Below, piece after piece: positions 1 to 64,000 of a DNA stretch of 64,000 nt. The notes beneath the pieces are model-generated. The model had not been told where the DNA came from, searched no databases, and was given only the letters and a program-made list of their open reading frames with translations. The stretch spans positions 140,748 through 204,747 of the forward strand of contig CAYRJZ010000001.1 of assembly GCA_964424775.1 (NCBI GenBank). Direction: 5' to 3'. The stretch comes from an uncultured Gammaproteobacteria bacterium (GTDB taxonomy: Bacteria; Patescibacteriota; Microgenomatia; Levybacterales; UBA12049). Positions within the stretch are counted from its first letter, which is position 1, and the number at the start of each line of letters is the position of its first letter. A program made the position numbers and the translations under genes.

Positions 1-543
1 ATTGGAATACAAGGTGCAGGAAAATCAACACAAGGAAAACTTCTTTCGGAAAAGCTTCATATCCCATACCTTTCAACAGGGCATATCTTTCGTGATATAG
101 CAAAAGAACATACTCCACTTGGCCGTTATATTAAAGAAATTATGAATTCTGGATTTCTTATTCCAGATTCAAAAACACTGAAGATTGTGAGTGATTACCT
201 CCATAGACCAGAATATGCAGAAGGATATATACTTGATGGCTTCCCACGTACTCTTCATCAGGCAGAAGAGTTTGAGAATGGTATTGATCATGCTTTTTAT
301 TTAGAAGTTTCAGATAGAGAAGCTTTGTGGAGACTCTCGTATCGAGAAGGAGAAGAAGCGGATGGAAGAGAGGATGAGACACTAAAGGCGATACGAAAAA
401 GAATAGAACTATTTCATGAACATACCAAACCAGTTCTTGAATACTATCGACATCATCGAAAGCTAATAACTATTAATGGTGAGCAGCCCATAGAAAAAAT
501 TCATAAAGAGATAGTGGAGAAGATTAAAGAAGAAAAAAGATAA
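1..543 (+). CDS. adk: Adenylate kinase, 5'-truncated by the window edge
   Basis: Frame 1 translates from position 1 as IGIQGAGKSTQGKLLSEKLHIPYLSTGHIFRD, a P-loop with adenylate kinase signatures. It is continuous with the track ORF 142..543. It sits at the canonical secY-adk-map position. Confidence 0.85.
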   Translation: MGIQGAGKSTQGKLLSEKLHIPYLSTGHIFRDIAKEHTPLGRYIKEIMNSGFLIPDSKTLKIVSDYLHRPEYAEGYILDGFPRTLHQAEEFENGIDHAFYLEVSDREALWRLSYREGEEADGREDETLKAIRKRIELFHEHTKPVLEYYRHHRKLITINGEQPIEKIHKEIVEKIKEEKR

Positions 544-547
544 TTGT

Positions 548-1228
548 ATGAAACAGGGAATCATCATAGCTATTGACGGCCCTGTAGCTTCAGGAAAAGG
601 AACGATTGCTCCCATACTTGCAAAGACCCTTCATGGTTTTTATCTCCATACAGGTGCAATGTATAGATGTGTAGCATTATATTCTCTTGAACATAATCTT
701 ACGTCGGATGCTGACATCATACAAGCGCTTCCTGATATTCATATCAATTTTACCAGTGACAGAACATTGCTTAATGGTGAGGATGTGACAGAAAAGATTC
801 ATCAAAATATTATCTCATCTCGTGTTGCATGGATTGCGACTATCAAAGAAGTAAGGACATTATTAATTGTACAACAACAAAGAATTGGTCGAGAAAAAAC
901 ACAAAAAAGTATTACCGTTATTGCAGAAGGACGAGATACGGGGACTGTTGTCTTCCCAGACGCTGAGGTAAAATTGTTTCTTGATGCATCTGTTGAGACA
1001 CGGGCTCAAAGAAGGCTTGCTCAACTTGAAAAAAGAGGAGAGCATATTACCTTTGAGCAAGTACTAGATGACACAAGAAGGCGGGACGAGTCAGATCAAC
1101 AAAAATCAGGAGCACTTGTAACTGATCCAATTTCACACGGCTATGACATTATTGAGACTACAGGCTTGACTCAGGAAGAAACACTTGAGAGAATACTCTC
1201 TCTGCTTAAAGAGAAGAACATATTATGA
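548..1228 (+). CDS. cmk: Cytidylate (CMP) kinase
   Basis: N-terminal IIIAIDGPVASGKGT P-loop. Length and overall similarity fit the Cmk family. Confidence 0.8.
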   Translation: MKQGIIIAIDGPVASGKGTIAPILAKTLHGFYLHTGAMYRCVALYSLEHNLTSDADIIQALPDIHINFTSDRTLLNGEDVTEKIHQNIISSRVAWIATIKEVRTLLIVQQQRIGREKTQKSITVIAEGRDTGTVVFPDAEVKLFLDASVETRAQRRLAQLEKRGEHITFEQVLDDTRRRDESDQQKSGALVTDPISHGYDIIETTGLTQEETLERILSLLKEKNIL

Positions 1229-1986
1229 TTGATATTAAAACACCACAAGAAATCGAGATAATGAAAAAGGGTGGAAGAATGCTTGGAAAGGCTCTTAACG
1301 ACGCTCTTTTTGCGGTTAAATCGGGTATTACTGAAATAGAACTTGATAAAATTGCTGAAAGATCAATTATAGAGCAAGGCGGAGAGCCTGGGTTTAAGAG
1401 AGTTTCTGGGTATAAACATACTATTTGTGCGGCAACCAATGAAGTCGTGGTTCATGGTATCCCTTCAACGAGAGTCCTTAAGGATGGGGATGTAATTTGT
1501 ATTGACTGTGGGGTTTATTATCAAGGATTTCATACAGATATGGCGGATACTGTCGTTGTTGGCGGAAAAGAGAAAGCTTCGAAAGAAGTACAGAAGTTTC
1601 TTGAAATTGGAGAAAAAGCATTATGGGAAGGGATAAAACAAGCAAAGGCAGGGAATAGAGTAGGGCATATCTCAAAAGTTATTCAGGACATTGTTGAAGG
1701 AGAAGGATATTATATCATTCGAAGCCTGGTAGGCCATGGGGTGGGGCGTGATCTTCATGAAGCGCCTGAAGTTCCTGGTTTTTTACATGGAAAAATTGAG
1801 AAAACACCAGAACTTATACCAGGAATGACTATTGCAGTTGAAGTTATTTATGCAATGGGAACTACAGAGGTTGCATATGCAAATGACGATGGCTGGACAA
1901 TTAAGTCTGCTGATGATAGTCTTACTGCTGTGTTTGAGAGATCGATTGCTATAACTGATTCTGAACCGATAGTACTAACAAAGTAG
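1225..1986 (+). CDS. map: Methionine aminopeptidase type I
   Basis: 253 aa with the MetAP pita-bread fold motifs (DCGVYYQGFHTD, GHGVGRDLHE). Position after adk is conserved. Confidence 0.85.
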   Translation: MIDIKTPQEIEIMKKGGRMLGKALNDALFAVKSGITEIELDKIAERSIIEQGGEPGFKRVSGYKHTICAATNEVVVHGIPSTRVLKDGDVICIDCGVYYQGFHTDMADTVVVGGKEKASKEVQKFLEIGEKALWEGIKQAKAGNRVGHISKVIQDIVEGEGYYIIRSLVGHGVGRDLHEAPEVPGFLHGKIEKTPELIPGMTIAVEVIYAMGTTEVAYANDDGWTIKSADDSLTAVFERSIAITDSEPIVLTK

Positions 1987-2109
1987 TGTTGCTCAAGGCT
2001 CCCTCCTATGCTATAATACTTCGACGAGTACGCTCACTGTGTTTCAAAAGAAGCACGTCCTCTTTTGGATATGCTTTTTTGGGTTTTACAGCTTTGAGAG
2101 AAATCGGTT

Positions 2110-2328
2110 ATGGCACATCAAGGATCATTTGAGAAAGAAGGAATAGTTCGTGAATCACTACCCAACACACTATTTCGGGTTGAGTTAGAAGACGGTACTA
2201 TGGTCCTTTGTCATCTATCCGGGAAAATGAGAATAAATTTCATTAAAATTCTCCCGGGAGACAAAGTCAGAATAGAGATGACTCCCTATGATCTGACAAA
2301 AGGAAGAATTACCTATAGAGTAAGGTAA
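2110..2328 (+). CDS. infA: Translation initiation factor IF-1
   Basis: 72 aa with an S1-like fold ([20 protein letters not shown]...KGRITYR), typical IF-1. Confidence 0.9.
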
Positions 2329-2340
2329 AGGAGAAAAAAC

Positions 2341-2454
2341 ATGAAAGTACAGGCAAGTGTAAAAAAAAGATGCATGAAATGCAAAATTATTAGACGAAAA
2401 GGTGTTGTCTTTGTTATTTGTCAGACACCAAAGCACAAACAGCGCCAAGGATAA
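2341..2454 (+). CDS. rpmJ: 50S ribosomal protein L36, missed by the ORF track because it is only 37 aa
   Basis: Manual translation gives [37 protein letters not shown], the zinc-ribbon L36 signature C-x2-C...C...H. An RBS-like taaggag lies just upstream. It sits between infA and rpsM as in most bacteria. Confidence 0.85.
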
Positions 2455-2458
2455 ATAT

Positions 2459-2866
2459 ATGCGTATTGCAGGAGTAAATATACCAGACGAAAAAAGAGTT
2501 GACATTGCCCTTACCTACCTTTATGGAATTGGGAGAAGTAACGTCAAGGCTATCTTAGAAAAAGCACAGATTGATCCTGCAGCACGCGTAAAAACTTTGA
2601 ATGAAGATGATCAGAAGAGAATTACTCAGGCAATAGATAGTCTGAAAGTAGAAGGAGATTTACGAGCCGAGGTTCTTGAAAGTATTAAAAGACTTAAGGA
2701 AGCAGGAACATATAGAGGTGTTCGTCATACTCGTGGTCTTCCATCACGAGGTCAAAGAACACGTTCAAATGCTCGTACAAAGCGAGGCAAGAGAATGACA
2801 ATTGGAGCTATTAAAAAAGAAGTAGCAGCAAAGATGGAAGCAGCAGCAAAAGCAAAAGGTAAGTAA
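2459..2866 (+). CDS. rpsM: 30S ribosomal protein S13
   Basis: [25 protein letters not shown] is the S13 N-terminus. The start was moved from the track's 2402 to the ATG at 2459 so that it does not run through rpmJ. Confidence 0.9.
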
Positions 2867-2871
2867 AATAT

Positions 2872-3273
2872 ATGGCAGCAAAAAAAACAATAAAAACAGT
2901 AGCTAAGAAAAAATCAACTCTTCAAGTAGGAGAGCACGGGAGAGTCTATGTAACATCAACATTTAATAATACACTTATTAGCATTACAAATGATAAGGGT
3001 GATGCAATTTCTTGGAGTTCTAGTGGAAATGTTGGGTTTAAGGGAACTCGTAAATCAACTCCTTACGCAGCTTCGATAGCTGTTGAGCAAGCAGCAAAGA
3101 AGGCTTTAGCAAAAGGATTGAAGTCAGTAGATGTATTTGTGAAAGGTCCTGGATCTGGACGAGATTCATCTCTTCGAGCAATTAAAAGTGCGGGTCTTTC
3201 AATTTCATCTATTGCAGACATTACGCCTATTCCACACAATGGACCTCGGGCAAAGAAAAAGAGGAGAATTTAA
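2872..3273 (+). CDS. rpsK: 30S ribosomal protein S11
   Basis: 133 aa. The C-terminal [17 protein letters not shown] is a conserved S11 motif. Confidence 0.9.
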
Positions 3274-3278
3274 TTTAT

Positions 3279-3881
3279 ATGGCACGATATACAGGACCAA
3301 AACACAAATTAGCGCGACGAGAAGGAGTAAATCTTTTAGATAAAACTTCTGCATCTCTTCAAAGGAGACTTAATACCCCTCCTGGAGTTCATGGAGCGAA
3401 GCGAAAAAGAAGACTCTCTGAGTATGGACTTCAGCTTCGAGAAAAACAGAAGGCAAAGGCAATGTATGGAGTGTTAGAAAAACAGTTTAAGAGAATGGTT
3501 ACCGATCTTGAGAAGCAAAAAGGAGATACGAGTGAATTGATGCTTGCACTTCTTGAAACAAGACTTGATAATTTAGTATATCGTCTTGGTTTTGCAAAGA
3601 CTCGCTTCATGGCTCGACAGTTCGTCTCGCACGGTCATGTTAAAGTAAATGGGAAAAAATTGAGTATTCCATCTTATCAAGTGAAAGTTGGGGATGAAAT
3701 CGAGATTACTGAAAAAATCAGTAAAACACCGGATATTACAAAGTTACTTACTGAGAAGTCAGACGTCCTTACTTTTATTGAAAGACAAGGCACGAAAGGC
3801 CGTCTTGTGAGGATGCCAAAAGCTCAGGATGTAGTAGTTCCATTCAATACTCAGCAGATTATTGAATATTATTCAAGATAA
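3279..3881 (+). CDS. rpsD: 30S ribosomal protein S4
   Basis: MARYTGPKHKLARREG N-terminus and an S4 RNA-binding domain. Confidence 0.9.
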   Translation: MARYTGPKHKLARREGVNLLDKTSASLQRRLNTPPGVHGAKRKRRLSEYGLQLREKQKAKAMYGVLEKQFKRMVTDLEKQKGDTSELMLALLETRLDNLVYRLGFAKTRFMARQFVSHGHVKVNGKKLSIPSYQVKVGDEIEITEKISKTPDITKLLTEKSDVLTFIERQGTKGRLVRMPKAQDVVVPFNTQQIIEYYSR

Positions 3882-3915
3882 TGATACAATATGTATCTGT
3901 CTGACTAGAAATACA

Positions 3916-4851
3916 ATGAATAACGACTTACAATTTACAGTTAAAGAGATCCAAAACGAAAACGGATATGGCGAATTCGTCATTGAACCGCTTGAGCCAG
4001 GTTTTGGAAATACGATGGGAAATGCGCTTCGACGCGTTCTCTATACCTCTATCCCTGGTGCAGCTGTTACTGCAGTAAAGATTGGTGGAGTAAAACATAA
4101 ATTCTCAACAATTGATGGGCTTAAAGAAAACGTTATTGATCTTCTCCTTAATATTAAAGAATTAAATCTTCGACTTGCAGATGGAAGAGATAGTGCAACA
4201 ATCAGTCTTTCAGTGAAAGGTGCTCGCACAGTAACTGCAGGAGACCTTGAAGCAACAGACGGAGTTGAAGTTGTAAACAAGGATCAGTATCTTGGTTCTC
4301 TTTCTGGTAAAGATGCAAAGCTTGATCTTGAATTAACAGTAGAACGTGGTCTTGGATATTCTCTTGCAGAGGAACGAAAGTCCAGTTCAGTTGGTCTTAT
4401 GCAAACTGATGCAGTTTTCTCACCAATCCGACGTGTTACATACACAGTTGAAGCAACTCGTGTCGGAAGGCAAACAAATCTTGATAAGTTAACGATGAAG
4501 ATCTGGACAAATGGCACAGTTGATCCTCGCGAAGCACTCGACCGAGCTGCACGAATTTTAGCAAATTCATTCCTTCAAGTTTATGAACCACAAGCAGCAG
4601 ATGTTGTAATTGATTCAACTTCAGCTACCCCATCAGTTGCTCTTCCGGCAGCTGCAAGTAGAATGACAATTGATGAACTCGATCTTCCTACACGAATTTA
4701 TAACAGTCTTCGAAATGGTGGAATTGAAACAGTAGAACAACTCCTTCAAACACCACGAAAAGATCTAATCAGTATGCGAAATATGGGCGGTAAGTCAATT
4801 TCAGTTATTGAAGAAAAATTAAAAGATAAAGGTATTTCATTTACTGTTTAA
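3916..4851 (+). CDS. rpoA: DNA-directed RNA polymerase alpha subunit
   Basis: RpoA N-terminal domain (GYGEFVIEPLEPGFGNTMGNALRRVLY) and a C-terminal helix-hairpin-helix CTD. The start was taken as the ATG at 3916 (MNNDLQF) because the track start at 3862 overlaps rpsD. Confidence 0.85.
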   Translation: MNNDLQFTVKEIQNENGYGEFVIEPLEPGFGNTMGNALRRVLYTSIPGAAVTAVKIGGVKHKFSTIDGLKENVIDLLLNIKELNLRLADGRDSATISLSVKGARTVTAGDLEATDGVEVVNKDQYLGSLSGKDAKLDLELTVERGLGYSLAEERKSSSVGLMQTDAVFSPIRRVTYTVEATRVGRQTNLDKLTMKIWTNGTVDPREALDRAARILANSFLQVYEPQAADVVIDSTSATPSVALPAAASRMTIDELDLPTRIYNSLRNGGIETVEQLLQTPRKDLISMRNMGGKSISVIEEKLKDKGISFTV

Positions 4852-4963
4852 GCTAAATCTCAAATCTGATATCTCAAAGCATACTGCATCGATTAGTCTC
4901 TTAGAAGAACAAAAGGGTTTTGGAGAAGATTACGATTTGCAGAGGAAGCTTTGAGATTTTTTT

Positions 4964-5509
4964 ATGAAAAAACAAGTATTTGGTCGACAATTTAAGAGAG
5001 ATATTAATGAAAGAAAAGCACTTTTTAAGGGGCTTGCAACTTCATTGGTTATGCATGAAAGAATAGAGACGACTGAGGAGAAAGCAAAAGCTATTAAAGG
5101 ATTAGTAGAAAAGTTGGTTACAAAAGCATTAAAGAACAATGGATCGCATGCTGAAAGTCTTCTTTCACCATATCTCGCATCTCCAGCTGTTAAAAAGTTA
5201 ATTTCCGATGTTGCTCCACGTTTTGCAAATCGTAAAGGTGGGTATACACGAATTATTAAGATTGGTCAGCGATTTAATGACAATGCGAATATGGTCATAA
5301 TGGAGTGGGTTGAAAAGCCAGTAATAAAAGCAACTGCTCTCGTTGAGAAAAAGACTAAGAAAGATAAGAATGATGAAGTTGCTCTAGATGCATCTGTTGG
5401 TACGAAAACACCTGAAAAGAAAGCTACTAAAAAAGCAGCTAAAAAGGAAGTAACAAAAGAGAAAAAGACTCCTGCAAAAAAGACAAAATCAAAGGAGGAA
5501 GCGAAATAA
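4964..5509 (+). CDS. rplQ: 50S ribosomal protein L17 with a lysine-rich C-terminal extension
   Basis: L17 core (FGRQFKRD...HERIETT...RKGGYTRIIK) followed by a low-complexity tail of about 60 aa rich in K, E and T. Confidence 0.85.
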   Translation: MKKQVFGRQFKRDINERKALFKGLATSLVMHERIETTEEKAKAIKGLVEKLVTKALKNNGSHAESLLSPYLASPAVKKLISDVAPRFANRKGGYTRIIKIGQRFNDNANMVIMEWVEKPVIKATALVEKKTKKDKNDEVALDASVGTKTPEKKATKKAAKKEVTKEKKTPAKKTKSKEEAK

Positions 5510-5952
5510 TGAAAGCACAGACTCGACCAACAAAACAAAGTGAGATTACTCATGCATGGCATCTCGTTGATCTTAAAGATCAAACACTCGGAAGAATTGC
5601 TACAGATATAGCTCATAAATTAATGGGGAAAGGCAAGGCAAATTTCGTTCGCAATCTTGACTGCGGAGATTATGTTGTCGTTGTCAATGCAAAAAATGTG
5701 AAAGTATCAGGAAAAAAAGAAGAAGCAAAAATGTATTATCGACACTCAGGCTATCCAGGTGGATTTAAAGCAGAATCATTAAAAGAGTTGCGAGCTCGTC
5801 GACCTGAAGAAATCATTAGACACGCTGTAAAAGGCATGTTGCCTCAAAACAGACTGCGTGATAGAATGCTCAAACGATTATTCATTTTTGCAGATGAAAC
5901 ACACACTTATGCTGATAAGTTCTCTTCCAAAAGTGAAGGAGGAAATGTATAA
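5509..5952 (+). CDS. rplM: 50S ribosomal protein L13
   Basis: L13 family signature (WHLVDLKDQTLGRIAT...YYRHSGYPGG). Its start overlaps the rplQ stop in a TAATG arrangement. Confidence 0.9.
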   Translation: MKAQTRPTKQSEITHAWHLVDLKDQTLGRIATDIAHKLMGKGKANFVRNLDCGDYVVVVNAKNVKVSGKKEEAKMYYRHSGYPGGFKAESLKELRARRPEEIIRHAVKGMLPQNRLRDRMLKRLFIFADETHTYADKFSSKSEGGNV

Positions 5953-5957
5953 CACAT

Positions 5958-6422
5958 ATGGCAGACGGAGTAAAAAGGACTGATTCAAAGAGAGATTATG
6001 TTTTTGCAGTAGGACGACGACGAGAAGCTGTCGCACGTGTTCGATTGTATGAGTTTGTACGAGATGGTCTCACGTGGGAAGAAACCCCAATTAAAAAAGG
6101 CGAAGTGCTTGTCAATAAAAAAGCAATTGCAGACTATTTTCCAGGTGAAGTAAATCGTTTCCGCTACACAGAGCCATTTAGAGTTGCCAACGCTCAGAAT
6201 AAATACACCGTAACTATAAGTGTTGCTGGAGGAGGGCCTTCTGGACAGCTTGACGCAGTTGTTGCAGGTATTGCAAATGCGCTTTCAAAAGCAGATCCTG
6301 AAAACTTCAGACCAGTATTAAAAGATAAAGGATTTCTGACACGAGATGCACGTATCCGTGAGCGACGAAAAGTTGGTACTGGTGGAAAAGCAAGACGTAA
6401 GAAGCAGTCACCAAAGCGTTAA
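5958..6422 (+). CDS. rpsI: 30S ribosomal protein S9
   Basis: S9 family with the typical C-terminal GGKARRKKQSPKR. Confidence 0.9.
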   Translation: MADGVKRTDSKRDYVFAVGRRREAVARVRLYEFVRDGLTWEETPIKKGEVLVNKKAIADYFPGEVNRFRYTEPFRVANAQNKYTVTISVAGGGPSGQLDAVVAGIANALSKADPENFRPVLKDKGFLTRDARIRERRKVGTGGKARRKKQSPKR

Positions 6423-6427
6423 ATTGT

Positions 6428-6838
6428 ATGCATTCTCCTGAAGGACATACGACATCTCCTAACAGTACTCCTTCCTATTCGACAACTCTTGAAGCATATT
6501 CTCGTGATATCAATCTCGCCAATGTTCGTGATCGGACATATGGTATTTTTGTACCTTACATTGCTGAAGCATTTGATGCTCTTCCAGATGATGAACAAAA
6601 TAAAGTAGGTAAGGTGGCATCACAGTTTTCAATGCGTGAAGAAAATGTTCTAAATGCACTAGATTATAGAAACGCCTATCCAAATGAAGTAGCTGCACGA
6701 ATATTACTTAATAGAGTCTTTAGTGAGTCTGAGAGTGTCACTGAAGAAGAAAAAGAACGAGCAGAGAAAATACTATTTGATGCTAAAGGTAAAAAAGATC
6801 CTCATATCCTTTTTGATACAGCTGATCCTCTTCTTTGA
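6428..6838 (+). CDS. Hypothetical protein, 136 aa
   Basis: ORF tightly packed directly after rpsI. No recognisable motif. Confidence 0.4.
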   Translation: MHSPEGHTTSPNSTPSYSTTLEAYSRDINLANVRDRTYGIFVPYIAEAFDALPDDEQNKVGKVASQFSMREENVLNALDYRNAYPNEVAARILLNRVFSESESVTEEEKERAEKILFDAKGKKDPHILFDTADPLL

Positions 6839-6840
6839 AT

Positions 6841-7545
6841 TTATTTTTCCTTCTTATAAATATTAAAAGCGTATGGAATGATGTGTGCAAAGTGATAGAG
6901 GTTAAATAAGAAGAAGATTGAAAGTGCAGAGTATGTTAATAACATTCGAAGTGTTCCATATTTTCTAAATCGTCTGTCAGAGACATACACTGTTTGTGAA
7001 ATTATTCCGAATTTACCCTTCCGTGCGGCATTTCTTATAAAAGCAATATCATCATAACGGAGCGATATGTTAAATTTTACTTTCTCAAATAATTTTTTCT
7101 TTACTATAATTGCAGACCCCGCACCGGAAGGAAATAGCTTTTGGAGTAGAAAAAAAAGTGATGAAAAGTAAATATAAATGGAGGTAATTGGGAGTGTCGA
7201 TTGATACGGCATGTACCAGGGACAAGCGATATGTAATTTCTTTTTTACCAATTCGTTGACTGCATCTCTAATGAAGGTAGGTTTTAGACGAACGTCAGCG
7301 TCTAAAAAGAAGAGAATATCTCCCGAAGCTTTTACTCCGCCTAATGTTCTTTGTCTTGCAACAGGAGGATGACATTGAATAAAGATAATACTGGGGAAAT
7401 TTGCTAGTAGCTTTTTTGTGTTATCTACTGAGTAAGCGTCAACGACAATTATTTCCTTAGGTAGAAGTGTTTGAGTTGAGAGGTCTTTGAGGAGTAATGG
7501 TAATGTTTTTTCTTCATTCAGCGTTGGAATAATGACACTAATCAT
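6841..7545 (-). CDS. Family 2 glycosyltransferase (GT-A fold)
   Basis: N-terminal MISVIIPTLNEE and a DAD acidic motif (FFLDADVRL), typical of GT2. It is 234 aa. Confidence 0.65.
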   Translation of the reverse strand: MISVIIPTLNEEKTLPLLLKDLSTQTLLPKEIIVVDAYSVDNTKKLLANFPSIIFIQCHPPVARQRTLGGVKASGDILFFLDADVRLKPTFIRDAVNELVKKKLHIACPWYMPYQSTLPITSIYIYFSSLFFLLQKLFPSGAGSAIIVKKKLFEKVKFNISLRYDDIAFIRNAARKGKFGIISQTVYVSDRRFRKYGTLRMLLTYSALSIFFLFNLYHFAHIIPYAFNIYKKEK

Positions 7546-7551
7546 AAATAG

Positions 7552-8097
7552 TTAGGAGGAATGAAGAGAAAAAAGTTTTTGGAACAGAGGATTTGTTTCA
7601 AGCAGTTGTGCTTCTTCTACACACCATTCTGAGTACTCATTCGGTAAAGAGATTTCTTCTAAAAACTTTTTCCATGGAACATATCTTGTTTCTGCGACTT
7701 CATCAGGATTGGGTATTGGCAACTCATCAGTAAAGCCAATCATCACTGGACAAATTTCATTTTCAACTATTCCTTTATGTTCATAGCGGTAACGATAATT
7801 TGGAAGGATAATTGATAGGTCAATATTTGTTAAATTAAGTTCAAAAGAAAGTCTTCTTTTCCCTGCATCTACAACGCTCTCATCCATCATCGGATGTCCA
7901 CAACAACTATTTGACCAAATAAGTGGCCAGGTCTTTTTTTTGTTACTTCTTCTCTGAAGAAGTAAATTTCCGTCTCTATTAAAGAGAAAAACAGAAAATC
8001 CCCGGTGAAGGGGAGTTGTGTCGCTATGGGCATCATACTTATCCATGGTCCCAAGCGGAATATTTTTTTCATCAACTAAGACAACATATTCTTTCAT
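7552..8097 (-). CDS. idi: Isopentenyl-diphosphate delta-isomerase, type 1 (Nudix fold)
   Basis: QRRSNKKKTWPLIWSNSCCGHP and EHKGIVENEICPVMIG align with the E. coli Idi active-site region ([22 protein letters not shown]...). The start is taken at the internal ATG (MKEYVVLVDE) because the track start at 8181 overlaps the neighbouring gene. Confidence 0.8.
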   Translation of the reverse strand: MKEYVVLVDEKNIPLGTMDKYDAHSDTTPLHRGFSVFLFNRDGNLLLQRRSNKKKTWPLIWSNSCCGHPMMDESVVDAGKRRLSFELNLTNIDLSIILPNYRYRYEHKGIVENEICPVMIGFTDELPIPNPDEVAETRYVPWKKFLEEISLPNEYSEWCVEEAQLLETNPLFQKLFSLHSS

Positions 8098-8125
8098 ATA
8101 TCTTTGGTAACTATAGCATAGAAGA

Positions 8126-9265
8126 TTACTTTGTTGAACGAGAAGTATTTGAGGAAATAAAATCAAAAACTGTTTGAACAAGTCCTCCTAGTACCATAAG
8201 GTATAGGATAAAGATGCTAAACCAACCAAGAATAGGAATAAATGAAAGAAGTAGTACTACAACTGGCCCAAGTACCGCAGCTTTCCAGTCGAGCACATAT
8301 TCTTTTTTATTTCTTTTTTCCCACCAGCTAAGAATTTTTGCTCCAACATAGATCTTGAGTAAGCCAAGCGAAAGAAGGAGCAAGAGTATATACACAACAA
8401 ACCAGGTAATTCCTAACCAGATAATAATGAGGAGGAACAACCCCGCAACTGGCATAAGGAAAAGTGAACTAAATCCAAGTCCTAAACTCTTGATCTTTGA
8501 TAACTCAATTTTCTCGAGTACTTCCTTCGTAATAAATCCGAGAACGAGGACAAATAAGAGACTGAAGAGAATATCCATAACTAATGTGTAAATGGTACCT
8601 GCGCTGATGAGTGCTTTTGCTTGTTCATTACTTCGATGTTCTTGCTCTGTATAACGAGTATTTCCTTTGACAACAGCTCCCTCCTGAGATATCACTTTCT
8701 CCTCAGAGGTATACGTTAAATCGCCTGCAATTGATGCAGAAGATCCTATTGTTAGTTGTCCCATATTGCCTGAAACATCTCCTCCAACTGGTGCATTTAT
8801 GCGGACATCACCACCATTTGCATACACATTTCCTTTTACTGGACCTTCAACTTCTAACGTACCTCCGGTTATTATGAGGTCTCCTCCAACAGATGATGTT
8901 TTAGAGAGTCGTATAGTGCCCCCTGCAACAATAAGATCTTCTCCAATGGAGTCTTCGATGGTGATTGTTCCTCCGGCAATTCGTGCAGATTGTGAAATAG
9001 GACCGCTGATTGTAATAGTGCCACCAGCTGCCATAAGGCTTCTCTGTATCTCGCCTTCAAAAAGAAGAGTTCCTCCTGCAGCGACGATATCTTTTTGCGA
9101 AGATACACTTACCTCAACTCGGTCACCAGCAAGATACGTGTTTTCAAGAAGGGGGGTTTTTGAGAAAAAGACGTTTTCACCACTTTTAAATGTCGCTGCT
9201 GAAGCTGACGGTGTGAAAAGAAGCAGGAGACAAATGAGTAAAATGATCTTTTTGATGAGTTTCAT
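8126..9265 (-). CDS. Membrane protein with a signal peptide, bactofilin-like beta-helix repeats and four C-terminal transmembrane helices
   Basis: Start taken at MKLIKKIILLICLLLLFTPSASA, a signal peptide. Then about ten imperfect repeats of roughly 17 aa (AGGTITISGP / AGGTIRLSK / TGGTLEVEG / NGGDVRINAP) resembling bactofilin/DUF583-type right-handed beta-helix units. These are followed by four hydrophobic helices. Confidence 0.55.
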   Translation of the reverse strand: MKLIKKIILLICLLLLFTPSASAATFKSGENVFFSKTPLLENTYLAGDRVEVSVSSQKDIVAAGGTLLFEGEIQRSLMAAGGTITISGPISQSARIAGGTITIEDSIGEDLIVAGGTIRLSKTSSVGGDLIITGGTLEVEGPVKGNVYANGGDVRINAPVGGDVSGNMGQLTIGSSASIAGDLTYTSEEKVISQEGAVVKGNTRYTEQEHRSNEQAKALISAGTIYTLVMDILFSLLFVLVLGFITKEVLEKIELSKIKSLGLGFSSLFLMPVAGLFLLIIIWLGITWFVVYILLLLLSLGLLKIYVGAKILSWWEKRNKKEYVLDWKAAVLGPVVVLLLSFIPILGWFSIFILYLMVLGGLVQTVFDFISSNTSRSTK

Positions 9266-9334
9266 TTCCACTATAATAGCATTACTAAACCATATTATAC
9301 CAAGGATTACAATGATATTGATCACACAGTAAAT

Positions 9335-10156
9335 ATGAAAAAATTAATAAAAATTAGTCGACCACGATTTTGGATCTATTTATTCGGCCCATTCTTAATT
9401 GGACTTGCCGTAGGAGGAATAAATAGAGATTATTTTTCTCTTGATCTCCTAGTCTTGGGTCTTTATTTTCTCTTTCCTGCAAACTTTCTTTTGTATGGTA
9501 TAAATGATATTTTTGATTATGCTACAGATAAACTCAATCCAAAGAAAAAGAAGTATGAAGAACTCGTTACTCCAAAAGAACAAAAAAGACTTTTTCAACG
9601 AATACTTCTCTTAACACTGCCTTTTTTTATCTATAGCGTATTTATCTCCCTTGAAGTAGGCACACTTTTGGGGTTATTTGTACTTCTTTCTCTGCAGTAT
9701 TCCTCTCCTCCCATAAGAGCAAAGTCTAAACCATTTCTTGATATGGTATTTAATGGGCTGTATATTATCCCAGGTATTATTTCCTATTTTATTATTTCCG
9801 GAACATATCCATCTCCTCTCATTATTTTTTCTGCACTGTTTTGGACTATGGCAATGCACGCATATTCAGCTGTCCCAGATATTAGTGTTGATAGAAATGC
9901 ACATATTCAGACAATAGCAACGCAATTAGGTTTTACACCAACACTCTATCTGTGTCTTGTCTTATATATCATTTCAGCACTACTTATTTATCCGTTTCTA
10001 GGAGTTTTTGCCATCTTTGTTGCACTTATTTATGTCACTTTAATGTCACTCTCTCTCATGAGTAATGAAACAGACATATTCTCTCTTTATAAGAAATTCC
10101 CAATCATAAATACCATTGTAGGAGGACTATTATTTTTCTATCTTTTGTTAAAGTGA
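9335..10156 (+). CDS. UbiA-family membrane prenyltransferase, possibly a lycopene-elongase-like enzyme
   Basis: 273 aa with 7-8 predicted TM helices and the UbiA-superfamily Asp-rich motif NDIFDYATD (NDxxDxxxD). It lies within the crt gene cluster. Confidence 0.6.
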   Translation: MKKLIKISRPRFWIYLFGPFLIGLAVGGINRDYFSLDLLVLGLYFLFPANFLLYGINDIFDYATDKLNPKKKKYEELVTPKEQKRLFQRILLLTLPFFIYSVFISLEVGTLLGLFVLLSLQYSSPPIRAKSKPFLDMVFNGLYIIPGIISYFIISGTYPSPLIIFSALFWTMAMHAYSAVPDISVDRNAHIQTIATQLGFTPTLYLCLVLYIISALLIYPFLGVFAIFVALIYVTLMSLSLMSNETDIFSLYKKFPIINTIVGGLLFFYLLLK

Positions 10157-11647
10157 AGATAATGGATGAGATGACTTTATTCCTTGAATTCTTTTATATG
10201 CAAGTTCTGCACTAATGAGACAAATAGGGACACCTATACCAGGATTGGTATTTCCTCCGACATAATAGAGATTTTTTACTTTTTTGCTTTTATTATTTGG
10301 TCGAAAAATAGCTGTTTGTTTAAGTGTATGAGCAAGACCTAAAGCAGATCCTTTATAGCTATTGTATCTTTCTTCAAATTCTCTTACTGAGAAGAATTCC
10401 TCAACTTCAAGATGCGTTTTGATATTTGGTACTTTCATAGTATCTTCTAAAAATTGATACGTTTTATTTTTATATATTTCTATATCATTTTTTGTTAAAG
10501 TCATTCCTGGTGCAATTGGTACAAGCACAAAAAGATTTTCTTTACCAGAAGGAGCCACACTTGGATCAGTATAGCTTGGACAGCACACATATAAGGATGG
10601 ATCATTAGGGAGTTGGGGATGTTCAAATATTTGAGAAAAATTTCGTTTCCAGTTATTTGAAAAATATAAATTATGATGAACTAAACTTTTAACTTTCGTG
10701 TTAAGTCCAAGATATAAAAGAAACGTTGAGGGAGCAAGTGTTTTTTTTCCCCAGTAATCCTCATTATACGTTTGTGATTCAGGTTCAAGGAGAACCGTTT
10801 CAGTGTGATGCATATCTGCATTTGAGATGACAAGATCTGCTTGAATTCGTTCGTTTCCAATTTTTACCCCAGTTGTAGTTCCATTTTCTACAACAATTTT
10901 TGTAATCGAAGAGGATGTATGGTATGTAACTCCATGTTTTTTTCCAATGGCTACGAGACTTTTTACGATTTCATACATTCCTCCCATCGGGTAAAATACG
11001 CCCATATTAAAATCAATATGGCTCATAATGTTATAGAGTGCAGGAGTGTTATACGGTGATGCACCAAGAAACACGAGATGATACATGAGGATTTTTCTCA
11101 TTTCATCTGATGAGAATCTCTTTGAAACATAGGAATCCATTGATTCGAAAACAGAAAGTTTACTTCCCCTCGTCATGAGATCCCATGTAAAAAAATCTTT
11201 GATAGAATTATAATTTTTGTACATAAAATTATTGATTGCAATTTCATATTGACGTTTTGCTGTGTCTAAATACTTATCTAGTTTTTCTAAGCTATTTTCT
11301 TCAAAATTCTCAAATATCCTTTTGTTTTTTTGCATATCGGAAAAAACATCAACTGGCTTTTCTTTTCCGCTAAAGAAAATTCTGTATGAGGGAGATAGTT
11401 TAACGAGTTTGAGATGATCTTCTACCCGTTCTCCAAGGAGTTTATAGAAATGTTCAAAAACATCCGGCATGAGGTACCACGATGGTCCCATATCAAAAAT
11501 GAACCCTTTTTTCTTTAGGATATTACATCTACCACCAAGAGTTGCGTTTTTTTCAAAGAGTTCAACTGAGTATCCTTTTTTTGCAAGAAGTGCAGCTGCT
11601 GCAAGTCCACCTATTCCGCCACCAATAATAATAACTTTTTTTTTCAT
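10148..11647 (-). CDS. crtI: Phytoene desaturase family oxidoreductase (CrtI/CrtN-type)
   Basis: N-terminal FAD-binding VIIIGGGIGGLAAAALLAKKGY. The IFDMGPSWYLMPDVFE motif is characteristic of CrtI-family desaturases. It is 499 aa. Confidence 0.8.
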   Translation of the reverse strand: MKKKVIIIGGGIGGLAAAALLAKKGYSVELFEKNATLGGRCNILKKKGFIFDMGPSWYLMPDVFEHFYKLLGERVEDHLKLVKLSPSYRIFFSGKEKPVDVFSDMQKNKRIFENFEENSLEKLDKYLDTAKRQYEIAINNFMYKNYNSIKDFFTWDLMTRGSKLSVFESMDSYVSKRFSSDEMRKILMYHLVFLGASPYNTPALYNIMSHIDFNMGVFYPMGGMYEIVKSLVAIGKKHGVTYHTSSSITKIVVENGTTTGVKIGNERIQADLVISNADMHHTETVLLEPESQTYNEDYWGKKTLAPSTFLLYLGLNTKVKSLVHHNLYFSNNWKRNFSQIFEHPQLPNDPSLYVCCPSYTDPSVAPSGKENLFVLVPIAPGMTLTKNDIEIYKNKTYQFLEDTMKVPNIKTHLEVEEFFSVREFEERYNSYKGSALGLAHTLKQTAIFRPNNKSKKVKNLYYVGGNTNPGIGVPICLISAELAYKRIQGIKSSHPLSSL

Positions 11648-12706
11648 TTATGAATTTCGAGCAAGGTTGTAGGAAAGAAGTTCTGATAAAACTGTTTTAT
11701 ATTTTTCAGAAATTTTTAAATCTTCGATAAGTGTCTGTGCACCATGTGCTAACTTAGTCATTTCATTCTGTATCTCGTCACGGGTTCCTGTTTTAGTAAT
11801 AATATTTCGCACATACTCTATCATCTCAGGAGTAAGATCTTTATTTCCAAAAATTTTGGAAAGCCTTTCTTTCTCAGTAGAATTTACTTTATTGAATAAT
11901 GTTGTGTAGTAAAGTGTTTTCTTTTCTTCGCGAATGTCAGAGCCAACTGGTTTTCCAATTTTTTCTTCATTTCCAAATAGACCAAGTTCATCATCTCTCA
12001 TTTGAAAAATTATTCCGAGGGATTCACCCAATCTCTCAAGTGATTTCAGGACACTTCTGGACTCACCACACAGAAGCGCGCCGGCCAGAAGTGGAAGGGT
12101 AAAGGTATAGCGTGCAGTTTTATAGGTATACATTGCAAGAATTTGTTCTTCTGTTACTCTTTTATCACTTCCTCCAAAGTAAACATCCTGCATCTGCATG
12201 AGGCCAACAGCAGTCATTTCATCAGAGAAGAGTTGAATAATTCGTGTTTTTCTGTCAGGGTCTCCCTGGAGCTGAGATAAAAGAGAATATGCAAGAAAAA
12301 AACCAATATCACCTACACATATACCCATACTTATCCCAAATTGGTGAGGGGAGGAAAGGTGCTCTTTTTCTCCTAAATCTTCATATTGGGCAAAGATAGT
12401 ACGTTGTCCTCTTCGAGTGTAATCATTATCCATAATGTCATCATGGATAAGAAGAGAGGTATGGAGGAGTTCTAATGCAACAGCAAGATGTAATCCGTCT
12501 TCTGAGTTCTGTCCTGAAAACATTTCTTCAGAAAGAAGAACAAGCCCTCCTCGAATCATTTTTCCCTCAGTTGCGAAATCTTGCAATCTATGGAGAACAT
12601 CAGGGCCAAACATATTAATTTTATGCAGTTGAGCTTCTTGCCTTTTTAAGTAGGAAAGAAGATGATGTGAGATCACAAATTTTTTTTCTTTAAAATACTT
12701 TTCCAT
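11648..12706 (-). CDS. crtE: Polyprenyl diphosphate synthase (GGPP/FPP synthase family)
   Basis: First Asp-rich motif LIHDDIMDNDYTRRG and second motif FQMRDDELG. The start may instead be the internal Met at about 12613, because 12706 overlaps crtB by 17 nt. Confidence 0.8.
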   Translation of the reverse strand: MEKYFKEKKFVISHHLLSYLKRQEAQLHKINMFGPDVLHRLQDFATEGKMIRGGLVLLSEEMFSGQNSEDGLHLAVALELLHTSLLIHDDIMDNDYTRRGQRTIFAQYEDLGEKEHLSSPHQFGISMGICVGDIGFFLAYSLLSQLQGDPDRKTRIIQLFSDEMTAVGLMQMQDVYFGGSDKRVTEEQILAMYTYKTARYTFTLPLLAGALLCGESRSVLKSLERLGESLGIIFQMRDDELGLFGNEEKIGKPVGSDIREEKKTLYYTTLFNKVNSTEKERLSKIFGNKDLTPEMIEYVRNIITKTGTRDEIQNEMTKLAHGAQTLIEDLKISEKYKTVLSELLSYNLARNS

Positions 12707-13523
12707 TATTTAATGTCCTCAACAGAGCTGTAGATGCAATGCGGAAGATACTTGGCTTAATTTTTTGTGAGTATACTATAAAAGGATTATTATAGATTTG
12801 CTCTGCGCTCCACATGTACATTATAGCAGCTGTTTCTATAGGTATCCGCGATTTTTTGGAGATAAATTTAAAACCATCAAAGGCATTTTGCTGCCATTTT
12901 CTATATCTATTAATTTCACTTCTTATAAGTGCTATAAATTGCTTTGGGTTTTCTCGTGCAGTTTTTTCACGGAGATCAGATAGGCTATATTTTTGAAGAA
13001 CAATGTGAGGGATGTATGTTCTCCCTAACTCATTATCTTCAGCAATATCACGAATGAAATTAATGTACTGCATGGCACGACCTTGAAGAGATGCAGTTTT
13101 ATATGTCTCACTGGGTAAATGCAGAATTTTAGCCATCATCAGTCCAATTACTTCAGCAGAACCGTACATATACTCTTCTGTTTCTTTAAATGTTATATAT
13201 TTTTTTTTCGTAAGATCATTTGACATTGAGGTGAAAAACGCTTCCACCCATTTTTTTTCAAAATTCATTCTATGAAAAAGCTCTCCAAATTCAGAGACTA
13301 TTCGAATTGGTGAATGACCTGTTATTAAATAATCTTTCCAAGACTTTTTGAATGAATGAAATCCTTCTTTGTCTTGAGGCAGAGTGTCTACGAAGTTATC
13401 TACTGTACGGACAAAGGCATAAAGAATAAAAACATCTTTGCGGATTTCTTTAGGGAAAAAGAGAGAACTATAAAAATAGGTTTTACTCCCTTTTTTCATG
13501 ATCTGAAATGAAGAAGGTGACAT
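12690..13523 (-). CDS. crtB: Phytoene/squalene synthase family protein
   Basis: Trans-isoprenyl diphosphate synthase head-to-head fold with the motif YAFVRTVDNFVD, a variant of YxxxRxxDDxxD. It is co-oriented with crtE and crtI. Confidence 0.75.
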   Translation of the reverse strand: MSPSSFQIMKKGSKTYFYSSLFFPKEIRKDVFILYAFVRTVDNFVDTLPQDKEGFHSFKKSWKDYLITGHSPIRIVSEFGELFHRMNFEKKWVEAFFTSMSNDLTKKKYITFKETEEYMYGSAEVIGLMMAKILHLPSETYKTASLQGRAMQYINFIRDIAEDNELGRTYIPHIVLQKYSLSDLREKTARENPKQFIALIRSEINRYRKWQQNAFDGFKFISKKSRIPIETAAIMYMWSAEQIYNNPFIVYSQKIKPSIFRIASTALLRTLNNGKVF

Positions 13524-13587
13524 GACTCACGTATTATAAATCCTGTCGTAATTGCTTGCAAATTGAAGGAGGGGTATAATCGCTTTC

Positions 13588-14634
13588 ATGTATCGTGCAG
13601 AAAGTAAAATAGAAACTGTTATTAATAGAGCAATTGAAAAAAAAGTATTCCCTGGATGTGTCGTAGGTATTTATGACAATGGACAAGTCCATGTTTATCC
13701 TTTTGGAAAGTATACGTATAATCAATCCTCGCATTCAGTTGCATCTGATACTCTTTATGATATTGCCTCTTTAACGAAAGTGATCCCAACATCACTTCTC
13801 ACACTCCATTTGATTGATAGAGATTACATTGATCTCAATACCTCAGTTGCATCTTTGCTTCCACTATTTGAAGGAAAATATAAAAATAAAGTAACACTTT
13901 TCCACCTCCTCACCCAGACGGTTACTTTTCCATTTACTCTTTCTGCTTATACTTCCCTTTCAGCAGATGAATTACGCTCTCTTATTCTTACCTCAGATCT
14001 TGTTTGTCTCCCGGGTACACAGTTCACCTATACAAACGCATCAAGCATTCTTTTGGGATGGGTCATAGAAAAAGTAACGGGTAAAAGCCTAGCAAAAGCA
14101 GCAAAAGATATGTTATTTGAGCCTCTTCAGTTAATTCATACTACTTTTATCCCACCAGTTGAGATGAGCGTTCCGACAGAAATACAGGATGGTAAAGAGA
14201 TTTATGGAGTAGTGCATGATGAAAGCGCTCGGATATTTAGTAGGAAAAGAAATTATGTAGGATCTGCTGGAGTATTCTCAAGTGCAGGAGATATTCTTAA
14301 AATTTTAGAGATAATTTTAAAAGATGGCAAAATCGGTGAATCTATTTTTTTATCAAAAAAGATTATTTCTTTGATGGAGACAAATCAGCTCGCTAATATA
14401 GGTGTTTCGCATGGTCTAGGATGGGAGTTAGATCAGGAGATTTTTATGGGAAAAATTTCAAAAGGAAGGACAATTGGCAAAACTGGCTTTACAGGGTGTA
14501 GTATGATGGTAAATAGAGAACAGCAAAAAGCATTAGTAATATTGTCAAACCATATTTATCCTCACAGACGTGTGAGTCGTGAATCTATAAATAGTTTGAG
14601 GCAAGAATGCGCTGAAGCAGTATTCCAGGGGTAA
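13588..14634 (+). CDS. Serine hydrolase of the beta-lactamase/transpeptidase fold (class C / esterase-like)
   Basis: S-x-x-K (SLTK), Y-x-N (YTNAS) and K-T-G (GKTGFTG) motifs in the canonical order. Confidence 0.7.
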   Translation: MYRAESKIETVINRAIEKKVFPGCVVGIYDNGQVHVYPFGKYTYNQSSHSVASDTLYDIASLTKVIPTSLLTLHLIDRDYIDLNTSVASLLPLFEGKYKNKVTLFHLLTQTVTFPFTLSAYTSLSADELRSLILTSDLVCLPGTQFTYTNASSILLGWVIEKVTGKSLAKAAKDMLFEPLQLIHTTFIPPVEMSVPTEIQDGKEIYGVVHDESARIFSRKRNYVGSAGVFSSAGDILKILEIILKDGKIGESIFLSKKIISLMETNQLANIGVSHGLGWELDQEIFMGKISKGRTIGKTGFTGCSMMVNREQQKALVILSNHIYPHRRVSRESINSLRQECAEAVFQG

Positions 14635-14638
14635 AAAT

Positions 14639-15271
14639 ATGAAAAAAATTAAAGAGGGGATATATAAGCATTATAAAGGCAACAACTATCAAGTAATTGG
14701 TACTGCTCATCATAGTGAAACGCTTGAAGAAGTAGTTGTGTATAAAGCACTTTATGATCATAAAGAGTATGGGAAAGATGCATTGTGGGTTCGTCCTGCA
14801 AAGATGTTTGTTGAGAAGATTGAAAAAAATGGTAAAGTGCTGAATCGTTTTTCTTTTGAACACCCCTCCCCTCCTCATCCCAGAGTAGGTGTTGGGATAA
14901 TTGTCGTCAGAAAAGGGAAAGTATTAATGGGAAAAAGAAAGGGGGCTCATGGAGAAGGAGCATGGTCAGTTCCAGGAGGTAATCTTGAGTATGGAGAAAA
15001 TATTGAAGAATGTGCAGTTCGAGAGGTATTTGAAGAAACGGGAATAAAGATTAAGGATACTCAATTCATAACAGTTACAAATGACGTTTTTCAAAAAGAA
15101 AATAAACACTATATAACTTTATGGATGAGAGCGTCGTCGAATAGTGGGAAAATAGTGATTTCAGAACCTGATAAATTCTTAGAAATAAAATGGGTAGATC
15201 CTGAACAACTACCCAAACCTATTTTCTTACCATTAGTACATTTTCTTAAAAGGTATTCTCTCACTGAATAA
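14639..15271 (+). CDS. DUF1653 domain fused to a NUDIX hydrolase
   Basis: The N-terminal 70 aa, GIYKHYKGNNYQVIGTAHHSETLEEVVVYKALY...WVRPAKMF, match the DUF1653 consensus. The C-terminus carries a Nudix box GKRKGAHGEGAWSVPGGNLEYGENIEECAVREVFEETGI. Confidence 0.7.
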   Translation: MKKIKEGIYKHYKGNNYQVIGTAHHSETLEEVVVYKALYDHKEYGKDALWVRPAKMFVEKIEKNGKVLNRFSFEHPSPPHPRVGVGIIVVRKGKVLMGKRKGAHGEGAWSVPGGNLEYGENIEECAVREVFEETGIKIKDTQFITVTNDVFQKENKHYITLWMRASSNSGKIVISEPDKFLEIKWVDPEQLPKPIFLPLVHFLKRYSLTE

Positions 15272-15860
15272 AGTCTATATCACGAGCAGTGCCTAACTGT
15301 TCAAGCTTGAGTATAAGTTCTTTGGGGGGGATTCCGGTTACTTCGATTCCTTCTTTATGAGCAATAACAAGTCCTTGAATTAACTGACGGGCTTTACAAG
15401 CATCATCTTTTTTCAAATACTCAATTTTTACAGAATTTTCAATATAACTGCTATCAATAATTTTTAGAGTTGCAAAGAAGACACTTGTCTGCAGAAAAAC
15501 ATCCGCCACATTTTTTATAGGTATACTTTGAATATGCTGGGTGAAGAAAAAGGATTTTTTCATAACATTCACCTGAGCAATCTCTATACTCAACTGGTCA
15601 GGAAAAAAGTCAAAGGGAAAACATGCAGATGTTGAGTAGAGTGGCATACGGGAAGATGAAACTAATGCATCGAGGTGTTTATGATGTCTTATCAGGTTTT
15701 CATGAAGGAATTCTTTTTGTTTAATTTCTTTTTGTACTCGCTCACTAGTAGCATTACTACTGCTTGTTAAACGAAAAGGAAGTTTGACTGAGGTGATAGG
15801 ACTGTTTTTAGATTTGAGTTTATGGGAATCTTTATAGGGAAAAATTTGTTGTATTTTCAT
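15261..15860 (-). CDS. Hypothetical protein, 199 aa
   Basis: ORF only. No confident motif. Confidence 0.4.
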   Translation of the reverse strand: MKIQQIFPYKDSHKLKSKNSPITSVKLPFRLTSSSNATSERVQKEIKQKEFLHENLIRHHKHLDALVSSSRMPLYSTSACFPFDFFPDQLSIEIAQVNVMKKSFFFTQHIQSIPIKNVADVFLQTSVFFATLKIIDSSYIENSVKIEYLKKDDACKARQLIQGLVIAHKEGIEVTGIPPKELILKLEQLGTARDIDFIQ

Positions 15861-15964
15861 ACTTTTACCCTACGATAATTCGATTAACCATCAGTAATAA
15901 TCATGAAAGAAAAAGGTTTGATTCCATTATTGTTAAATATGGTTGGGTTTGTTAGCATAAACGT

Positions 15965-16303
15965 ATGAGGTTGGTAACGTATTTACTTATTAATGGTATT
16001 GCGATCTTTCTTGCGTCACAACTACTTGCAGGAGTCCATGTGAATGATTTTGTAACAGCAATTATTATTGCAATTATTTTAGGTTCCCTTAATTTTTCTC
16101 TTAAACCACTTCTTATTATTCTTACTCTTCCATTAAGCATTCTTACGCTTGGATTATTTACCTTTGTTATCAATCTCTTCATACTTTACCTTGTTGACAT
16201 ATTAATAACGGGATTTAGGGTGGATGGCATTTTATGGCTTATACTCTTCAGTATTATTACCTCAATTATCTCCTCATTTCTTAACAAGATGGTAAAAAAT
16301 TAA
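15965..16303 (+). CDS. Small 4-TM membrane protein, DUF360 / holin-family-IV-like
   Basis: 112 aa, strongly hydrophobic, with the architecture of the YvlD/DUF360 family. Confidence 0.5.
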   Translation: MRLVTYLLINGIAIFLASQLLAGVHVNDFVTAIIIAIILGSLNFSLKPLLIILTLPLSILTLGLFTFVINLFILYLVDILITGFRVDGILWLILFSIITSIISSFLNKMVKN

Positions 16304-16318
16304 GGAACATCTTAAAGT

Positions 16319-17167
16319 CTAGTCTGCAGCTGAAGTATAAAAATCATGTATAGGAATATGTGGTGACCAAGGAAAATATTCTATGCTTGGCGGGAGAAGT
16401 CTAATTTGTGAGGAGTTTCCTTCATATGAATACTCTCCTTTATATGCAACTATTTCCTGCGGTGGGATTTCATGCTGTTCAAGCAAATTTTGTAGTGCAA
16501 TAACTTGCTTTGCAAGTTGTTTTGATTTTCGTGCTGCCTTATGGGCAAATTCAATAACAATCAATTTACCATCGGGGCCTAAACCAAGGAAATCTATTGC
16601 TCCACACGTTGGCAACATATGTTCAGGACGATCGGGAACTTCTAGAAGGTAATCGGAAAGATTTACCTCAGTAAATCCTTTGAGACCTGCAATGGATGAG
16701 GGAAATGTCTTATAAAGATTCCCGGCAATCCGTGGCCAATTCGCATGGAAAAAGAGAAGATTATTGTTGTGGGCAATCTCTGTTGCTGAAGTTGGATTAT
16801 TCCTTATCTGTCTATTTCCTAGAACAGTTGTTAATTCTACTGGTGGAGATTGTTCGTTACCCAACGTTACTTTATCTTGAGAGTATGGGAGAAGTATTCG
16901 AACGAATTTTCCATTCTGAAGATCAAAATCAAGTAGACGTTGCCCATCAGGCGCAGTCTCTTTAACTGGAGAGCTAATTGCTTTATGATTATTCCTTTCT
17001 TCTCTAAATGGATGGGATTTATATTGCTGGAGTCGATGAGGAGCTCTTCTGATTGTTCTGGGGAAAATAATGGGAGCAGGGATATCAGGAGTAGGGCTTC
17101 TCGGTTGAATTGATCCAATGATACCGGGATGGTGTTCCGGACCAAACATATATTTAGATAATAACAA
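16319..17167 (-). CDS. Hypothetical protein, possibly a divergent ATP-grasp-like fold
   Basis: The C-terminal segment GAIDFLGLGPDGKLIVIEFAHKA resembles the metal-binding strand region of ATP-grasp ligases. The resemblance is weak. Confidence 0.35.
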   Translation of the reverse strand: MLLSKYMFGPEHHPGIIGSIQPRSPTPDIPAPIIFPRTIRRAPHRLQQYKSHPFREERNNHKAISSPVKETAPDGQRLLDFDLQNGKFVRILLPYSQDKVTLGNEQSPPVELTTVLGNRQIRNNPTSATEIAHNNNLLFFHANWPRIAGNLYKTFPSSIAGLKGFTEVNLSDYLLEVPDRPEHMLPTCGAIDFLGLGPDGKLIVIEFAHKAARKSKQLAKQVIALQNLLEQHEIPPQEIVAYKGEYSYEGNSSQIRLLPPSIEYFPWSPHIPIHDFYTSAAD

Positions 17168-17199
17168 AATATGATGAGGTTACTTTGTAAGAAATAATT

Positions 17200-17766
17200 T
17201 TATTGTGGTTCAATAACAAGTTCTTTTGCAAAGAGATAACCCCACATTATTGCAGCGGGAAGAAGGTTCTCAAATTTTTCTGCATTAAATTCTTTCCCTC
17301 TTAGCGTTAAGCGTTTAATATATTGTTCTGAGTTAAGGTTGGTAATAAATAACTCCATCACTTGACTGACGGGATGTTGTACTTTAATACCTTCTGAGAG
17401 TAGTTTTCCAACTTTATTTCTCACGTGTCTAATATGATCGGACTGTGTATTTATAGCGTAAGGGGTATAAGGCTTTGTTAATGCTCGCTCTTTTAGGAAT
17501 ATTTGTACACCACATGACATTGAGAGATAAATCAAACCATATAATCTTGTCCTTTTTACTTCTTCTTGAGATGGAATTGGAGTATAAAGAAGTTGAGTAA
17601 AGACCTTTGCTGCAGTTCTGCAATGAACGAGTATTTCTTCTGGAAGATAGAATTTTGAAAGATTACTGTCATGTGTATATTCATCCATTGAATACACAAT
17701 TTCTTCCCAAATTCTATTTACAACTGGGTCTATCTCTTCCTGTTCGTTACTGGGCAGTCTTTTCAT
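17200..17766 (-). CDS. Hypothetical protein, 188 aa
   Basis: ORF only, co-oriented and adjacent to 16319..17167. Confidence 0.4.
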   Translation of the reverse strand: MKRLPSNEQEEIDPVVNRIWEEIVYSMDEYTHDSNLSKFYLPEEILVHCRTAAKVFTQLLYTPIPSQEEVKRTRLYGLIYLSMSCGVQIFLKERALTKPYTPYAINTQSDHIRHVRNKVGKLLSEGIKVQHPVSQVMELFITNLNSEQYIKRLTLRGKEFNAEKFENLLPAAIMWGYLFAKELVIEPQ

Positions 17767-17853
17767 AACAGTATAAAACTAGCATATATGTTAGTTATAA
17801 AAAAATGCAAGCACAGCAATGAATTTCTTACTTTCCTTGCTATACTATAGAAG

Positions 17854-18870
17854 ATGACAATTCTCCCTGAAAAATTATTTGCGCATGATCTAGACTCTGC
17901 TCTCCTCAGGGAGTCATTTCTTGTGTCTGCAGTCGTTTCTATAATTGTCATACGTTTGTTCCTTAAATTAACGGGATATCCCAGCCTAGGTGGTGATTCT
18001 TTACATATTGCTCATATGTTATGGGGTGGGATGCTCATGGTCGTTGCATTTTTTATGCTTCTCTCGTATGTGAGTAAAAAAACGACGGGAATTGCAGCAG
18101 TGATAGGCGGGTTGGGTTTTGGAGCATTTATTGACGAGTTGGGTAAATTTATTACACGTGATAATAATTATTTTTTCCAACCCACTATCGCACTCATATA
18201 TATTATTTTTGTACTTTTATTTATTATTTCTCAAGCGTTATCACGCTATAACAAAATCTCAAAAGAAGAATATCTTATTAACGCACTTGAAGGCGTAAAA
18301 GAGGCAGTACTCAACGATATGGATGTTGAGGAGAAAAAAGTCGCTCTCTCATATCTGAAAAGAAGTGATCAAAATAATGCTTTAACTATTGCTCTCACCA
18401 ACTATCTTAAGAATGTTGAGTCACTTCCTTCTCCTCAACAAAGTATTTTTACTCGTATTAGGCATATTATTTTGACGTATTACCGAAGAACTGCTCAATC
18501 TGCATTCCTAACAAAAACAGTTGCTTTTATACTCCTTTTTCAATCTCTCTCAACGATTATCATTTCTCTTAATCTTTTACTTACCCGTACGCATCTCCCT
18601 TTTGATGAATTAGGGAAGTTAATATCGTCATGTGCATCTGCACTTATCGTTTTATTTGGAATTCTCCTGCTTCGATTTTCAAAAAGACGAGCATATAGAG
18701 CATTTAAGATATCTCTTTTTATCTCAATATTTTTTACACAATTTTTTCTTCTTTACACAGTTGAAATTTTGTCGTTTCTCACACTTGGAGTAAATATTCT
18801 TTTATTACTTGTTGTTGATTATGTAATCGCAGATGAAGAGAAAAAACTAGATCAATTAAATGCTTCGTAA
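17854..18870 (+). CDS. Multi-pass membrane protein, hypothetical
   Basis: 338 aa with about 8 hydrophobic helices. No catalytic motif. Confidence 0.5.
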   Translation: MTILPEKLFAHDLDSALLRESFLVSAVVSIIVIRLFLKLTGYPSLGGDSLHIAHMLWGGMLMVVAFFMLLSYVSKKTTGIAAVIGGLGFGAFIDELGKFITRDNNYFFQPTIALIYIIFVLLFIISQALSRYNKISKEEYLINALEGVKEAVLNDMDVEEKKVALSYLKRSDQNNALTIALTNYLKNVESLPSPQQSIFTRIRHIILTYYRRTAQSAFLTKTVAFILLFQSLSTIIISLNLLLTRTHLPFDELGKLISSCASALIVLFGILLLRFSKRRAYRAFKISLFISIFFTQFFLLYTVEILSFLTLGVNILLLLVVDYVIADEEKKLDQLNAS

Positions 18871-19772
18871 ACTTTTTGGGAGAGAATTGCAATTCTCTCC
18901 GCTGCTGCGTTTGGATCATTGCTTTCGGATAAGACGATGAGAAGATAATCCCCTTTCTTTGTAAAAACAATTCCTGCATCATGTTTTACTCCGTTCAGTT
19001 CTCCTGTTTTATGTGCAACCTGAAGTGAGTTTGGGAGGTATTTAGGAATACGATCATTGAGTCTTTGTTTTTTTAATAATTCTTTCATTTCTTTCGATGC
19101 ATTTTCTGAGATAAGTTTATTCGAGTAGAGCAATTCAAAGTAAAGCGCAATATCTTTTGCAGTGGTTTGAGGTAAAGTAGTTGATGTTCCAATTGAAGAC
19201 TGAGTAAGGCCATACTCTTTGAGAAATTGCGCCATTTTGGAAACACCAATTTTGCTTGATAAGAGAAGTGCAGAATAATTGTCTGAAATCGTGATCATTT
19301 TTTCAGCTGCATCTTCAACGCTCAGTTCAATTCTTCCTTCAGTTTGTTCAGCAGATTCTGAAGCGATATCATATTTTTCATTCAGTGCAGAGATATCTGC
19401 ACTGAGTATTGTTTCTTTTTTAAGAGTTTTTGATTCAAGTTGATCATAGACAACTGCAAGAAGCCATAGTTTGTAGAGACTGGCTGAAATATATTTTCGT
19501 TCAGGATTTTGAGAGAATGTCTCATTTGTTTTCATATTTTTTACCACAACACTATATGTTCCTTTTGTTCCAATTAAAGCATCTTCTATTCCTTTCTCAA
19601 GTTTTCTATTTTGGATAGAAAGGACTTCAACTGTTGGATTTGATGTTTGAATCACTGGAGATATGAGGGATTTAGTTTTTTCTTTAGTGAGAAGTAGGAG
19701 AAGAAAGAAAGACAAAAACATAAGACTAAGAAAAACTGAAGTAAAAAAGAAAAAGGCTTTAAGTATCTTCAT
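18852..19772 (-). CDS. Class A beta-lactamase-like / PBP-fold serine hydrolase with an N-terminal membrane anchor
   Basis: SLYK (S-x-x-K), SDN and KTG motifs are present in order. There is an N-terminal hydrophobic segment. Confidence 0.55.
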   Translation of the reverse strand: MKILKAFFFFTSVFLSLMFLSFFLLLLLTKEKTKSLISPVIQTSNPTVEVLSIQNRKLEKGIEDALIGTKGTYSVVVKNMKTNETFSQNPERKYISASLYKLWLLAVVYDQLESKTLKKETILSADISALNEKYDIASESAEQTEGRIELSVEDAAEKMITISDNYSALLLSSKIGVSKMAQFLKEYGLTQSSIGTSTTLPQTTAKDIALYFELLYSNKLISENASKEMKELLKKQRLNDRIPKYLPNSLQVAHKTGELNGVKHDAGIVFTKKGDYLLIVLSESNDPNAAAERIAILSQKVYEAFN

Positions 19773-19830
19773 TGGATTTTATAGTACTGCTTCTGTGTTA
19801 ATGACGCAATCTGCATCTTCATACTGTATA

Positions 19831-20799
19831 ATGCGAAATATGTTAATTGATGAAGTTGCAATTACAGTAAAAGCCGGAAATGGTGGTGACGGCGCTGTTT
19901 CTTTCCGTAAAAATGAAGGGAATCCTCGAGGTGGTCCTGATGGGGGAAATGGAGGGAATGGTGGAGATGTTTATCTCATTGGAACTGATGATCTCTCCGC
20001 ACTCTCACAATTTCAATTTAAAAAATATATTAAAGCTGATGATGGAATAAAAGGGAAAGGAAAGACGCTTTTTGGAAAAAATGCAGAAGATTTGTATCTT
20101 AAAGTTCCGATCGGCACGCAAGTGATGATCAATGAAAAAAAAGTTTGGGAGGTATTAGATACGACCACACCATTTCTTTTAGCAAGGGGAGGAAAGGGAG
20201 GACGCGGAAATAATGAATTTAAGTCTGCCACCAATCAAGCACCGCGGCATTTTGAAAAGGGTGAAGAAGGACAGGAAAAAACTCTCTTATTAATTCTTAA
20301 GCTTATTGCACGAATTGGACTTATTGGTTTGCCAAATGCTGGTAAAAGCACACTCCTCTCAGTACTCACAAACGCTCAGCCAAAAATTGGAAATTATGCC
20401 TTTACGACTCTCGAGCCAAATATAGGAATGATGGGGAAGGTAATGATTGCGGATATACCGGGCCTAATTGAAGGAGCAAGTTCGGGGAAAGGACTTGGGA
20501 CTAAATTCCTTAAACATATTGAGAAAACAGAGATGCTTGTTCACTGTATCGATATCTCACAAGATGATATCTTATCTGCATATAAGACAATTCGAGAAGA
20601 ATTAGGAAAATTTGATGCAGCTCTTCTTGAAAAAAAGGAAATTGTTCTTCTCACAAAGACAGATTTAGTTTCTGAAGAAATAGCTCAGAAAAAAATGATT
20701 TCTCTTAAGAAGAAGGTGCAAAAGGAAATTTTTTCACTGAGTTTTTTTGATAGTGATGCAATTAAAAAATTTACTCAGTTTTTAGAAGAGAAATTTTAG
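19831..20799 (+). CDS. obg: GTPase Obg, short form
   Basis: Obg N-terminal glycine-rich fold (VKAGNGGDGAVSFRKNEGNPRGGPDGGNGGNGGDV) and a G-domain (GLIGLPNAGKSTLL, DIPGLIEGA). The start is taken as the ATG at 19831 because the track start overlaps the convergent gene. Confidence 0.85.
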   Translation: MRNMLIDEVAITVKAGNGGDGAVSFRKNEGNPRGGPDGGNGGNGGDVYLIGTDDLSALSQFQFKKYIKADDGIKGKGKTLFGKNAEDLYLKVPIGTQVMINEKKVWEVLDTTTPFLLARGGKGGRGNNEFKSATNQAPRHFEKGEEGQEKTLLLILKLIARIGLIGLPNAGKSTLLSVLTNAQPKIGNYAFTTLEPNIGMMGKVMIADIPGLIEGASSGKGLGTKFLKHIEKTEMLVHCIDISQDDILSAYKTIREELGKFDAALLEKKEIVLLTKTDLVSEEIAQKKMISLKKKVQKEIFSLSFFDSDAIKKFTQFLEEKF

Positions 20800-21047
20800 T
20801 TCTTGTCAGTTGTTTGTGCCTGACCTTCTGTCATTGCAAGTAATTTTCCAAGCTCCCCTGCGAATTTTTTTGCATGATTCCTACTCATACCAATTCGGGA
20901 TACGATGCGAACTTGATCTGTCCCAATTATCTTTTGTCCAATTTCTAGAGTTAATCCGTCTTCATTTGTAGTCATAAACACACTATCCGTATAAAGAATA
21001 GGAGTAGTGTCAACATTGACATTTATCGCGATTTTCTTCTTATCCAT
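20796..21047 (-). CDS. DUF3467-like small protein
   Basis: About 83 aa from MDKKKIAINVNVDTTPILYTDSVFMTTNEDGLTLEIGQ, consistent with the DUF3467 family. The start was trimmed to avoid overlap with the upstream gene. Confidence 0.4.
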   Translation of the reverse strand: MDKKKIAINVNVDTTPILYTDSVFMTTNEDGLTLEIGQKIIGTDQVRIVSRIGMSRNHAKKFAGELGKLLAMTEGQAQTTDKN

Positions 21048-21060
21048 GTGCGTCACCTCC

Positions 21061-22824
21061 TTACCAGCTCCCACCACCGCCACCGCCACCGCCACCACCT
21101 GCTGAACCTCCTCCAGAGGAACCACTTGATGATGGTGCGCTTGCCATTGCAGAAGACATGGTTGCTGAAAAAGTATTCATGCTTGTTGCAAAGGTAGAGG
21201 AGTGTAAAGAAGAACCATAAAACCAGGTTGAATGAGACGGAATTTGTCCCATCTCTTTCATTGCTTTTGCATATTTTTCAGTTACCCCAAATACGATAGC
21301 ATAGGGGAGGAGTTCACTGAATATATCTTTTTTTTCATAAAATTGTTGTCGATACTTCTCTGCCCCTGAGAGAAAGAGTTTAAATCCTCGTGCTCTTCTA
21401 TAAAGATCCCTGCCTTTTGCGGTGCGCCTTGGCATGTTAGGTGCAAAGAGTAAGAGGGCAATTCCAATGAGAGATATTCCTACTCCAATAGCGAAAAAAT
21501 ATTCATTCTCAAGTGTAAGTCCTGGAAAGAAAATACAGAGTCCACCAATAACAATAATTATGACAGCAGTAATGAGATAGTTATTTCTTACTGATTCAGG
21601 ATTGTCCAAAAAGAGTTCTTTCCTCACAATTTCTGTGTATACCATGTTTTTTATTATTTTTAAGTCGTCATAGAAGGTTTGTTTGATAGTTGAGAGAATA
21701 ACTTTATCAGTACCTGAAAAGAGCCTTATGATAAGCTCTCTTTCAAAAGGGAGTAATGATGAGACATCTTTTTTTGATTTTAAAAGTTCATAGTCTTTTG
21801 AACCAAAGAGCCATTTTTTGGGAATCTCAGTAATACGTAAATATCCTCGTCTCGCGAGATCAACAAGTGTAGCTGTAATATCAAGAGTATCAGTTCTTTC
21901 ATCCATGATAACTCCTATCTCGGCAGGAGTTAATTTGTCAGGTGAACCAAACTCTACAACAATATTTTCATTTACTCCAATTGGTTTGATTTTTCCAGAA
22001 GTGTCTCTATCAAGAAGTGGAAGGTTATTGTTCCAATAATCACGCCCTGATTTATACCATGTTAGAAAAATCCCTCCAATACCAAGAAATGAAATGAGTC
22101 CTCCTATATACCAAATATGTGGATTCATGAGTTTTTCTCCGAATGTTTTTGGTCTCTCTACCTGTAAAATTGGAAAGGTGCCTTTTGGAAAACTGAGAGC
22201 AACTGTCATTCCTTCACCTGGCTGGAGAGTATCTGTTGTGAAGAGAGCTTGCGTATTAGACTTTATATCTTCACTACAGGTATCTGTTGAACCTCTCACC
22301 CCTCTATAACATGCATGAGAGAGTATCTGCCCTTGAGAGAGAATTACCTCAGCGGTGGTTTTGTCAATTGGTACCTCCCATTCATCTCCTGTAATATTCC
22401 AGTAGAGTTCATCAAATTCCGGATAGGTATCTAGTATTCCTGTAGCAATATACGTCAACGTGTATTTCTGTTGGTGAGATATTGTTTTATCTGGATCACC
22501 TATGCGTATTCGAATATTTGCATTATTTTGTATTACCTCATATTTTTCCTTTCTATCATTTCGGAGAACTTGAATCACCTCAAGTGATGTATATCTATTT
22601 TCCCCATTATTTTTTTTATAGACATAAGGAACATCCCGGTAAATTCCATGTTTGTCTAGATCTTGAAAATCAACGAGAATTTCTTCCCGGATTGTTACTG
22701 TTCCATCTTGATTGATTGTTACTTTACTTATAAAAGAGTTGATAATCCAGTTTTCTTGAGCAGATGAGAGTGGAGGAATAAAAAGGAATACAAAGAATAA
22801 AATACTGATAAAAAGTCGTTTCAC
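21061..22824 (-). CDS. DUF2207-type membrane protein with a C-terminal poly-glycine tail
   Basis: Signal peptide, a large extracytoplasmic domain, about 3 TM helices, and a C-terminal SSGSSGGGSAGGGGGGGGGGSW. This architecture is typical of DUF2207. Confidence 0.55.
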   Translation of the reverse strand: MKRLFISILFFVFLFIPPLSSAQENWIINSFISKVTINQDGTVTIREEILVDFQDLDKHGIYRDVPYVYKKNNGENRYTSLEVIQVLRNDRKEKYEVIQNNANIRIRIGDPDKTISHQQKYTLTYIATGILDTYPEFDELYWNITGDEWEVPIDKTTAEVILSQGQILSHACYRGVRGSTDTCSEDIKSNTQALFTTDTLQPGEGMTVALSFPKGTFPILQVERPKTFGEKLMNPHIWYIGGLISFLGIGGIFLTWYKSGRDYWNNNLPLLDRDTSGKIKPIGVNENIVVEFGSPDKLTPAEIGVIMDERTDTLDITATLVDLARRGYLRITEIPKKWLFGSKDYELLKSKKDVSSLLPFERELIIRLFSGTDKVILSTIKQTFYDDLKIIKNMVYTEIVRKELFLDNPESVRNNYLITAVIIIVIGGLCIFFPGLTLENEYFFAIGVGISLIGIALLLFAPNMPRRTAKGRDLYRRARGFKLFLSGAEKYRQQFYEKKDIFSELLPYAIVFGVTEKYAKAMKEMGQIPSHSTWFYGSSLHSSTFATSMNTFSATMSSAMASAPSSSGSSGGGSAGGGGGGGGGGSW

Positions 22825-22910
22825 ATCCGTAGTATATCACTCATACTAATAGAATTCAGAATTACCTTCATGAGTATGATTTTAGCCTCAGCAATGGTAT
22901 ACTATTATAT

Positions 22911-24680
22911 ATGCAAAATATAATAAGGATAATTAAAATTTCGAGGCCATTACATCATTTGGTCTTTATACTTGCTGCTCTTATTCTTTTTTCTGCTCTC
23001 CTCAATCTTGCAGCGCCACTTCTTTCAAAATTCATTGTTGATGAAATTGTAAATCGTGTTCAAGGACAAGGTGGTGATCTTGGGAGACTTCTTTTCTTAA
23101 TTATTCTTGCATTTGTTATGAATTTTATAGGGCTTGGCACAACAACAATTAGTGAGAGGATTGGAGATCATTTTGCTGGACGATTAAGAAAGTTCTTAAC
23201 AGAGAAGTTCTATGATAAAGCGCTCACTCTCCCTCAAGCATATTATGACTCTGAAATGTCTGGGAAAATTCTTAACCAATTAAATAGAGGAATAACAACA
23301 ATTCAAGGTTTTCTAAACACATCTACCAATTTTATACTTCCAACATTTTTACAAAGTATATTTACTGTTGCAATTCTTGCCTACTATAATTTGCCAATTG
23401 CATTCTTCACTTTTATTCTTTTCCCAATTTACTTACTTCTTAGTTATTACTCAACAGTTCAGTGGGGTAAAGAAGAAGTACTAAAAAATGCAATTGAGGA
23501 TAAGACTCGGGGACGAATGCAGGAGGTAATTAGTAATATAAGTTTGGTTAAAAGTTTTACAACTGAGAAAAAAGAATTCAAAATAATTGCAGATAACTTA
23601 ACTGAGATTAATAAGATTTATGCAAGACAAAGTAAAACATTTCATATTTATGACTTTTTCAGAGGACTATCTCTACAGATAATATTATTTGCAATTAATA
23701 TCCTAGTTTTTTACAACACATTTCAACGAAATCTGACGATTGGAGAAATGGTGTTAATTCTTCAGTTAGTAAACCAAGCGAGACTTCCACTTTTTGCTAT
23801 GTCCTTTATTTTGACACAGATACAGATGGCAGAAGCGGGATCAAAAGAATATTTTGAGGTCCTTAATGAAAAGTCAGTTGAGGATTATGAAAAGAAAGTT
23901 TCATTAACTCTTATTAAAGATCCTACGATCTCATTTGATAATGTCTCCTTTAAATATGAAGAATCAAATACAGTTCTAAATTCTGTCTCTTTTAATATTA
24001 AGAAAAATGAAGCAATAGCTCTCGTAGGGCATAGTGGAGCAGGTAAATCAACAATTATAAATCTTATTCTTAAATTTTATGAACCAACTTCTGGAAAAAT
24101 ATTTCTTCGAGATAAAGAGTACTCAACACTTGATCATAAAATGGTGAGACAAAATATTTCACTTGTTTTTCAAGATAACGAGCTTTTCTCCTCGACTATT
24201 CGTGAGAATGTAGCATACGGAAAATCGGATTCTTCAGAAAAAGAAATTGTGAATGCTCTTAAATTGGCTAATGCATATGATTTTGTAATGAAACTTCCCA
24301 ATAAATTAGATAGTGAAGTTGGAGAACGTGGCGTGAGACTATCAGGGGGACAAAAACAGCGTATACAGATTGCGAGAGCAATACTGAAAAATGCTCCTAT
24401 ATTAATTCTTGATGAAGCAACATCCTCACTTGATGCAAAGTCAGAAAAAGACGTTCAGGACGCCTTAGAGAATTTGATGAAGAACAAATTAGTTATTATT
24501 ATTGCCCACCGTTTTTCAACAATTCAAAATGTAGATAAAATAATTGTGCTTGACCAGGGGACTATTGTGGATATGGGTACTCCTCAAGAGTTAGCAGAGA
24601 GGCCTGGAATTTATAAAGATCTTCTCACTTATCAAGTTGAAGGAAATAAAAAGCTTCTTGAAAAGTATGAAATTTATTAA
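22911..24680 (+). CDS. ABC exporter with fused permease and ATPase (MsbA/MdlB-like)
   Basis: Six-TM N-terminal domain, then Walker A GHSGAGKST, signature LSGGQKQR and Walker B ILILDEATS. Confidence 0.85.
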   Translation: MQNIIRIIKISRPLHHLVFILAALILFSALLNLAAPLLSKFIVDEIVNRVQGQGGDLGRLLFLIILAFVMNFIGLGTTTISERIGDHFAGRLRKFLTEKFYDKALTLPQAYYDSEMSGKILNQLNRGITTIQGFLNTSTNFILPTFLQSIFTVAILAYYNLPIAFFTFILFPIYLLLSYYSTVQWGKEEVLKNAIEDKTRGRMQEVISNISLVKSFTTEKKEFKIIADNLTEINKIYARQSKTFHIYDFFRGLSLQIILFAINILVFYNTFQRNLTIGEMVLILQLVNQARLPLFAMSFILTQIQMAEAGSKEYFEVLNEKSVEDYEKKVSLTLIKDPTISFDNVSFKYEESNTVLNSVSFNIKKNEAIALVGHSGAGKSTIINLILKFYEPTSGKIFLRDKEYSTLDHKMVRQNISLVFQDNELFSSTIRENVAYGKSDSSEKEIVNALKLANAYDFVMKLPNKLDSEVGERGVRLSGGQKQRIQIARAILKNAPILILDEATSSLDAKSEKDVQDALENLMKNKLVIIIAHRFSTIQNVDKIIVLDQGTIVDMGTPQELAERPGIYKDLLTYQVEGNKKLLEKYEIY

Positions 24681-24723
24681 CTTCTTGACGGGATAAGAAT
24701 AATAAAGTAGGATAAAAACTCAC

Positions 24724-25275
24724 ATGGAAGAAAATCTACAACAAGAATCATGTCCAAAATGTGGACAACCTCTCGCTCCTATTACAACAACAGCGACTGG
24801 TCGTAAACTCCAACGATGCTCTGCTTCCTCTTGGGACCCATCAACTCGTACAACTACTGGATGTGATTATGTAAAATGGTTGCAGGTAGAGCCAGAAACA
24901 CTTGATGAAAAATGTCCGAAATGTGGATCTCCTCTCATACTCTCAGTTACTCGTTTTGGAAAAAAGATGAAGAAGTGTTCAACGGGTGGTTGGGACAAGA
25001 ATGAACGGAAAGCAACGGGTTGCGATTATGTAGAGTGGATAAATGGAACTACAGAGCAGCTTGATGAGAAATGTCCGGAGTGTGGAGAAAAATTAGTTCT
25101 CTTTACAACATCTGCTGGTAAGAAAATGAAGAAATGTAGTACAGCTGGATGGGATAGAGAGGCACGGAAGGCAACGGGTTGCCCTTATGTCTACTGGTTA
25201 AAACCTTCTGAATATCCAAAAAAAGATGATGAGTTAAATGGTGAAGAATTCCTTCCCCCTGAGCCTGAGGAGTAG
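24724..25275 (+). CDS. Protein made of three to four tandem C4 zinc ribbons of the topoisomerase-I type
   Basis: Three repeats of about 57 aa: CPKCG-x18-C-x14-GC(D/P)YV-W(L/I). These resemble the Zn-ribbon DNA-binding repeats of Topo IA C-termini. The repeats are also visible at the nucleotide level. Confidence 0.55.
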   Translation: MEENLQQESCPKCGQPLAPITTTATGRKLQRCSASSWDPSTRTTTGCDYVKWLQVEPETLDEKCPKCGSPLILSVTRFGKKMKKCSTGGWDKNERKATGCDYVEWINGTTEQLDEKCPECGEKLVLFTTSAGKKMKKCSTAGWDREARKATGCPYVYWLKPSEYPKKDDELNGEEFLPPEPEE

Positions 25276-25277
25276 AG

Positions 25278-25565
25278 ATGACAAAATATAAAAAAGCAGT
25301 TTCAGAAATGCTTGAATACAATCACGATCTTTTTGTAGAGTTTAAAAAAATCCATGATAAATTTGTAGATGACCCAGATAGTGTAAAAGAAGAATTCAAT
25401 CGTGAAGGGGAGAAGGTATTAAGAATAATGCGAAGGTATGAAAATCAACTCTGTGGTAAATCTGAAAGCGGAATGTTTAGTAAGTACTCAACTAATCTTT
25501 CTGAGAAATTCTGGGACGAGATTAGAGTCCACTTTCCAAAGATTGATCATGTAGGAATGCAATAG
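25278..25565 (+). CDS. Hypothetical protein, 95 aa
   Basis: ORF immediately downstream of the zinc-ribbon protein, with a 2-nt spacing. Confidence 0.4.
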   Translation: MTKYKKAVSEMLEYNHDLFVEFKKIHDKFVDDPDSVKEEFNREGEKVLRIMRRYENQLCGKSESGMFSKYSTNLSEKFWDEIRVHFPKIDHVGMQ

Positions 25566-26000
25566 TTATCTCTTTAAAAGATTATTCATCTCTATTTCTT
25601 CTATTATTTCTTGAAGAAAATCTGAAACCTTTCCTTCTATTTCATGAATATTTTTTATCCATTGATAAGAAGAATGTTCTTCGCTAAGTAGTATATCTTG
25701 ATTACTGTCATCTAATTCGCAAAGATATGCTAGCCTAATTACTTGAAGATTCGAATCTTTTGTAGAGTAGACATATGAGGATGCAAGAGGATACTTTACA
25801 GTAACGTCGAGTCCAGTCTCTTCTTTAATCTCTCTCTTCATTCCCTCTTTTGGATGCTCCCCATGATCTATTGCACCGCCTGGAAGCTCCCAAGTATTAG
25901 GATGCGAGTCATGTGCTGCGCGTCGAACAACTAGAAATTTACCGTGTTCATTTAATATAAGTCCCGAAGTTGCTACCCATTGTTGTTTTTCATTTAGCAT
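25566..26000 (-). CDS. NUDIX hydrolase
   Basis: Nudix box GGAIDHGEHPKEGMKREIKEETGL. Confidence 0.7.
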   Translation of the reverse strand: MLNEKQQWVATSGLILNEHGKFLVVRRAAHDSHPNTWELPGGAIDHGEHPKEGMKREIKEETGLDVTVKYPLASSYVYSTKDSNLQVIRLAYLCELDDSNQDILLSEEHSSYQWIKNIHEIEGKVSDFLQEIIEEIEMNNLLKR

Positions 26001-26085
26001 AAGGCATTATTATACTCGTTTAGTATAGTTTTTGAAAAGGATCTGGAACTAGCAAAGGTGATAAATTACTGATAAAATAATTGTT

Positions 26086-27273
26086 GTGTTTAAAAATAAT
26101 AGAAGTCTTCTCATAATCGCGCTCATTGCAATAATCAATTCGTTAGGCTACGGAATAATTATTCCAATTTTGTATTCATACTCCTTGCGATTTGGATTGT
26201 CAGATTTTGAAAATGGAATGCTTTTTGCTATATTCTCCATTTTTCAGTTTGCATCAACTCCATTTATCGGTCGACTCTCAGATAAATACGGTCGACGACC
26301 ACTCCTCGTGATCTCTCTCTTTGGCACTGCGGTTTCATTCTTTATGGCTGCTTTTGCTCCCAGCGCATTATTTCTTTTTATTGCTCGAGCTCTTGATGGA
26401 CTCACAGCCGGAAATATTCCAGTTGCATCAGCTGTGATATCAGATACAACTTCTGATAAAGATAGAGCAAAAGGATTTGGAATAATCGGTGCTGCATTTG
26501 GTTTTGGATTTGTCTTTGGTCCAGCCATTTCTGCGTTGACTCTTCAGTTTGGCGAAAATGTTCCTTTTATTATTGCAGGGATTATTTCATTGATTACTGT
26601 TGTCGTGACTGCACTGTTTCTTCCTGAAACAAATAAGAATAGAGTTGAACATGTTGATTTAAAAAACGTATTTGACTTTAAAAAATTAGCAATGGCGATT
26701 GCAGAGCCGGCAACGGGAATGACATTACTTCTGTCTCTCATTTACAACACTGCATTTGGACTTTTTATTTTTGCGTTCCAACCGTTTGCTGTAAAAGTGT
26801 TGGAGTTATCAGCGAATACTATTTCAGTTATTTATACAATTTATGGGGTAGTAGGACTTGTTTCACAAGGAGTTATTATTCCATACGTTGTTAAAAGATT
26901 TGGTGAAAAGAATGGATTATTACTTTGTTTCGGCTTGGGTGCTGTAACATTTATTGGCATGTATTTATCTCGAGATATTATTTCTTTTGTTATTATCTCT
27001 ATACTCTTTGGTATTGCAAATTCATTTTTCCTTCCTCTTGTTCAGGCATTGCTCTCAAAAGAAGTAGATGCCAAATCTCAGGGTACAATTCTTGGTATCA
27101 ATTCTTCGTATATTAGTCTAGGAACTATACTTGGCCCAATCATAGGAGGACTTATTGCAACATATGGTATCCCTCTCCCATTTGTTTTTGGAGCTATACT
27201 TGCTGGTGTGTGTTTCGTCCTTGCTTATACCAAAATCAAAAAGACATACCATCATGAAGAATCACTCGCTTAA
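26086..27273 (+). CDS. MFS transporter
   Basis: About 12 TM helices and the MFS motif GRLSDKYGRRP between TM2 and TM3. Confidence 0.75.
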   Translation: MFKNNRSLLIIALIAIINSLGYGIIIPILYSYSLRFGLSDFENGMLFAIFSIFQFASTPFIGRLSDKYGRRPLLVISLFGTAVSFFMAAFAPSALFLFIARALDGLTAGNIPVASAVISDTTSDKDRAKGFGIIGAAFGFGFVFGPAISALTLQFGENVPFIIAGIISLITVVVTALFLPETNKNRVEHVDLKNVFDFKKLAMAIAEPATGMTLLLSLIYNTAFGLFIFAFQPFAVKVLELSANTISVIYTIYGVVGLVSQGVIIPYVVKRFGEKNGLLLCFGLGAVTFIGMYLSRDIISFVIISILFGIANSFFLPLVQALLSKEVDAKSQGTILGINSSYISLGTILGPIIGGLIATYGIPLPFVFGAILAGVCFVLAYTKIKKTYHHEESLA

Positions 27274-27773
27274 AGTGAAGTATAGGCATCTCTCACTGCA
27301 ATATTTACTGTTTCAAACTCTCCAAAATCCGGATTTTTCTTTTCAAGGATTTCGATAAGCACTTTTTCTTGATCCATAATAAGTGGGAGCCACTTCTCTT
27401 CGTATTCCAAAGTCTCATTATAGGGAATAGTATCAAGAGTAAACCACTGTGGCTTTCTTCCTGGAGTTGCTTTTATTTCTCCTTGCCATTTTTCACAGAG
27501 AAAAATAAAGAGGGTCTCATCTGCTATTATTTCATTCTTTTCATTCTCAGAAACTCTGTGAAGGACGCCGACTTTTTCCAAATCATGTGTATAAACAGTA
27601 ATTCGAAGATCATCATATAAATACTGTACTGTTTCGAGTTCAAGTCTTTTCTCTGATGTAACTTCCCCACCTATACCGGTAAATTTTCTTATACGTGATG
27701 AGTAGACAGTTTCAGCAAGAAGAATTTCATCATTGTCTTTGAGAAAACAAACAGTCCGAATATTTTTTTGCAT
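27270..27773 (-). CDS. Nudix-fold protein, MTH1/NUDT1-like
   Basis: Degenerate Nudix box (GGEVTSEKRLELETVQ). The C-terminal WFTLDTIPYNETLEYEEKW resembles the MTH1 WFQLDQIPFKDMWPDD region. Confidence 0.55.
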   Translation of the reverse strand: MQKNIRTVCFLKDNDEILLAETVYSSRIRKFTGIGGEVTSEKRLELETVQYLYDDLRITVYTHDLEKVGVLHRVSENEKNEIIADETLFIFLCEKWQGEIKATPGRKPQWFTLDTIPYNETLEYEEKWLPLIMDQEKVLIEILEKKNPDFGEFETVNIAVRDAYTSL

Positions 27774-27816
27774 GGTGTAATTATATCAAAAGAGTGAATA
27801 TTGGAATGGTGAAACC

Positions 27817-28947
27817 TTAATGATTTGTCAAAAAACTCTCTTTGCTGACAATAAATTTCTCAATATTCTCAAGGAGAGTATCAATACCTTTATTATTTTT
27901 AACTGAAATAAAATGAGGAGAGTATTCTTCATAGTTATCATGAATTTCTTCTTCAGATTTGTCATGGGCTTGGTCTATTTTATTGAAAACATAAAAACGT
28001 GGTTTGTTTTCAACTTTGAGTGCATAGAGTACTTTTTCAACGGTTTCAATTTTTCGCTCCATATCGGGGTCTGAGATATCAATAACATGTATGAGAAGAT
28101 CTGCATGAAGTGACTCAAGTAGGGTTGACTCAAAAGCCTCAATAAGGGTTGCAGGGAGATTTCGAATAAACCCAATGGTATCAGAAATAAGAATTTCTTT
28201 TTGAGTTTGGGGTAGAAATATTTTTCCGACACTGCTATCGAGCGTTGCAAAAAGTGCGTCTTGGACAAGTTTTTGTTTGCCTGTTAATAAATTAAAAAGC
28301 GAAGTCTTTCCAGCATTGGTATATCCAATAATTGAAACAGTTTTCATGCCTATTTTATTTCTTCTTTCGAGTTGCCTTTCCCTTTCTTCTCTTAATTTTT
28401 TTAATTTATCCTCTACTTTTTTCTTTTGGTTCCTCCAGTGTCTTTTCATAAGTTCCGTATTTGTTTCTCCAATTCCTCTCGTACCAATACCACCACTCTG
28501 TCGCGATAAAACAAAACCCATCCCATAAATTCGAGGTCCCATATGTTCCATGGCAGCTAGATCAATTTGAAGCCTTGCTTCTGTTGTCTCCGCATGTTGG
28601 GAAAAGATCTGGAGGATAAGTTGAACTCTATCCCATACTTCTACATCCGGATTGCCTTTTCTAAATTGATTTTTCATCTCAAAAAGATGGTTTGGTTTGA
28701 CAATTGCGTTAAGAATTACTGCGTCTGCTTCTGTCTCTTTTATTCTCTGAGAAATCTCTTGAACCTTTCCACTTCCCAGGTAATGTCCCTTACTGTGAAT
28801 CTCTCTTTTTTGTAAAATATAATCGACAACTTCACCACCATATGCGTCGATAAGTTCTTTTAACTCCTTTAAATCCTTAAATGCCTCTTCTTTTGTTAAG
28901 TGGGAAGGGAGAATGCTCGCAACAATAATTTTTTTTGGCTCATTCAT
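27817..28947 (-). CDS. hflX: GTPase HflX
   Basis: HflX N-terminal domain plus a G-domain with VSIIGYTNAGKTSLFNLLTG. Confidence 0.85.
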   Translation of the reverse strand: MNEPKKIIVASILPSHLTKEEAFKDLKELKELIDAYGGEVVDYILQKREIHSKGHYLGSGKVQEISQRIKETEADAVILNAIVKPNHLFEMKNQFRKGNPDVEVWDRVQLILQIFSQHAETTEARLQIDLAAMEHMGPRIYGMGFVLSRQSGGIGTRGIGETNTELMKRHWRNQKKKVEDKLKKLREERERQLERRNKIGMKTVSIIGYTNAGKTSLFNLLTGKQKLVQDALFATLDSSVGKIFLPQTQKEILISDTIGFIRNLPATLIEAFESTLLESLHADLLIHVIDISDPDMERKIETVEKVLYALKVENKPRFYVFNKIDQAHDKSEEEIHDNYEEYSPHFISVKNNKGIDTLLENIEKFIVSKESFLTNH

Positions 28948-29018
28948 ATGTCTCTGATTATAACTGAAGTTAATTGATTTGCTAGTATTTCCATATGAAA
29001 AATTGGGATTTCTTTGAT

Positions 29019-29609
29019 TTAGAGTGTGTCGTTGGTGTGAATTATTTTTAAGATTTCTCTTTCACGATCAACGCCGGGAATATTTTTTAAGACAGAAAAG
29101 TGAGAGAGTATGTAACTAATAGGAAGAATGTTTTTATTTGCATCTTCAAACGCTTTATCTATTTTGTCTGAAGGTATATTATACAGTAATGAAAGATGAG
29201 GTTTGAATTGTAATCCCTCAAATTCTGAAGGTTGTGTAATAAATGGAGAGAGTGATCTGAGAATTGATAAATGGAGATTTGCAAGTCCTTCATTAGGGTC
29301 AACTAATGCTACTAAAACATTTCCTAATTCTTTTGATTGAAAGATTTCTAATCTATTTGCAGTTATTGAAATAGGTTTGAACGATACATGGGTTAAGTGT
29401 TCTAAAAGAGTACTATCACTAATCTCTTCTTTAAGATAAAATCGTCTCTTTAAAGTTATATGTGCATTATTAAGGGTAATAATACTATTTTGATGGAGTA
29501 GTGGTTGATCAAAGTAAAGTCCGAATCGTTTTTTTATAGTAATAAATTTATCATTGAGATCAGTAGGAGTGAATGATGTTATTAAATAAGAAGGAATTTT
29601 TTCGTGCAT
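29019..29609 (-). CDS. 2H phosphoesterase superfamily protein (LigT / cyclic phosphodiesterase-like)
   Basis: Two H-x-T/S-x motifs, HITL and HLSL, spaced about 85 aa apart as in 2H enzymes. Confidence 0.5.
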   Translation of the reverse strand: MHEKIPSYLITSFTPTDLNDKFITIKKRFGLYFDQPLLHQNSIITLNNAHITLKRRFYLKEEISDSTLLEHLTHVSFKPISITANRLEIFQSKELGNVLVALVDPNEGLANLHLSILRSLSPFITQPSEFEGLQFKPHLSLLYNIPSDKIDKAFEDANKNILPISYILSHFSVLKNIPGVDREREILKIIHTNDTL

Positions 29610-29611
29610 TC

Positions 29612-30262
29612 TTAGGAGTACATTTTCTCATTTGTCTCATCTGAGGGGAGTTCCTTACAAAACATTTTATAGTATACTTGACGGGTTAACACGACATCCT
29701 TCATACAATATTTTGCAATATCATCCAATTTCCCATCTTGGAAATACTGCCAGACCATTGACCCATCCATCTCATCTTTGGATGTAGGAAGTCCAAATAC
29801 TTTTGCTAATAAATCAAGTTTGACAGCGCGTCTTGGATCACCCCAGAGGTCCCATTCTTTCATGGTGTCAAAAAAGGGGGTACTTCTATATCTTGCAAAA
29901 CTTAAATCCATACGAGGAAAGACGCCATTGATTCGTGATCGTTTATAGATAAAGGGCATATCAAATTCATAAATATTGTGACCTATAAACCGTTCAACAT
30001 TATTTGCAAGTTTCCAGAACTTTTGTAGCATCTCTTTTTCATCACCTGTAAGAACTCCTTGCTCAATTGTTCCCCGTTCATCCTCCTTAATATATCCAAT
30101 ACAGCAAATACGTCCAAATGCTCCATCCAGTGCCATTGATTCATAAAGCTCTTGTTCATTTTTTTCTCCATTACCGTTTTTATTTTTAAGAATATGAAGA
30201 AATGTATCCCGTAATTCTTCGGAACACGGAATTGTTTCAATATCAAGAAAAAATCGAACCAT
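29612..30262 (-). CDS. DEDDy-type 3'-5' exonuclease (RNase H-like fold, PolB-exo-like)
   Basis: Exo I FLDIET, Exo II GHNIYEFDMPFI and Exo III YCMKDVVLT, with the Y-x3-D arrangement. Confidence 0.6.
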   Translation of the reverse strand: MVRFFLDIETIPCSEELRDTFLHILKNKNGNGEKNEQELYESMALDGAFGRICCIGYIKEDERGTIEQGVLTGDEKEMLQKFWKLANNVERFIGHNIYEFDMPFIYKRSRINGVFPRMDLSFARYRSTPFFDTMKEWDLWGDPRRAVKLDLLAKVFGLPTSKDEMDGSMVWQYFQDGKLDDIAKYCMKDVVLTRQVYYKMFCKELPSDETNEKMYS

Positions 30263-30407
30263 ATAATTACTATTAAGTATCTAGGTAAGGAAGATAGTCT
30301 TCCCTCTGAAAAGAAAGTGTAGCGTATTTATGTAGCAGCTGCAACCTTTTACTAAAATTGATTCTATAAAAATTGCCTGAGGTTCAGTAGAAGAGTATAA
30401 TAGGTAT

Positions 30408-31052
30408 ATGGATGAAAGTGTTTTAAATAAAATCAATGTGTTTTCATCTCAATTCAAACACCAAACATTTAAAAAAAGGGAAATTTTGCTTCGGGCAGAT
30501 GATAATCCTCAAGGAATCTTTTTTTTAACATCAGGTACTGTAAAACAGTATGCCATATCTAAGAAAGGCGAAGAGCTTGTTGTCAATTTGTACAAGCCTC
30601 CTGCATTTTTTCCAATGACATATCTTTTTGCTCAAGTTGATAATGCATATTATTTTGAAGCAACGAGTGATGTTGAAATAAATAAAGTCCCTTTGAAAGA
30701 AACAGAAGATTTTTTAAAAAATAATCCGGATGTTTTATTTGATTTAACACAGAGAGTTTTTAAAGGTATTGATGGTTTGCTTACACGCATGACCTATTTA
30801 ATGCACGGAACATCATATTTAAAGCTTTTAACTGAACTTATTTTAACTGCTAAAAGATTTGGGGTCTCATCAAATGGTGGAGTTATACTGACAATTTCTG
30901 AAAAAGATTTAGCCACACAGACAGGAATGTCTCGTGAGACTGTAAGCCGTGAGATAAAAATCTTAAAAGATAAAGGTTTAATTACACTTGCAAAAAATCT
31001 TATCTTTATTACGAATATGAAGAAGCTTGAGGAAGAACTCATTAATTCTTAA
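30408..31052 (+). CDS. Crp/Fnr-family transcriptional regulator
   Basis: N-terminal cNMP-binding beta-barrel and C-terminal HTH (TQTGMSRETVSREIKILKDKGLI). Confidence 0.75.
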   Translation: MDESVLNKINVFSSQFKHQTFKKREILLRADDNPQGIFFLTSGTVKQYAISKKGEELVVNLYKPPAFFPMTYLFAQVDNAYYFEATSDVEINKVPLKETEDFLKNNPDVLFDLTQRVFKGIDGLLTRMTYLMHGTSYLKLLTELILTAKRFGVSSNGGVILTISEKDLATQTGMSRETVSREIKILKDKGLITLAKNLIFITNMKKLEEELINS

Positions 31053-31402
31053 ATAGTGGAAATAGTAATTTTTTCCTCAGTTGGAATTACTCTACTCTTT
31101 TTTTTGTCATCGGTGGGAAGACCGATTGGGAGTAGATACCCCTGCCACAACCCGTTCCCCACCGATAACTCCAAATGAAAAAGATCTGTTAAGTTTTCTT
31201 CATCTTTAACTCTATAAAGTCTGTAGTTACCAATGACAAGAATATTATCTACTTCAAATGTTCTATGAGACGAAACGAGAAGCTCACCTATACCTGTAGC
31301 ATTTATCCAGGCATAGCTGTCTTTATCATCAAGAATAAGAATCTTTGTTTGTTTTTTCGTTTCGATGAGTCTATAGGTTCCACTTTTTAGTAATGTAATC
31401 AT
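31049..31402 (-). CDS. Hypothetical protein, 117 aa
   Basis: ORF only. Confidence 0.4.
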   Translation of the reverse strand: MITLLKSGTYRLIETKKQTKILILDDKDSYAWINATGIGELLVSSHRTFEVDNILVIGNYRLYRVKDEENLTDLFHLELSVGNGLWQGYLLPIGLPTDDKKKSRVIPTEEKITISTI

Positions 31403-31611
31403 AGAAAAAGTCTAAAGTGAATTTTTCTAAATATCAGTGATATAGGTCAATGTCACCTGATGATATTGATCAATGAAAATTAATAGAAATAGTTATACAT
31501 TACAGGAGAAGTGAGAAGTATATTTATTAATATTAAGGGTGAAGTATATAAATTTCGAAAGATGATGAGGCATGTATTTATGGTGTATTCGCTCGGGAGG
31601 AGGTGTTAAGA

Positions 31612-31980
31612 ATGATAACATTTCAACTTAAAAATACTGTTAAGGGAAACACGGATTATCGAAGGGTTCTTCATACCGGAACGAACAGTCAAGTTGTTGC
31701 AATGAGTATCCCTGTTGGGGGTGAGATTGGTGAAGAGATTCATCCAGATACGGACCAGATTATTATTATTGTTGAAGGAGAAGGTAAAGCAGTTATAAAT
31801 AATGAGAGTAAATTTGTTGAAGAGTATGACATCATTTATGTTCCAGCAGGAGTACAGCATAATTTTATAAATACGGATGATGAAGAGTTAAAGTTATTTA
31901 CTGTATATTCTCCACCCCATCATCCAGATGGTACTGTACATAAAACAAAAGAAGATGCAGATGCTGAGGAAAGGAGGTGA
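31612..31980 (+). CDS. Cupin-domain protein
   Basis: Small beta-barrel with a cupin His cluster (GEEIHPDTDQIIIIVEG...H). The ATG at 31612 is preceded by a strong SD, gggaggagg. Confidence 0.6.
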   Translation: MITFQLKNTVKGNTDYRRVLHTGTNSQVVAMSIPVGGEIGEEIHPDTDQIIIIVEGEGKAVINNESKFVEEYDIIYVPAGVQHNFINTDDEELKLFTVYSPPHHPDGTVHKTKEDADAEERR

Positions 31981-31985
31981 GAATA

Positions 31986-32312
31986 ATGTATATATTTACT
32001 GGGTTGCTTGGACTTGCATTTGTTATAGCTCCATTCCTATTTAACTATTCAGAGAATACTGCAGCTCTGTGGACAAGTTTAGTAGGTGGGGGAATAATAA
32101 TGTTGTTGTCTTACTTTGAAGGACTAGCAGAAGATAAAGGTCGATGGGAGTATATTGCCGCTGCAGTTGTTGGAGTAATAACAGTTGTTGCTCCATTTGT
32201 GTTTGGTTTTGATAAAAACACAACTCCAATGCTCGCAAGTGTAGTAGTAGGCACTATTCTTTTTCTTATTGCAGGTTCAAAGCTTTACTTTGGTAATAAA
32301 ACTTACCAATAA
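31986..32312 (+). CDS. Small membrane protein
   Basis: Four hydrophobic segments. An SD (aaggaggtg) lies upstream of the ATG at 31986. Confidence 0.5.
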   Translation: MYIFTGLLGLAFVIAPFLFNYSENTAALWTSLVGGGIIMLLSYFEGLAEDKGRWEYIAAAVVGVITVVAPFVFGFDKNTTPMLASVVVGTILFLIAGSKLYFGNKTYQ

Positions 32313-32382
32313 CCTACTTAATTTCTGGTAATTCCAATTACCAGAATGAACTTATTACTTTTACAATTGAGAAAGGAATGTT

Positions 32383-32709
32383 ATGAAAAGTAGTCTGGCA
32401 GGATCATTTTCACTTCCAAAGTTATTATTTACTATTTTTATTGTGCTTATAACTTTTTATACTTACTCTGTTTTTTTTACACATCCACACCCATATTTTA
32501 ATATTTTAGATATAGTTACATACTTTACTCCAACTATCATTTTAATATTTTTATTCTTGTTGGGATGGAAACATGAGAGATTTGAAGGATTCTCTATACT
32601 CTTTCTTTCCTTTATTTTTCTTTGGATATATCAAGTATATGTCGGACTAGCTGTCTTTACTTTCTTACTATCTCTAGGAATATTCTTTATTCTTACCCCA
32701 ACGAAATAA
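32383..32709 (+). CDS. Small membrane protein
   Basis: 108 aa, hydrophobic. Confidence 0.45.
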   Translation: MKSSLAGSFSLPKLLFTIFIVLITFYTYSVFFTHPHPYFNILDIVTYFTPTIILIFLFLLGWKHERFEGFSILFLSFIFLWIYQVYVGLAVFTFLLSLGIFFILTPTK

Positions 32710-32796
32710 TCCCGCATAATTGTTATACAACGTGATATGTATCAACGACAAAATGAAGTTAATGATAGATAATTTAAGCAATAAGGAGGTGTACAA

Positions 32797-33036
32797 ATGA
32801 ATTGTCCAAAATGTGAAATAGGAAGGATAGTACATGTCATTCTTAAAATGTCAGGTGAAGAAGCATCTCTGTGTGATTACTGTAATACATTATGGGTAGA
32901 GGGAGAAGATATAAACGCTTCATCAGTGATAACACTTGATATAGCAAAAGCTAGTGGTGATGTGGAATTCACTCTTGAGGAATCAGAAGAAGAAGATCAG
33001 GATCATCGATCAGCTAATTATCCAACATATAAATAA
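32797..33036 (+). CDS. Small zinc-ribbon protein
   Basis: CPKC...CDYC cysteine pairs and an acidic C-terminus. Confidence 0.45.
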   Translation: MNCPKCEIGRIVHVILKMSGEEASLCDYCNTLWVEGEDINASSVITLDIAKASGDVEFTLEESEEEDQDHRSANYPTYK

Positions 33037-33040
33037 TTAT

Positions 33041-33451
33041 ATGAAAGAGAAAAAAACAATGGTCCTATTGGTTGATAGAAAAAAGGCTATGATGTTCGCT
33101 CTTCTCGGGCACGCTGTGCTTTCAAAAGATGAGTTTAAAGACGGGAATGTCCCCCAGAAAGTAAAACATGGAGATGATACGTGGGATGCACAAAACAATA
33201 TTTTTCGTCATATTGAAGACCATCTCTATAGACATCTGCTCATGGTTGGAGAGCATGCTGAAGAATTCTTTATAAAAAATAATTTATCCCAAATAGTTAT
33301 CGGAAGTCATAGATCATTGTTTTCAAAAATTGAAAAAAATCTACCAAATGAAATCTCTCGAAAGGTTAAAGCACGCTTTATTGTAGACTTAAAAGCTCCG
33401 TTTAATGAGATATTAGCTAAGGCTGAAAAAACAATTAAAAAAATTAAATAA
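33041..33451 (+). CDS. Hypothetical protein, possibly host-attachment / baeRF1-like
   Basis: 136 aa from MKEKKTMVLLVDRKKA. The family assignment is a weak guess. Confidence 0.35.
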   Translation: MKEKKTMVLLVDRKKAMMFALLGHAVLSKDEFKDGNVPQKVKHGDDTWDAQNNIFRHIEDHLYRHLLMVGEHAEEFFIKNNLSQIVIGSHRSLFSKIEKNLPNEISRKVKARFIVDLKAPFNEILAKAEKTIKKIK

Positions 33452-33469
33452 TTTGTTTTTTCTAAAATT

Positions 33470-33814
33470 ATGAAAAAGGACAATATTCCAAAGATTGCTT
33501 CATTAATCTATATATGCTTTATAAGTATTTTTGCTTTAGATGTCTTTGATGCAAATTATTCATTAAAACAGCAACTCATAGGTTTAGTTATTCATTTAAT
33601 TCCTACTTTTGGTTTTATTCTCTTATTCATTATTTCACTCTATAAACGACAATATGGAGGAATATTATTTATCGTAGCATCTTTTCTTTTCACACTTGTG
33701 TTTCAGACGTATCAAAGCCTCACGACTCTTGTATTACTATCAGGTCCTCCTCTTTTAATTGGAGTAATGTTTTTACATCCAGTATTTCATGCTGTAAAAA
33801 AAGAAAGGAATTAA
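33470..33814 (+). CDS. Small membrane protein
   Basis: 114 aa with 4 TM helices. Confidence 0.45.
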   Translation: MKKDNIPKIASLIYICFISIFALDVFDANYSLKQQLIGLVIHLIPTFGFILLFIISLYKRQYGGILFIVASFLFTLVFQTYQSLTTLVLLSGPPLLIGVMFLHPVFHAVKKERN

Positions 33815-33816
33815 AA

Positions 33817-34380
33817 ATGGGAGAGAAAATTTATGTCAGTCATGTAAACATTCGCTTAAGTATCTCACTCCTGCTATTCAAACTTGTCTTTCTTGAATTA
33901 GTTTCGTCGTTATTCGTCATTTTTCTTCATACATCATTTTTTGTTTTAGATGATTTTCAGATTGGAGCGTTTGGACTTGATCTGTTTAATATTCCTTTAT
34001 ATATCTTTCTTGCTTTTTTGAAAATTATTTTGACTTGGTATATTATTCTTCAATGGTTAAATGAATATTATGAAATCACTCAGAAGGTAATCTATCATCG
34101 AAGAGGTTTGATTTTTAAAAAAGAGGAAAAATATCCACTTGAACAAGTCGCATTAATCGAGGTAACCCAAAATATGTTAGGGAAAATTTTTAATTATGGA
34201 ACGATTAGTCTCTATGATAGAAGAAGAACAAAATATGCTGATATGTATCTTATCCATAATCCACTCAGGTATGCCAAAATTGTTGAAGAACAACTTGAAA
34301 TATTTAGTGAAAAGAAGAATATTATTAGAGAGAGACTTATAGAAGAAGATAAATATGATATATCTGAAGATGAATACTAA
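33817..34380 (+). CDS. Membrane-flanked bacterial PH domain protein (bPH_2 / YdbS-YdbT-like)
   Basis: Two N-terminal TM helices and then a domain of about 80 aa (IYHRRGLIFKKEEKYPLEQVALIEVTQNMLGKIFNYGTISL) matching the DUF304/bPH_2 pattern. Confidence 0.5.
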   Translation: MGEKIYVSHVNIRLSISLLLFKLVFLELVSSLFVIFLHTSFFVLDDFQIGAFGLDLFNIPLYIFLAFLKIILTWYIILQWLNEYYEITQKVIYHRRGLIFKKEEKYPLEQVALIEVTQNMLGKIFNYGTISLYDRRRTKYADMYLIHNPLRYAKIVEEQLEIFSEKKNIIRERLIEEDKYDISEDEY

Positions 34381-34457
34381 TCAATAGTAAGTTATCATTG
34401 ATGCTTGTCAAAGTTTCTCTGTGAGTTTGATCAACGCAAGACCAATAATTTCTTTAT

Positions 34458-34904
34458 ATGCTAATTGATATCCATTATTTTGAATGGTTTTTTTTATCTA
34501 TGACAAGTTCGTTAAGAATAATACAAATAATCTTCTCATTATTTCTATTCATCATAAGCCTATCTGCATTTATAGGTGGGTACGGCTTGATGACAGGTGA
34601 TGGATTGGGGATGCCAAAAGAGTGGTTGATGGATACTCCATTTACTACGTATTATGTACCTGGATTAATTTTATTCTTTATAATTGGGGGGAGTCATTTT
34701 ATTGCTGCAACTTTTTTAATAAAAAATCATTTTCTTTCTTACTATCTTTCCGCAACAGCAGGGTATGGACTACTCATTTGGATATTTACTGAATTATATC
34801 TCCTTCATCAAAGTCATTTTCTTCATGTGTTGTATTTTGTTTTTGGTTTGATAACACTTATTATAACTATGATACTACTTAAATTAGAGAGCAAACCCAC
34901 ATGA
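34458..34904 (+). CDS. Small membrane protein
   Basis: 148 aa with 4 TM helices. Confidence 0.45.
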   Translation: MLIDIHYFEWFFLSMTSSLRIIQIIFSLFLFIISLSAFIGGYGLMTGDGLGMPKEWLMDTPFTTYYVPGLILFFIIGGSHFIAATFLIKNHFLSYYLSATAGYGLLIWIFTELYLLHQSHFLHVLYFVFGLITLIITMILLKLESKPT

Positions 34905-36034
34905 TTAATACACAAAAATTTATTAGGTTTATATTCTCACAATTTTATCAACAGATTTTAAAAAGAATATTTTTTAGAATTGATCCAGAAGTTGTTCATC
35001 AAAGAATGGTGGCTCGGGGTGAACATTTAGGTCAGTCGGATTTCGCAAAAAGATTTATCAAATTATTTTTTTACATCAATAATAAAGCGCTGATTCAGGA
35101 TATAAAAAATGTTCATTTTGCAAATCCAGTTGGTCTTTCCGCGGGATTTGATTATGAAGCTCGATTAACTCAGATAACTCCCTCTCTTGGATTTGGTTTT
35201 CATACGATTGGAACGATTACACAGAGATCTTTCAATGGAAATCCTCATCCTCAGCTTGGAAGACTACCTAAATCAAAATCATTGATGGTAAATAAAGGCT
35301 TTAGAAATAATGGTGCAGCTATAACTGCAAAAAAACTTTCGCCTTTGTCTTTTGACATTCCAGTAGGAGTAAGCATAGGAAGAACGAATGATGGCTCAAT
35401 GACGCTTGATGAAAGCGTTAACGATATTATTTCATCATTTTCTATTTTCGAAAATGAACAGGTAAGAAATAGTTACTATGAATTAAATATAAGTTGTCCA
35501 AATTTAGATGGGGGGATATCTTTTTATGATTCTGAATATTTAGAAAAATTACTTACAAAAATTGATAAATTGAAGTTATCAAAACCAGTCTTCATTAAAA
35601 TGCCTATAAGTGAAAGCAATGTGGACATTCTGCGGATGATGGATATTATTGTTACTCATAATATTGTTGGAGTTATTATTGGGAACTTGCAAAAAGAGAG
35701 AAAAATTCCTGAGTTAGATCCTGGTGAAGTAAAGAAATATCCCAAGGGAAATTTCTCTGGGAAGCCAACATGGAATAGATCCAATGAACTTATTCAGCTC
35801 GTGTATATGAAATACAGAAAGAAAATAATAGTTATAGGGTGTGGAGGTGTCTTTTCTGCAGAAGATGCGTATATCAAAATTAAAAAAGGAGCAACACTCA
35901 TACAACTTATAACCGGCATGATTTTTCAAGGGCCTCAGTTAATGAGTGAAATTAACTCAGGTCTTGTCGATCTTCTAAAGAAAGATGGATATAGTCATAT
36001 CTCACAAGCAATTGGGTCTGATATAAAAAAGTAG
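34901..36034 (+). CDS. pyrD: Dihydroorotate dehydrogenase (quinone-type, class 2)
   Basis: TIM-barrel DHOD motifs (NISCPN, GGVFSAEDAYIKIKKGATLIQLITGMIFQGP). The N-terminal extension is typical of class 2. Confidence 0.8.
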   Translation: MINTQKFIRFIFSQFYQQILKRIFFRIDPEVVHQRMVARGEHLGQSDFAKRFIKLFFYINNKALIQDIKNVHFANPVGLSAGFDYEARLTQITPSLGFGFHTIGTITQRSFNGNPHPQLGRLPKSKSLMVNKGFRNNGAAITAKKLSPLSFDIPVGVSIGRTNDGSMTLDESVNDIISSFSIFENEQVRNSYYELNISCPNLDGGISFYDSEYLEKLLTKIDKLKLSKPVFIKMPISESNVDILRMMDIIVTHNIVGVIIGNLQKERKIPELDPGEVKKYPKGNFSGKPTWNRSNELIQLVYMKYRKKIIVIGCGGVFSAEDAYIKIKKGATLIQLITGMIFQGPQLMSEINSGLVDLLKKDGYSHISQAIGSDIKK

Positions 36035-36060
36035 AGAGATAAGTTTCCTCATCTCTCTAC
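36024..36060 (-). terminator. Intrinsic terminator with a perfect 10-bp stem, oriented for the minus-strand transcript from rluB and the small ORF
   Basis: GTAGAGAGAT...ATCTCTCTAC hairpin at 36031-36060. On the minus strand it is followed by a TTTTTTATAT run. It overlaps the pyrD stop codon and could work in both directions. Confidence 0.55.
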
Positions 36061-36136
36061 ACCTGCGACTAACAAGTACATGATATTTTTATTATGGTGG
36101 TAAATCACTTACATTAGCTCTTTTCATATAAATGTT

Positions 36137-36300
36137 TATGCTAGATACTTAGCACCAGCAATTTTTTTATCTATCTTTACCCTATTTATAGTGCCAAGCC
36201 TCTCTTCTCTCATTCTTTTCTCAATATTAGGCCACTGCTCATAATAGAAAGTTAGAAAATGCTGTAATGTGACCCTGTTGATTTGAGTTAGCATATTCAT
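36137..36300 (-). CDS. Small hypothetical protein (about 54 aa) with a consensus Shine-Dalgarno
   Basis: Minus strand aggaggtgatgaatATG...: a perfect AGGAGGTG SD upstream of MNMLTQINRVTLQHFLTFYYEQWPNIEKRMREERLGTINRVKIDKKIAGAKYLA. Not in the ORF track because it is under 60 aa. Confidence 0.3.
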
Positions 36301-36419
36301 CACCTCCTATCGATTCTTTTAATATCTAATGTAACCAGAATACGTGAAAGGATTTGGTAATGCTTGACTAGCGGGGGACGGTATTAGGACATTAACGTGA
36401 CAAAACTTACAGTAAATTT

Positions 36420-37214
36420 TTATTTTTCACTGGACATAGCTTTGTTAGCTGCCTGGCGAAGTTGTTCGACTTCTTTGTCAGATAGTTCTCTATATTTTCC
36501 TGACTTAAGTTGACCAATACTTATGGGACCGAATTTTATTCTTTCAAGCTCAAGTAAGTTCATCCCTACTATTTCACACATTCGTCTAATTTGTCTGTTC
36601 TTTCCTTCGTGAAGGGTAACTTCAATGAGCGACTTTTGGTATGAGTCATCAATTATTTTTACTTCAGCAGGTGAAGTTATCCCATCGTCAAGAATAACTC
36701 CTTTCTGAAATGCATTTATTTGCTCTTTTTCCATTCTCCCTTCAATTGTTAGTCTGTAAACTTTTGGGACGTGGTATCTGGGATGTATTAATTTATGCGT
36801 GAGTTCTCCATCATTGGTTAGGAGTATCAGTCCTGTGGTATCTTTATCTAGTCTCCCCACTGGATAGATTCTATGTCTAGTTGGAATAAATGAGGTAACA
36901 TCTTGTCTGCCTCTCTCATCAGATGTCGTTGAAATAATTCCTTTTGGCTTATTGAGGATATAATACTGCATTTTGGGTGGGAGAATTTTCTCACCATTGA
37001 GTCTGATATCATCTTTTACAGGATCAATACGAGTCCCTGATTCACGAACTCTGTCTCCATTGACAGTTAACATTTCTTCCTTCAGAAGTTTTTTTATACT
37101 GCGTCGAGACGCGAGTCCTAAATGAGAGAGATACTTATCAAGTCTTTGTGTTGTCTTATCCATGGAGGATATTATAGCAAGAAGTAAAGGAGAAGGCTTA
37201 TTTGCTATTATCAT
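36420..37214 (-). CDS. rluB: Pseudouridine synthase, RsuA/RluB family
   Basis: N-terminal S4 domain and catalytic motif RHRIYPVGRLDKDTTGLILLTNDG. Confidence 0.8.
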   Translation of the reverse strand: MIIANKPSPLLLAIISSMDKTTQRLDKYLSHLGLASRRSIKKLLKEEMLTVNGDRVRESGTRIDPVKDDIRLNGEKILPPKMQYYILNKPKGIISTTSDERGRQDVTSFIPTRHRIYPVGRLDKDTTGLILLTNDGELTHKLIHPRYHVPKVYRLTIEGRMEKEQINAFQKGVILDDGITSPAEVKIIDDSYQKSLIEVTLHEGKNRQIRRMCEIVGMNLLELERIKFGPISIGQLKSGKYRELSDKEVEQLRQAANKAMSSEK

Positions 37215-37217
37215 TAT

Positions 37218-37754
37218 ATGACAAAGGAAGAGCTTGGAAGGAGAATATATAATGCTTCACATCTTACAGGTCAATTTACACTTCGATCTGGTGCAGTGTC
37301 TCAGGAGTATTTTGATAAATATCAATTCGAGTCAAATCCAAAATTATTAAGAGAAATTGCAGAACAGTTGGCAAAGGATATTCCTCCTCAAACAGAAATA
37401 TTGGCAGGACTTGAAATGGGTGGAATTCCCATTGCTACTGCTTTATCTTTATATACAGAATTGCCACAAGTATTGGTGCGAAAAACGGCAAAAGGGTATG
37501 GAACAGAAAAACTTGCAGAAGGAGTAGATATTTCCGGGAGAAATGTAACACTAGTTGAAGACGTCATAACAACAGGTGGGCAAGTCGTTAGAAGTGCAGG
37601 AGAGTTGAGAAATATGGATGCAAATGTTGAGTATGCATTATGTGTTATCGAGCGGGATGAAATAGGGAGAAGGAATTTAGAAAGAGACGGGATAGAGTTA
37701 TATTCACTTTTTACCTCAGATGAATTAAAACATCTTGGATCAAGAGATAAATAA
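37218..37754 (+). CDS. pyrE: Orotate phosphoribosyltransferase
   Basis: PRTase type I fold with PRPP-binding motif VTLVEDVITTGG. Confidence 0.75.
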   Translation: MTKEELGRRIYNASHLTGQFTLRSGAVSQEYFDKYQFESNPKLLREIAEQLAKDIPPQTEILAGLEMGGIPIATALSLYTELPQVLVRKTAKGYGTEKLAEGVDISGRNVTLVEDVITTGGQVVRSAGELRNMDANVEYALCVIERDEIGRRNLERDGIELYSLFTSDELKHLGSRDK

Positions 37755-37755
37755 T

Positions 37756-38484
37756 TTATTTTGTAAGTGTCAGAAATTCAGTTATGAATTTTTTTAAATA
37801 ATTTTTAAATTCCTCATCAGTTGCATCCTCAGGAAAATGGACCATGCATGTCTTAAAGAATTCATACTTTGCCGCTAGTTGCGGATCTACTTTTTTGAGA
37901 AATTGTCTGACTGCTTTTTCAATTTTTGAATTTGTATCGGTAATAGAGTGTCTCTCTAAATTTGCCTGTGCGAATGCAGTGTTGATAAGCATTTGTGCAT
38001 TTTTCCATCTGTCTTCAATATTTGAAATTTCAGTAATAGGTTTTTTGATCCAGCCAAGAAAAAATTCATTTATATTTTCTTTTTGTGAGTTATTGAAGTA
38101 AACATCAAATGATATATCATCAGCGTAAAGATCCTGAATACTATTAATAATTGTATGAAGTGCTTCTATTTCGTATTGATGAAAAGATCCTTTTGGAAAT
38201 AACTCATGAATGACTTCATCATGAAGAGTAGTGTTATGAGATGGATGAAATGTCTGAATACGATAGACGTGACTGAGTTCATGGATCATGAGGCCAAGTG
38301 CCATATCGGTTGACAATGACCATCCTGCAACTACAATGACTGTTTTTCCATCCCGTTCTGTTGTATATCCCATAAATGGTAATTCATTATCCACTTCAAA
38401 TAAGACTTCTTCTTCAATGCCATACCCTGATGCTTCCATCAATTCCAATGCAAAATTACTTCGTTCTTTCAGTGTGTTATTCAT
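37756..38484 (-). CDS. Hypothetical HExxH protein (putative zinc metallohydrolase)
   Basis: LMIHELSHVY contains an HExxH motif. No further family assignment. Confidence 0.4.
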   Translation of the reverse strand: MNNTLKERSNFALELMEASGYGIEEEVLFEVDNELPFMGYTTERDGKTVIVVAGWSLSTDMALGLMIHELSHVYRIQTFHPSHNTTLHDEVIHELFPKGSFHQYEIEALHTIINSIQDLYADDISFDVYFNNSQKENINEFFLGWIKKPITEISNIEDRWKNAQMLINTAFAQANLERHSITDTNSKIEKAVRQFLKKVDPQLAAKYEFFKTCMVHFPEDATDEEFKNYLKKFITEFLTLTK

Positions 38485-39125
38485 ATATTAATTATTGGTA
38501 AGAGTTCTTTGAAATCAGATATGATGTGAGTTGGATGGTATTTCTGAAGCTTTTCAAGCGGATAGTATTTTTTATTTTGTTCAGGATAGAAAAGGATTGA
38601 GTCAATATGAGCATTTTGTGCAGCACCAAGATCACTCTTTGAATCTCCAATGATAACTGTTTCCTCAGGTGTAGCATGGAATGTGTTCATTGCTTTCAAA
38701 ATAATTTCAGGATCTGGTTTGTGATTTTTGACATCTTCTGATGTAAAGATATGATCAAAATAATTTCTCAATGGAAATAGTTCAAGTGCATAATTCATTG
38801 TTTCAGTATTTGATGTTGTAATGAGAGCTACCTTTTTTCCATTCTTTTGACATTTTTGTAATACCTCCTCAACTCCATCATATAGCTGAATTGTTGGATA
38901 ACTTTCTTTAATACGTTTCAGATATTTTTTGGTAAATCCATCCAAGTCCTTCACTCCTAATTTTTGTGGACCATCCCATGTCCCCAAAACTTTTTGGATT
39001 ATTTCCTGATCTTCAGGATTTAAGTTGTATTCTGCAAACGTCTTTTTATATGCAGATAAGATAACGTCAATTGTTTGAGCAAGTGTTCCATCCCAGTCAA
39101 AGAGGAGATACCTATACGATTTCAT
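38481..39125 (-). CDS. HAD-superfamily hydrolase
   Basis: Motif I LLFDWDGTL (DxDGT) near the N-terminus. Confidence 0.75.
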   Translation of the reverse strand: MKSYRYLLFDWDGTLAQTIDVILSAYKKTFAEYNLNPEDQEIIQKVLGTWDGPQKLGVKDLDGFTKKYLKRIKESYPTIQLYDGVEEVLQKCQKNGKKVALITTSNTETMNYALELFPLRNYFDHIFTSEDVKNHKPDPEIILKAMNTFHATPEETVIIGDSKSDLGAAQNAHIDSILFYPEQNKKYYPLEKLQKYHPTHIISDFKELLPIINI

Positions 39126-39157
39126 CAGGACAGTATACCATTAATAATGTTGTGGTG

Positions 39158-39607
39158 TTACTTTTTAAGGAAATGTCTCGTGAGAAAATAGAAAAGAATA
39201 ACAGTCACGACAGATGAAGCAAAGATGAGCTCATAATTTCGATAGATGGGAATACCTCCGATGTTTCTGACAAGTAAGTCCCTCATAAAGAAAAGTACTT
39301 CGGTGACAGCAAGAAAAATAGTTGCAATTTTTGCAACACCGGGAACATTTTTGATCGGTACTCTTTTTTTTACAATTGTTGCAGCTGCAATTATTGCCAC
39401 AATGTAGAGAAGTGTAGAGAATACTTCGTGATAAATCCGGAATGGTATTCCAGTCCCTATGATATATCGATAATACGGGAACTCATCTCCAAATCGTACA
39501 ACGAGTAGATTATACACAGCACTGAGGAGAGTGATAAAGATAAGTGTGAGGAAAAAATACAGCCCAGCTATTTTCCATTCTGGTATTTGAGTCTTTTTAC
39601 TTTTCAT
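39158..39607 (-). CDS. Membrane protein
   Basis: 149 aa with 4 TM helices. Confidence 0.45.
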   Translation of the reverse strand: MKSKKTQIPEWKIAGLYFFLTLIFITLLSAVYNLLVVRFGDEFPYYRYIIGTGIPFRIYHEVFSTLLYIVAIIAAATIVKKRVPIKNVPGVAKIATIFLAVTEVLFFMRDLLVRNIGGIPIYRNYELIFASSVVTVILFYFLTRHFLKK

Positions 39608-39678
39608 GAGCTTTATTTATTATCCAGAATCACTCTGCAATATGCAAGTTGATGTCATTTCTGTATAATCACTTCATT

Positions 39679-40323
39679 ATGTGTGCTGCTGTTGGTATTT
39701 ATGGTGAACGGGCTGCTGATTACTGGCAGAGAAAATATGAACTGAATAAGTTCCCGGAACACGACTGGAAGAGTTATAATATCCGCCCTTCTCAAGAGAC
39801 AAATATCATTGTTCGTAACTCTCCGACAAAAATGGTCAGACTTCAATTTGGTATAAAAGCTCCCTGGAATGACAAACAATTACTCATCAACGCACAGTCA
39901 GAAACAGTTGCTGAGAAAAGATCATTTGTAAAGATGTTTCGGGAGGGAAGAGGCATTCTTCCTGCAGATGTCTTTTATGAATGGAAGAAACTACATGATG
40001 GCAAACAGCCATATGCTTTTGCATTAAAAAATGAGGAGACTATGAGTATTGCTGTTATCCATAATGACGAGGGATTTGTTATCCTGACTACTTCACCCAA
40101 TCACCTCATGGAGGATGTTCATAATAGAATGCCATGTCTTATTAAAGACAAAGATATTGATGACTGGCTCAATCCCGATACAGAGGATGAGCAACTACTT
40201 AAAATGCTTTCTCCCTATCCAGATAGTGAGATGAAGAAATGGCCTATCAGTTCTCTTGTGAACAAACCACAAAATAACTTCCCCGAAGTCTTGAAAGAGG
40301 TAAAGGCAGAATCATTCTTTTAA
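39679..40323 (+). CDS. SOS-response-associated peptidase (SRAP / YedK, abasic-site processing)
   Basis: Starts with MC (catalytic Cys2). SYNIRPSQ, NAQSETVAEK and ILPADVFYEW match SRAP conserved blocks. The start was moved to the ATG at 39679. Confidence 0.8.
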   Translation: MCAAVGIYGERAADYWQRKYELNKFPEHDWKSYNIRPSQETNIIVRNSPTKMVRLQFGIKAPWNDKQLLINAQSETVAEKRSFVKMFREGRGILPADVFYEWKKLHDGKQPYAFALKNEETMSIAVIHNDEGFVILTTSPNHLMEDVHNRMPCLIKDKDIDDWLNPDTEDEQLLKMLSPYPDSEMKKWPISSLVNKPQNNFPEVLKEVKAESFF

Positions 40324-40424
40324 TTTTTATATAAATTATTTCCATTCAATAATATCTAATATGATTTTCTGCTGGCACTGGTTGACTATGTAGGAACTTT
40401 TTATGCGAGTAACTATCACTATCT

Positions 40425-41879
40425 CTAGGCCTTATATCTAAAATTAATATATTCTCGTGATTTTAAATTGTTATTAAATGATCCATCGTCTGTAAGAGTG
40501 GGTGTCCCAGTATATCTTTTTATTTTTCTCCCGTTTCGTTCGTATTCTAATTCAGTCATAAACTCCCACCCTGATTCTCCCGTTCTCCACACTTGGTCTT
40601 CAATAATTTGAATATTTGTATTGCCAGACTCATCAAGTCTTCTACGAGCCACATTAATCGCTCTTTTTTTGGTAGCAAATGGGTGATCTTGAAGATACTG
40701 GTTAACAAGAGGACGAACACAGTTTGCACAGATACATTCAGTCCTATCTGCTACAGGTACTTGAAAGCGCATGATTCCAGCACCTATGTTATATCCAAAA
40801 AAACTTCTCACTTCCTCTAACTCTTCTGCCAATTCATCATCAGGAAACGGAAATTTCCAGTTTGGCTGTTCACAATTATCACAGGTGGGTTTTTCAAGTT
40901 TCACTTCTACATTGCCATCATAAGATGTGCCGGTCAGTGTGTCTTCCACTACTGAAATTGAAACAGGGAAATTAGCCTCTTCAGTGGAAACTCTTTCTCT
41001 TTTTAACTGAACTGAGGTGAGTTTCTCTAGGTCTTTCATTGTTTGGATATCAACTTCATCTGGGATTGGTATCTCTAGAGTTAAAGTGTCCTTATCCCAT
41101 TCTCCTTTTTCACGGTCGTATCTACTAACAGGATCCCAAATTACGAGTCTACGAGGAACCATATCATGAGCAGGCTGTAATACAACCCATGCGCTCTCTA
41201 TTTTTCTATCTTCACTACCAAGTCTTATATTTCCAGGCACAAAGTTCATGCTTGTTCTCGATCTACCAATAGGAAAATCTGCCAAAGTATCTGCTTCAAT
41301 TGGAGGCTCTGGTTCCCTCTCTGGCCTGTCTCCATATAACTCTTGCTCCATTGAGCTAAATAACAATGACCTTCCATGTACACCTTCAATTCTTGCTAAC
41401 TCTTCTCTTGTTTCTTCATTTTCTAGTAAATCACGGTAAGATTTACCCTCCATAACTGCAGATAACGCAAGATCATAGGCTTCATTAACAGTGAATACAT
41501 CTTCTTCAAAACCTGCGGGAGTAGGCGTAATATTCATTCCAATATATACATGATCATCATCTAGAAAGGTGCGGAATTTAGGGTGATCATTCCAAAAAGC
41601 TGTAAAATCTACAAAAGTTCCAGTTTGTGGGTTATTTAATGCAGAAAGAGCAAGGATTCCTTCAATATCATTTCTGTGAGTACGAATACGATAATGTGAT
41701 CCATCTGAAGCGACCTGTATACTTGCTGGAACTGTTTCCCCATGCTGATAAGGATTTCCAACCCCAACAAATTCATCATGTACAAGCCATTCGCCCGATT
41801 GATCTTTTTCAAAGCCAAGTGTTACTTGTAATTCCACAGGAAGTGAACTTAAAAATCGTCTATCCTCACGCTCAACCAT
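40425..41879 (-). CDS. Large hypothetical protein (484 aa) with a C-terminal Cys4 cluster
   Basis: Acidic, with no TM helix and no signal peptide. It carries C-x2-C...C-x-C-x2-C (CDNCEQP...CICANC) near the C-terminus. No recognisable family. Confidence 0.5.
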   Translation of the reverse strand: MVEREDRRFLSSLPVELQVTLGFEKDQSGEWLVHDEFVGVGNPYQHGETVPASIQVASDGSHYRIRTHRNDIEGILALSALNNPQTGTFVDFTAFWNDHPKFRTFLDDDHVYIGMNITPTPAGFEEDVFTVNEAYDLALSAVMEGKSYRDLLENEETREELARIEGVHGRSLLFSSMEQELYGDRPEREPEPPIEADTLADFPIGRSRTSMNFVPGNIRLGSEDRKIESAWVVLQPAHDMVPRRLVIWDPVSRYDREKGEWDKDTLTLEIPIPDEVDIQTMKDLEKLTSVQLKRERVSTEEANFPVSISVVEDTLTGTSYDGNVEVKLEKPTCDNCEQPNWKFPFPDDELAEELEEVRSFFGYNIGAGIMRFQVPVADRTECICANCVRPLVNQYLQDHPFATKKRAINVARRRLDESGNTNIQIIEDQVWRTGESGWEFMTELEYERNGRKIKRYTGTPTLTDDGSFNNNLKSREYINFRYKA

Positions 41880-41946
41880 ATGCGGAGAATTATACTAAAT
41901 AGGACGTAGTAATGATATAGTTTGAAGTAGTCATATTAAAACATAT

Positions 41947-41975
41947 AAAAAAAAGAGAAATTTTAATCTCTGAGG
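41947..41975 (-). terminator. Weak hairpin plus T-run downstream of the Pro/Thr-rich gene on the minus strand
   Basis: AGAGA-aattttaa-TCTCT hairpin at 41954-41971, followed on the minus strand by an 8-T run. The stem is short and AT-rich. Confidence 0.25.
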
Positions 41976-42081
41976 CTAATAGTTCGAATCCAGACATGGT
42001 TAAGCACTTTTTTGCGTGTTTTTGGAAGAAATTTGAAGCTAATTTATAGCTAAAACCTGGGCTGGGGATTGTGGATTCGAA

Positions 42082-42510
42082 CTAAAGTGTTGGGGTGGGA
42101 GTTTCAGTTGCAGTTGGTGTCGGTGTATTTGTTGGTCCACTCGTTGGAGTGGGTGTTGGAGTGTGAGTTGCAGTTGGCTGAGGTGTACTTGTCGGAGTTG
42201 GAGTATTTGTTGGTAGAACTTTTGTTGGCGTAGGTGTAGCAATTTTAACAGGTGCTTTTGTCACTCTTCGTGTAGGAGTTGGTTCTTCATCTTCTTCCTC
42301 ATCTTCAACTTCCGGAATGTCAGTTGGAGTGGGAGTTGGTGTGAGTTCTTCATTCTTCTCCTCATTTGCATTTGTCCCGCCAATTTGAGGCATGGAAACA
42401 AATCCAAGTGCAAAAAGGAAATATATAACTGATCCTATGAGAAAAATAGAGACGCCAATCACGGGAAGGTTTTGGCGATCTTTAAAAAATGTGATGAGTC
42501 TTCCGAACAT
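42082..42510 (-). CDS. Membrane-anchored Pro/Thr-rich low-complexity protein
   Basis: N-terminal TM or signal segment, then TPTPTPT repeats and an acidic stretch. Confidence 0.5.
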   Translation of the reverse strand: MFGRLITFFKDRQNLPVIGVSIFLIGSVIYFLFALGFVSMPQIGGTNANEEKNEELTPTPTPTDIPEVEDEEEDEEPTPTRRVTKAPVKIATPTPTKVLPTNTPTPTSTPQPTATHTPTPTPTSGPTNTPTPTATETPTPTL

Positions 42511-42528
42511 AAAGGTCTATTTAGAATA

Positions 42529-42882
42529 TCATTTCTCAATATAGTCTGTATACTTGTTGTGTCGGCCCTTCGCTTTTGATACAGGATATTTTTTGGCATT
42601 TTGTTTCATCTTCTTATTAAACGCTTTTTCAAGATCTATTTCAAAATCATTACTCATGAGAAGTATCCAATAAAGAGTATCTGCTAATTCTTCACCAATT
42701 TCTTCTTTATTTTTTTTAATATGTTCCTGCATCTCCTCAGTATTTTTCCACTGGAAGTGCTCGAGAACCTCGAGTGCTTCAAGTGAGAGAGAAATTGCTG
42801 CGTCCTTAGGATTGTGGAATTGCTTCCAATTCCTCGCATCTCTAAATCTTATAACTTTTTCTTGAAGTTCCTTTAGTGTCAT
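42529..42882 (-). CDS. MazG-like nucleotide pyrophosphohydrolase
   Basis: All-alpha protein of 117 aa with EALEVLEHF and EELADTLYWIL motifs typical of MazG-like NTP-PPases. Confidence 0.65.
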   Translation of the reverse strand: MTLKELQEKVIRFRDARNWKQFHNPKDAAISLSLEALEVLEHFQWKNTEEMQEHIKKNKEEIGEELADTLYWILLMSNDFEIDLEKAFNKKMKQNAKKYPVSKAKGRHNKYTDYIEK

Positions 42883-42891
42883 AGATATATT

Positions 42892-43674
42892 CTATTCTTT
42901 AAATTGGGTAAAAGGATCAACTGACTTTAGTGTTATTCTCGCGTTAGCCAAACTCATAATATCACGTCTTTCAGGAAGTTCTCGCTCAGCGTGTGTAACA
43001 TACTCATCAAAGACATAGGATATTGATGGTTTGGGGTAAGGTATATCAGCAAAAGCGATTGGCTTGTAGTACAATTTTCCCTGAAGCCCAGAAGTTCGTA
43101 GATTCTTTGCATGTACTCCTAATACCTGTACTCGATCCATTTCTTCTCGTCTATATACATCAACATTTGAAATATTACCTTCACATGTTTCTTTCCCACT
43201 TATTGAAATAAGAGACAATTTCTTAGGACCGATTTCAACTTTAACCTTCATCCCATCGTTAGCATTTGGAGAATTGGTAATATCAACTGTTGGATACATC
43301 CCTGAAATATACACGAGTGCGTTTTGCCGATCTATATCTGAAAGATGGTTGAGCCAGTCAAAATCAATATCCAGTTGTGGGAAAATAGTAAATGAATATA
43401 ATCCTGTTTCTTGATTGAGTGTTAAAGAGTACCCTCCATTTACAAAAACGAAAGGGTTATCTGGCTCACTCTTGTTTTCAAAAGCATGTGTTTTGCCTAA
43501 ATTATGTAATGATAGTGTGCTTTCTGTTGCTATAGGTGTATCTTTCGAGTAAAGAAGAATGGTCCCATCCGGTTGGAGTGGAGCTTGAGGTTCAATCAAT
43601 TTCCGGCTGCGTGGGTGAAGAGTATCATCTGAAATCTCATAGACGTTAGTGCGGGTTTCTTTCATGCTTGCCAT
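42892..43674 (-). CDS. Hypothetical protein, 260 aa
   Basis: ORF only. Confidence 0.4.
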   Translation of the reverse strand: MASMKETRTNVYEISDDTLHPRSRKLIEPQAPLQPDGTILLYSKDTPIATESTLSLHNLGKTHAFENKSEPDNPFVFVNGGYSLTLNQETGLYSFTIFPQLDIDFDWLNHLSDIDRQNALVYISGMYPTVDITNSPNANDGMKVKVEIGPKKLSLISISGKETCEGNISNVDVYRREEMDRVQVLGVHAKNLRTSGLQGKLYYKPIAFADIPYPKPSISYVFDEYVTHAERELPERRDIMSLANARITLKSVDPFTQFKE

Positions 43675-43724
43675 AGAACTGGATTGTAGAGTCTGAGTTA
43701 TTTGAAGTCAAGAGATTAGGCTAA

Positions 43725-44603
43725 CTATTCAACCTTTTTGAAGAACGAGAGAAAATCCTCTTTCGCAGTTGATGGACTATCTTTTTGAACAACTTCTTGT
43801 ATAAATCGAGCGAGAGGAAGAGGGCATTGGTACTTTTCTTCAAAAAACTCAACTGAAAAAAGTGAGTTATATCCCTCAACGGTACTGTTGATAGTCTCGA
43901 GACTTTTCTCAACACTCATATGAGAAATCAATTTACCAAATCGAAAATTGCGGCTTTCTTCACTACTACATGAGAGCATCATATCACCAAGTGTTCCAAA
44001 GATGGCATCATCAGGAAGAGAAATATTCATAGCGCGGGATAGTCGTGTCACTTCTTCAATTGCGAGCATAGTCAGAGAAATCCGAGTATTTACTTTATAT
44101 CCCACCCCCGTTGCAAGCCCTGCGCCAATTGCATAGATATTTTTAAATGCTCCAAATAGCTCCATCGCTTCAACACCGCGCGCAAGCCGTACATGAAAAA
44201 AATCAGTTTGGAAAAGCTTTTTTATTTCTTCTTTCGATACGGAATTTTCTGAATAACCTAAGTTAATACTTGTCGGCATTTTTTGGATAATTTCTGATGC
44301 AAAACTAGGCCCCATGAGTGAGTAGTATTCTCCATCTGGGTATATTTCTTCAAGAATATCGTAGGGAAGTCTATGACTGGCGTGTTCAATCCCTTTTGAA
44401 GTGTTGACGATTATTTTCTTGTCAGTAAAAGAGATAAAGGGAAGGGCCTTCGTTATAGCTTCAGTCGGGATAGCAAGAACAAGTACGTTAACGTCCTCAC
44501 ATGTCTCTTCTCTTCCGACAAGGGTAACATCTGGAGTGTTCTCACGGATAACTGATTCAAGTGCTATTCCAAAAGCTCCACGACCAAGAATTGCTACTTT
44601 CAT
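43725..44603 (-). CDS. gpsA: NAD(P)H-dependent glycerol-3-phosphate dehydrogenase
   Basis: N-terminal Rossmann MKVAILGRGAFGIA and a GpsA C-terminal domain. The start is taken at MKVAILG. Confidence 0.7.
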   Translation of the reverse strand: MKVAILGRGAFGIALESVIRENTPDVTLVGREETCEDVNVLVLAIPTEAITKALPFISFTDKKIIVNTSKGIEHASHRLPYDILEEIYPDGEYYSLMGPSFASEIIQKMPTSINLGYSENSVSKEEIKKLFQTDFFHVRLARGVEAMELFGAFKNIYAIGAGLATGVGYKVNTRISLTMLAIEEVTRLSRAMNISLPDDAIFGTLGDMMLSCSSEESRNFRFGKLISHMSVEKSLETINSTVEGYNSLFSVEFFEEKYQCPLPLARFIQEVVQKDSPSTAKEDFLSFFKKVE

Positions 44604-44619
44604 ACCATTAAGTATTTCA

Positions 44620-45000
44620 CTAACGATGGAGTCTGCGCAAGTCACGTTCAGTAAGACCAAAGTAATGCCCGATTTCATGCTCAACTGTTGAACGGATTTG
44701 CTCTCTTATGCGCTCAGCATGACGATGATAGCGAACAATTGGCTTTTTGAAAATAAATATTTGATCAGGCATCTGAAGAATAGCACCTGCTCTTTTTGGA
44801 AGAGGTACTCCCTGGTAAAGGCCAAAGAGTTCCTGATAGGGACGGACTCGTCCAAGACGCCGGTGTTCTATGCTGGGTTCGTCTTCAACAATAATTGCGA
44901 TATTTTTCAGTTCTAGTCGGAATTCCTTGGGCAGTGATGCAACTGCCTGATCAACTAAACGTTGAAACTCTTCATCAGAAATAAGTACTTCTTCCTCCAT
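44620..45000 (-). CDS. Small HExxH metallopeptidase-like protein (DUF1025-like)
   Basis: C-terminal HEIGHYFGL zincin motif. Confidence 0.45.
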   Translation of the reverse strand: MEEEVLISDEEFQRLVDQAVASLPKEFRLELKNIAIIVEDEPSIEHRRLGRVRPYQELFGLYQGVPLPKRAGAILQMPDQIFIFKKPIVRYHRHAERIREQIRSTVEHEIGHYFGLTERDLRRLHR

Positions 45001-45050
45001 ATATAATAGTAGTCAAGAGAATACATGAGAAGTGAAGTGCGGGCAAGTAC

Positions 45051-45728
45051 TTACTTTTTTTGAAGGAGAGAGGACAGAAGTGAGAAAGTAATAATGATAA
45101 TAATATCCAGAACAAGTGGGATAGTGAGATAAACAACTCCTTGGTAGAAGGTATTGATAACTTGATCAGTTAAGAGTCCTGAGATATCAGAGAGTGAAAA
45201 TCGAATTCCCAAAAAATAAAAGATTAGGGAAAGAACAATAAGGAGAATAATAAAACTAAGAGCACCTTCCAAATCTTTCGAACTTGAAAACATAGTATTT
45301 CCAATTTGAAAAAGAATATAAACGCATAGAAGTGAGTACCAGATATTGGTCCAGAGTTGATACGATTCAGCAATAAAAAGTGTTGTAAAAATAATGGCCG
45401 TTCCAACAAGAAATGGTGCAACCCCTATGAGAAGACGACGAAGTGGGTCTGCCTTTCCGATCATGACACTTCCTAGTCTGACTCCATCTCCTTCCATTTT
45501 TGGAAGAAGATTCATTTCTCCCGTGGGAACAAAAAGAAGGTGTGCCATAAGGAAATGGGAAACTTCATGAATGACCGTTCCTGGGAAAAAGAGAAATGCC
45601 ATCAGATGGACTGTCCTTTTGATATTTTTGGTGAGGAGAAAGAAAAAAAGGGAAACTTTTTTATGTACTTGACGGGAAAAAAGAAAAAGAATGAGTAGTT
45701 GAAGAAAGAACAGTATAACAATTATCAT
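45051..45728 (-). CDS. Membrane protein with an HExxH motif (putative membrane zincin)
   Basis: GTVIHEVSHFLMAHL lies between TM helices. Confidence 0.45.
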   Translation of the reverse strand: MIIVILFFLQLLILFLFSRQVHKKVSLFFFLLTKNIKRTVHLMAFLFFPGTVIHEVSHFLMAHLLFVPTGEMNLLPKMEGDGVRLGSVMIGKADPLRRLLIGVAPFLVGTAIIFTTLFIAESYQLWTNIWYSLLCVYILFQIGNTMFSSSKDLEGALSFIILLIVLSLIFYFLGIRFSLSDISGLLTDQVINTFYQGVVYLTIPLVLDIIIIITFSLLSSLLQKK

Positions 45729-46240
45729 TGTGCTAAGTCTATCTGAGGAGCCTGATTTTGAGACGATGAATTGATAGAAAGAAGCTCTATATCAAATATA
45801 AGTGTAGCGTTTGGGGGAATGGCTCCCTGTCCACTTTCTCCATAAGCAAGATCTGAAGGAATAGTCAGGCGTCTTTTTTCACCAATTTTCATTCCGACAA
45901 TTCCTTCCTCCCATCCGGGGATGACACTTCCTTGTCCTATAGTAAAGGTATACGGCTCATTTCGATCTAAGGAGCTTTCAAATATTGTCCCATTCTCAAG
46001 TGTTCCTGTATAGTGAACTGTTACCGAGTCACCATTTTTTGCTTCCTGTCCGGACCCCTCTTGTGTTATCTCTGTTGCAACTCTACCTGAAGGTGATGCA
46101 TTTGGCGTATTCTCAGCTGTTGAATCTTGAAGAAGTGGCTGTTCGTTACGAGGGAAATTAATTGCTGCAACGGCTGCTATATAAATGAAAATAAAAATTC
46201 CGATTATAAGAAAAAGTCTTTTCACCATGATATTGTACAT
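45725..46240 (-). CDS. FKBP-type peptidyl-prolyl cis-trans isomerase, membrane-anchored
   Basis: VTVHYTGTLENGTIFESS...GWEEGIVGMKIGEKRRLTIP...ATLIFDIELL. Confidence 0.8.
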   Translation of the reverse strand: MYNIMVKRLFLIIGIFIFIYIAAVAAINFPRNEQPLLQDSTAENTPNASPSGRVATEITQEGSGQEAKNGDSVTVHYTGTLENGTIFESSLDRNEPYTFTIGQGSVIPGWEEGIVGMKIGEKRRLTIPSDLAYGESGQGAIPPNATLIFDIELLSINSSSQNQAPQIDLAQ

Positions 46241-46287
46241 TATTCAGGCTCAGTTGCAAAGCATATGGTATGATATGAGGCATCTAT

Positions 46288-47154
46288 ATGAATATTTTTT
46301 CAACAAAAGGATGGGAGGAGTACGCTCTCTTAGACAGCGGTGACGGACAGCGTCTTGAAGTTTTTGGTAAGTATCGACTTATTCGTCCAGACCCACAAGC
46401 AATTTGGAAAAAGAAGTTAGGAGTCGATGAGTGGCAGAAAGCTGATGCTGTCTTTCTCAAAAAGGACGGGAAAGAACTCTGGTCCACTCGATCATCATTT
46501 CCATCAACATGGGATGTGTCGTATAAAAATCTTACCCTTAAAGCGAAGTTATCTCCCTTCAAACACACAGGAATTTTTCCAGAACAGCATCTTAACTGGG
46601 ACTTTATTAGCGAATTGATAACAAAGAGTGAACAGAGTGTAAATGTACTCAATTTATTTGCTTATACCGGAATTGCCAGTCTTATTGCAGCACAATCTGG
46701 TGCACAGGTAACACACGTTGACGCCTCCCGCCCGACAATTGGTTGGGCTCGTGAGAATCAGGCAGCATCAGGACTGAGTGACAAGCCAATTCGATGGATC
46801 TTGGATGATGCTTTAAAATTTGTAACACGCGAAATAAAAAGAGGAAATAAGTTTCACGGAATTATTATGGACCCTCCAGTCTATGGACATGGGCCTGAGG
46901 GAGAAAGATGGGATTTCTCTGAACATTTTCCACATCTTGTTGATCTGTGTACACAGATACTTTCTGAAAAGCCGCTCTTTTTTATTGTGAATGCGTATGC
47001 AATCTCATCTTCAGCTTTGATGCTTGAGAACGTGATGAGAGATTTTTCGGTGTTCAATACCGGAAACCTGGAGATAGGGGAGTTGGCAATCCAAGAAAAA
47101 AGTACTGAGAGATTTCTCTCAACTGGGATGATAGCCCGCTGGAAAGCAGAATAA
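46288..47154 (+). CDS. Class I SAM-dependent methyltransferase (RlmI/RlmK-like rRNA m5C methyltransferase catalytic domain)
   Basis: SAM-binding LFAYTGIASL and catalytic IIMDPPVY (DPP motif). Confidence 0.6.
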   Translation: MNIFSTKGWEEYALLDSGDGQRLEVFGKYRLIRPDPQAIWKKKLGVDEWQKADAVFLKKDGKELWSTRSSFPSTWDVSYKNLTLKAKLSPFKHTGIFPEQHLNWDFISELITKSEQSVNVLNLFAYTGIASLIAAQSGAQVTHVDASRPTIGWARENQAASGLSDKPIRWILDDALKFVTREIKRGNKFHGIIMDPPVYGHGPEGERWDFSEHFPHLVDLCTQILSEKPLFFIVNAYAISSSALMLENVMRDFSVFNTGNLEIGELAIQEKSTERFLSTGMIARWKAE

Positions 47155-47685
47155 TTACTGGAAAATTCCACCCATGACAAGAGCAGCAAGTGTAGCATTT
47201 GCTGGCCACTGACCTTTTTTCACTTCTTCTTTCAACTGAGTTTGGGGTATCACTCTTACTTTAATACTCTCTGTCACTTCGTGTTGTGTAGTATTTGTTC
47301 GCTCAACATTCCTCGCTCGTAAAAAGATAACTTTATGACTGTCTTTTGTCGGATAGTCATAAAATTCCCCCAGGACTTCCCATTCTCCGCCTGTGTACCC
47401 TGTTTCCTCGAGAAGTTCTCGTTGTGCAGAAGGAAGTGGATCTTCTCCTACTTCCATGTGTCCCGCAGGAAGTGTGTAAATTATTTTATTAATGGCGTAT
47501 TTATACTCTTCAATTGCTATTATGTTCCCGTCTTTATCTGTTGCAACGGTCATGGTAAAACTTGGTTTTTCAATGATTGAAAAATCATCAATTGTTGTTC
47601 CATTTGGGAGCATAACAGTATCTTCATAGACCTTGAGGAATTTGGTGTCGTAGACTGTTTTGCGATCAATTCTTTTCCAAGACAT
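47155..47685 (-). CDS. NUDIX hydrolase (ADP-ribose pyrophosphatase-like)
   Basis: Nudix box GHMEVGEDPLPSAQRELLEETGY. Confidence 0.7.
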   Translation of the reverse strand: MSWKRIDRKTVYDTKFLKVYEDTVMLPNGTTIDDFSIIEKPSFTMTVATDKDGNIIAIEEYKYAINKIIYTLPAGHMEVGEDPLPSAQRELLEETGYTGGEWEVLGEFYDYPTKDSHKVIFLRARNVERTNTTQHEVTESIKVRVIPQTQLKEEVKKGQWPANATLAALVMGGIFQ

Positions 47686-47687
47686 AA

Positions 47688-48485
47688 TTATCTTTTCAGA
47701 TCAGGAACATCCTGTATTAATTGATCATACATGGTATCCTTCATCATTTTACTAAATGCTTTGAGAGGTAGTTTCCCATCAGGACTAAGTGATCTATACG
47801 AAAACGGTTCGCTAATTCGCATGACAGGTCTTCTTAAAGGTTCTGCTAAGTGTGCCATTGTAACTATTTGTGTTGGCGTATCTGGGAAATATCGTCTGAG
47901 AATTGCCGCTGCTCCTCCACGGACATTACTTAAGTCATTTTGAGGTGATCTTGTTTCTTGAGCGAACATCCCGACCATTTGTCCATCCTCAAGTGACTCT
48001 CTCACTTCATCAATGAACTCTGCACTTATTTCTCCTCGATGTATAGGAATAGGATTGCCTGCGGATTTGAGAAAGTTCGCACGCGCTTTTTTAAAAAGTG
48101 TAACTTTTGGTTCAGGAAGAGTTATTTCCTCGCCTTCTGCCATTTCTCTTTCAGGTAACTTACCTAATCTTCGAAGGACAGCTTCTGATTCTTGAATTGA
48201 TGGATCAAGAAGCGTATCACGTGCAACAACACGCATACTTCTATTCGCAGTATGTGCTGCAAGCCAAGGGAGAGCAAAGACATCAAGAAAATGAACATGA
48301 TTAGCGAAAACAAGTGCTGGTCCCTCTTCAAGGAGCTGTCCATGTACTTCTGTTCGACGGAGTCGGGCAATTGCTTCAGCGCCGGTGACAAGTGTCTTCC
48401 ATTTGCTGTTTTCTAACGCAGGGTCTTCAATTCGTATACCACGAAATCTTGGCTGATCTTGTGAGGAAGGTAATTCTTTTCCCAT
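47688..48485 (-). CDS. plsC: Lysophospholipid acyltransferase (PlsC/AGPAT family)
   Basis: H-x4-D motif NHVHFLD, and an acyltransferase block II/III spacing consistent with the family. Confidence 0.6.
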   Translation of the reverse strand: MGKELPSSQDQPRFRGIRIEDPALENSKWKTLVTGAEAIARLRRTEVHGQLLEEGPALVFANHVHFLDVFALPWLAAHTANRSMRVVARDTLLDPSIQESEAVLRRLGKLPEREMAEGEEITLPEPKVTLFKKARANFLKSAGNPIPIHRGEISAEFIDEVRESLEDGQMVGMFAQETRSPQNDLSNVRGGAAAILRRYFPDTPTQIVTMAHLAEPLRRPVMRISEPFSYRSLSPDGKLPLKAFSKMMKDTMYDQLIQDVPDLKR

Positions 48486-48541
48486 AAATTAGGACAGTTG
48501 TGGCATTATACTCTGCTTTTTCTCAAATTTAAAGTGTTATG

Positions 48542-48612
48542 TCGGGGATCGGAGAATTGAACTCCGGTCACACGGACCCCATCCGCGCATTCTACCGTTA
48601 AACTAATCCCCG
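48542..48612 (-). tRNA. tRNA-Pro (anticodon GGG), no encoded CCA
   Basis: Minus-strand sequence CGGGGAT-TA-GTTT-AACGGTA-GAAT-G-CGCGG-ATGGGGT-CCGTG-TGAC-CGGAG-TTCAATT-CTCCG-ATCCCCG-A folds as a cloverleaf. Acceptor stem 7/7 WC, anticodon stem 5 bp (4 WC, 1 G-U), T stem 5/5 WC, and a D stem with two G-U pairs. The C1:G72 pair plus A73 is the ProRS identity set. The anticodon loop AUGGGGU has U33 and G37. Confidence 0.8.
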
Positions 48613-48806
48613 CAATTTGGACAAACCTCGCAGTTTTTCCAAACGATTTCCCTTGAAAGAGCTTATGATATGTGATTTTAGCAGAGAAAAAATGATCTTT
48701 CCATTGATATAGAATGAGTGAGAAAGTCTCATTGTATTTTACCCGAAAGTTATTTATAGTAAGTTCATTCTTTATGGCAAGATCTTCAGGTAACTCCCAA
48801 AAAACA

Positions 48807-49877
48807 ATGCAGGCCCCATCCGATTCTGCACAAAAACTTGAGTCTATACGCATGGCGATGGAGCAGATCGAAAAACAGTATGGTCGTGGTTCTATTATGC
48901 GTTTTGGAGAAGCAGCTGGAAAGCTGGATATCTCCGTTGTTTCTACTGGTTGTCTTCCGCTTGACCTGGCACTTGGTGTCGGCGGCCTGCCCCGCGGAAG
49001 AATTATAGAAGTGTATGGACCGGAAGCTTCAGGTAAGACAACTATTTGTCTTTCAACAATTGCTCAAGCACAAAAGCACGGAGGAATTGCTGCGTTTATT
49101 GATGCAGAACATGCCCTTGATCCATTGTGGGCTGAGCGAATCGGGGTAAAACTCGATGAGCTGCTTATTTCCCAGCCCGACACTGGAGAACAAGGTCTTG
49201 AGATCGCAGAAAGCCTTGTCAGAAGTGGAGGAGTCGATGTCCTCGTTATTGACTCAGTTGCAGCTCTTGTCCCACGAGCGGAAATTGAAGGAGATATGGG
49301 AGATGCTGTTGTTGGACTTCAGGCCCGTCTTATGTCTCAAGTACTTCGAAAATTAACAGCAGTTATCTCAAAATCAAAGACAGTTGTTATCTTTACCAAT
49401 CAATTGCGCCAGAAAATTGGCGTCATGTTTGGTAATCCTGAAACAACAACTGGAGGACTTGCGCTTAAATTCTATGCATCAGTTCGTATGGATATTCGAA
49501 AAATAGAGACCCTTAAAGAAGGAGATAAGGTAATTGGATCCAGACACCGAGCTAAAATAGTTAAAAATAAAGTTTCGACTCCATTTAGAATTGCTGAATT
49601 TGATGTTTTTGAGCAGGGTATCTCACGAGAGGGTGGCATTTTGGACGTTGGAGTTGAGATGGGACTTATCACTAAGTCAGGAGCATTTTATCGATATAAA
49701 GAACAGCTTATTGGTCAGGGTAAAGCAGCATCACTTGATTGGTTGAAAGAAAATCCTGATGAGACCAAGAAAATTGTCCAGGCAATTATGACGAAGAGTA
49801 AAGATGGAGAGATGCCGGTTGAAGTCGGCGTTGAAGAGGAAGAATCAGAAGATACAACAGTTGAAAATCCTCAGTAA
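48807..49877 (+). CDS. recA: Recombinase RecA
   Basis: [12 protein letters not shown], Walker [10 protein letters not shown] and L1/L2 loops. The start is taken as the ATG at 48807 ([23 protein letters not shown]) by alignment to the E. coli RecA N-terminus. 48852 is an alternative. The track start at 48714 runs into the tRNA. Confidence 0.9.
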
Positions 49878-49891
49878 AAATTTCCTCATAC

Positions 49892-50386
49892 ATGGAAAAT
49901 TTTGAGAAGTACTATACCTCAGCAGTCCATTTCTTAACATCTCGTCCGCGTTCTGTGAAAGAAGTTCGAGACAATCTTTTTAAAAAATATAAAAAGTGGA
50001 ACAATCCTGAAGACTGCGAAGAAGTAATTGACGAAGTTATTAATAAACTTCTTCAACAAAAATTTTTAGATGATGTTGTCTTTGCTCTCTGGTGGAGGGA
50101 ACAAAGAACGCGGTTCAGAGCTAAGAGTGATCGTCTGATCAAAATAGAGTTAATACAAAAAGGAGTTGCTCGGGATATTATTGAAAAAGCTTTTTCAGAA
50201 GAATCAGAAGACATAGGATCTGATTATGAAAAAGCAAAGAGATTAATTGAGAAAAGACTTCCTAAACTTACTTTACTTACTCCTCAAGAAAGATTTCAGA
50301 AACTTGCAGGATTTTTAGGAAGACGGGGTTTTGACTATGAGACAATTAAGCGTGCAATTGACGATTCTTTAAGAAATGGGGTATAA
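49892..50386 (+). CDS. recX: Regulatory protein RecX
   Basis: 164-aa all-helical protein immediately downstream of recA. The RecX three-repeat pattern (W...R at repeat starts) is weakly visible. Confidence 0.65.
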   Translation: MENFEKYYTSAVHFLTSRPRSVKEVRDNLFKKYKKWNNPEDCEEVIDEVINKLLQQKFLDDVVFALWWREQRTRFRAKSDRLIKIELIQKGVARDIIEKAFSEESEDIGSDYEKAKRLIEKRLPKLTLLTPQERFQKLAGFLGRRGFDYETIKRAIDDSLRNGV

Positions 50387-50483
50387 TTGAGTTCAAGTGG
50401 AAAAAGTACCTATGCAGAAACGGACGGAATTTCATTTCTCCCTCGTTGAAGCTTAATATTTTAGGCTTTTCCTTCATTTATTT

Positions 50484-51755
50484 ATGGCTGACGTAACACA
50501 ACAAGATCTCTTGGCACTTGAGAAAAAACTCCTTGAACGCCAGGAAAAAATTGAACAAAAACAAGAACAAGTAGAAAAAGATAAAGAGTATTTTGAAGAA
50601 AAGCGTTCAGAATATATCAATAAGCTCGAAAAAGCTTCTGGATTGACTCGCGAAGAAGCGAGACAGGCTCTTCTTGAAGAAATAGAAAAAGATTCTGCTG
50701 CCATGATGGCACGAATTATTAAAGAGAAAGAAGAAGAAGCAAAAACGACAGCAGATTTTAAAGCACGCGAAATCCTCGTTGACGCAATGAGACATGGTGC
50801 TCTTGACTATATTGCTGAATACACAGTAACTGTTGTCAAAGTAGAAGACGAGGAAATGAAGGGTAGAATTATTGGAAAAGAAGGGAGAAATATTCGCGCC
50901 TTTGAACAAACAACAGGAGTTGACGTTGATCTCGATGAAGAAGGTGTCATAAGACTCTCTTCATTTGACTCAGTTAGACGAGAAATTGCTAGGCGATCCC
51001 TTGAAAAACTCTTAAAAGATACTCGAATTCAACCATTCAGAATTGAAGAAATAGTTGAGCAAACTCGAAAAGAAGTCGAGAAGATCATGTTTGATGAAGG
51101 ACAAAAATTAGCGGTTGAAGTCGGTGTTTATAATATTCCAGCAGAACTCTATACCACACTTGGTCGATTTAAATTTAGAACATCGTTTGGTCAGAATTTA
51201 GTTGTCCATACACTTGAAGAGACAAAGATTGGAATTCAGATTGCTCATGAGACCGGAGCAGATGTGAATGTCGTTCGACTTGGTTGTCTCTTCCATGATA
51301 TTGGAAAAGTTATTGACGGGGAAGGGAGTCATGTTAAAAAAGGTGTAGAGTACCTCAATCGCTTTAATCTCCCTGAAGCTGTCGTCAACTGTGTTGCTGA
51401 GCATCATGAAGATAAGCCGTTCTCTTCACTTGAGTCAGTCATAGTCCATATTGCTGATTCAATTTCTGGAGCTCGACCAGGAGCTCGCTATGAGGATATT
51501 GAGAATTATGGAAAGAGACTCAAAGAAATGGAAGAGATTGCGAAAAAATACGAAGGTGTTGAAGACGCGTATGCATTTGAAGCAGGGCGAGAACTCCGAG
51601 TTATTATCAATCCAGGAAGACTTGATGACAACCAAACAATTCTTCTTTCTAAAAAGATTCAGGAAGAAGTCGCCTCACGCCTTGCTATCCCAGGCGAGGT
51701 AAAAGTAACTGCCATTCGTGAATTCAGATCTGTTTACCCATCACACACCCTCTAG
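50484..51755 (+). CDS. rny: Ribonuclease Y (KH plus HD domains), lacking an evident N-terminal TM helix
   Basis: Coiled-coil N-terminus, KH motif GKEGRNIRAFEQTTGVDV, and HD domain LFHDIGKV...HH. Confidence 0.8.
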   Translation: MADVTQQDLLALEKKLLERQEKIEQKQEQVEKDKEYFEEKRSEYINKLEKASGLTREEARQALLEEIEKDSAAMMARIIKEKEEEAKTTADFKAREILVDAMRHGALDYIAEYTVTVVKVEDEEMKGRIIGKEGRNIRAFEQTTGVDVDLDEEGVIRLSSFDSVRREIARRSLEKLLKDTRIQPFRIEEIVEQTRKEVEKIMFDEGQKLAVEVGVYNIPAELYTTLGRFKFRTSFGQNLVVHTLEETKIGIQIAHETGADVNVVRLGCLFHDIGKVIDGEGSHVKKGVEYLNRFNLPEAVVNCVAEHHEDKPFSSLESVIVHIADSISGARPGARYEDIENYGKRLKEMEEIAKKYEGVEDAYAFEAGRELRVIINPGRLDDNQTILLSKKIQEEVASRLAIPGEVKVTAIREFRSVYPSHTL

Positions 51756-51854
51756 TCACGTATTAGCTTGATTTGTCAAAGTAATCCCTTGACAACCCTT
51801 TGTTTTCATTATACTGTTAATCTAATCCTAGAATTTATGAGAGGGGGTGATTGT

Positions 51855-52127
51855 ATGACGAAGAAAGATTTAATAGAAATAGTCGCTAAAAAGGCCAACC
51901 TAACGAATAAAGCTTCACGGGATGCTGTCCAGACAACGCTAAATACTATCCGTGATTCGCTCAAGAGAGGAGAGAAAGTTGTTTTGACTGGATTTGGAAC
52001 TTTTAGTGTGAGAAGTCGTCAACAACGCATTGGACGAAATCCAAAAACTGGTGAACGAATTACTCTTGCTGCTCGCAAAGCTCCTGGATTTACCCCAGGA
52101 AAGACATTTAAGAAAGCAATCAGGTAA
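51855..52127 (+). CDS. hup: DNA-binding protein HU
   Basis: MTKKDLIEIVA...GFGTFSVRSRQQRIGRNPKTGERITLAARKAPGFTPGK. SD gagggggtga upstream of the ATG at 51855. Confidence 0.85.
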   Translation: MTKKDLIEIVAKKANLTNKASRDAVQTTLNTIRDSLKRGEKVVLTGFGTFSVRSRQQRIGRNPKTGERITLAARKAPGFTPGKTFKKAIR

Positions 52128-52194
52128 ATTTTTCCTGCCCTACATGAAGAGGTTTCTCAATATGAGAGACCTCTTCTGTTACAATGGAGTTACT

Positions 52195-53175
52195 ATGACT
52201 ATTAATATTCATAATTTATCCAAATACTACTCTGTTCATAAAAAAGAGCCAGGATTTATGGGATCTCTCAAATCTCTTTTTTCCAGAAAATATGAAACAG
52301 TAAAAGCAGTTGACTCAATTTCATTTTCTATTGATGAGGGAGAGGTCGTCGGCTTTATTGGACCAAATGGAGCTGGAAAGACGACAACACTTAAATGTCT
52401 CTCAGGCCTTCTCTATCCGACAAAAGGAAAAATCGAAGTATTAGGATTCACGCCCTTTGATCGAAAGCATGAATACTTAAGACAGATATCACTCGTCATG
52501 GGTCAAAAAAATCAATTATGGTGGGATCTTCCTGCAATGGATACATTTTTATTAAATAAAGAGATATATCAAATACCTGATGCTTCATTTAAAGAGGTTA
52601 TTGATGATCTGTCAGCAAGACTTGAGGTAACAGACTTGCTCCATGTGCCTGTCAGAAAATTATCTCTTGGGCAGAGAATGAAAATGGAGCTTATTGCAGC
52701 ACTCATTCATTCACCAAAAGTTCTTTTTCTAGATGAGCCGACAATAGGTCTTGATGTCGTTATGCAAAAAACAATTCGAGAGTTCTTAAAAGATTACAAC
52801 ACTAAATACAAGGCAACAATTATTTTAACGTCACATTATATGGGTGATGTTGAGGCACTTTGTAAAAGAGTAATTGTTATCAATCATGGAAAAATTCTTT
52901 ATGATGGATTACTCTCTGACTTAACAAAAAAGCAGGCTCCATATAAAACGATAAAAGTAATTTTTTCTGAGTTTGTTGACCCTAAAAAGTTAGAAAGTAT
53001 TGGAAATACAAAGTCTTTTCATTATCCAGAATGGGAAGTAAAAGTAAAACAAAATCAGGCAAATGATGTTGCTGCGGAAATTCTTAAGTCACTTCCTGTT
53101 GAGGATATTACAATTGAGGATCCTGAGATGGAAGATGTTATTGCAGGTTTTTTTGAAACAAGTAAAAAAGAATAA
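52195..53175 (+). CDS. ABC transporter ATP-binding protein (ABC-2 system ATPase)
   Basis: Walker A GPNGAGKTT, signature LSLGQRMK, Walker B VLFLDEPT. About 100 aa of C-terminal accessory domain. The start is the ATG at 52195. Confidence 0.85.
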   Translation: MTINIHNLSKYYSVHKKEPGFMGSLKSLFSRKYETVKAVDSISFSIDEGEVVGFIGPNGAGKTTTLKCLSGLLYPTKGKIEVLGFTPFDRKHEYLRQISLVMGQKNQLWWDLPAMDTFLLNKEIYQIPDASFKEVIDDLSARLEVTDLLHVPVRKLSLGQRMKMELIAALIHSPKVLFLDEPTIGLDVVMQKTIREFLKDYNTKYKATIILTSHYMGDVEALCKRVIVINHGKILYDGLLSDLTKKQAPYKTIKVIFSEFVDPKKLESIGNTKSFHYPEWEVKVKQNQANDVAAEILKSLPVEDITIEDPEMEDVIAGFFETSKKE

Positions 53176-53183
53176 TACTATGT

Positions 53184-53981
53184 ATGCGTTATTTTCATAT
53201 CTTTCTTATCCACTTTCATCGAGTAATAGAGAATAGGAGTAGATCATTTGTTTGGACTCTGTTAGCTCTCTTTAATCCACTTATTTATTTGTGTTTTTGG
53301 CTTGCAGTTTATAAAAGTAGCGGGAACTTAGTTGCTGATTGGTCACTTCCTGAATTGACCTCGTATTATCTTCTCTTAACTTTTGCAGGATCTTTTCTTA
53401 TTGCTCACATTGAAGAATCAGTTGCGCTTGAGGACATATATGAAGGTGGTTTAGTCCGGTTTATTTTAAGACCTTTCTCTTATTTTTGGGATCTTTATTT
53501 TGGTGAACTGGGATGGAGAATTTTTCAGGGAAGTATCGGACTATTCATTTTTTTCATTTTCACTCTTTTCTTTGGTCAACTTACGACTGTAGTCACATCA
53601 CCTCTCTTAATTCTTCTCACAATTCTTTCAGTGATTTTGGCATTTACATTGTCTTTTATTTTTAAAATGATTTTAGGTTTTAGTGCATTTTGGTTAACTG
53701 AATTTAGAGGGCTTCAAAGCACTGTTGAGATATTTATTTTAATTTTCGGAGGATTTATTGTCCCACTACATTTCCTTCCTTCTTTCATTGAGGGTATTGC
53801 GATGAAATTGCCTTTTGCCTACATGGTGTACTATCCCATTCTGGCAATTCAAGGAAGGCTAGATCTACTAACAATAATAAAAGTATTATTTCTTCAACTG
53901 GTATGGATTGGAGTATTTGCAATTTCTTATAAAATTATTTGGAACGCAGGTCTGAAAAGATTTACTGGAGTAGGGAATTAG
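53184..53981 (+). CDS. ABC-2 family permease, type A (copy 1)
   Basis: Six TM helices. The block IYEGGLVRFILRPFSYFWDLYFGELG is paralogous to copy 3. Confidence 0.65.
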   Translation: MRYFHIFLIHFHRVIENRSRSFVWTLLALFNPLIYLCFWLAVYKSSGNLVADWSLPELTSYYLLLTFAGSFLIAHIEESVALEDIYEGGLVRFILRPFSYFWDLYFGELGWRIFQGSIGLFIFFIFTLFFGQLTTVVTSPLLILLTILSVILAFTLSFIFKMILGFSAFWLTEFRGLQSTVEIFILIFGGFIVPLHFLPSFIEGIAMKLPFAYMVYYPILAIQGRLDLLTIIKVLFLQLVWIGVFAISYKIIWNAGLKRFTGVGN

Positions 53982-53982
53982 A

Positions 53983-54771
53983 ATGAAACATGCATTCAGA
54001 ATTTATAAGAGACTTTTCATAATGAATTTTTCTGTTCTCACAGCCCATCGTGCTGCTTTTGTAAATCATCTCGTTGGAGGTACTGTATGGGGGATTTTTT
54101 CATTTGTCGTACTCCTCCTGCTGACACATAATATCAAAGGATTATTTACATGGAGTAGGGAAGAAATGCTTTTATTAGGAAGCATACTAGCTATAATACT
54201 TGGAATTTTTAATATGTTCTTTCAGGGAAATTTTGATGCATTTCCTCTATTAGTCAATAAAGGCAAACTTGATCAATATTTACTCAAGCCAGTCGATTCA
54301 CAATTTTTTCTCTCAGTTTGGCACATAAAGATGATGAGTATAACTCGTGCTCTTATTGGGATTATATTTCTCGTGTATGTAACAATTCAATATGATATGA
54401 CACTTTCTTTAGTTGGAGTACTTGGTGTTATTCCACTGATGATAGTATCAATGGGAATTTACTATGCCATCTGGTCTGTTGTTACGACTCTGACTATTTG
54501 GTTTGATAGAGCGACTAATATTGTAGAACTGTTGCATTCACTTCAGGGGATGATGCGAATCCCTCCAGTTGCTTTTCAAGAATTAAATACTATTCTTTTT
54601 TTATTAGTATTTCCACTTACAATTGTTGCTGCAACACCCGTGGGAGTGATTCTTGGGAAATCTGACTTTATAAGCATACTAGTTCTTTTCATTACATCAG
54701 TCACATTTCTTTTTATTGCTCGAAAGTTTTGGTTTTATGCACTAAGATTTTATACCAGTGCAAGTAGTTAA
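53983..54771 (+). CDS. ABC-2 family permease, type B (copy 1)
   Basis: Six TM helices. The block GKLDQYLLKPVDSQF and the C-terminal RFYTSASS are paralogous to copy 4. Confidence 0.65.
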   Translation: MKHAFRIYKRLFIMNFSVLTAHRAAFVNHLVGGTVWGIFSFVVLLLLTHNIKGLFTWSREEMLLLGSILAIILGIFNMFFQGNFDAFPLLVNKGKLDQYLLKPVDSQFFLSVWHIKMMSITRALIGIIFLVYVTIQYDMTLSLVGVLGVIPLMIVSMGIYYAIWSVVTTLTIWFDRATNIVELLHSLQGMMRIPPVAFQELNTILFLLVFPLTIVAATPVGVILGKSDFISILVLFITSVTFLFIARKFWFYALRFYTSASS

Positions 54772-54773
54772 GT

Positions 54774-55565
54774 ATGAAAAAATATTTTCGTGTGGCTCGA
54801 AATACATGGGATGAATCTCTCGCTTATAGAACTAGTTTTGTGCTTTTTCGACTCAGAGAATTTCTGCAAATAATTTCTTTATATTTTGTCTGGTTTTTTG
54901 TGACATCTCAAGGAGATTTTTTTAACTACAACCAGAAAACATTGCTTACTTATATACTCGTTAGTGCATTTGTCAATGATGTTATTTTTTCAACGAGAAC
55001 TACTCGAATTGCCTCAGAAATCAATGAGGGTGTGTTAACAAATTTCTTAATTCGACCCATGTCATATCTAAAATATTATTTCGCTCGTGATTTTGGTGAC
55101 AAAGCAATGAATATCCTATTTTCACTTGGAGAACTCACACTTCTCTTCTTATTACTTCAACCACCTTTCATTTTTCAGACAAATATAATAGCTCTTCTAT
55201 TATTTTTATTCAGTATGTTTTTAGGAGTTATTCTTCATTTTTTAATTAGCGTATTGATTGGATTTATTGGATTTTGGAGTAATGAGGGGTGGGGACCACG
55301 GTTTATCTTCTATCAGTCAGTTGGTTTTTTCTCGGGATCACTTTTTCCATTAGATTTACTACCAAAATCTATTGCAACAATCTTTCAGTTCCTGCCCTTT
55401 TCATATCTTACTTATTTTCCAACTAAGTTATATCTTGGACAATTATCAATACAGGAAGTTATTCTTGGATTTATTGGCGTGAGTGTGTGGATATTTATCA
55501 TGAGTAGGGTGACACTATATGTTTGGAGGAGGGGCCTTCACGTATATACTGCTCAAGGAATGTGA
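54774..55565 (+). CDS. ABC-2 family permease, type A (copy 2)
   Basis: INEGVLTNFLIRPMSYLKYYFARDFG matches the block in the 53184 gene. Confidence 0.65.
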   Translation: MKKYFRVARNTWDESLAYRTSFVLFRLREFLQIISLYFVWFFVTSQGDFFNYNQKTLLTYILVSAFVNDVIFSTRTTRIASEINEGVLTNFLIRPMSYLKYYFARDFGDKAMNILFSLGELTLLFLLLQPPFIFQTNIIALLLFLFSMFLGVILHFLISVLIGFIGFWSNEGWGPRFIFYQSVGFFSGSLFPLDLLPKSIATIFQFLPFSYLTYFPTKLYLGQLSIQEVILGFIGVSVWIFIMSRVTLYVWRRGLHVYTAQGM

Positions 55566-55566
55566 T

Positions 55567-56349
55567 ATGAAAAAATATATTTTTCTCTGGATAAAGGTAA
55601 CGAGCCAAATAACTCAAGTTGCTTTTGCATCTCGACTTGGAGTTGTCCTTTTTACTATCGGCAAAATAATTCGATTTGTTTTCTTTCTTGTTTTCTTATT
55701 TCTCATTACATCACGTACCAATAGCCTTGCTGGATATTCGATTTGGCAAGTCATACTTTTCTTTTTGACTTTCAATATTATTGATATTATTGCTCAATTC
55801 TTATGGCGCGATGTATATAGATTTCGAAGTTATATCATATCAGGTAATTTTGACATGATACTTACCAAGCCAATATCTCCACTTTTTCGTTCACTTTTCG
55901 GCGGAAGTGATGTGCTGGATCTGATTACCCTTGTTCCTTTAGGAGTATTCTTTTTTTATGTCGTAAATCAATTGGACGGAATAACAATAGTAAGCGGATT
56001 ACTTTATATTTTATTAGTTATAAACGGACTTATTATTTCGCTTGCACTTCATATTTTTGTTCTTGCACTTGGAATTGTGACAACTGAAGTAGATAATGCA
56101 ATTTGGATGGTGAGAGAGATCACACAACTGGGAAGATTTCCTATTAAAGTCTATCCTAAGCCAATAAGTTTTGTCTTTACTTATTTTCTTCCTGTTGCCG
56201 CACTTATTGTTATTCCAACTGAAGCACTTTTAGGTTTAGTTACTGTGCAGGGTATACTTTTAGCAGTCATATTTAGTAGTCTATTGTTATCGATCAGTCT
56301 TTGTTGCTGGAGAGGTGCGCTGCAAAAATACTCTAGTGCAAGTAGTTAA
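55567..56349 (+). CDS. ABC-2 family permease, type B (copy 2)
   Basis: GNFDMILTKPISPLF and the C-terminal LQKYSSASS match the 53983 gene. The start is the ATG at 55567. Confidence 0.65.
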   Translation: MKKYIFLWIKVTSQITQVAFASRLGVVLFTIGKIIRFVFFLVFLFLITSRTNSLAGYSIWQVILFFLTFNIIDIIAQFLWRDVYRFRSYIISGNFDMILTKPISPLFRSLFGGSDVLDLITLVPLGVFFFYVVNQLDGITIVSGLLYILLVINGLIISLALHIFVLALGIVTTEVDNAIWMVREITQLGRFPIKVYPKPISFVFTYFLPVAALIVIPTEALLGLVTVQGILLAVIFSSLLLSISLCCWRGALQKYSSASS

Positions 56350-56352
56350 GGG

Positions 56353-56700
56353 CATTCTGGGAAGAGAGTAAGCCAGATTCTGTTCATACCACAATCTCTC
56401 TCAAAGTGATGAATATCAATCTGTCAGCTTTTAAGGCTGATGCCTTCTAACTTTGCTGCTCGTGTATAGGCTCATTGCAGCGTTCGGAAGTTGCAGCAGG
56501 GAGGATTGCCCGTTTCACACCCACTCGTCTCTGTTGCTCTCAAGTCTTGTTAATTCAAGACCCGTTCTTTACCCCATGTGTGGGAAAAGGATAAAGAAAC
56601 TAGATGTTACCATTCGGAGCTTACACTCCATCCCATCTATACATGCTGTCTGGACTTTCCTGTCCGTCAGATGACGGACTAGTGGTCCTTCTTCCCAGAA
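56353..56700 (-). ncRNA. rnpB: RNase P RNA (bacterial type), about 350 nt
   Basis: The minus strand carries ACAGGAAAGUCCAGAC (P4 5' strand, compare GGAAAGUCCGGGC) and AACAGAAUCUGGCUUA (P4 3' strand, compare ACAGAACCCGGCUUA). The change CCGGG to CCAGA is matched by CCCGG to UCUGG, a compensatory change. Also present: AUAGAUGGGAUGGAGUG / GGUAACAUC (compare AUAGGGCAGG...GGUAACGCC), a P1 pairing UUCUGGGAAGA / UCUUCCCAGAA at the two ends, a P3 hairpin GUCCGUCA-ucug-UGACGGAC, and a P2 pairing ACCAC / GUGGU. The region is GC-enriched relative to its flanks. Confidence 0.75.
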
Positions 56701-56732
56701 TAGAATAAGTATACCAGATAAATACTATAAGA

Positions 56733-59651
56733 TCAAATAGATGAGCCGGATTTGCAAATCATACTATACTCGCATGACTTACATAGCATCCCCCGCGAAC
56801 AGAGAAAATCACTTTTCTCAATATCTGAGACAATTTTGAGGATTTCATCTTTTGCCGTAAGTAAGTCTTCTTTACTGCGGGTTGTTGTCACTTTTTTATT
56901 TGACTCAATGTAGTAGAGAGTAAGTGCTATCTCTTCAGGCATTCGGTGTAGTATGTCATCTTTTACTTCAGATGCGGCTAAAGCGTAGAAAGTTAACTGC
57001 ATATCAGATTTAATTTTTTTCTCATCAGGAATGTTGGCTCCCGTTTTATAATCTATTACCTCAATTCTTCCATCTGGAAGTTTATCAATTCGATCAATTC
57101 TCCCACCAACTTTTAACTTCTCTATCCAAAATTGGAATGGTAACTCAACAGCAAGTGTACTGGGGTTCTCCTCAAGTGTCATTTTGGCAAATTCTAAAAG
57201 CATTTTGTCTGCTTGGGAATATGCTTGGTCAGCATGATCCTTACTTGTATACCCTCCTTTGACCCAGGAATTTTTAAGTATGTCCTGTATGCTTTCTGCT
57301 TTTATTCGCGGATCTGTTCTCCTCATGAGAAAGAAGTCTCGAAGACTGTTATGGACACTTATTCCATAACTGAGTGCAGGAGATGGAGGAGTTGGAACAT
57401 TTAGGATATATCGCAATTTATAATGCAGAGGACATGTCTGAAATGTTTGGATTTGTGAATAGGAAATATAGGTAATTGGAGCCATGGATTTTTGAGGAGT
57501 ATCTTTAACTGGTGATTTTTTATTTTGTTCAAGATTGAGATTGAAAACGTCAAGAAGCGATAGTTGGTCACCTTCATCGCGTGGCTGAAGTGAAGAGATA
57601 ACTTTTTGAACATATTCATCTCCTAATGTTTCAGATAAAAATGGTGAAAGCTTTCTTTCTCTTTTTCCTTCTCCATAAAATTTTGCTGCTGTAAGAAAAA
57701 GTTTTTCTTTCGCTCGAGTCATCGCAACATAAAAAAGACGTCGTTCTTCTTGAATATTTTCATCGCCTGATGGGAGCTCTTCTCGAATAAGTTGGCGCGG
57801 AACAGGGATTTGCTCTTTTCGATCCCTACTTGGAAATCTTTGTGTAACAAGATTGACGACAAATACGACAGGAAATTCAAGTCCTTTACTCGAATGAACA
57901 GTAAGGATATTAACGGCATCATTATTACTCCAGTCAATCTCTGATGCCATTGGACTTTCTCCAAGCTCAAGTGACATATCAATCCATTCAACTACCGCAA
58001 AGACAGATGCATCTTCACGATTAGTAGCGAATGTCTGGAGTTTATTGAAAAATTTTGCAATATTTTCTGCGGCCTTTTCTGTTTTGATAGTTCGAGGATC
58101 TAAGTAGTGACCAAGGAGTCCTGAATCCTCAAAGAAATAAAAGAGTATTTGACCGGCATTTTCAGTTGACACTTTATTCATGTGATTTTTCATCATTTCA
58201 GTTATTTTTTTCATTTTTTCACGTCCTTTTTCAGTAACTGCCGCATCATCGCACTGTTCCAGCGCTTCAAAAAGAGTCATATTATTCTTTTTTGCAGAAT
58301 TAAGAAGTGCTGCAATGTCTCGTGCTTCAATTTCAAAAATTGGCATTGTGAGAACGCGGTAAAGACATGCATTATCATCAAAGTTTGCGATCACCCGAAG
58401 ATATGCAATGAGATCTTTTATTTCTTCTTGTTCAAAAAGATGAGATGGACCTAAAAATTGTGTCGGTATATGATACTTTTCCAGAATTTTTTGAAATGGT
58501 AGTGCATGGTCATTTGCTCGAACAAGAATAGCGAATTCGTTAAAAGATCTTTTGTTTTTTTTAATTTCCTCTTTAATGACTTGTGCTACTAATTCTGCTT
58601 CATCTTCGACTCGTGTTCCATACAAAAATGTTACTCCTTCTCCTTGTATTCCAGACATTGCCTGTAATTCTTTTTTAATACCTTCTTTCACTTCAAGTCG
58701 GTCAGGATTATTATGTTGAATTACTTTATATGCGCCATCAAGTATTGACTGAGTAGATCGGTAGTTCTTTGTAAGTGTAATAATTTCTGCTGTTGGGAAA
58801 TGTGATCGAAACTGCATCATATTCGCAAGTGCTGCACCACGCCACCTATAAATACTTTGATCATCATCACCTACAACAGTGATATTTTTTTTGTCTCCAG
58901 CGAGAAGAATTGCTAATTCATTTTGCGCATAATTTGTATCCTGAAATTCATCAACCAAGATAAACTTAAATTGTTCTTGGTATTGCTTGAGAATATGAGG
59001 TCTTATGCGAAAAAGCTTTAAAACATTACTTATAAGATCTGAAAAGTCCATTAAGTCATTTTTCACTATGAGGTCTTCATAATGAGAAAACGCGCGAGAT
59101 AACTCTTTTAACTTTTTCCTTTCGTCCTCATCAAATTCTGATGGTGATAAGGAATTTGTAAATTTTTCATATTGCTCTGGAGAAATATCGTCATCTTTAA
59201 GCCGACTAAAATGTTGCAGCATGCCTTGTAAAAATTTTGTGGGATTTCCTAAAGGTCGAAAATACTCTAGTTGAAAGGTGAAAAGATGTTTTCGTAAAAA
59301 GAGGAGACTTTCTGCTTCGGTCATAAGTTCATATTGAGGGGATATCCCAAGATGAATAGCTTCCTGTCTCAGTATCCGATCACAAAAGGCGTGAAAGGTC
59401 TCAATCCACATACTTGTATATCCATAAGGAAGGATCTCATCAATGCGCGTTTCCATTTCGGATGCAGCTTTTTCGGTAAAAGTGAGGGCAAGGATATGTG
59501 AGGGAGAAGTATTTTTTTCAGTGATGAGATGTTCTATTCTTTTGGTAATGACGGTTGTTTTTCCTGTTCCCGCACCAGCAATAATAAGAAGCGGACCTTC
59601 CCCATGTGTTATTGCTTTCTGTTGTTCGATATTGAGAGTGGAGTCGGGCAT
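56733..59651 (-). CDS. UvrD/PcrA-family superfamily-1 helicase fused to a C-terminal PD-(D/E)xK (RecB/Cas4-like) nuclease with a Cys cluster
   Basis: The start is taken at MPDSTLNIEQQKAI. Walker A AGAGTGKTT and helicase motifs through DEFQDT and the VGDDDQSIY region. The C-terminal 250 aa carry a RecB-family nuclease motif (VIDYKTG) and four cysteines (C-x5-C-x2-C-x5-C), as in the AddB/Cas4 Fe-S domain. Confidence 0.75.
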   Translation of the reverse strand: MPDSTLNIEQQKAITHGEGPLLIIAGAGTGKTTVITKRIEHLITEKNTSPSHILALTFTEKAASEMETRIDEILPYGYTSMWIETFHAFCDRILRQEAIHLGISPQYELMTEAESLLFLRKHLFTFQLEYFRPLGNPTKFLQGMLQHFSRLKDDDISPEQYEKFTNSLSPSEFDEDERKKLKELSRAFSHYEDLIVKNDLMDFSDLISNVLKLFRIRPHILKQYQEQFKFILVDEFQDTNYAQNELAILLAGDKKNITVVGDDDQSIYRWRGAALANMMQFRSHFPTAEIITLTKNYRSTQSILDGAYKVIQHNNPDRLEVKEGIKKELQAMSGIQGEGVTFLYGTRVEDEAELVAQVIKEEIKKNKRSFNEFAILVRANDHALPFQKILEKYHIPTQFLGPSHLFEQEEIKDLIAYLRVIANFDDNACLYRVLTMPIFEIEARDIAALLNSAKKNNMTLFEALEQCDDAAVTEKGREKMKKITEMMKNHMNKVSTENAGQILFYFFEDSGLLGHYLDPRTIKTEKAAENIAKFFNKLQTFATNREDASVFAVVEWIDMSLELGESPMASEIDWSNNDAVNILTVHSSKGLEFPVVFVVNLVTQRFPSRDRKEQIPVPRQLIREELPSGDENIQEERRLFYVAMTRAKEKLFLTAAKFYGEGKRERKLSPFLSETLGDEYVQKVISSLQPRDEGDQLSLLDVFNLNLEQNKKSPVKDTPQKSMAPITYISYSQIQTFQTCPLHYKLRYILNVPTPPSPALSYGISVHNSLRDFFLMRRTDPRIKAESIQDILKNSWVKGGYTSKDHADQAYSQADKMLLEFAKMTLEENPSTLAVELPFQFWIEKLKVGGRIDRIDKLPDGRIEVIDYKTGANIPDEKKIKSDMQLTFYALAASEVKDDILHRMPEEIALTLYYIESNKKVTTTRSKEDLLTAKDEILKIVSDIEKSDFLCSRGMLCKSCEYSMICKSGSSI

Positions 59652-59714
59652 GCAGACTATTCTATCATACTCAATCGCTTGTTTAGGAAGAGGTGAGTTG
59701 TTATGATAGTCCGT

Positions 59715-60452
59715 ATGGCAACTCCAGCGCGTGAGTTTTATCTTCCATTTCTCAGAAAAGAGCAAAGGGCAAAAGATACCTATTCTTTTTATTTCGAAAA
59801 AACGGAACAGTTAGAGTATAACCCAGGTCAGTACATCCGAATGACACTTGATTTGCCTGAGGAGGACCCAAGAGGATTTCGACGACCTTTTTCTTTGTGT
59901 GCTTCACCTCTAGACCCTGAAATTATGATTACAACAAAAATTGTTGAAAAGCCAAGCATTTTTAAGCAAAAGTTATCATCTCTTCACCCAGGTGAGAAGA
60001 CTAAATTTTTTGGACCAATCGGAGGATTTGTCCTTCCTCAAGATTTGCAAACACCACTAGTCCTTCTGGGAGGAGGAATTGGGATTACACCTTTTTATTC
60101 AATGATTCGCTACGCATCTCAAACAAATTTCCAAACTCCGACAACACTTATCGTCTCATTCAGCACAGTGGAAGAGGCTGCTTTTTATAATGAGTTGAAA
60201 GATATTTCCTCACAGAACAGTTATCTCCAGGCAGTTTATACCATTACCCATCCAGAAGAATCTCAACAAGAATGGTCAGGCGAGAAGGGGAGAATAAGTG
60301 AGGAGATGATAAAAAAATATGTTGCGGATCCTCTGAATGCCTACTATATGATCTGTGGCCCAGAAATAATGGTGAATGCCATGATAGAGACAGTGACAGC
60401 TATGGGGGTGTCAGAAGATCAGATCAAGAGAGAAAATTTCACAGGGTATTAA
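59715..60452 (+). CDS. FNR-like FAD/NAD(P)-binding oxidoreductase
   Basis: R-x-F-S (RRPFSL) flavin-binding motif and GGGIGITPF NAD(P)-binding motif. No C-terminal Fe-S cysteine cluster. The start is the ATG at 59715 (MATPAREF). Confidence 0.6.
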   Translation: MATPAREFYLPFLRKEQRAKDTYSFYFEKTEQLEYNPGQYIRMTLDLPEEDPRGFRRPFSLCASPLDPEIMITTKIVEKPSIFKQKLSSLHPGEKTKFFGPIGGFVLPQDLQTPLVLLGGGIGITPFYSMIRYASQTNFQTPTTLIVSFSTVEEAAFYNELKDISSQNSYLQAVYTITHPEESQQEWSGEKGRISEEMIKKYVADPLNAYYMICGPEIMVNAMIETVTAMGVSEDQIKRENFTGY

Positions 60453-61492
60453 TTCTTTGTCTCTAAAAGACTTGGCTGTTCAATCTCCTCGATTACCTCT
60501 TCTTCTAACATCTTTGTAGTTTGAAGTTTGGTTCCGATATGAGTAAAGCCTGTTGAGACGTTCGCAAATTGCGCTGTCGCATTTCCGAGATGCTTGCCAA
60601 GAACACCCAGATTTTCATTTACTTTGTCATACTCAATTTGAATTGAGCGCAGTAATTTAAATACTTCACGAGAACGAGATTCAATTTTTTTCCCTTCAAA
60701 TGAAAGTAGAATAGTCTGGAGGTGAACATAGAGAGTACTTGGTGAGACTAGATAAACTCGTTGACGGCGTGCATACTCCATTATCTCTGTTAAATTGCAT
60801 ATCTCATAAAAGACTGCCTCGCTAGGAACATACATAAGAGCAAAATCCATCGTTCCTTCATCAGGAAGAATATACTTCTTTGCAATGACATCAATATGTT
60901 TTTTGACGTCGCGTGTAAACTCTTTTTGAAATGTATCTTTCTCAGACACATCCTCAGCCTTTACCATTTTTTGGTAATTCTCCATAGGAAATTTTGAATC
61001 TATGGGGAGAATTCCAGCGTCTGTTTTAATAGCTGCATCGACTCTTTCACCTGAGTTGAATTGATACTGGAGATGAAAGGAATTTTTTGGAAACATTTGG
61101 GCAATAAGATCTTTTAAAATTTCCTCACCGATATTTCCACGAAGTTTGGGACTTTTCAGAAATTCCTGCAGTTCTTTCATGCTTCGCCCAATTTCACTCA
61201 TTTGACCAACTTCCACCCCGACTTCTCGAATAACATGTGCAGCTTTATCAAGCCGTTCATTGAGTTGTTTGGAATTTTCTTGAAGTGTTCTGACCATCTG
61301 ATCTGTATTTGAGGAAAGTGCAGTGTTAAGCGTTTTATTTGTTGCTTCAAGAGATCCCTGCATTGACTTGAGCCATTCTAAAAGTGTTGCATCTGAGGAG
61401 TTCTTTTTCAGTTCAGCAATTTTTCTACTTTGATAAACAAAGAGAATTCCGAGAACAAAAAGGAGGATAACAGTGAGCAGTTCAAAAGACAT
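60449..61492 (-). CDS. rmuC: DNA recombination protein RmuC
   Basis: N-terminal TM helix, long coiled coil and a C-terminal RmuC nuclease-like domain. Confidence 0.7.
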   Translation of the reverse strand: MSFELLTVILLFVLGILFVYQSRKIAELKKNSSDATLLEWLKSMQGSLEATNKTLNTALSSNTDQMVRTLQENSKQLNERLDKAAHVIREVGVEVGQMSEIGRSMKELQEFLKSPKLRGNIGEEILKDLIAQMFPKNSFHLQYQFNSGERVDAAIKTDAGILPIDSKFPMENYQKMVKAEDVSEKDTFQKEFTRDVKKHIDVIAKKYILPDEGTMDFALMYVPSEAVFYEICNLTEIMEYARRQRVYLVSPSTLYVHLQTILLSFEGKKIESRSREVFKLLRSIQIEYDKVNENLGVLGKHLGNATAQFANVSTGFTHIGTKLQTTKMLEEEVIEEIEQPSLLETKN

Positions 61493-61517
61493 AAAACTTG
61501 GCCTATTGTAGCATACT

Positions 61518-62564
61518 CTAATAATAGAGTTCAGGATCTGCAGTAATATTCTCCCAGGAAACTTGTTGATTTGAGAAAGCTCCTGCGGCTGCGATCATTG
61601 CCCCATTATCTGTACAAAGATAAGGTGAAGGTATAAATAGTTTGGCATCTGAAATTTCTGATAAAAGTGCGCTCTCAAGGGTCTTCCGAAGTAAAGAATT
61701 TGCTGCTACGCCACCACTTACCAGGACGGTAGATATTTCCTGTTCTTTTGCAGCCTGAACTGTTTTTCGTGTGAGGACAGCGACAATTGTATATTCTACA
61801 CTTGCACATAGGTCAGACAGGAGTTGGAAATTATTTGTTCGAAATTCCTCATTTTGAAAGTCCCAATTATTTTTCTTTATGAGATTAAGAACAGCTGTTT
61901 TAAGTCCGCTAAAACTAAAGTTAAGGTCCCCAGATCCAATCATTGGACGTGGCAGAGGATATGCTTTTGGATTTCCCTTCTCGGCTAATTTTGAGATTTG
62001 AGGACCAGCTGGGTATGAGAGACCAAGTAGCCTTCCAATTTTATCAAAAGCCTCACCAGCAGCATCATCACGAGTCCCTCCTAAGACTTGAATGTGGTGA
62101 TGTTCTTTCAGAAGAAGAAGATCTGTATGTCCTCCTGAGACAACAAGTGCGATAGATGGGAGAGAGATTTCAGGATGTTCATAGAAGTTTGCATAAATGT
62201 GGCCATACATATGATTAACAGGAATGACAGGAACGTCCCAGATCATACTCAGTGTTTTTGCTGTCTCAACTCCAACAAGAAGCGATCCTATGAGTCCAGG
62301 GCCATGGGTAACTGCAATAGCATCAACGGGAGGCTTGGAGGAAAGAGGAACGCCCAATCCCTTTTGAAGGGCTTCGTCAATGACCGGTAAAATGAATTTT
62401 ACTTGTTCACGAGCTGCTACTTCGGGAATGATACCACCTGTTGCTGCGTGTTTGGCAAGGGATGAGGAAAGACTATTTGAAAGAAGTGTTAGACCAGAGG
62501 GTGTAAGCTTCGCAACTGCGGCTCCTGTTTCATCACAAGAGGTCTCTATACCAAGAATTGTCAT
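61518..62564 (-). CDS. tsaD: tRNA N6-adenosine threonylcarbamoyltransferase TsaD (Kae1/YgjD)
   Basis: MTILGIETSCDETGAAV N-terminus and HMYGH metal-binding motif. Confidence 0.9.
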   Translation of the reverse strand: MTILGIETSCDETGAAVAKLTPSGLTLLSNSLSSSLAKHAATGGIIPEVAAREQVKFILPVIDEALQKGLGVPLSSKPPVDAIAVTHGPGLIGSLLVGVETAKTLSMIWDVPVIPVNHMYGHIYANFYEHPEISLPSIALVVSGGHTDLLLLKEHHHIQVLGGTRDDAAGEAFDKIGRLLGLSYPAGPQISKLAEKGNPKAYPLPRPMIGSGDLNFSFSGLKTAVLNLIKKNNWDFQNEEFRTNNFQLLSDLCASVEYTIVAVLTRKTVQAAKEQEISTVLVSGGVAANSLLRKTLESALLSEISDAKLFIPSPYLCTDNGAMIAAAGAFSNQQVSWENITADPELYY

Positions 62565-63028
62565 AACGTGACTGTAAGGGTGTCTCCAGGATCAATACTA
62601 TGCTTTTCAGCAGTGCCAGCTTTTACTTCAATGACGCGATCAACAGGACCAGTTGGTTGATAGAGAGGGAGTGGGTCTTCCTCATTTTTAGGTGCAGGGA
62701 CATTTTTGAAGACACTTACTACTTTCTCTCCATTGAGAAAGATAATATCAATAGGAAAGTTCATGTCCTTCATCCAAAATGCAGGAGTTGTAGCCTCAGA
62801 AAAAAGAAAGATCATTCCATCTTTTTCCCCAAGAGATCTTTTCCCAGATAATCCAAGTTGTCTTTCCTTATCACTATCAGCGACCTCAAGTCGAAACGTT
62901 TCGTCACCAAGTTTTGCTTGGGCTTTATCGCTGAGAAGGCCACTACTGCGTGAAGCAAAGAAGACAACTGCTCCAGCGATAAGAATGATCGCAATAACAA
63001 TAATAATAATAATTCTATTAAGACTCAT
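62561..63028 (-). CDS. DUF192 (COG1430) domain protein with an N-terminal membrane anchor
   Basis: FWMKDMNFPIDIIFLNGE matches the DUF192 core. Confidence 0.5.
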   Translation of the reverse strand: MSLNRIIIIIVIAIILIAGAVVFFASRSSGLLSDKAQAKLGDETFRLEVADSDKERQLGLSGKRSLGEKDGMIFLFSEATTPAFWMKDMNFPIDIIFLNGEKVVSVFKNVPAPKNEEDPLPLYQPTGPVDRVIEVKAGTAEKHSIDPGDTLTVTL

Positions 63029-63503
63029 ATTTATTTTCTAATAATGATGTTGTTGAATAGTCAGGAAGCCTATCAATGACATCAATTACCCTTCCCCCTA
63101 TGTTTTTTGCATATAATTCCTTATGCATCCTATAAGGGTCTCCTTTTGTAGTAGCGATTATAGCAGGTTTTATTAAAGACACAATATTTTCATAATCTTT
63201 ATCCCTCATTCCTTCAGGGAGCAAGATAAGAAGATCAATTAAATCTAAATCAGCAAGATTAGTTGCTCTTACTTGTTGTGGATTGAGTGGTCTATTCTCT
63301 CCTTTCCTGCGGGAAATATCTGTGTCACTTTCAAGAAGTATGATGAGATATGAGCCTTCATTTTTTGCAGCATTCAGAAAAGCAATATGTCCTTTATGAA
63401 TAATATCAAAGCACCCTCCTGCCAGTACCTTTTTATCTGGTAAGGAATTGGTGAATTGTGAAGTGTTAGTTATTTCGTGAAGAGGAGTAATATGAGTTAT
63501 CAT
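63018..63503 (-). CDS. Cytidylyl/adenylyltransferase-family protein (HxGH nucleotidyltransferase)
   Basis: GGCFDIIHKGHIAFL contains the (H/T)xGH motif of the cytidylyltransferase-like Rossmann family. The start is taken as the ATG at 63503. Confidence 0.5.
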   Translation of the reverse strand: MITHITPLHEITNTSQFTNSLPDKKVLAGGCFDIIHKGHIAFLNAAKNEGSYLIILLESDTDISRRKGENRPLNPQQVRATNLADLDLIDLLILLPEGMRDKDYENIVSLIKPAIIATTKGDPYRMHKELYAKNIGGRVIDVIDRLPDYSTTSLLENKYES

Positions 63504-64000
63504 CCTTCTTTTGTCCCACGCAAAAAGACAGCCTGCCATGGTCTATATCGTGAAGTAAATTTTTCATCAATAAGAACTTCTCCATCTTTTTTTACTACCC
63601 TTGTAAATGAAACAACTGCCCCGGATGCGGCGAAATCTACTTGTTTGACCTGTCCTTTTGGCAGTGTAGGATCATCTTGATAAAGGGGTTCAGGAGCTGG
63701 GGATTGGGTTGAGATTACTGGTTTACTTATTTCTGCAACTCTTCCATCACTTGTTCCGTATAACTCAAAAGTCAAACTTGAATTCTCAGGATTAACGTAT
63801 GACTGAATGAGTATATGATGTCCCGTATCGTTTTTAAATTTGAGGTCAATATTGGGAGTATAAATTGCTGCATCAATTCCGGGTCCTAAGTCTTGTTCGT
63901 AGTAACTCACCCGATAAGCATGTTGGTTACGTTCTGTAATTGGAAGTCCTGCATTCAGTAACGCTCTAAAAAGTGTTGTTGAAACTTGACAGACACCTCC
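63500..64000 (-). CDS. VanW-domain protein, N-terminally incomplete (runs off the window end)
   Basis: The reading frame stays open upstream to position 64000. LNAGLPITERNQHAYRVSYYEQDLGPGIDAAIY matches the VanW-family core. Confidence 0.5.
   Translation of the reverse strand, partial: GGVCQVSTTLFRALLNAGLPITERNQHAYRVSYYEQDLGPGIDAAIYTPNIDLKFKNDTGHHILIQSYVNPENSSLTFELYGTSDGRVAEISKPVISTQSPAPEPLYQDDPTLPKGQVKQVDFAASGAVVSFTRVVKKDGEVLIDEKFTSRYRPWQAVFLRGTKEG

Follow-up and report, generated by a model that had tools for sequence, protein, structure and literature searches.

Among known clusters for acyclic C50 carotenoids of the bacterioruberin series are the haloarchaeal crtI/crtD-lyeJ-cruF clusters, such as c0507-c0505 of Haloarcula japonica and that of Halobacterium salinarum, which have the canonical order crtI-lyeJ-cruF and are represented here by plasmids of Halocatena salina and Halarchaeum (L086 and L087). 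A bifunctional CrtI/CrtD was shown experimentally in Haloarcula japonica (PMC11946383). Among bacteria, LyeJ/CruF clusters are predicted in Acidobacteriota (Pyrinomonadaceae, Chloracidobacterium), Abditibacteriota, Armatimonadota and Propionibacteriales (L001-L080), and lyeJ, crtD and cruF were reported from Lake Baikal Patescibacteria, where cruF is unlinked to lyeJ/crtD (Haro-Moreno et al. 2023, PMC9948471). Compact GGPPS-CrtB-CrtI/UbiA modules are also found in Saccharibacteria, Paceibacteria and Peribacteria MAGs (L050, L060, L064, L071, L076). Cyclic C50 carotenoids are represented by the decaprenoxanthin cluster crtE-crtB-crtI-crtYe/Yf-crtEb of Corynebacterium glutamicum and by an Arthrobacter plasmid locus (L088). 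CPR bacteria are generally portrayed as having a minimal metabolism and relying on their hosts for lipids.

Here we describe a carotenoid gene cluster in a 64-kb stretch of CPR DNA (hereafter, the window). We consider it probable, at roughly 0.7, that the cluster constitutes a working acyclic C50 carotenoid pathway of the bacterioruberin series, carried on an island 3′ of rpsI in one Levybacteria-like subclade.

Genomic setting of the island

The carotenoid core consists of seven tightly packed genes, identified by profile searches as members of the GT2, type-1 IPP isomerase, DUF8173, UbiA, CrtI, GGPP-synthase-like and SQS_PSY families, and lies within an island of ~8.8 kb directly 3′ of rpsI (Table 1). 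The preliminary description of this DNA had placed the ORFs exactly where we found them, and each of its family assignments proved correct in Pfam and NCBIfam searches.

Table 1. Features of the island and its carotenoid core (window positions).
Feature	Position	Strand	Support
Gene island	~6428-15271		~8.8 kb, directly 3′ of rpsI
136-aa protein, left island edge	6428-6838	+	
Carotenoid core	6841-13523		seven genes
Small family-2 glycosyltransferase (GT2)	6841-7545	-	PF00535 73.5 bits; TIGR04283 110.9 (below cut-off 182)
Type-1 isopentenyl-diphosphate isomerase (IDI; IPP <-> DMAPP)	7552-8097	-	NF002995 200.7 bits (cut-off 127); TIGR02150 127.4 bits
DUF8173 membrane protein	8126-9265 (ORF 8126-9325)	-	L081 and L084 orthologues annotated PF26514
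Putative LyeJ-type UbiA prenyltransferase (lycopene elongase/hydratase)	9335-10156	+	PF01040 75.9 bits; NF009516 260.7 (cut-off 205)
CrtI-family phytoene desaturase	10148-11647	-	TIGR02734 515.7 bits (cut-off 238)
Short-chain trans-prenyl diphosphate synthase	11648-12706	-	PF00348 188.8 bits; 17-nt overlap with crtB
Phytoene synthase (CrtB), divergent SQS_PSY member	12690-13523	-	PF00494 164.7 bits
Promoter-like site upstream of crtB	13533-13562	-	TTGCAA-17-TATAAT, 10/12 consensus matches
Class-C beta-lactamase/PBP4B-like protein and DUF1653-NUDIX fusion (right-hand passengers)	13588-15271	+	PF00144 171.8 bits; PF07866 + PF00293

The host is a CPR bacterium, as had been proposed. RpoA of the adjacent ribosomal operon had its best named matches in the Patescibacteria group (78%) and Candidatus Levybacteria (70-76%), and L30 is lacking in the ribosomal operons of relatives L089-L092, as L15 follows S5 there within 2-3 nt (the window starts downstream of that point). 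A misbinned or chimeric contig, with carotenoid genes from outside the CPR, for example from an acidobacterium, might be suspected because the UbiA homologues in GTDB come most often from Acidobacteriota, in which rplM-rpsI also lies only a few kb from the cluster. However, the cluster is physically continuous with the ribosomal operon, whose proteins match Levybacteria, and five independent assemblies, each drawn from a different sample, have it at the same site after rpsI, which argues against misbinning. In CrtI trees, moreover, Acidobacteriota sequences fall into a clade of their own (bootstrap support 100%), and the sister of the window clade was CPR-labelled in 95-98 of 100 replicates. 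Together with a GC content, GC3 and codon usage equal to those of the rest of the window, these results make a foreign contig extremely improbable.

The same backbone lacks the island in the more distant Levybacteria-like relatives L089, L090, L091 and L093; the split between island-present and island-absent loci was recovered in 200 of 200 bootstrap replicates, and the cluster is confined to one subclade. Thus, the ~8.8-kb island was gained (or lost) once, and the crt cluster is inherited vertically within the subclade. The preliminary description had regarded the cluster as probably horizontally acquired. Presence or absence at a conserved backbone site in a single subclade agrees with acquisition, but the island is fully ameliorated with native composition, and the sequences closest to its CrtI come from other CPR rather than from an outside donor. 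All cluster genes are under purifying selection (dN/dS 0.07-0.21 against the closest relative, L081).

Genes for lycopene supply

The genes expected to supply lycopene, encoding GGPP synthase, phytoene synthase and phytoene desaturase, are all present with intact motifs. The mechanically called IDI ORF reaches a TTG at 8181 and orthologues begin at the methionine of MKEYVV, so the true start is probably 8097. The catalytic motifs of IDI (NSCCGHP and ENEICP) are intact, and the enzyme would furnish the DMAPP donor for the elongase. In ~50 Acidobacteriota loci among the best 80 GTDB loci, IDI is fused to CruF beside the same UbiA gene, which ties IDI to a bacterioruberin-type pathway. No source of IPP was found within the 64-kb window; its supply is plausible, since most Microgenomates carry the mevalonate pathway (PMC6107057).

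The prenyl diphosphate synthase retains both Asp-rich motifs (D89DIMD and D238DELG). Its closest solved structures are the GGPP synthases of C. glutamicum (3lk5, 125 bits) and Pyrococcus (1wy0), and it has the unusual second motif DDxxG in common with 3lk5. It is most likely a GGPP synthase (CrtE/IdsA-like), with the chain length deduced from this resemblance. CrtB has both DxxxD motifs (D42NFVD and D159IAED), including the second, whose absence the preliminary description had named as grounds for rejecting its reading. Compared with their counterparts in other LyeJ clusters, the prenyl synthase and CrtB show only 24-34% identity, and they passed family-level but not equivalog models; CrtB fell below the cut-off of every equivalog model, as did the CrtBs of other LyeJ clusters.

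CrtI, the sole desaturase of the cluster, carries a GGGIGG motif and is 43% identical to the haloarchaeal crtI product encoded next to lyeJ. It scored 631.4 bits on NF058655 (CrtID, bifunctional phytoene desaturase/3,4-desaturase), just under the cut-off of 640, where the haloarchaeal enzymes reach ~750. The desaturase thus fits C40 CrtI/CrtD models rather than grouping with amine oxidases, and it possibly has 3,4-desaturase activity as well.

If the SQS_PSY protein were instead a CrtM/HpnD-like enzyme acting on FPP and the GT2 a CrtQ-like one, the product would be a C30 (diapocarotenoid, staphyloxanthin-like) or squalene-type compound; a squalene-like triterpenoid had indeed been offered as an alternative. 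The best NCBIfam score of the synthase was on HpnD, its closest structures (5iys, annotated as 'phytoene synthase', and CrtM) are about equally distant (65-73 bits), and the prenyl synthase has S and L at positions -5/-4 relative to its first Asp-rich motif, which leave its chain length unfixed. The HpnD ranking is uninformative, however, because HpnD is also the top model for CrtBs from bona fide LyeJ/CruF clusters, and the scores on HpnD (115.8 bits, cut-off 278.6), HpnC (72.5, cut-off 250) and HpnE (45.2, cut-off 283) were all far too low. The fit of the desaturase to the C40 model and the similarity of the prenyl synthase to crystallised GGPP synthases also speak against C30 chemistry, and there was no squalene-hopene cyclase among the 40 window proteins scanned. 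We therefore regard a C30 or squalene-type pathway as very unlikely.

A predicted LyeJ-type elongase in a cluster lacking CruF

The UbiA protein is, as judged from its sequence, a LyeJ-type lycopene elongase/hydratase. It passes the NCBI cut-off for haloarchaeal lycopene elongases on NF009516, a model on which haloarchaeal LyeJ orthologues from crtI-lyeJ-cruF clusters score 397-426 bits, in keeping with the elongated C45/C50 and possibly glycosylated carotenoid suggested in the preliminary description. Its Asp-rich motifs, N57DIFDYATD and D182ISVD (NDxxDxxxD and DxxxD), are both invariant in a 28-sequence alignment, and its homologues are labelled 'lycopene elongase/hydratase' by JGI. Of the best 80 GTDB loci, 71 have a CruF-like gene alongside this UbiA gene, and nearly all have CrtI and CrtB as well, so that bacterioruberin-type clusters are the usual setting of the family. 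A LyeJ-type UbiA together with a desaturase best matching haloarchaeal bifunctional CrtI/CrtD points to a bacterioruberin-series C45/C50 pathway.

Alternatively, the product of the cluster might be no larger than C40, namely lycopene or a hydroxylated derivative, with UbiA prenylating another acceptor, for example a lipid or quinone-like molecule. UbiA is only 35-37% identical to haloarchaeal LyeJ, CruF is absent and, to our knowledge, no bacterial member of this UbiA clade, LyeJ-type or otherwise, has been biochemically characterised. Set against this are the NF009516 score above the equivalog cut-off, the 9-nt overlap between the 3′ ends of UbiA and crtI, and the recurrence of the convergent UbiA-CrtI pair in nearly all of the best 80 loci, across six phyla; as far as we know, most CPR also have no quinones to prenylate. 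An exclusively C40 product is accordingly unlikely, though the least improbable of the alternatives considered here.

A cyclic C50 pathway with CrtEb and a CrtYe/Yf-type cyclase was rejected. UbiA scored below the cut-offs of the CrtEb-like models NF009608 (132.7 against 217) and NF010119 (135.6 against 248) and is 30% identical to the Arthrobacter CrtEb-like gene product, and the core has no spare ORF space for cyclase genes, as all intergenic gaps are <70 bp.

CruF was sought with an HMM built from 60+ CruF-like neighbours, and no match was obtained in the six-frame translation of the 64-kb window, in the 20-kb loci of close relatives (L081-L085) or in eight other CPR loci; PF04240 and TIGR03460 likewise had no match among the 40 window proteins scanned. 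The 64-kb window therefore does not encode the complete route to bacterioruberin, and we predict that synthesis ends with (dihydro)bisanhydrobacterioruberin, which may be glycosylated.

Other genes of the island

The GT2 has a DxD motif (D82AD) and lies 6 nt downstream of IDI, which it overlaps by 4 nt in L081. It is present in the window, L081, L082, L083 and L092, absent in L084, and evolves with a dN/dS of 0.21; no GT2 homologue occurs near LyeJ in the best 80 GTDB loci. From its operon adjacency in this one subclade, it is a candidate carotenoid glycosyltransferase. The DUF8173 protein has a signal peptide, a beta-solenoid and four C-terminal TM helices; in an AF2 model (mean pLDDT 71) the solenoid spans residues 30-205 and the helices 210-377, and Foldseek returned only generic beta-helix matches. 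DUF8173 proteins form a large family, with 1010 representative clusters at E<=1e-30, and the gene is absent from L082 and L092. Its possible homology to CruF was rejected (hhalign probability 0.15%).

The 136-aa protein at the left edge generated no Pfam or NCBIfam match; orthologues were found only in the crt-carrying L081 and L082, and crt-less backbones lack it. Both right-hand passengers accompany the cluster in L081 and L084, and the NUDIX fusion also in L082. At the backbone site of the crt-less L089-L091 and L093 neither has a full-length homologue, the sole trace being a weak partial NUDIX match elsewhere in L091 (33% identity, 32% coverage). There is no evidence connecting these passengers to the carotenoid pathway. 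The promoter-like site upstream of crtB is only suggestive, because the consensus scan as a whole was not enriched (31 sites against 26 expected from shuffles). In L082 and L092 a photolyase is inserted within the island, which fits a light-related role.

Proposed pathway and its implications

In the proposed pathway, IDI would interconvert IPP and DMAPP, the prenyl synthase would form GGPP, and CrtB would condense two GGPP to phytoene. The single CrtI-type desaturase would convert phytoene to lycopene and may also perform later 3,4-desaturations, as in its closest characterised Haloarcula relatives. The LyeJ-type UbiA would then add C5 units from DMAPP at C-2/C-2′ with hydration at C-1/C-1′, giving hydroxylated C45/C50 carotenoids, namely C50H76O2 without 3,4-desaturation or C50H72O2 (bisanhydrobacterioruberin) with it. 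With no local CruF, the pathway probably ends at this hydroxylated C50 stage. The GT2, being co-transcribed, may attach sugars to the tertiary hydroxyls; end product and glycosylation are both inferred. The physiological role is presumed to be membrane stiffening or photoprotection. More tentatively, the subclade, although regarded as unable to make fatty-acid lipids of its own, could make, de novo, a glycosylated, CruF-independent bisanhydrobacterioruberin-type C50 carotenoid through one bifunctional desaturase and a LyeJ-type elongase, for use as a membrane rivet and/or photoprotectant. If so, it would count as the first membrane lipid or pigment of endogenous origin to be assigned to Microgenomates. 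The bacterioruberin pathway would gain a shortened form, and the small GT2 would be a new carotenoid glycosyltransferase.

An intact, selected and syntenically fixed island suggests that some CPR lineages build a long membrane-spanning isoprenoid themselves, which bears on membrane stabilisation in ultra-small cells and on coping with light or cold. The presence/absence polymorphism at rpsI offers a clean natural comparison of pigmented and unpigmented sister lineages, and with just seven genes the set lends itself to direct heterologous testing. Even so, the finding remains incremental. Close homologues lie on many Patescibacteria contigs, ~20 of the best 80 GTDB loci are CPR-labelled, and homologous modules occur widely among Saccharibacteria, Paceibacteria, Peribacteria and Acidobacteriota. 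As CPR MAGs so often carry this enzyme pair, and bacterioruberin genes of Patescibacteria have been in the literature since 2023 (PMC9948471), the earlier view that such a cluster is unusual in CPR was overstated.

Comparison with known carotenoid clusters

With the haloarchaeal clusters the locus has in common a LyeJ-family UbiA beside a CrtI/CrtD-type desaturase and a phytoene synthase, matches to NF009516 and, just below the cut-off, to NF058655, and the logic of C5 elongation of lycopene with hydration. Unlike them, it lacks CruF and a second desaturase, has UbiA convergent rather than co-directional with crtI, and adds IDI, GGPP synthase, GT2 and DUF8173; sequence identity is limited to the values given above for LyeJ and CrtI, and the host is a CPR bacterium instead of a halophilic archaeon. 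The actinobacterial C50 clusters likewise combine GGPPS, CrtB and CrtI with a UbiA-type lycopene elongase, and can include IDI, and the window's prenyl synthase is closest to C. glutamicum GGPPS 3lk5, but their elongase is CrtEb-type and they carry C50 cyclase genes.

The predicted bacterial LyeJ/CruF clusters have the same order, IDI(-) ... UbiA(+) CrtI(-) CrtB(-), with abutting UbiA/CrtI 3′ ends, and are closer in sequence for UbiA (45-53%) and CrtI (53-62%), CrtB being only ~30% identical. They carry CruF, usually fused to IDI in Acidobacteriota, whereas the window cluster has the GGPP synthase, GT2 and DUF8173 genes that they lack. The Baikal genes and the CPR MAG modules share with the window a CPR host and the combination of a LyeJ-type elongase with a CrtI/D-type desaturase, and several of the modules similarly have no adjacent CruF. 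The gene order is crtB-GGPPS-crtI in the window and GGPPS-crtB-crtI in the modules. The window cluster is further distinguished from both by its Levybacteria-like (Microgenomates) host, by the inclusion of IDI and GT2, and by its being a defined island fixed beside the ribosomal operon.

Gene content of the carotenoid cluster

The ORF list contained seven tightly packed genes whose limits coincide exactly with the 6841-13523 cluster of the preliminary description, and profile searches bore out its assignments to a family-2 glycosyltransferase (GT2), IPP isomerase (IDI), UbiA, CrtI, prenyl synthase and SQS_PSY. A motif check found the catalytic signatures of all cluster enzymes. Loss of the second Asp-rich motif from the CrtB-like synthase had been considered in the preliminary description; both DxxxD motifs were found (D42NFVD and D159IAED). 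Orthologue comparison placed the true start of the IDI gene at 8097 and that of the DUF8173 gene at 9265, the latter being the signal peptide start.

Features of the 64-kb window discussed in the text
Feature	Position	Strand	Evidence or remark
Family-2 glycosyltransferase (GT2)	6841-7545	-	PF00535, 73.5 bits
Type-1 IPP isomerase (IDI)	7552-8181	-	NF002995, 200.7 (cut-off 127)
Membrane protein	8126-9325	-	PF26514/DUF8173 annotated on the L081 and L084 orthologues
UbiA prenyltransferase	9335-10156	+	PF01040, 75.9
CrtI-family desaturase	10148-11647	-	TIGR02734, 515.7 (cut-off 238)
Trans-prenyl synthase	11648-12706	-	PF00348, 188.8
Squalene/phytoene synthase	12690-13523	-	PF00494, 164.7
Class-C beta-lactamase/PBP4B-like gene and DUF1653-NUDIX fusion	13588-15271	+	Co-travelling with the carotenoid island
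Cytidylate kinase	548-1228	+	Between adk and map in the ribosomal/secY operon, likewise in relatives
GpsA (glycerol-3-phosphate dehydrogenase)	43725-44684	-
PlsC-like acyltransferase	47688-48485	-
tRNA-Pro(GGG)	48541-48612	-	Sole tRNA and sole Rfam match in 64 kb

Three transcription units can be recognised. The first, crtB-GGPPS-crtI, runs on the minus strand and has overlapping or abutting genes, with a TTGCAA-17-TATAAT site upstream; the second, DUF8173-IDI-GT2, is also on the minus strand, with gaps of 28 nt and 6 nt; the third is the plus-strand UbiA gene, which at its 3' end overlaps the 3' end of crtI by 9 nt. Every cluster gene showed a dN/dS of 0.07-0.21 against L081, the locus of a relative carrying the cluster. 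Outside the cluster, GpsA and the PlsC-like protein represent glycerolipid assembly; genomes of this type are generally described as devoid of lipid synthesis. The crt-less relatives L089 and L090 have an additional AAA-kinase-like gene in the adk-map region.

Homologous clusters in other genomes and the role of IDI

The whole of GTDB was searched with 28 aligned homologues of the UbiA protein, which returned 579 relatives; the best 80 of these were examined. These 80 loci were mostly from Acidobacteriota (Pyrinomonadaceae, Chloracidobacterium); about 20 carried CPR labels (Saccharibacteria, Paceibacteria, Peribacteria, Parcubacteria), and the remainder were from Abditibacteriota, Armatimonadota and Propionibacteriales. 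The best UbiA identity among GTDB representatives was 53%. In nearly all of the 80 loci the UbiA gene was convergent with CrtI, followed by CrtB, and in 71 of them a CruF-like (bisanhydrobacterioruberin hydratase-like) gene lay divergently upstream of UbiA. Three loci labelled 'uncultured Gammaproteobacteria' (L036, L068, L070) contained a compact CPR-type module, UbiA/CrtI-CrtB-GGPPS, and branched among CPR sequences; their taxonomic labels look doubtful.

CruF is fused to IPP isomerase in about 50 Acidobacteriota loci, which by Rosetta-stone reasoning places IDI in the pathway; its membership is also plausible because the elongase uses DMAPP. The CruF-like/type-1 IDI fusion, found in L008 (8601-9908, minus strand) and about 50 other Acidobacteriota loci among L002-L080, is a single ORF of 430-460 aa divergent from the LyeJ-type gene. 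In L008 the N-terminus matched TIGR03460 (138.5 bits) and the C-terminus NF002995 (222 bits). No description of this fusion was found in the literature examined. No MEP or mevalonate pathway genes were present among the 40 window proteins scanned. Since published surveys assign most Microgenomates a mevalonate pathway that includes IDI-I (PMC6107057), the cluster IDI may double as the housekeeping isomerase of that pathway.

Pathway type and predicted product

The window UbiA protein scored 260.7 on NF009516, above the NCBI equivalog cut-off of 205, and fell below the cut-offs of the sister models NF009608 and NF010119. NF009516 was calibrated with genes from canonical crtI-prenyltransferase-cruF clusters that lie on replicons of the haloarchaea Halocatena and Halarchaeum; as these scored 397-426 bits, the model represents the LyeJ (lycopene elongase/hydratase) family. 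The JGI label of homologues that share about 50% identity with the window protein is 'lycopene elongase/hydratase (dihydrobisanhydrobacterioruberin-forming)', whereas a CrtEb-like gene from an Arthrobacter idi-crtE-crtB-crtI-...-UbiA cluster was only 30% identical. The 1-Mb megaplasmid of Arthrobacter sp. StoSoilB13 (279785-294492 of the record) bears such an idi-crtE-crtB-crtI-...-CrtEb-like C50 carotenoid cluster, which is left unannotated in the PLSDB table.

On NF058655 ('bifunctional phytoene desaturase/3,4-desaturase') the window desaturase reached 631.4 bits, slightly below the cut-off of 640, whereas haloarchaeal desaturases scored about 750 bits; the haloarchaeal crtI adjoining lyeJ was 43% identical to it. 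Bifunctional enzymes of this kind have been shown genetically in Haloarcula japonica (PMC11946383). The crystallised enzymes closest to the window prenyl synthase were the GGPP synthases 3lk5 (Corynebacterium glutamicum) and 1wy0 (Pyrococcus), and it shares a DDxxG second motif with 3lk5. The synthase encoded at the end of the cluster is a divergent SQS_PSY member with HpnD as its top NCBIfam score. This ranking is uninformative on substrate, because the CrtBs of undoubted LyeJ/CruF clusters likewise rank HpnD first. The squalene-like triterpenoid suggested as an alternative in the preliminary description is not supported, the HpnD score (115.8) being far below the cut-off of 278.

The CruF-like neighbours in the GTDB loci scored 137-138 bits on TIGR03460 (cut-off 154.7), and a custom HMM was built from them. 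It matched nothing in the six-frame translation of the 64-kb window, in loci from its close relatives or in eight other CPR loci; the profile search of the 40 window proteins likewise yielded neither CruF nor rhodopsin. The window pathway therefore corresponds to that of bacterioruberin without its final hydrations. In the established Haloarcula/Halobacterium scheme, the end point without CruF is dihydro- or bisanhydrobacterioruberin, in line with the reaction named in the JGI/KEGG annotation; this scheme is reportedly that of Yang et al. 2015. Dihydro-/bisanhydrobacterioruberin is accordingly the product predicted from the gene set. A CruF gene could also lie elsewhere in the genome, as in a Baikal Saccharibacteria MAG (PMC9948471).

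Accessory genes

In the window, L081, L082 and L092, GT2 and IDI form an operon; no such GT2 occurs in L084 or near any of the 80 best GTDB loci. Operon adjacency alone makes GT2 a candidate carotenoid glycosyltransferase. A 226-aa GT2 is encoded on a Halocatena salina plasmid (L086, 2453-3133, minus strand), 1.3 kb from the haloarchaeal crtI-lyeJ-cruF cluster. Both proteins gave full-length, sub-threshold matches to TIGR04283 (102.5 bits for L086, 110.9 for the window) and were alignable with each other only over the generic N-terminal 93 residues.

The DUF8173 protein is predicted to combine a signal peptide with a bactofilin-like beta-solenoid and a bundle of four TM helices (AF2 model), for which Foldseek returned only generic beta-solenoid and TM bundle matches. 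It occupies the usual position of CruF; the possibility that it is a divergent CruF was rejected (hhalign probability 0.15%). L082 and L092 lack the gene, and its family, with 1010 representative clusters (E<=1e-30) of proteins that are all about 380 aa long, is too large to be pathway-specific. The protein was not assigned to the carotenoid pathway.

In L082 (7380-8711, minus strand) and L092 (12882-14231, minus strand), which form one sub-lineage, a class-2 photolyase gene (TIGR00591, 553 bits) is inserted in the island beside GT2. This insertion fits a light-protection context and suggests a light-exposed lifestyle of these CPR. For the beta-lactamase/PBP4B-like and DUF1653-NUDIX genes to the right of the cluster, crt-less relatives have no full-length equivalent at the backbone site. 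Prenyl diphosphates could be candidate substrates of a Nudix enzyme beside isoprenoid genes.

Host identity and history of the island

The RpoA gene lies 1.3 kb upstream of the island. Its product matched a protein on a 346-kb NCBI contig with 100% identity, and its best named relatives were 'Patescibacteria group bacterium' (78%) and several 'Candidatus Levybacteria' (70-76%). In the ribosomal operons of the window's relatives S5 is directly followed by L15, without L30, which is a CPR trait. Both lines of evidence uphold the CPR host of the preliminary description. Its alternative, a misbinned fragment from a non-CPR organism, was not supported and can be ruled out, because the cluster keeps its position immediately after rplM-rpsI in four other lineages (L081, L082/L083, L092 and L084/L085) that come from different samples.

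Four slightly more distant relatives (L089, L093, L090, L091) share the backbone, in the order rpsI, 199-aa gene, PF04020, beta-lactamase2 gene and obg, and their interval holds only an MBL-fold hydrolase gene. Carriers and non-carriers were split in 200/200 bootstraps of an NJ tree of seven concatenated markers, so the island (about 6428-15271) was gained, or lost, once. The CrtI tree within carriers mirrors the marker tree, and descent since this single origin is vertical within carriers.

The preliminary description held the cluster to be probably horizontally acquired. Its presence or absence as an island at a conserved site agrees with this, but its composition is native and no recent outside donor was seen. 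In the comparison with the rest of the window, GC (0.354 vs 0.368), GC3 and codon usage (RSCU distance) were indistinguishable and gave no sign of recent transfer, and no flanking repeats or tRNA genes were found at the island edges. The window clade was monophyletic in NJ trees, with bootstrap values of 88% for UbiA and 99% for CrtI. Its sister in the CrtI tree was CPR-labelled in 95-98 of 100 replicates, and Acidobacteriota and Actinomycetota CrtI formed their own clades (100% each); nothing pointed to a recent donor from outside the CPR.

Comparison with known systems

The carotenoid island is real and functional-looking, and its host is a CPR bacterium. A literature search on carotenoids of Levybacteria or Microgenomates found no paper, and one for the sample accessions was equally negative. 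The kind of finding is already known and not unexpected: lyeJ, crtD and cruF were reported in Lake Baikal Patescibacteria, with bacterioruberin discussed as a membrane adaptation (Haro-Moreno et al. 2023; PMC9948471). New here are the definition of the cluster as an island that is present or absent at a fixed place next to the ribosomal operon, a gene set with a single desaturase and without CruF, and the IDI-GT2 operon.

Follow-up and report, generated by a model that had tools for sequence, protein, structure and literature searches.

The locus examined here raises the question of whether a protein with an exported bactofilin-like domain on a polytopic membrane anchor, encoded in the middle of a pigment gene cluster, is a functional part of that cluster. 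The initial annotation of the window, i.e., of the whole 64,000-nucleotide stretch of DNA that was analyzed, had placed the gene (hereafter the target) at positions 8126-9265 between idi and a UbiA prenyltransferase gene, found no obvious described role for its product, and suggested that it might scaffold or bind hydrophobic products at the membrane surface. The strand, which had been left unstated, is the minus strand (9265..8126).

Translated from ATG 9265, the target comprises 379 amino acids plus a stop codon. The database entry P0001, which carries a precomputed match to Pfam PF26514 (DUF8173), is 100% identical to it and reaches 399 amino acids through an upstream start at GTG 9325. An extended -10 promoter-like box, TGGTATAAT, was read directly from the minus strand at 9302-9294, 28 nt upstream of the ATG. 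Agreement with the consensus is all that identifies this box, and this does not prove promoter function. Because this box falls inside the 399-amino-acid gene model, that model is probably 20 codons too long (9266-9325, minus strand), and the box favors ATG 9265 as the start codon; the signal peptide described below begins at this ATG. The GC content of the target is 40.4%, compared to 33-35% for the crt genes and 35-39% for the flanks, a comparison that is uninformative because the target is rich in Gly codons.

The pigment cluster around the target (6841-13523) looks like a bacterioruberin-type cluster and lies in a Patescibacteria (Levybacteria-like) genome. From upstream to downstream on the minus strand, the order is crtB, a polyprenyl (GGPP-type) synthase gene, a CrtI/D-type desaturase gene, the target, idi, and a GT2 glycosyltransferase gene, while a LyeJ-like UbiA prenyltransferase gene (9335-10156, plus strand) is divergently oriented upstream of the target; the position between idi and UbiA given in the initial annotation was therefore correct. 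The UbiA prenyltransferase matched PRK12875 with 261 bits, and the desaturase scored 631 bits with NF058655 against a cut-off of 640. The downstream neighbor, idi, encodes a type 1 IPP isomerase (7552..8097, minus strand; NCBIfam PRK03759, 200.7 bits). Its mechanically called ORF (7552-8181, from TTG 8181, minus strand) overlaps the 3' end of the target; the in-frame ATG 8097 fits the start of the PRK03759 alignment, at residue 30 of the longer ORF, and lies 28 nt from the target stop codon. Since this gap is only 28 nt long and no terminator-like site was found in it, co-transcription and co-expression of the target with idi are possible in the crt-bearing clade. An extended -10-like box, TGcTATAGT, located just upstream of idi at about 8118-8110, may serve as idi's own promoter.

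Genes named lyeJ, crtD, and cruF have been reported earlier in Patescibacteria from Lake Baikal (PMC9948471). In the window, the region from 6.4 to 20.8 kb yielded neither a cruF nor a Caroten_synth gene, and we considered whether the TM domain of the target might stand in for CruF, the bacterioruberin hydratase absent from the cluster; this candidate was rejected, as the family occurs without crt genes and neither the target nor the neighboring ORFs matched Caroten_synth. A gene encoding a DUF1653-NUDIX fusion (14639-15271, plus strand) sits between a beta-lactamase-fold gene and orf199. It was seen only in the crt-bearing window and in two crt-bearing relatives (L001 and L002) and was missing at that position in three loci lacking the full cluster (L004, L007, and L017), and it may be part of the isoprenoid cluster.

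The N terminus of the target has the features of a Sec-type signal peptide (residues 1-23; 9197..9265, minus strand), as judged by sequence and hydropathy, by conservation in relatives, and by a helix at residues 2-16 in the AlphaFold2 model. After MKLIKK come an uncharged core of 13 residues and the sequence A-S-A|A. Among 116 relatives, the n-region is positive (+1.8) and the AxA|A motif is conserved, with Ala found at position -1 in 108 and at position +1 in 101 of them; cleavage after ASA is probable.

The segment that follows, residues 24-207 (8645..9196, minus strand), forms a bactofilin-like beta-helix, as indicated by autocorrelation, AlphaFold2 modeling, and profile matches, and is predicted to be extracytoplasmic. 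The motifs AGGTL, AGGTI (three times), TGGTL, and NGGDV fall at residues 63, 80, 97, 114, 133, and 150, and BLOSUM autocorrelation over residues 24-211, compared to shuffled sequences, was strongest at lag 17 (z = 7.5), with a second maximum at lag 34 (z = 4.8). The AlphaFold2 model, computed with a 116-sequence alignment, shows 10-11 beta-helical rungs, repeating every 17 residues, over residues 24-207; confidence was high for the whole protein (pLDDT 94.6) and for the beta-helix modeled alone (pLDDT 97.8, pTM 0.91). The ectodomain is short and close to the membrane, with conserved Gly/Asp turn positions. When the full model and the beta-helix alone were compared to the PDB with Foldseek, no match at E<=0.001 was obtained and only generic beta-helices were returned; the bactofilins 6rib and 2n3d appeared at E about 1. 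Much of the initial annotation is borne out by these data: the signal peptide, with its n-region charge and AxA|A motif kept across the relatives; the roughly ten repeats of 17 residues with the pattern (A/T/N)GG(T/D)(I/L/V); the beta-helix itself, for which structure prediction had been proposed as a check; and, with export being predicted, the overall reading of an exported bactofilin-like beta-helix on a polytopic C-terminal anchor, supported by the model, the repeats, and the profile matches.

The number of TM helices needed correction. The C-terminal membrane domain (residues 212-379; 8129..8632, minus strand), delineated by AlphaFold2 secondary structure, hydrophobic moment, and positive-inside charge, is probably the part that Pfam calls DUF8173. 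Instead of the four TM helices previously assigned, the model contains five (residues 212-241, 257-278, 282-318, 327-341, and 346-378) and one short interfacial helix (residues 243-255), the most amphipathic of all with the highest hydrophobic moment (1.13). Charge statistics over the family place the beta-helix, with a net charge of -9, on the outside, and the loops 242-260 and 305-328 and the C-terminal tail, with +1.7, +2.0, and +1.4, respectively, on the inside; the two hairpin turns are uncharged. The tail, predicted to be cytoplasmic, is short (~10 residues) and basic. Altogether, the signal peptide and the positive-inside pattern predict that the beta-helix is positioned at the outer surface of the membrane. 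Only ~4 non-regular residues (208-211) separate it from TM1, with pLDDT dipping to 75 around residues 211-220, and a long flexible linker before the TM domain is absent from the AlphaFold2 model.

In a mixed alignment of Patescibacteria and haloarchaea, the residues conserved in the membrane domain were G262, G264, P272, G308, W327, G333, P344, G347, and G360. Inside the TM helices this alignment revealed no conserved charged residues, only Gly, Pro, and Trp, and the target has no cytoplasmic output domain. These two features speak for the membrane domain being an anchor or oligomerization module and not an enzyme, transporter, or sensor.

Hundreds of full-length relatives of the target were found in a large protein database, most of them from Patescibacteria (Levybacteria, Parcubacteria, and Kaiserbacteria). 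Their source names are "polymer-forming cytoskeletal protein" or "CcmA (bactofilin family)," and PF26514 (DUF8173) is precomputed for almost all of them. An exhaustive search with the family profile returned 22,654 representatives with E<=1e-3, each standing for a 50%-identity cluster; at E<=1e-30 their number was 9,184. Homology extends to haloarchaea: when the family profile was aligned with Haloplanus WP_340696375 by hhalign, the match reached 99.95% (E 5.3e-38) and spanned both the beta-helix and the TM domain, and BLASTP of the window protein against Haloarcula WP_284011324 gave E 3e-18 over 313 amino acids. Both haloarchaeal proteins are plasmid-borne and have the same build as the target, and PF26514 is carried by the haloarchaeal homologues and by about a thousand relatives, which are named "bactofilin family protein" or "DUF8173 domain-containing protein." As a separate observation, in the homologue of Peptoclostridium acidaminophilum (L015, 2426-3608) the beta-helix is annotated as a 249-amino-acid protein, and a separate 143-amino-acid ORF follows it; either the gene is split or frameshifted here, or two genes together make up the same architecture.

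With Pfam Bactofilin (PF04519), the target scored 18.0 bits (E 0.0036), short of the threshold of 27.9 bits, and given this score, the signal peptide, the 10-11 windings, and the five-TM anchor, we rejected its classification as a canonical bactofilin. Among the 116 relatives, 35 matched PF04519 (best 2.6e-14) and 30 weakly matched FapA (PF03961; best 1.1e-5). A 116-member profile searched against PDB sequences gave the bactofilins 6RIA (E 0.0046) and 2N3D (E 0.019) as its best matches, and hhalign against a TtBac fragment yielded 80% probability with E 1.4e-5. Only the family profile reached bactofilins; phmmer of the single target protein against PDB sequences found nothing, and an NCBIfam search with the target returned no match.

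A literature search on PF26514, on DUF8173, and on bactofilins in Patescibacteria or the candidate phyla radiation found nothing relevant under these terms. The architecture, for which the initial annotation saw no obvious described role, has in fact been described, and its topology tested experimentally, for the halofilin HalB (PMC11459167), and the relatives of the target carry PF26514/DUF8173. We assign the whole gene (8126..9265, minus strand) to the HalB-type halofilins, or DUF8173 family, on its translation, its 100% identity to P0001, and its AlphaFold2 model, an assignment that rests on the published description of HalB and on the homology of the target to further proteins from haloarchaea that share this architecture. 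Family membership by homology, like the architecture and the fold class, is thereby established computationally; HalB itself probably corresponds to PF26514.

We then compared the neighborhoods of the relatives. The arrangement UbiA-target-idi is kept in L001, where the target is 88% identical, in L002/L003 (55%), and in the contig of P0003 (58%). Seven further loci (L004-L010) were obtained by a profile search of a genome collection with a 22-sequence alignment; the target is 36-42% identical in these, and two of the seven genomes are labeled Levyibacteriota. In all seven and in L018, the orthologue occupies the same place in the same orientation, convergent with rpsI at the end of an rpoA-rplQ-rplM-rpsI block. 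No crt genes were found near the orthologue in these loci, i.e., in eight of the nine Levybacteria-like genomes at the same locus, and across some 15 kb, L007 and the window are collinear except for the crt genes.

The ninth locus, L017, encodes a target 44% identical and an RpsI 79% identical to those of the window, and its gene order is beta-lactamase-fold, polyprenyl synthase, target, APH, and rpsI. The polyprenyl synthase gene beside the target (3178-4236 of L017) encodes a protein 55% identical to that of the window, and crtB, crtI/D, UbiA, and idi are absent from this locus. L017 has the look of an intermediate, one preceding the arrival of the crt genes or following their loss. Across the loci, the identities of the target and RpsI fall together (88/95, 55/81, 44/79, and about 40/65-70%), and because target identity tracks RpsI identity in this way, the target appears to have been vertically inherited. 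Distant homologues from Parcubacteria-like genomes, Actinomycetota, and haloarchaea lie in unrelated neighborhoods, with crt genes absent in L011-L013, and the neighborhoods of the related loci contain no regulator gene conserved beside the target.

The synteny history computed from these loci shows crt genes on both sides of the target in one small Levybacteria-like clade only, as read from the sequences. The simplest history would be that the target resides in a conserved block beside rplM-rpsI and has been inherited vertically, that in some lineages it has a polyprenyl synthase gene for a neighbor, and that crt genes came to flank it in this one clade. The direction of change appears to have been a gain of crt genes here rather than a loss elsewhere; a loss elsewhere would give the same functional conclusion because the protein persists without crt genes. 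The comparison of gene neighborhoods, which the initial annotation had proposed as a check on co-occurrence with crt genes, does not support a functional linkage: co-occurrence with crt genes is not conserved, nine relatives at the same locus lack crtB, crtI/D, UbiA, and idi, and homologues outside crt clusters, which the annotation itself had named as an argument against the linkage, are present.

Several further features of these neighborhoods were noted. The gene content and synteny of the five MAGs L006-L010 are Levybacteria-like, with an RpsI 65-70% identical to that of the window and the same locus order; their label, uncultured Gammaproteobacteria, looks like a mislabel. The conserved block of the target also contains two beta-lactamase-fold genes (13588-14634, plus strand, and 18852-19772, minus strand), one class C/PBP4B-like and one Beta-lactamase2/S11-like, and a Phage_holin_4_2 family gene (15965-16303, plus strand); in L004 and L007, the class C-like beta-lactamase-fold gene directly adjoins the target. 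In haloarchaea, the homologues of Haloplanus and Haloarcula adjoin a type II CAAX endopeptidase gene (L014, 3665-4369; L016, 1348-2091), whose product may be a conserved partner there.

How then should the location of the target in the window be understood? If the protein were a functional member of the crt cluster, its exported beta-helix would bind or organize carotenoid products or enzymes at the membrane. The gene does lie between UbiA and idi in the window and in three related contigs (L001, L002/L003, and the P0003 contig), it shares its orientation with crtB, the GGPP synthase gene, crtI/D, idi, and the GT2 gene, and the 28 nt that separate it from idi downstream contain no terminator-like site. 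Against this, nine related genomes keep the orthologue at the same locus without crtB, crtI/D, UbiA, or idi, distant homologues sit in unrelated neighborhoods, and the family exceeds 9,000 clusters at 50% identity across Patescibacteria and Halobacteria, with members also in Chloroflexota and others (PMC11459167); the TGcTATAGT box, moreover, may provide idi with a promoter of its own. We consider a carotenoid-binding or -organizing function very unlikely. We hold equally little expectation that, in the small Levybacteria-like clade, a carotenoid operon of the bacterioruberin type has taken in the resident HalB-type gene, which would then share a transcript with idi and the glycosyltransferase gene. 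If true, regulation would be common to a surface beta-helix scaffold and to a glycosylated carotenoid that stiffens the membrane, the two forming a single module of envelope adaptation, with an old scaffold under new regulatory coupling.

The extracellular location predicted for the beta-helix also brings to mind a surface adhesin, by which an episymbiotic Patescibacteria cell would attach to a host or substrate in the manner of beta-helical adhesins, and the best Foldseek matches, none of them significant, came from beta-helical domains of adhesins or secretion proteins (tapirin, HxuA, and the FHA TPS domain). All of these matches had E > 0.04, however, and show no more than a beta-helix of the generic kind; free-living haloarchaea commonly carry the family as well, and the short, membrane-close ectodomain has conserved Gly/Asp turns and no variable binding surface, so adhesion is an improbable function, if one with a slight chance. 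An active membrane domain, working as a small transporter or channel of the CysZ/EI24 type or in signal transduction, the beta-helix serving as sensor or gate, appears to us very improbable: one of the 116 relatives matched Pfam EI24/CysZ (1.6e-5) and CysZ (3tx3_B) appeared in the Foldseek list with E = 4, but these are isolated matches without significance, conservation in the TM helices is confined to Gly, Pro, and Trp and includes no charged or polar residue, and both a cytoplasmic output domain and a conserved neighboring regulator gene are lacking. An anti-sigma or toastrack-type stress sensor was considered separately and rejected, as no zf-HC2, PspC, or LiaF-type domain and no conserved regulator neighbor were found. 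Taken as a whole, the evidence is probably best explained by a HalB-type halofilin that acts as a surface envelope scaffold and whose position among the crt genes is incidental.

By analogy with Haloferax HalB, the target is most likely a cell-surface envelope scaffold. The protein would be exported by the Sec pathway and then probably cleaved at ASA|A, so that the acidic beta-helix of 10-11 rungs would sit on the outer face of the cytoplasmic membrane, held there with almost no linker by the domain of five TM helices and the interfacial helix, the short basic tail remaining in the cytoplasm. In H. volcanii, HalB self-associates into membrane foci or polymers and has a role in cell shape and envelope integrity (PMC11459167). 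As in HalB and the bactofilins, an uncapped terminal rung, the TM domain, or both might mediate self-association of the target into static foci or short surface polymers, which would act as a mechanical or organizing element of the envelope (membrane, wall, or S-layer) rather than as an enzyme or transporter. It is from this analogy that we infer both surface polymerization and the scaffold role.

With the target read as a member of the HalB halofilin/DUF8173 family and not as a new component of the pigment cluster, the apparent oddity of an exported bactofilin-like domain on a polytopic anchor disappears. The DUF8173 family is very large and, in Levybacteria-like Patescibacteria, seems stable and syntenic beside ribosomal protein operons. 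To our knowledge, no bacterial member of the HalB-type proteins has been studied so far; the work on Haloferax HalB therefore offers a first hypothesis for an envelope-organizing protein in the poorly understood Patescibacteria. The locus is also an example of a carotenoid cluster surrounding unrelated resident genes, and it cautions that membership in a cluster of a single genome is a poor guide to function.

The closest known system is HalB of Haloferax volcanii (HVO_1237, UniProtKB D4GX31; PNAS 2024), an integral membrane protein that carries a Sec/SPI signal and whose N-terminal bactofilin domain is extracellular, with 5 windings in HVO_1237 and as many as 10 in homologues. A long flexible linker or unstructured segment leads to five TM helices, a short sixth helix runs parallel to the inner leaflet, and the tail is cytoplasmic; the topology has been verified with HaloTag fusions (PMC11459167). 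The HalB cluster comprises 2,304 UniProt proteins from Archaea and Bacteria, mostly bacterial and including candidate phyla, and homologues are also found in Chloroflexota and others (PMC11459167). HalB and the target are alike in their Sec signal, extracellular bactofilin-like beta-helix, five TM helices with a short inner-leaflet helix, and cytoplasmic C-terminal tail. They differ in the number of windings (10-11 in the target versus 5 in HVO_1237), in the connection between beta-helix and TM1, which is almost without a linker in the target and a long flexible one in HalB, in the C-terminal tail, which at ~10 residues is very short in the target, unlike that of HVO_1237, and in the host, a Patescibacteria-type bacterium versus Haloferax volcanii.

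Canonical bactofilins (PF04519), such as TtBac of Thermus (6RIA/6RIB) and BacA of Caulobacter (2N3D), share with the target the repeat length and the Gly-rich turns. They are small cytoplasmic proteins of ~6 windings with disordered tails and an N-terminal membrane-targeting peptide, whereas the target, a five-TM integral membrane protein with 10-11 windings and predicted export, falls below the PF04519 cut-off. Proteins of the FapA or BacEF type (PF03961), including BacE/BacF of B. subtilis with 13 windings, resemble the target as long single-stranded beta-solenoids of the bactofilin superfamily; these, however, are cytoplasmic and have neither a signal peptide nor a five-helix membrane domain, whereas the target has both.

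Follow-up and report, generated by a model that had tools for sequence, protein, structure and literature searches.

Gene organization of the locus

The locus occupied positions 52195-56349 on the forward strand of the analyzed stretch of DNA from a candidate-phyla-radiation (CPR) bacterium (64,000 nucleotides, hereafter referred to as the window) and consisted of one ABC ATPase gene followed by four permease genes in succession (Table 1). Spacers within the five-gene operon were 8, 1, 2, and 1 nt in gene order. The four permease genes were intact, had the same orientation, and were tightly packed, with their types alternating as A-B-A2-B2. All four permeases exceeded the Pfam gathering cutoff of PF06182 (22 bits), which agrees with the ABC2_membrane_6/DUF990-type assignment raised in a preliminary description of this DNA. 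For B2, an alternative ATG was present upstream at 55519; the length of 260 aa corresponds to that of most homologues.

Table 1. Genes of the operon and their Pfam matches.
Gene product	Length (aa)	Position	Strand	Pfam match	Score (bits)
ABC ATPase	326	52195..53175	+	PF00005	100.7
Permease A, first subunit of pair 1	265	53184..53981	+	PF06182	54.7
Permease B, second subunit of pair 1	262	53983..54771	+	PF06182	141.9
Permease A2, first subunit of pair 2 (A paralogue)	263	54774..55565	+	PF06182	77.0
Permease B2, second subunit of pair 2 (B paralogue)	260	55567..56349	+	PF06182	114.4

In the window, the operon was preceded by hup, which was separated from the ATPase gene by 67 nt, and was followed by RNase P RNA and a UvrD/PDDEXK helicase gene. 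No gene for a substrate-binding protein adjoined the operon in the window, and no substrate-binding-protein Pfam family was identified among the flanking products in annotated relatives (L001, L003, and L029-L031). A riboswitch or leader RNA upstream of the operon, suggested by the ppGpp/ykkC lead (PMC6003355), was not found: in an Rfam search of the whole window, a tRNA was the sole match at the gathering score. When a second ATPase for pair 2 was sought in the window, a single further ABC ATPase was identified, encoded by an unrelated 589-aa ORF (22911-24680).

The only ATPase of the operon contained a nucleotide-binding domain (NBD) of the DrrA/ABCA type and a C-terminal domain of approximately 75 aa. 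The catalytic motifs were intact in its translation, including Walker A (GPNGAGKTT), the signature (LSLGQRM), Walker B (LFLDEPTIGLD), and the H-loop (TSHYM). The best NCBIfam model was TIGR01188 (drrA; 208 bits, below its cutoff of 312), with residues 32-315 aligned. The best PDB match was 4yer_A (5e-44 over residues 31-316), followed by the NBDs of ABCA1/3/4/7. Since the drrA model reached residue 315 and the 4yer/NosF alignments extended to residues 316-318, the C-terminal accessory domain proposed from the sequence alone was corroborated.

Two permease types and their divergence

A and A2 shared 28.6% identity (z = 20, Smith-Waterman with 200 shuffles; BLASTP 2e-13 over 267 columns), and B and B2 shared 26.6% (z = 11.5 in the same test; BLASTP 1e-4); identities ranged from 27 to 29% for A/A2 and from 25 to 27% for B/B2. 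Cross-type z-scores were 0.6 for A-B, 3.8 for A-B2, and 3.5 for B-A2. A2-B2 was a complication with z = 11.6, and only 71 C-terminal columns were aligned by BLASTP for this pair. The type assignment was nevertheless settled by comparison of family profiles using hhalign, in which A-A2 (E = 8e-38, score 254) and B-B2 (E = 9e-30, score 201) contrasted with every cross-type pair (E = 1e-6 to 1e-12, scores 46-85). The motif blocks previously proposed, RPFSYFWDLYFGELG / RPMSYLKYYFARDFG for one type and KPVDSQF...RFYTSASS / KPISPLF...KYSSASS for the other, were present and mutually aligned.

In the neighbor-joining tree, which was built from Poisson distances because cross-type distances were saturated under the Kimura correction, A, A2, and outgroup A-like sequences were split from B, B2, and outgroup B-like sequences with 100% bootstrap support. 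The individual clades were supported by 98% (A) and 100% (B, A2, and B2), and one member of each outgroup two-permease system fell in each type. Profiles, bootstraps, and shuffle z-scores together bore out the preliminary description of four permeases in two alternating paralogous types behind one ATPase, and ruled out the chance similarity that it had weighed against this reading.

A tandem duplication of the permease pair had also been proposed. The paralogy of the pairs was upheld, but a local, recent event was ruled out, as the two pairs were only about 24% identical, the level seen between A and its homologues from other phyla, and A and A2 never appeared as exclusive sisters (0% bootstrap). 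Outgroup pairs grouped with A and B (62 and 90% bootstrap, respectively) and almost never with A2 or B2 (0 and 8%). The searches recovered 68 homologues of A, nearly all from Patescibacteria, and 891 of B2. Judged from these sequence comparisons, the two pairs are ancient paralogues, of which lineages would have retained one or both.

Predicted structure of the permeases

The AF2 model of B, built from a 119-sequence B/B2 alignment, had a pLDDT of 92.6 and a pTM of 0.90, whereas that of B2, from a 16-sequence alignment, was too poor for use (pLDDT 59). Helices of the B model spanned residues 2-21, 23-47, 59-92, 117-136, 143-173, 179-198, 203-224, and 229-255, and the model showed the features of the type V exporter fold: an interface helix at the N terminus, six TM helices, and a broken TM5/re-entrant region. 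Foldseek matched the model to PDB structures with a probability of 1.0 and TM-scores of 0.5-0.59, the top matches being Wzm (6m96_B, 7k2t_B, and 6oih), TarG (9cfl and 6jbh), PmtCD (6xjh), KpsM (8tsh), and ABCG25. A sequence search of the PDB with B gave no match, and sequence identity between B and the solved type V exporters was only 11-19%. In this high-confidence model, B has a type V exporter fold of the Wzm/TarG-like kind. The conserved motif G-x-[LF]-x(3)-[LI]-x-[RK]-P was common to all four permeases and was located in the predicted cytoplasmic TM2-TM3 loop.

Locus architectures in relatives

Related loci were surveyed in a census centered on A (22 genome loci) and the best 80 B2 matches, at the level of loci rather than whole genomes; given this sampling, the following counts are not unbiased frequencies. 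The ATPase-A2-B2 architecture was found at 48 loci, ATPase-A-B-A2-B2 at 16 loci in addition to L112 and the window, and ATPase-A-B at 9 loci, each with 2 kb or more of sequence available downstream. ATPase orthologues had the same syntenic position across all three architectures, and most loci with enough upstream sequence shared the order recA-recX-rny-hup-ATPase in Microgenomatia-type Patescibacteria. No second ATPase was present at any locus of the census, and no mixed pair (A-B2 or A2-B) was found at any of the approximately 75 informative loci. In the window and the other four-permease loci (16 and L112), all four permeases were full length and intact.

Outside this clade, the two-permease form was found in Chloroflexota (L024/L025) and at L113, L114, and L004, and most Microgenomatia loci also had this form. 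One ATPase with two permeases, taken as the usual form in the preliminary description, is thus confirmed in relatives outside the clade, and the comparison it had called for gave two permeases outside and two or four within Microgenomatia-type Patescibacteria. A two-permease system has also been described in Bacillus cereus (BC0513-0515; PMC5417439).

The closed 762-kb genome of a Levyibacteriota bacterium (L029) contained A2-B2 only, and the A search returned no homologue from a contig of this size. No A2/B2 remnants were found in the A-B-only loci; these genomes might hold A2-B2 at another site, perhaps with a different ATPase. In the ATPase tree, A-B-only loci were nested within four-permease clades (95-100% bootstrap), and monophyly of the four-permease loci received 0%, indicating that pairs were lost or gained as units. 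At one locus (L017), A-B and A2-B2 were separated by a 3.5-kb insertion without a new ATPase. With ATPase distance controlled, the correlation of distances was 0.62 for A-B and 0.65 for A2-B2, compared with 0.21-0.48 across pairs; as adjacent genes share a recombination history, the higher within-pair values may be due to linkage and not to co-adaptation.

Selection and apparent replacement of gene B

All five genes were under purifying selection (dN/dS 0.015-0.16). In comparison with the closest relative, L112, dN/dS was 0.049 for A, 0.037 for A2, and 0.062 for B2, and B was the fastest evolving gene (0.16). B shared only 61.8% amino acid identity with its counterpart in L112, compared with 89-98% for neighboring genes, and the drop in nucleotide identity around B had sharp edges at 53983 and 54777. 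This pattern of identity indicates that B alone has been swapped for a divergent allele relative to L112.

Discussion

By their Pfam assignment, the permeases belong to the EVE/DUF990 family (TCDB 3.A.1.141; PF06182). In TCDB, the EVE (Ethyl Viologen Exporter) family 3.A.1.141 has been equated with DUF990 (PMC5417439). The view that substrates of such systems are unknown was overstated, because the family includes the characterized viologen exporter EvrABC of Synechocystis sp. PCC 6803 (EvrA, P73329; EvrC, P74757; accessions cited in PMC5417439). Like EvrABC, the operon encodes PF06182/DUF990 permeases of two types and an ABC ATPase, without a binding protein; this likeness is one of Pfam family and gene content. 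It differs from EvrABC, and from the usual gene content of the family (one ATPase and two permeases), in that a single ATPase is accompanied by two permease pairs that are paralogous to each other. Homologues of evrABC have previously been noted in the class Microgenomatia (PMC5417439, PMC10469934). In Firmicutes, operons of natA with COG3694 and COG4587 are located behind ppGpp riboswitches (PMC6003355); the operon resembles them in combining an ATPase with DUF990-type permeases of that three-component family, and differs in having four permeases instead of two and no riboswitch. No earlier description of a four-permease DUF990 system was found in literature searches.

We consider it probable (roughly 0.6) that the operon gives rise to two distinct EVE/DUF990 exporters of type V (ABC-2), with a common nucleotide-binding subunit. 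Each pair would form a heterodimeric membrane domain, giving the complexes (ATPase)2-A-B and (ATPase)2-A2-B2, and the same ATPase homodimer would be the docking partner of both pairs via the TM2-TM3 loop motif, a putative coupling helix on the basis of general type V topology. Exported substrates would differ between the two pairs; analogy with EvrABC would point to cationic or amphipathic small molecules as candidates, and analogy with the Wzm/TarG fold to lipid- or glycan-linked compounds. Of the two assemblies offered in the preliminary description, alternative pairing is favored over a heterotetramer, because each pair was found alone with an orthologous ATPase in relatives.

The sharing of one ATPase gene by several membrane modules is familiar from MsiK (Streptomyces), MsmK (Streptococcus), and group II ECF transporters. 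The operon appears to resemble these systems in that a single ATPase gene would serve distinct membrane modules. They are type I or ECF importers, and the gene for the ATPase they share usually lies at a distance from the permease genes, whereas the modules here would be heterodimers of the exporter type, with the ATPase gene in their own operon. With the solved type V exporters (WzmWzt, TarGH, KpsMT, PmtCD, and ABCG), the operon shares the predicted fold of B and an ATPase of the related DrrA/ABCA type; Wzm and TarG are homodimers, whereas the operon has two members of each of two distinct subunit types.

Free combination of the subunits, in which A-B2, A2-B, or homodimers would yield more than two specificities from one operon, is an unlikely alternative. 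The loop motif common to all four permeases implies that all could dock on the same ATPase, and the swap of B for a 62%-identical allele with A unchanged suggests tolerant partner requirements. This idea is, however, at odds with the absence of non-cognate pairs from the approximately 75 informative loci and with co-divergence that was stronger within pairs than across them. Slightly less likely is a modular cassette in which pairs, and even a single B, recombine between Microgenomatia lineages, with combinatorial pairing on one ATPase. If so, several tunable export specificities would be obtained from one small operon, and B would turn over rapidly through diversifying selection on a subunit that is exposed or defines the substrate in these host-dependent bacteria.

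A single larger obligate complex of the ATPase with all four permeases, whether built on a heterotetrameric membrane domain or as a dimer of heterodimers, is improbable. The five genes do form one tight unit with spacers of 1-8 nt and a single ATPase, and the four-permease arrangement was retained at 16 other loci and L112, with ATPases as little as 70-75% identical. Against this, either pair stands alone with an orthologous ATPase in relatives, the two pairs can lie 3.5 kb apart, and type V exporters of the closest fold, as in the WzmWzt and TarGH structures, have two membrane domains per transporter. Least probable of all is that one pair is a redundant duplicate en route to loss that contributes nothing distinct: the repeated loss of either pair in related lineages and the fast evolution of B are compatible with it, but all four genes were full length and intact in the window, at 16 other loci, and in L112, dN/dS was 0.04-0.16, and pairs about 24% identical with separately conserved clades are unexpected for redundant copies kept so long.

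To our knowledge, DUF990/EVE transporters are widespread and barely studied, with one member characterized and no structure solved. The fixed housekeeping locus in very small Microgenomatia genomes suggests that the system matters to these bacteria. The operon most likely yields two exporters with one motor, a modest new form of a known transporter type that is of value for transporter evolution and the annotation of CPR genomes rather than opening a long-standing question. The three-state polymorphism, with pair 1, pair 2, or both and always one orthologous ATPase, constitutes a natural comparative experiment, which can reveal how a single ATPase works with two divergent heterodimeric exporter modules and which residues determine the specificity for partner and substrate.

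Organization of the operon and its surroundings

The intergenic spacers from the ATPase gene through B2 measured 8, 1, 2, and 1 nt in order, so that the five genes form one tightly coupled unit (see table). The hup gene (HU) lies 67 nt upstream of the ATPase gene, and a 383-nt gap follows the operon.

Positions of the transporter genes and other features in the window and in related loci
Feature	Locus	Coordinates	Strand	Length
115-aa ORF overlapping tRNA-Pro(GGG)	window	48506-48853		115 aa
tRNA-Pro(GGG) gene	window	48541-48612	-	
recA-recX-rny-hup	window	48714-52127		
Inverted repeat, hup-ATPase spacer	window	52140-52172		
ABC ATPase	window	52195-53175	+	326 aa
Permease A	window	53184-53981	+	265 aa
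Permease B	window	53983-54771	+	262 aa
Permease A2	window	54774-55565	+	263 aa
Permease B2	window	55567-56349	+	260 aa
RNase P RNA	window	56353-56698	-	
FNR-like gene	window	59703-60452		
Insertion between B and A2	L017	8587-12088		3.5 kb
Permease pair, ferredoxin and FNR-like genes	L004-L006	7754-8934		

All four permeases scored above the Pfam gathering score for ABC2_membrane_6 (PF06182), in agreement with the family suggested in the preliminary description, and none of them matched an NCBIfam model. The ATPase carried PF00005, and Walker A, the signature motif, Walker B, and the H-loop were intact in its translation. It aligned to the drrA subfamily model over residues 32-315 (208 bits; cutoff, 312), to PDB 4yer and NosF as far as residues 316-318, and also to ABCA nucleotide-binding domains (NBDs). 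Since the drrA, 4yer, and NosF alignments reach residues 315-318, the C-terminal accessory domain previously attributed to this protein is real and typical of DrrA-type ATPases.

The hup-ATPase spacer contains an inverted repeat (GAAGAGGT ... ACCTCTTC), followed by the extended -10-like TGTTACAAT and by GGAG ahead of the ATPase ATG; this putative regulatory region might terminate hup transcription, act as a promoter, or do both. In Firmicutes, operons of natA, COG3694, and COG4587 are located behind ppGpp riboswitches (PMC6003355), whereas an Rfam scan detected no element of this type in the window. The stretch from B2 to the helicase gene is filled by a sequence that matches the class A bacterial RNase P RNA over its full length (RF00010, model positions 1-367; E=2.2e-17), which the standard Rfam scan missed because its score of 58.4 bits is below the gathering score of 100. 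This RNA contains the P4 motifs AGGAAAGUCC and ACAGAAUCUGGCUUAC and probably represents a CPR rnpB that is reduced and divergent. The ORF overlapping tRNA-Pro(GGG) is probably spurious.

The gene order recA-recX-rny-hup-ATPase was kept in most Microgenomatia loci with enough upstream sequence, with ATPases down to ~70% identical; the transporter belongs to a stable housekeeping block. Just past the helicase gene, the window has an FNR-like gene, as do many Microgenomatia loci. In the distantly related L004-L006, a permease pair without an adjacent ATPase is directly followed by genes for a 2Fe-2S ferredoxin and an FNR-like flavoprotein. These neighbors may be a coincidence, but they are of note since the known substrates of the family, viologens, are redox cyclers.

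Paralogy of the four permeases

The preliminary description had proposed that the permeases alternate between two paralogous types. The A/A2 alignment had 28.6% identity, with z=20 relative to shuffled sequences and a BLASTP match of 2e-13 that spanned both proteins from end to end; for B and B2, identity was 26.6% (z=11.5; BLASTP 1e-4). The A-B cross-type pair was at background (z=0.6), but A2-B2 gave z=11.6, with a BLASTP alignment of just a 71-column C-terminal stretch, so that the pairwise data are ambiguous by themselves. In hhalign comparisons of family profiles built from related loci, A-A2 (E=8e-38) and B-B2 (E=9e-30) stood far apart from every cross-type comparison (E=1e-6 to 1e-12). 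A neighbor-joining (NJ) tree was built for 101 permeases from Poisson distances with 100 bootstraps. Each of the four permeases (A, A2, B, and B2) had its own clade there with 98-100% bootstrap, and the split between A, A2, and A-like outgroups and B, B2, and B-like outgroups received 100% support, although the distances were saturated. The observation of four alternating permeases behind one ATPase is confirmed, and its interpretation as a duplicated permease pair is supported in part.

Permease content of related loci

The census covered 22 A-centred loci from species-representative genomes, 80 metagenome loci representing the 80 best B2 matches, and loci with exact protein matches; its counts, being centred on A and these B2 matches, are not frequencies. 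Every ORF was typed by phmmer comparison with the five proteins of the window operon, and synteny was scored with the window RecA, RecX, RNase Y, HU, helicase, and FNR-like proteins. Three architectures were found in Microgenomatia, most loci with enough upstream sequence following recA-recX-rny-hup: ATPase-A2-B2 (48 loci, including L029 in the closed 762-kb genome CP066685.1), ATPase-A-B-A2-B2 (16 loci, plus the window and its closest relative, L112), and ATPase-A-B (nine loci for which 2 kb or more of sequence was seen downstream, an assignment that holds within about 6 kb of the locus). No mixed pair and no second ATPase were detected among the census loci, nor were A2 or B2 remnants in the A-B-only loci. 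Outside the Microgenomatia clade, every locus seen (L024 and L025 from Chloroflexota, L004-L006, L113, and L114) had two permeases.

All four permease genes were present in L016. In L017, an insertion separates the two permease pairs and contains, on the opposite strand, a gene for a 726-aa P-loop ATPase, which we take to resemble a VirD4/TraG-type coupling protein, together with a cysteine-rich ORF.

History of the locus

Homologues numbered 891 for B2, 68 for A, and 34 for B. Mean identity was 23.6% between the A and A2 clades and 23.9% between A and homologues from other phyla; the corresponding values were 21.8% for B against B2 and 26.5% for B against the outgroup. In the NJ tree with its saturated distances, outgroups grouped with A at 62% bootstrap and with B at 90%, whereas grouping with A2 (0%) or B2 (8%) was almost absent, and an exclusive sister relationship of A and A2 never appeared (0%). 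The split of the pairs may be older than the divergence from the outgroup phyla; alternatively, A-B may have arrived by lateral transfer, or the long stems of A2 and B2 may produce an attraction artefact.

In an NJ tree of the ATPases, A-B-only loci were nested in four-permease clades (95-100% bootstrap) and four-permease loci were not monophyletic (0%), indicating repeated changes of permease content that involved whole pairs. The two pairs also gave conflicting relationships: in A2/B2, L032 was nearer than L034 to the window (74/78% vs 64/64%), and in A/B it was farther (58/48% vs 73/64%).

Compared with L112 (8800-9588), B was 61.8% identical in amino acids, against 89-100% for the flanking genes and 89-98% for the rest of the operon (ATPase, A, A2, and B2). 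At the nucleotide level, identity of 82-91% gave way to 55-79% precisely where B starts (53983) and had recovered to 92% where A2 starts (54777). The dS of B was raised, at 1.87 compared with 0.7-1.0 for the ATPase, A, A2, and B2 genes. The B alleles of the window and L112 lay at similar distances from their counterparts in L034, L033, and L001. From these sequence comparisons, B looks like a mosaic patch, in which a single subunit gene of a heteromeric transporter operon would have been swapped for a divergent allele.

Structure and proposed assembly

An AF2 model of B, based on a 119-sequence B/B2 alignment, was confident, with a pLDDT of 92.6 and a pTM of 0.90. Its best PDB matches in Foldseek (probability 1.0, TM-scores 0.5-0.59) were the membrane domains of the type V exporters Wzm, TarG, PmtCD, KpsM, and ABCG25. 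Solved type V transporters have two membrane domains on two NBDs, and their coupling helix sits between the second and third long helices. The most conserved motif common to the four permeases, G-x-[LF]-x(3)-[LI]-x-[RK]-P (EGGLVRFILRP, EGVLTNFLIRP, KGKLDQYLLKP, and SGNFDMILTKP), lies between these helices in the B model and would correspond to the coupling-helix site.

Because each pair occurs alone with an orthologous ATPase in other genomes, the simplest and most likely reading is that A-B and A2-B2 would be two heterodimeric exporters sharing one common ATPase homodimer. With ATPase distance controlled, pairwise distances correlated at 0.62 and 0.65 within pairs and at 0.21-0.48 across pairs, which supports this reading but could also result from linkage. 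All genes were under purifying selection relative to L112 (dN/dS 0.015-0.16). A single complex of all four permeases, combinatorial pairing of the subunits, and the decay of one redundant pair each fit the census or selection data less well than two exporters on one ATPase.

Family and organisms

Homologues came from Patescibacteria, the named matches being Levybacteria/Levyibacteriota, Gottesmanbacteria, and "Patescibacteria group"; the named hosts belong to the class Microgenomatia. Eight MAG records titled 'uncultured Gammaproteobacteria bacterium' (L007, L008, L010, L013, L014, L020, L021, and L023) carry the Patescibacteria-type locus, several also with recA-recX-rny-hup synteny, and these organism labels look wrong. 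Among Patescibacteria, evrABC homologues are reported only from Microgenomatia (PMC10469934). The earlier statement that substrates are unknown was too strong, since one member of the family, EvrABC of Synechocystis, has been characterized (Prosecka et al. 2009, cited in PMC10469934). The literature searched contained no previous account of the four-permease arrangement. The window operon is a four-permease variant of the ethyl viologen exporter (EVE/DUF990) family of ABC-2 exporters, recurring in a subset of Microgenomatia.

Follow-up and report, generated by a model that had tools for sequence, protein, structure and literature searches.

RNase P is a ribozyme that removes the 5′ leaders of pre-tRNAs, and P12 is among the most conserved of its helices. 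In type A RNAs, the GGU of L15 binds the tRNA 3′-RCCA end. The type B RNA of Bacillus subtilis forms P4 from GUCCAUG and CAUGGCUUA. Type B RNAs (RF00011; Bacillus, Geobacillus) carry P5.1 and P15.1, lack P6, P13, P14, P16 and P17, and have a hairpin (P10.1) inserted between P10 and P11; the GAAA tetraloop of P12 docks in a receptor of the P10/P10.1 arm. Without this tetraloop contact the P10 and P12 arms separate, the double T-loop misfolds and activity is nearly abolished (PMC13254310).

RNase P RNAs without P12 have been described. The RNA of Mycoplasma fermentans and the archaeal type T RNA both lack this helix (PMC8172020), and in type T nearly the whole specificity domain is missing (PMC7191817); both are reductions without a reported replacement. 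From bacteria of the candidate phyla radiation (CPR), Lui et al. (PMC8172020) reported “diverged CPR RNase P RNAs”, which are a descriptive grouping of one paper and not a curated family. In their Microgenomatia RNAs, P12, P13, P14 and the UGG motif of L15 are missing, P18 is listed as missing, and the loss of P12 was flagged as highly unusual (PMC8172020).

Here we describe an RNase P RNA gene (rnpB) on the minus strand of a 64-kb window, the whole stretch of DNA analysed. With type A RNAs (RF00010, E. coli M1) its RNA shares the P1–P11 core, P4, P6, P15/P16 and CR-I to CR-V, as well as their order and the overall length. It differs from them by the absence of P12, P13, P14 and the L15 GGU, by non-GNRA loops on the small hairpins of the P18 region, and by the presence of two hairpins added between P10 and P11 (hpA and hpB), a new pseudoknot, and A-U/A-U at the distal pairs of P4. 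As in type B, P13 and P14 are absent and the P10–P11 interval holds an inserted hairpin in contact with the P12 site, but P6 and P16 are present, and nothing matching P5.1 or P15.1 was found in the covariation-supported structure, in which the P5–P7 interval has no helix besides the P6 strand. The likeness of hpA and hpB to P10.1 is one of position only. The contact differs as well: instead of a tetraloop in a receptor it is a 5-bp Watson-Crick pseudoknot, in an RNA whose P12 is gone. The RNAs of Lui et al. (PMC8172020) resemble the window RNA in their CPR hosts, in matching RF00010 only below the cutoff, and in the missing P12, P13, P14 and L15 UGG motif. However, compared by text only, their P12 is given as “missing”, with no pseudoknot, P10.1-like helices or tertiary contact in the text, and the window RNA has two small hairpins where they list P18 as missing. 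Unlike the reduced RNAs of M. fermentans and type T, the window RNA keeps CR-II and CR-III and has a compensating pseudoknot.

Family match and overall structure

The type A model RF00010 aligned to positions 56353-56698 (minus strand) over model positions 1–367, with a score of 58.4 bits (E 4.9e-17 in a local search, E 2.8e-15 when the whole 64-kb window was searched). No other RNase P-like match was found in the 64-kb window. The gene spans 56353-56698 (−), with P1 closing at 56698 and 56357, and its RNA is about 342–346 nt long. The G + C content of the region was 46%, against a background of ~36%. The predicted fold had a free energy of −111.3 kcal/mol (z = −3.4), and none of 100 shuffled sequences was equally stable. 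The core blocks CR-I to CR-V and the bulged U of P4 were all intact.

An initial annotation, made from the letters of the window, had called an RNase P RNA here. The full-length RF00010 match, the synteny and the covariation bear out this call, and its coordinates were right nearly to the base. It had also proposed an Rfam search as a check, with a score under the gathering score counting against the call. The RF00010 alignment was full-length, but its 58.4 bits are below the gathering score of 100, and the curated cutoff is missed by this RNA. We do not take this score as a refutation, because syntenic relatives score alike, covariation backs the structure, and Lui et al. (2021; PMC8172020) had found sub-threshold RF00010 matches to be the norm in CPR genomes. 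In the Rfam alignment, a 71-nt “insert” was placed at P9 and CR-III appeared “deleted”; we rejected this placement as a misalignment, as CR-III is present in the comparative structure.

For comparison, we retrieved at least 120 metagenome loci with a pattern in which the variable P4 positions were left free. The comparative set consisted of 65 distinct RNAs without P12 and was aligned from sequence alone. The structure was assembled by hand; RNAalifold, which does not model pseudoknots, nested P4 in place of P1/P2. Over the whole structure, 88.6% of the pairs were formed in the 65 relatives, compared with 36–44% when the partners were slid. Two-sided changes were found at 72 of the 99 pairs, and 0 of 500 shuffles were equally good. 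Related RNAs are non-independent, so that counts of changed cells exceed the number of evolutionary events. Covariation is uninformative where the pairs are invariant, as in P11, in most of P4 and in part of P7.

The best explanation for the region, to which we give a probability of roughly 0.87, is an rnpB gene of a Microgenomates-like CPR host, probably with its own promoter, whose RNA combines a type A-like catalytic domain with a rebuilt specificity domain and a proposed CCCAC/GUGGG clamp. The observations behind it are the family and sequence match, the synteny, and the covariation that supports the helices, including those of the new pseudoknot. The putative function of the RNA is the processing of pre-tRNA 5′ leaders together with RnpA. 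The gene for this protein subunit, rnpA, was not found in the 64-kb window, where the RNR motif is absent.

Catalytic domain and P7–P9

The catalytic domain is type A-like, with P1–P5, P4 with its bulged U, P6, P15/P16, CR-IV and CR-V. The P1 strands (56690-56698 and 56357-56365) form 9 bp, which were 80.7% paired in the 65 RNAs, with both sides changed at 5 of the 9 pairs. P2 is formed by ACCAC (56682-56686) and GUGGU (56388-56392), the latter following CR-IV, and was 87.7% paired, with two-sided changes at 5/5 pairs. The P3 hairpin (56662-56679) has 7 bp and was 91.7% paired, with two-sided changes at all seven. These three pairings had been proposed in the initial annotation; they pair in the window and covary across the 65 relatives.

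Both halves of P4 had likewise been placed on the minus strand, and both are there: GGAAAGUCCAGAC of CR-I at 56648-56660, with the bulged U and paired positions 56657-56649, and ACAGAAUCUGGCUUA of CR-V at 56369-56383, with paired positions 56377-56370. Together, CR-I (GGAAAGUCC, bulged U) and CR-V (ACAGAA...GGCUUA) give 8 complementary base pairs in the window, and P4 was 99.8% paired in the 65 RNAs. Two variable P4 pairs, whose positions were free in the retrieval, covary across 124 RNAs with the architecture of the window RNA. The combinations were A-U/A-U (93 RNAs), G-C/A-U (10), A-U/G-C (8), U-A/A-U (7), and, more rarely, G.U/G-C, A-U/A.C and G-C/G-C (2 each). At these distal pairs A-U/A-U is the norm of the lineage, because 93 of the 124 RNAs carry it. 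The earlier claim of two compensatory G-C to A-U swaps holds across the 124 RNAs, but the CCGGG/CCCGG pairing that it took as universal does not, as seven combinations were found.

In P5, the 5′ strand (56644-56648) pairs with 56494-56498; the outer three pairs are general in the lineage, and the two inner ones are specific to the window RNA. The P6 pseudoknot joins GUAUAG in J5/7 (56637-56642) with CUAUAC in the P16 loop (56464-56469). A complementarity of 6–8 nt at P6, with very different sequences, was present in 56/65 relatives, as counted by a somewhat lenient best-complement search. P7 pairs GGG (56632-56634) with CCC (56499-56501), two of its G-C pairs being invariant and the third window-specific. 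The P8 hairpin (56616-56629) was 99.7% paired and the mini-P9 hairpin (56602-56614), with a GUAA tetraloop, 100% paired; both are supported by covariation, with two-sided changes at 5/5 and 4/4 pairs, respectively. The strings AUAG and GGUAACA, which had been annotated as J11/12-like, do occur, but the first belongs to the 5′ strand of P6 and the second to mini-P9; the real J11/12 is at 56540-56528.

P15 (CUUC/GAAG), the internal loop L15 and P16 (GCUGC/GCAGC) occupy 56444-56490. P15 was 91.3% and P16 93.5% paired, and every pair had two-sided changes. The GGU is absent from L15 of the window RNA, where the 3′ side reads AAAGUUA; among the 65 RNAs, three have it. Two small hairpins, neither with a GNRA loop, are found in the P18 region. 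The first, after P15 (56440-56424, loop CUUAAAA), is placed at P18 by the Rfam alignment and was about 75% paired in a poorly aligned stretch. The second lies before CR-IV (56418-56407), and its outer pairs were 93% paired, with covariation. The CR-IV-like GAGAGAGAUU (56393-56402) stands directly 5′ of the P2 3′ strand, and the alignment of relatives has a conserved GAGAUAGAUUG block at CR-IV.

Specificity domain and a probable pseudoknot in place of P12

The specificity domain is rebuilt, without P12–P14 and with hpA and hpB. Its core is present, with P10 and P11 around CR-II (AGAGCAACAGAGA) and CR-III (GUGAAACGGGCAAUCC), both invariant or nearly so. In P10, the 5′ strand AG (56600-56601) pairs with CU (56502-56503). 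Across the 65 RNAs, one of these pairs is an invariant G-C, and the other is A-U in 34, G-C in 18, G.U in 10 and unpaired in 3. U56502 was also tried as a partner of A56631 in P7; this pair (60% paired) was rejected in favour of A56601-U56502 in P10 (95%). The P11 5′ strand and CR-II (J11/12) form AGAGCAACAGAGA at 56528-56540, which matches the Rfam consensus and is invariant in the 65 RNAs, the retrieval pattern having had a fixed part here. On the other side, 56503-56519 holds CR-III (J12/13, UGUGAAACGG), the P11 3′ strand GGCAAUC with a bulged AA, and the 3′ C of P10. In this stretch GUGAAACG and AAUCC vary little or not at all, though they were free in the retrieval pattern. P11 was 99.2% paired and almost invariant.

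P12 is absent from the window RNA, in which CR-II and CR-III are just ~8 nt apart (CGAGUGGG). P13 and P14 are absent as well: where the model has segments of 19 and 23 nt, the window RNA has 5 and 3 nt, and in the alignment GUGAAACG leads straight into GGCAAUCC. The two inserted hairpins both lie between P10 and P11, the site of type B P10.1. At the P10.1 position, hpA (56565-56599) has a 10-bp stem and a 14-nt loop, UUUUCCCACACAUG; it was 93.1% paired, with two-sided changes at 9 of 10 pairs. The adjoining hpB (56541-56564) has 9 bp and a near-invariant AAUUAA loop, and was 98.5% paired, with two-sided changes at 9/9 pairs.

The new pseudoknot is formed by CCCAC in the hpA loop (56580-56584) and GUGGG (56520-56524), the latter located between CR-II and CR-III, in the place of P12. 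This helix was 97.5% paired in the 65 RNAs, and all five pairs had two-sided changes. A sixth pair was considered and dropped, as roughly one third of the RNAs have it and the window RNA does not. These results indicate that the P12 site was re-used for a long-range pseudoknot with the inserted hairpin hpA. Alternatively, P12 could simply have been lost, with the hpA loop and GUGGG unpaired and the covariation stemming from the alignment or from shared ancestry. Relatedness alone can beat column shuffles, of which 0/500 were as good as the pseudoknot, and two variants, CCCAC/GUGGG and CUCAC/GUGAG, together fill 41 of the 65 rows. However, the 5-nt helix occurs in 16 distinct versions of full complementarity, and each of its five pairs varies among them. 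Sliding the partners, a control that keeps the relatedness, reduced pairing to 21–61%, the covariation from 0.43 to 0.08–0.11, and the doubly changed cells from 56 to 2–10. In addition, the alignment was made from sequence alone, both pseudoknot strands were free in the retrieval pattern, and in one of the 65 RNAs both strands were lost together. A simple loss of P12 is, in light of this, very improbable.

With the same pattern we also obtained RNAs that bear P12. In these, hpA carries a stem-closed GAAA tetraloop in 34 of 46 cases, and in none of the 65 RNAs of the P12-less class. A receptor-like motif, CC(U/G)UAA(A/G)...YAUGG, was found in P12, in its strict form in 12 of the 34 tetraloop-bearing RNAs. 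The polarity of this arrangement is reversed relative to type B, since it is the inserted hairpin that bears the tetraloop, and P12 the receptor-like motif. We infer that in the window RNA a Watson-Crick clamp replaces the tetraloop-receptor contact. CCCAC of the hpA loop would pair with GUGGG where P12 would otherwise emerge, and would tie the P10.1-like arm hpA to the J11/12–J12/13 module. The tied arm could then hold the double T-loop, the binding site of the tRNA elbow, in its active fold, a task fulfilled in type B, and apparently also in the P12-bearing relatives, by the tetraloop-receptor contact of the P12 and P10 arms. The pseudoknot would be a third brace for this tRNA-binding module, beside P13/P14 of type A and, in type B, the tetraloop-receptor contact of P12.

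We could not find this pseudoknot described in the literature. On balance, the data favor an undescribed class of RNase P RNA, comprising at least 65 RNAs from Microgenomates-like CPR, in which a type A-like catalytic domain is combined with an hpA-loop pseudoknot in place of P12–P14. Compared with the relatives that keep P12 and have the GAAA loop, this class may represent a natural swap of a tetraloop-receptor contact for a pseudoknot, stabilising the tRNA-elbow module. The alignment of 65 sequences could seed a covariance model for finding rnpB in CPR genomes.

Genomic context, promoter and antisense ORF

The homologues of the neighboring helicase carry the names Levybacteria, Roizmanbacteria and Patescibacteria, and, as judged from sequence, the host is a Microgenomates-like member of the Patescibacteria (CPR). 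Relatives with 95, 75 and 70% helicase identity have an RNase P RNA after the helicase, matching RF00010 over its full length with 60.1–65.3 bits. In a scan of genome contigs by helicase alignment, which drew on generic UvrD motifs, no RNase P RNA was adjacent to the helicase at the best nine of the mostly distant or unrelated loci listed, so the synteny extends to closer relatives only. Two proteins of the window were looked up by exact sequence without a match, in part because the start of the listed helicase ORF lies too far upstream.

A further possibility is that this locus is a decaying or non-essential remnant of rnpB, with a second rnpB or a protein-only RNase P (HARP) elsewhere processing the tRNA 5′ ends. 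The score under the Rfam gathering score and the missing P12, P13, P14 and L15 GGU would fit such a remnant, and the part of the genome examined is 64 kb. Against it, compensatory changes keep the structure in more than 100 divergent relatives (46–96% identity to the window RNA), the universal core of CR-I to CR-V with the bulged U of P4 is intact, and no RNase P RNA other than such diverged ones was found in closed CPR genomes (PMC8172020). We regard this possibility as very improbable, somewhat more so than a simple loss of P12, and retain the reading of the locus as an rnpB gene.

The gene is tightly packed. P1 begins 34 nt past the stop codon of the helicase (56735-56733), and its other end and the stop codon of the convergent ABC-2 gene (56347-56349) are 7 nt apart; the initial annotation, with its RNA of ~350 nt in a tight fit between the two genes, agrees with these distances. 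It had also suggested that the RNA has its own promoter. A consensus scan gave a promoter-like site at 56708-56736 (−), TTGATC-N17-TATACT. The −35 element TTGATC (56736-56731) shares its TGA with the stop codon of the helicase (56735-56733), and the −10 element TATACT (56713-56708) is TG-extended, follows a 17-nt spacer and lies 9 nt ahead of P1. The scan of this AT-rich region gave two such sites where 1.8 were expected, so that chance could suffice for the consensus match; however, three relatives (L001, L002 and L004) have comparable elements at the equivalent position. The suggestion is plausible, and transcription of rnpB is probably driven from this site, as its own promoter; on the RNA strand, no terminator was found.

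Wholly within rnpB, an ORF of 73 aa with a TTG start lies on the plus strand (56453-56674). Its variability was alike at codon positions 1, 2 and 3 (0.219, 0.200 and 0.199), and stop-free antisense stretches of such size are usual across the RNA family (median 66 aa); with equal variability at the three positions, no coding signal and a location inside the RNA, it is spurious, as already annotated. A protein-coding region, or a 3′ UTR or terminator of the helicase with a fortuitous likeness to RNase P, as the ORF and the start of the RNA 34 nt from the helicase stop codon might suggest, is effectively refuted by the full-length RNase P match (E 2.8e-15), the absence of a codon-position signature and the helix-preserving covariation throughout. 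The gene call itself is routine and the gene an ordinary one, yet the call is useful for annotation: pipelines run at the Rfam cutoff will miss rnpB in the window genome and its relatives and will call the spurious antisense ORF instead.

In the helicase gene we also noticed matches to RF03531 (“sRNA”). We rejected them as an sRNA: their recurrence within this same gene, even in distant relatives, suggests a conserved motif of the coding sequence.

A divergent RNase P RNA and its genomic surroundings

The initial annotation placed an RNase P RNA on the minus strand at 56353–56700, and this identification was correct. The bacterial type A model RF00010 aligned over its full length (model positions 1–367) to 56353–56698 (−) when matches were reported by E-value (E = 4.9e-17 in a local search, 2.8e-15 for the whole window). 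The score, 58.4 bits, was below the gathering score of 100, and with the curated Rfam thresholds tRNA was the sole yield from the 64-kb window. No second RNase P-like match was found in the 64-kb window by Rfam searches with E-value reporting. Both halves of P4 were at the annotated positions on the minus strand, GGAAAGUCCAGAC at 56660–56648 and ACAGAAUCUGGCUUA at 56383–56369. The G + C content of the segment was 46%, versus ~36% for the genome, and its fold reached −111.3 kcal/mol (z = −3.4), with 0 of 100 shuffled sequences equally stable. Judging from sequence, we assign a probability of about 0.87 to 56353–56698 (−) being a functional rnpB with the architecture described here. The gene itself is ordinary; what is new is the structure of this variant of a known ribozyme.

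In 10 of 35 closed genomes from the Candidate Phyla Radiation (CPR), RNase P RNA was apparently absent until the RF00010 threshold was lowered; many CPR RNAs lacked P13, P14, P16 and P17, two from Microgenomatia lacked P12, P13, P14 and P18, and the UGG motif was missing in 23 of 35 (Lui et al. 2021, PMC8172020). Compared by text description, the window RNA fits these RNAs, and therefore divergent rnpB genes were already known from CPR genomes. CPR were mentioned neither in a 2026 survey of how RNase P RNA evolved nor in P finder.

The flanks matched the annotation. On the strand of the RNA, a UvrD/PD-(D/E)XK helicase-nuclease gene ends at 56733 (−), and on the other side of the RNA stops the ABC-2 operon (52030–56349, +), an ABC ATPase gene with four paralogous ABC2_membrane_6 permease genes in tandem downstream, a permease run unusually long for a single transporter operon. 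The closest helicase homologues (95% to ~63% identity) were metagenomic, and the named ones were from Levybacteria, Roizmanbacteria or “Patescibacteria group”, making the host a Microgenomates-like member of the CPR. Contigs with 95, 75 and 70% helicase identity had a gene-free gap 3′ of the helicase stop codon, containing a full-length RF00010 match of 60.1–65.3 bits, again sub-threshold. Among the matches listed, the RNA was not beside the helicase in distant Patescibacteria (38–63% helicase identity).

The listed helicase ORF (56733–59765, −; 1010 aa, TTG start) extends ~39 codons beyond its 966–975-aa homologues and overlaps the divergent gene at 59703–60452; its true start is probably near 59645. 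Homologues P0039, P0080, P0098 and P0101, 1234–1344 aa long, carried Hint/intein Pfam domains (PF01079, PF14890), indicating that inteins entered this helicase gene in part of the Patescibacteria; none is present in the window copy. RF03531 (“C. difficile sRNA included into helicase gene”) matched the helicase coding sequence at 57681–57781 (−) with 43.5 bits, and also three relatives' contigs: L001 (5876–5967), L004 (5876–5975) and L006 (4376–4475; 69.5 bits, over the gathering score of 65.2). Since the same gene was hit in distant relatives, these matches seem to mark a conserved coding motif of UvrD helicases and not an sRNA.

With respect to transcription, the suggested own promoter is plausible. 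A consensus scan recognized a sigma-70-like site, TTGATC-N17-TATACT with an upstream TG (56736 to 56708, −), overlapping the helicase stop codon and ending 9 nt before P1. Matches of this kind are about as frequent as chance predicts (2 found in the region versus 1.8 expected), but similar elements were at the same position in L001, L002 and the L004 contig. A terminator-like site was not found 3′ of the RNA on its strand. The ORF at 56453–56674 is spurious, as annotated: it runs antisense to the RNA, variability is equal at its three codon positions (0.219, 0.200 and 0.199), and stop-free antisense stretches of its size are usual among related RNAs.

P4 and the secondary structure across relatives

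Relatives were gathered by a pattern scan of metagenome contigs, in which the universal blocks and the unusual spacing of the lineage were fixed (GGAAAGTCCNGNC-N{90,120}-GCAACAGAGA-N{135,165}-ACAGAANCNGGCTTA), and two variable P4 positions per strand were left as N, to avoid biasing the P4 test. The scan gave at least 120 loci, and the RNAs among the matches listed were 46–96% identical to the window RNA.

Across the 124 RNAs among these listed matches, the P4 pairing is real and the changes in the window RNA are compensatory, as proposed. The free pairs (first/second) were A-U/A-U in 93, G-C/A-U in 10, A-U/G-C in 8, U-A/A-U in 7, G.U/G-C in 2 and A-U/A.C in 2. The canonical G-C/G-C also occurred in 2. 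CCGGG/CCCGG is not universal, and A-U/A-U is, on this sequence sampling, the common state of the lineage. In the Rfam consensus the third G of P4 is lower case. The P4 strands of type B RNAs, that from B. subtilis among them, read GUCCAUG/CAUGGCUUA.

The segments following CR-II (CR-I to CR-V are the conserved core blocks) split the RNAs among the matches listed into two classes. The P12-bearing class (47 RNAs) had a local P12 hairpin after CR-II; in the P12-less class (at least 65 distinct RNAs, including the window RNA) the gap from CR-II to CR-III was ~8 nt. For 65 P12-less RNAs, aligned by sequence only (alignment A3), the structure was written by hand and the pairs were then counted. In this structure 88.6% of the cells paired, versus 36–44% with the 3′ partners slid by 1–3 columns; both-sided changes occurred in 72 of 99 pairs, and 0 of 500 shuffles matched these values.

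The helices are supported by covariation. P1, P2 and P3, all recognized in the initial annotation, covaried (80.7, 87.7 and 91.7% of cells paired), and so did P8 (99.7%), a mini-P9 with a GNRA loop (100%), P15 (91.3%) and P16 (93.5%); P4 (99.8%) and P11 (99.2%) were mostly invariant. P6 was supported by 6–8 nt of J5/7 that stayed complementary to the P16 loop despite complete sequence turnover (UGUAUAG/CUAUACA in the window; e.g., UAAAGC/GCUUUA, GGAAGCG/UGCUUCC and GCAAUGC/GCAUUGC in relatives). The two elements annotated as J11/12-like have to be reassigned: AUAG lies in this strand of P6 and GGUAACA forms the GUAA-capped P9 hairpin, the true CR-II being AGAGCAACAGAGA at 56540–56528. L15 lacked the tRNA-CCA-binding GGU, which was present in 3 of the 65 RNAs. 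The tRNA-Pro gene at 48542–48612 (−) does not encode 3′-CCA (CCCCGA, then CAUAAC), nor did the syntenic tRNA-Pro in 8 of 11 P12-less-class contigs, which fits the missing GGU, in a small sample of one tRNA species.

Some relatives had further hairpins. L097 and L194 carried a G + C-rich one, GGUCCCCUCGGGGAC, between GUGAAACG and GGCAAUCC (A3 columns 231–250), at the position of P13/P14 in type A. In L004, L095, L125, L133 and L198 another was found between the 3′ strands of P2 and P4 (A3 columns 426–443), where some type A RNAs have P19; it is absent from the window RNA.

A pseudoknot at the P12 site

The Rfam alignment showed a 71-nt “insert” at P9 and an almost entire deletion of P12, P13 and P14. 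The comparative structure splits this insert into the mini-P9, a long hairpin, hpA (56599–56565, −; 93.1% paired, both-sided changes in 9 of 10 pairs), and a second hairpin, hpB (56564–56541, −; 98.5%, 9 of 9), over the 65 RNAs. P10 consists of A56601-U56502 and G56600-C56503, its first pair being A-U in 34, G-C in 18, G.U in 10 and unpaired in 3 RNAs; therefore both hairpins lie between P10 and P11, where type B RNAs have P10.1. The hpB loop is near-invariant across the family (UGAAUURACA), which suggests a tertiary contact or a protein-binding site.

The CCCAC in the 14-nt hpA loop (56584–56580) is complementary to GUGGG (56524–56520), located between CR-II and CR-III, exactly at the P12 position. 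In the 65 RNAs, these five pairs were 97.5% paired, with both-sided changes in all five (e.g., C-G 42, U-A 19 and U.G 2 at one pair, A-U 51 and G-C 10 at another). Taken alone, the pseudoknot had a covariation score of 0.43, versus 0.08–0.11 with slid partners, and 56 doubly changed cells versus 2–10, with 0 of 500 shuffles matching. The two strands occurred in 16 different, fully complementary combinations, including CUCAC/GUGAG, CCUAC/GUAGG, CUCGC/GCGAG, UCUGC/GCAGA, CCGAC/GUCGG and CUAGU/ACUAG. The retrieval pattern contained neither of the two strands, and the alignment was made without structure. In the P12-less L132 (928–1283) both strands were gone together, the hpA loop being cut down to GAAAG, with GU-AA left of the GUGGG segment.

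Pseudoknots, P10.1-like helices and tertiary contacts are nowhere mentioned in the text of Lui et al. 2021 (PMC8172020), and full-text searches of largely open-access literature found no description of a P12-replacing pseudoknot. We lean toward considering this class both real and undescribed.

In the P12-bearing class, 34 of 46 RNAs had hpA capped by a stem-closed GAAA tetraloop, versus 0 of 65 P12-less RNAs. The P12 of 12 of these 34 RNAs carried the motif CC(U/G)UAA(A/G)...YAUGG, which resembles in sequence the classical 11-nt GAAA receptor, CCUAAG...UAUGG. In type B RNase P RNA, cryo-EM and mutagenesis showed what a tetraloop-receptor contact between P12 and the P10 arm does: when it was removed, the P10 and P12 arms came apart, the double T-loop motif misfolded and almost all activity was lost (PMC13254310). 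From these motifs and this precedent we infer that in either CPR class the hpA tip would contact the P12 site, and that in the class of the window RNA a Watson-Crick pseudoknot may stand in place of the tetraloop-receptor contact, bracing the J11/12-J12/13 module.
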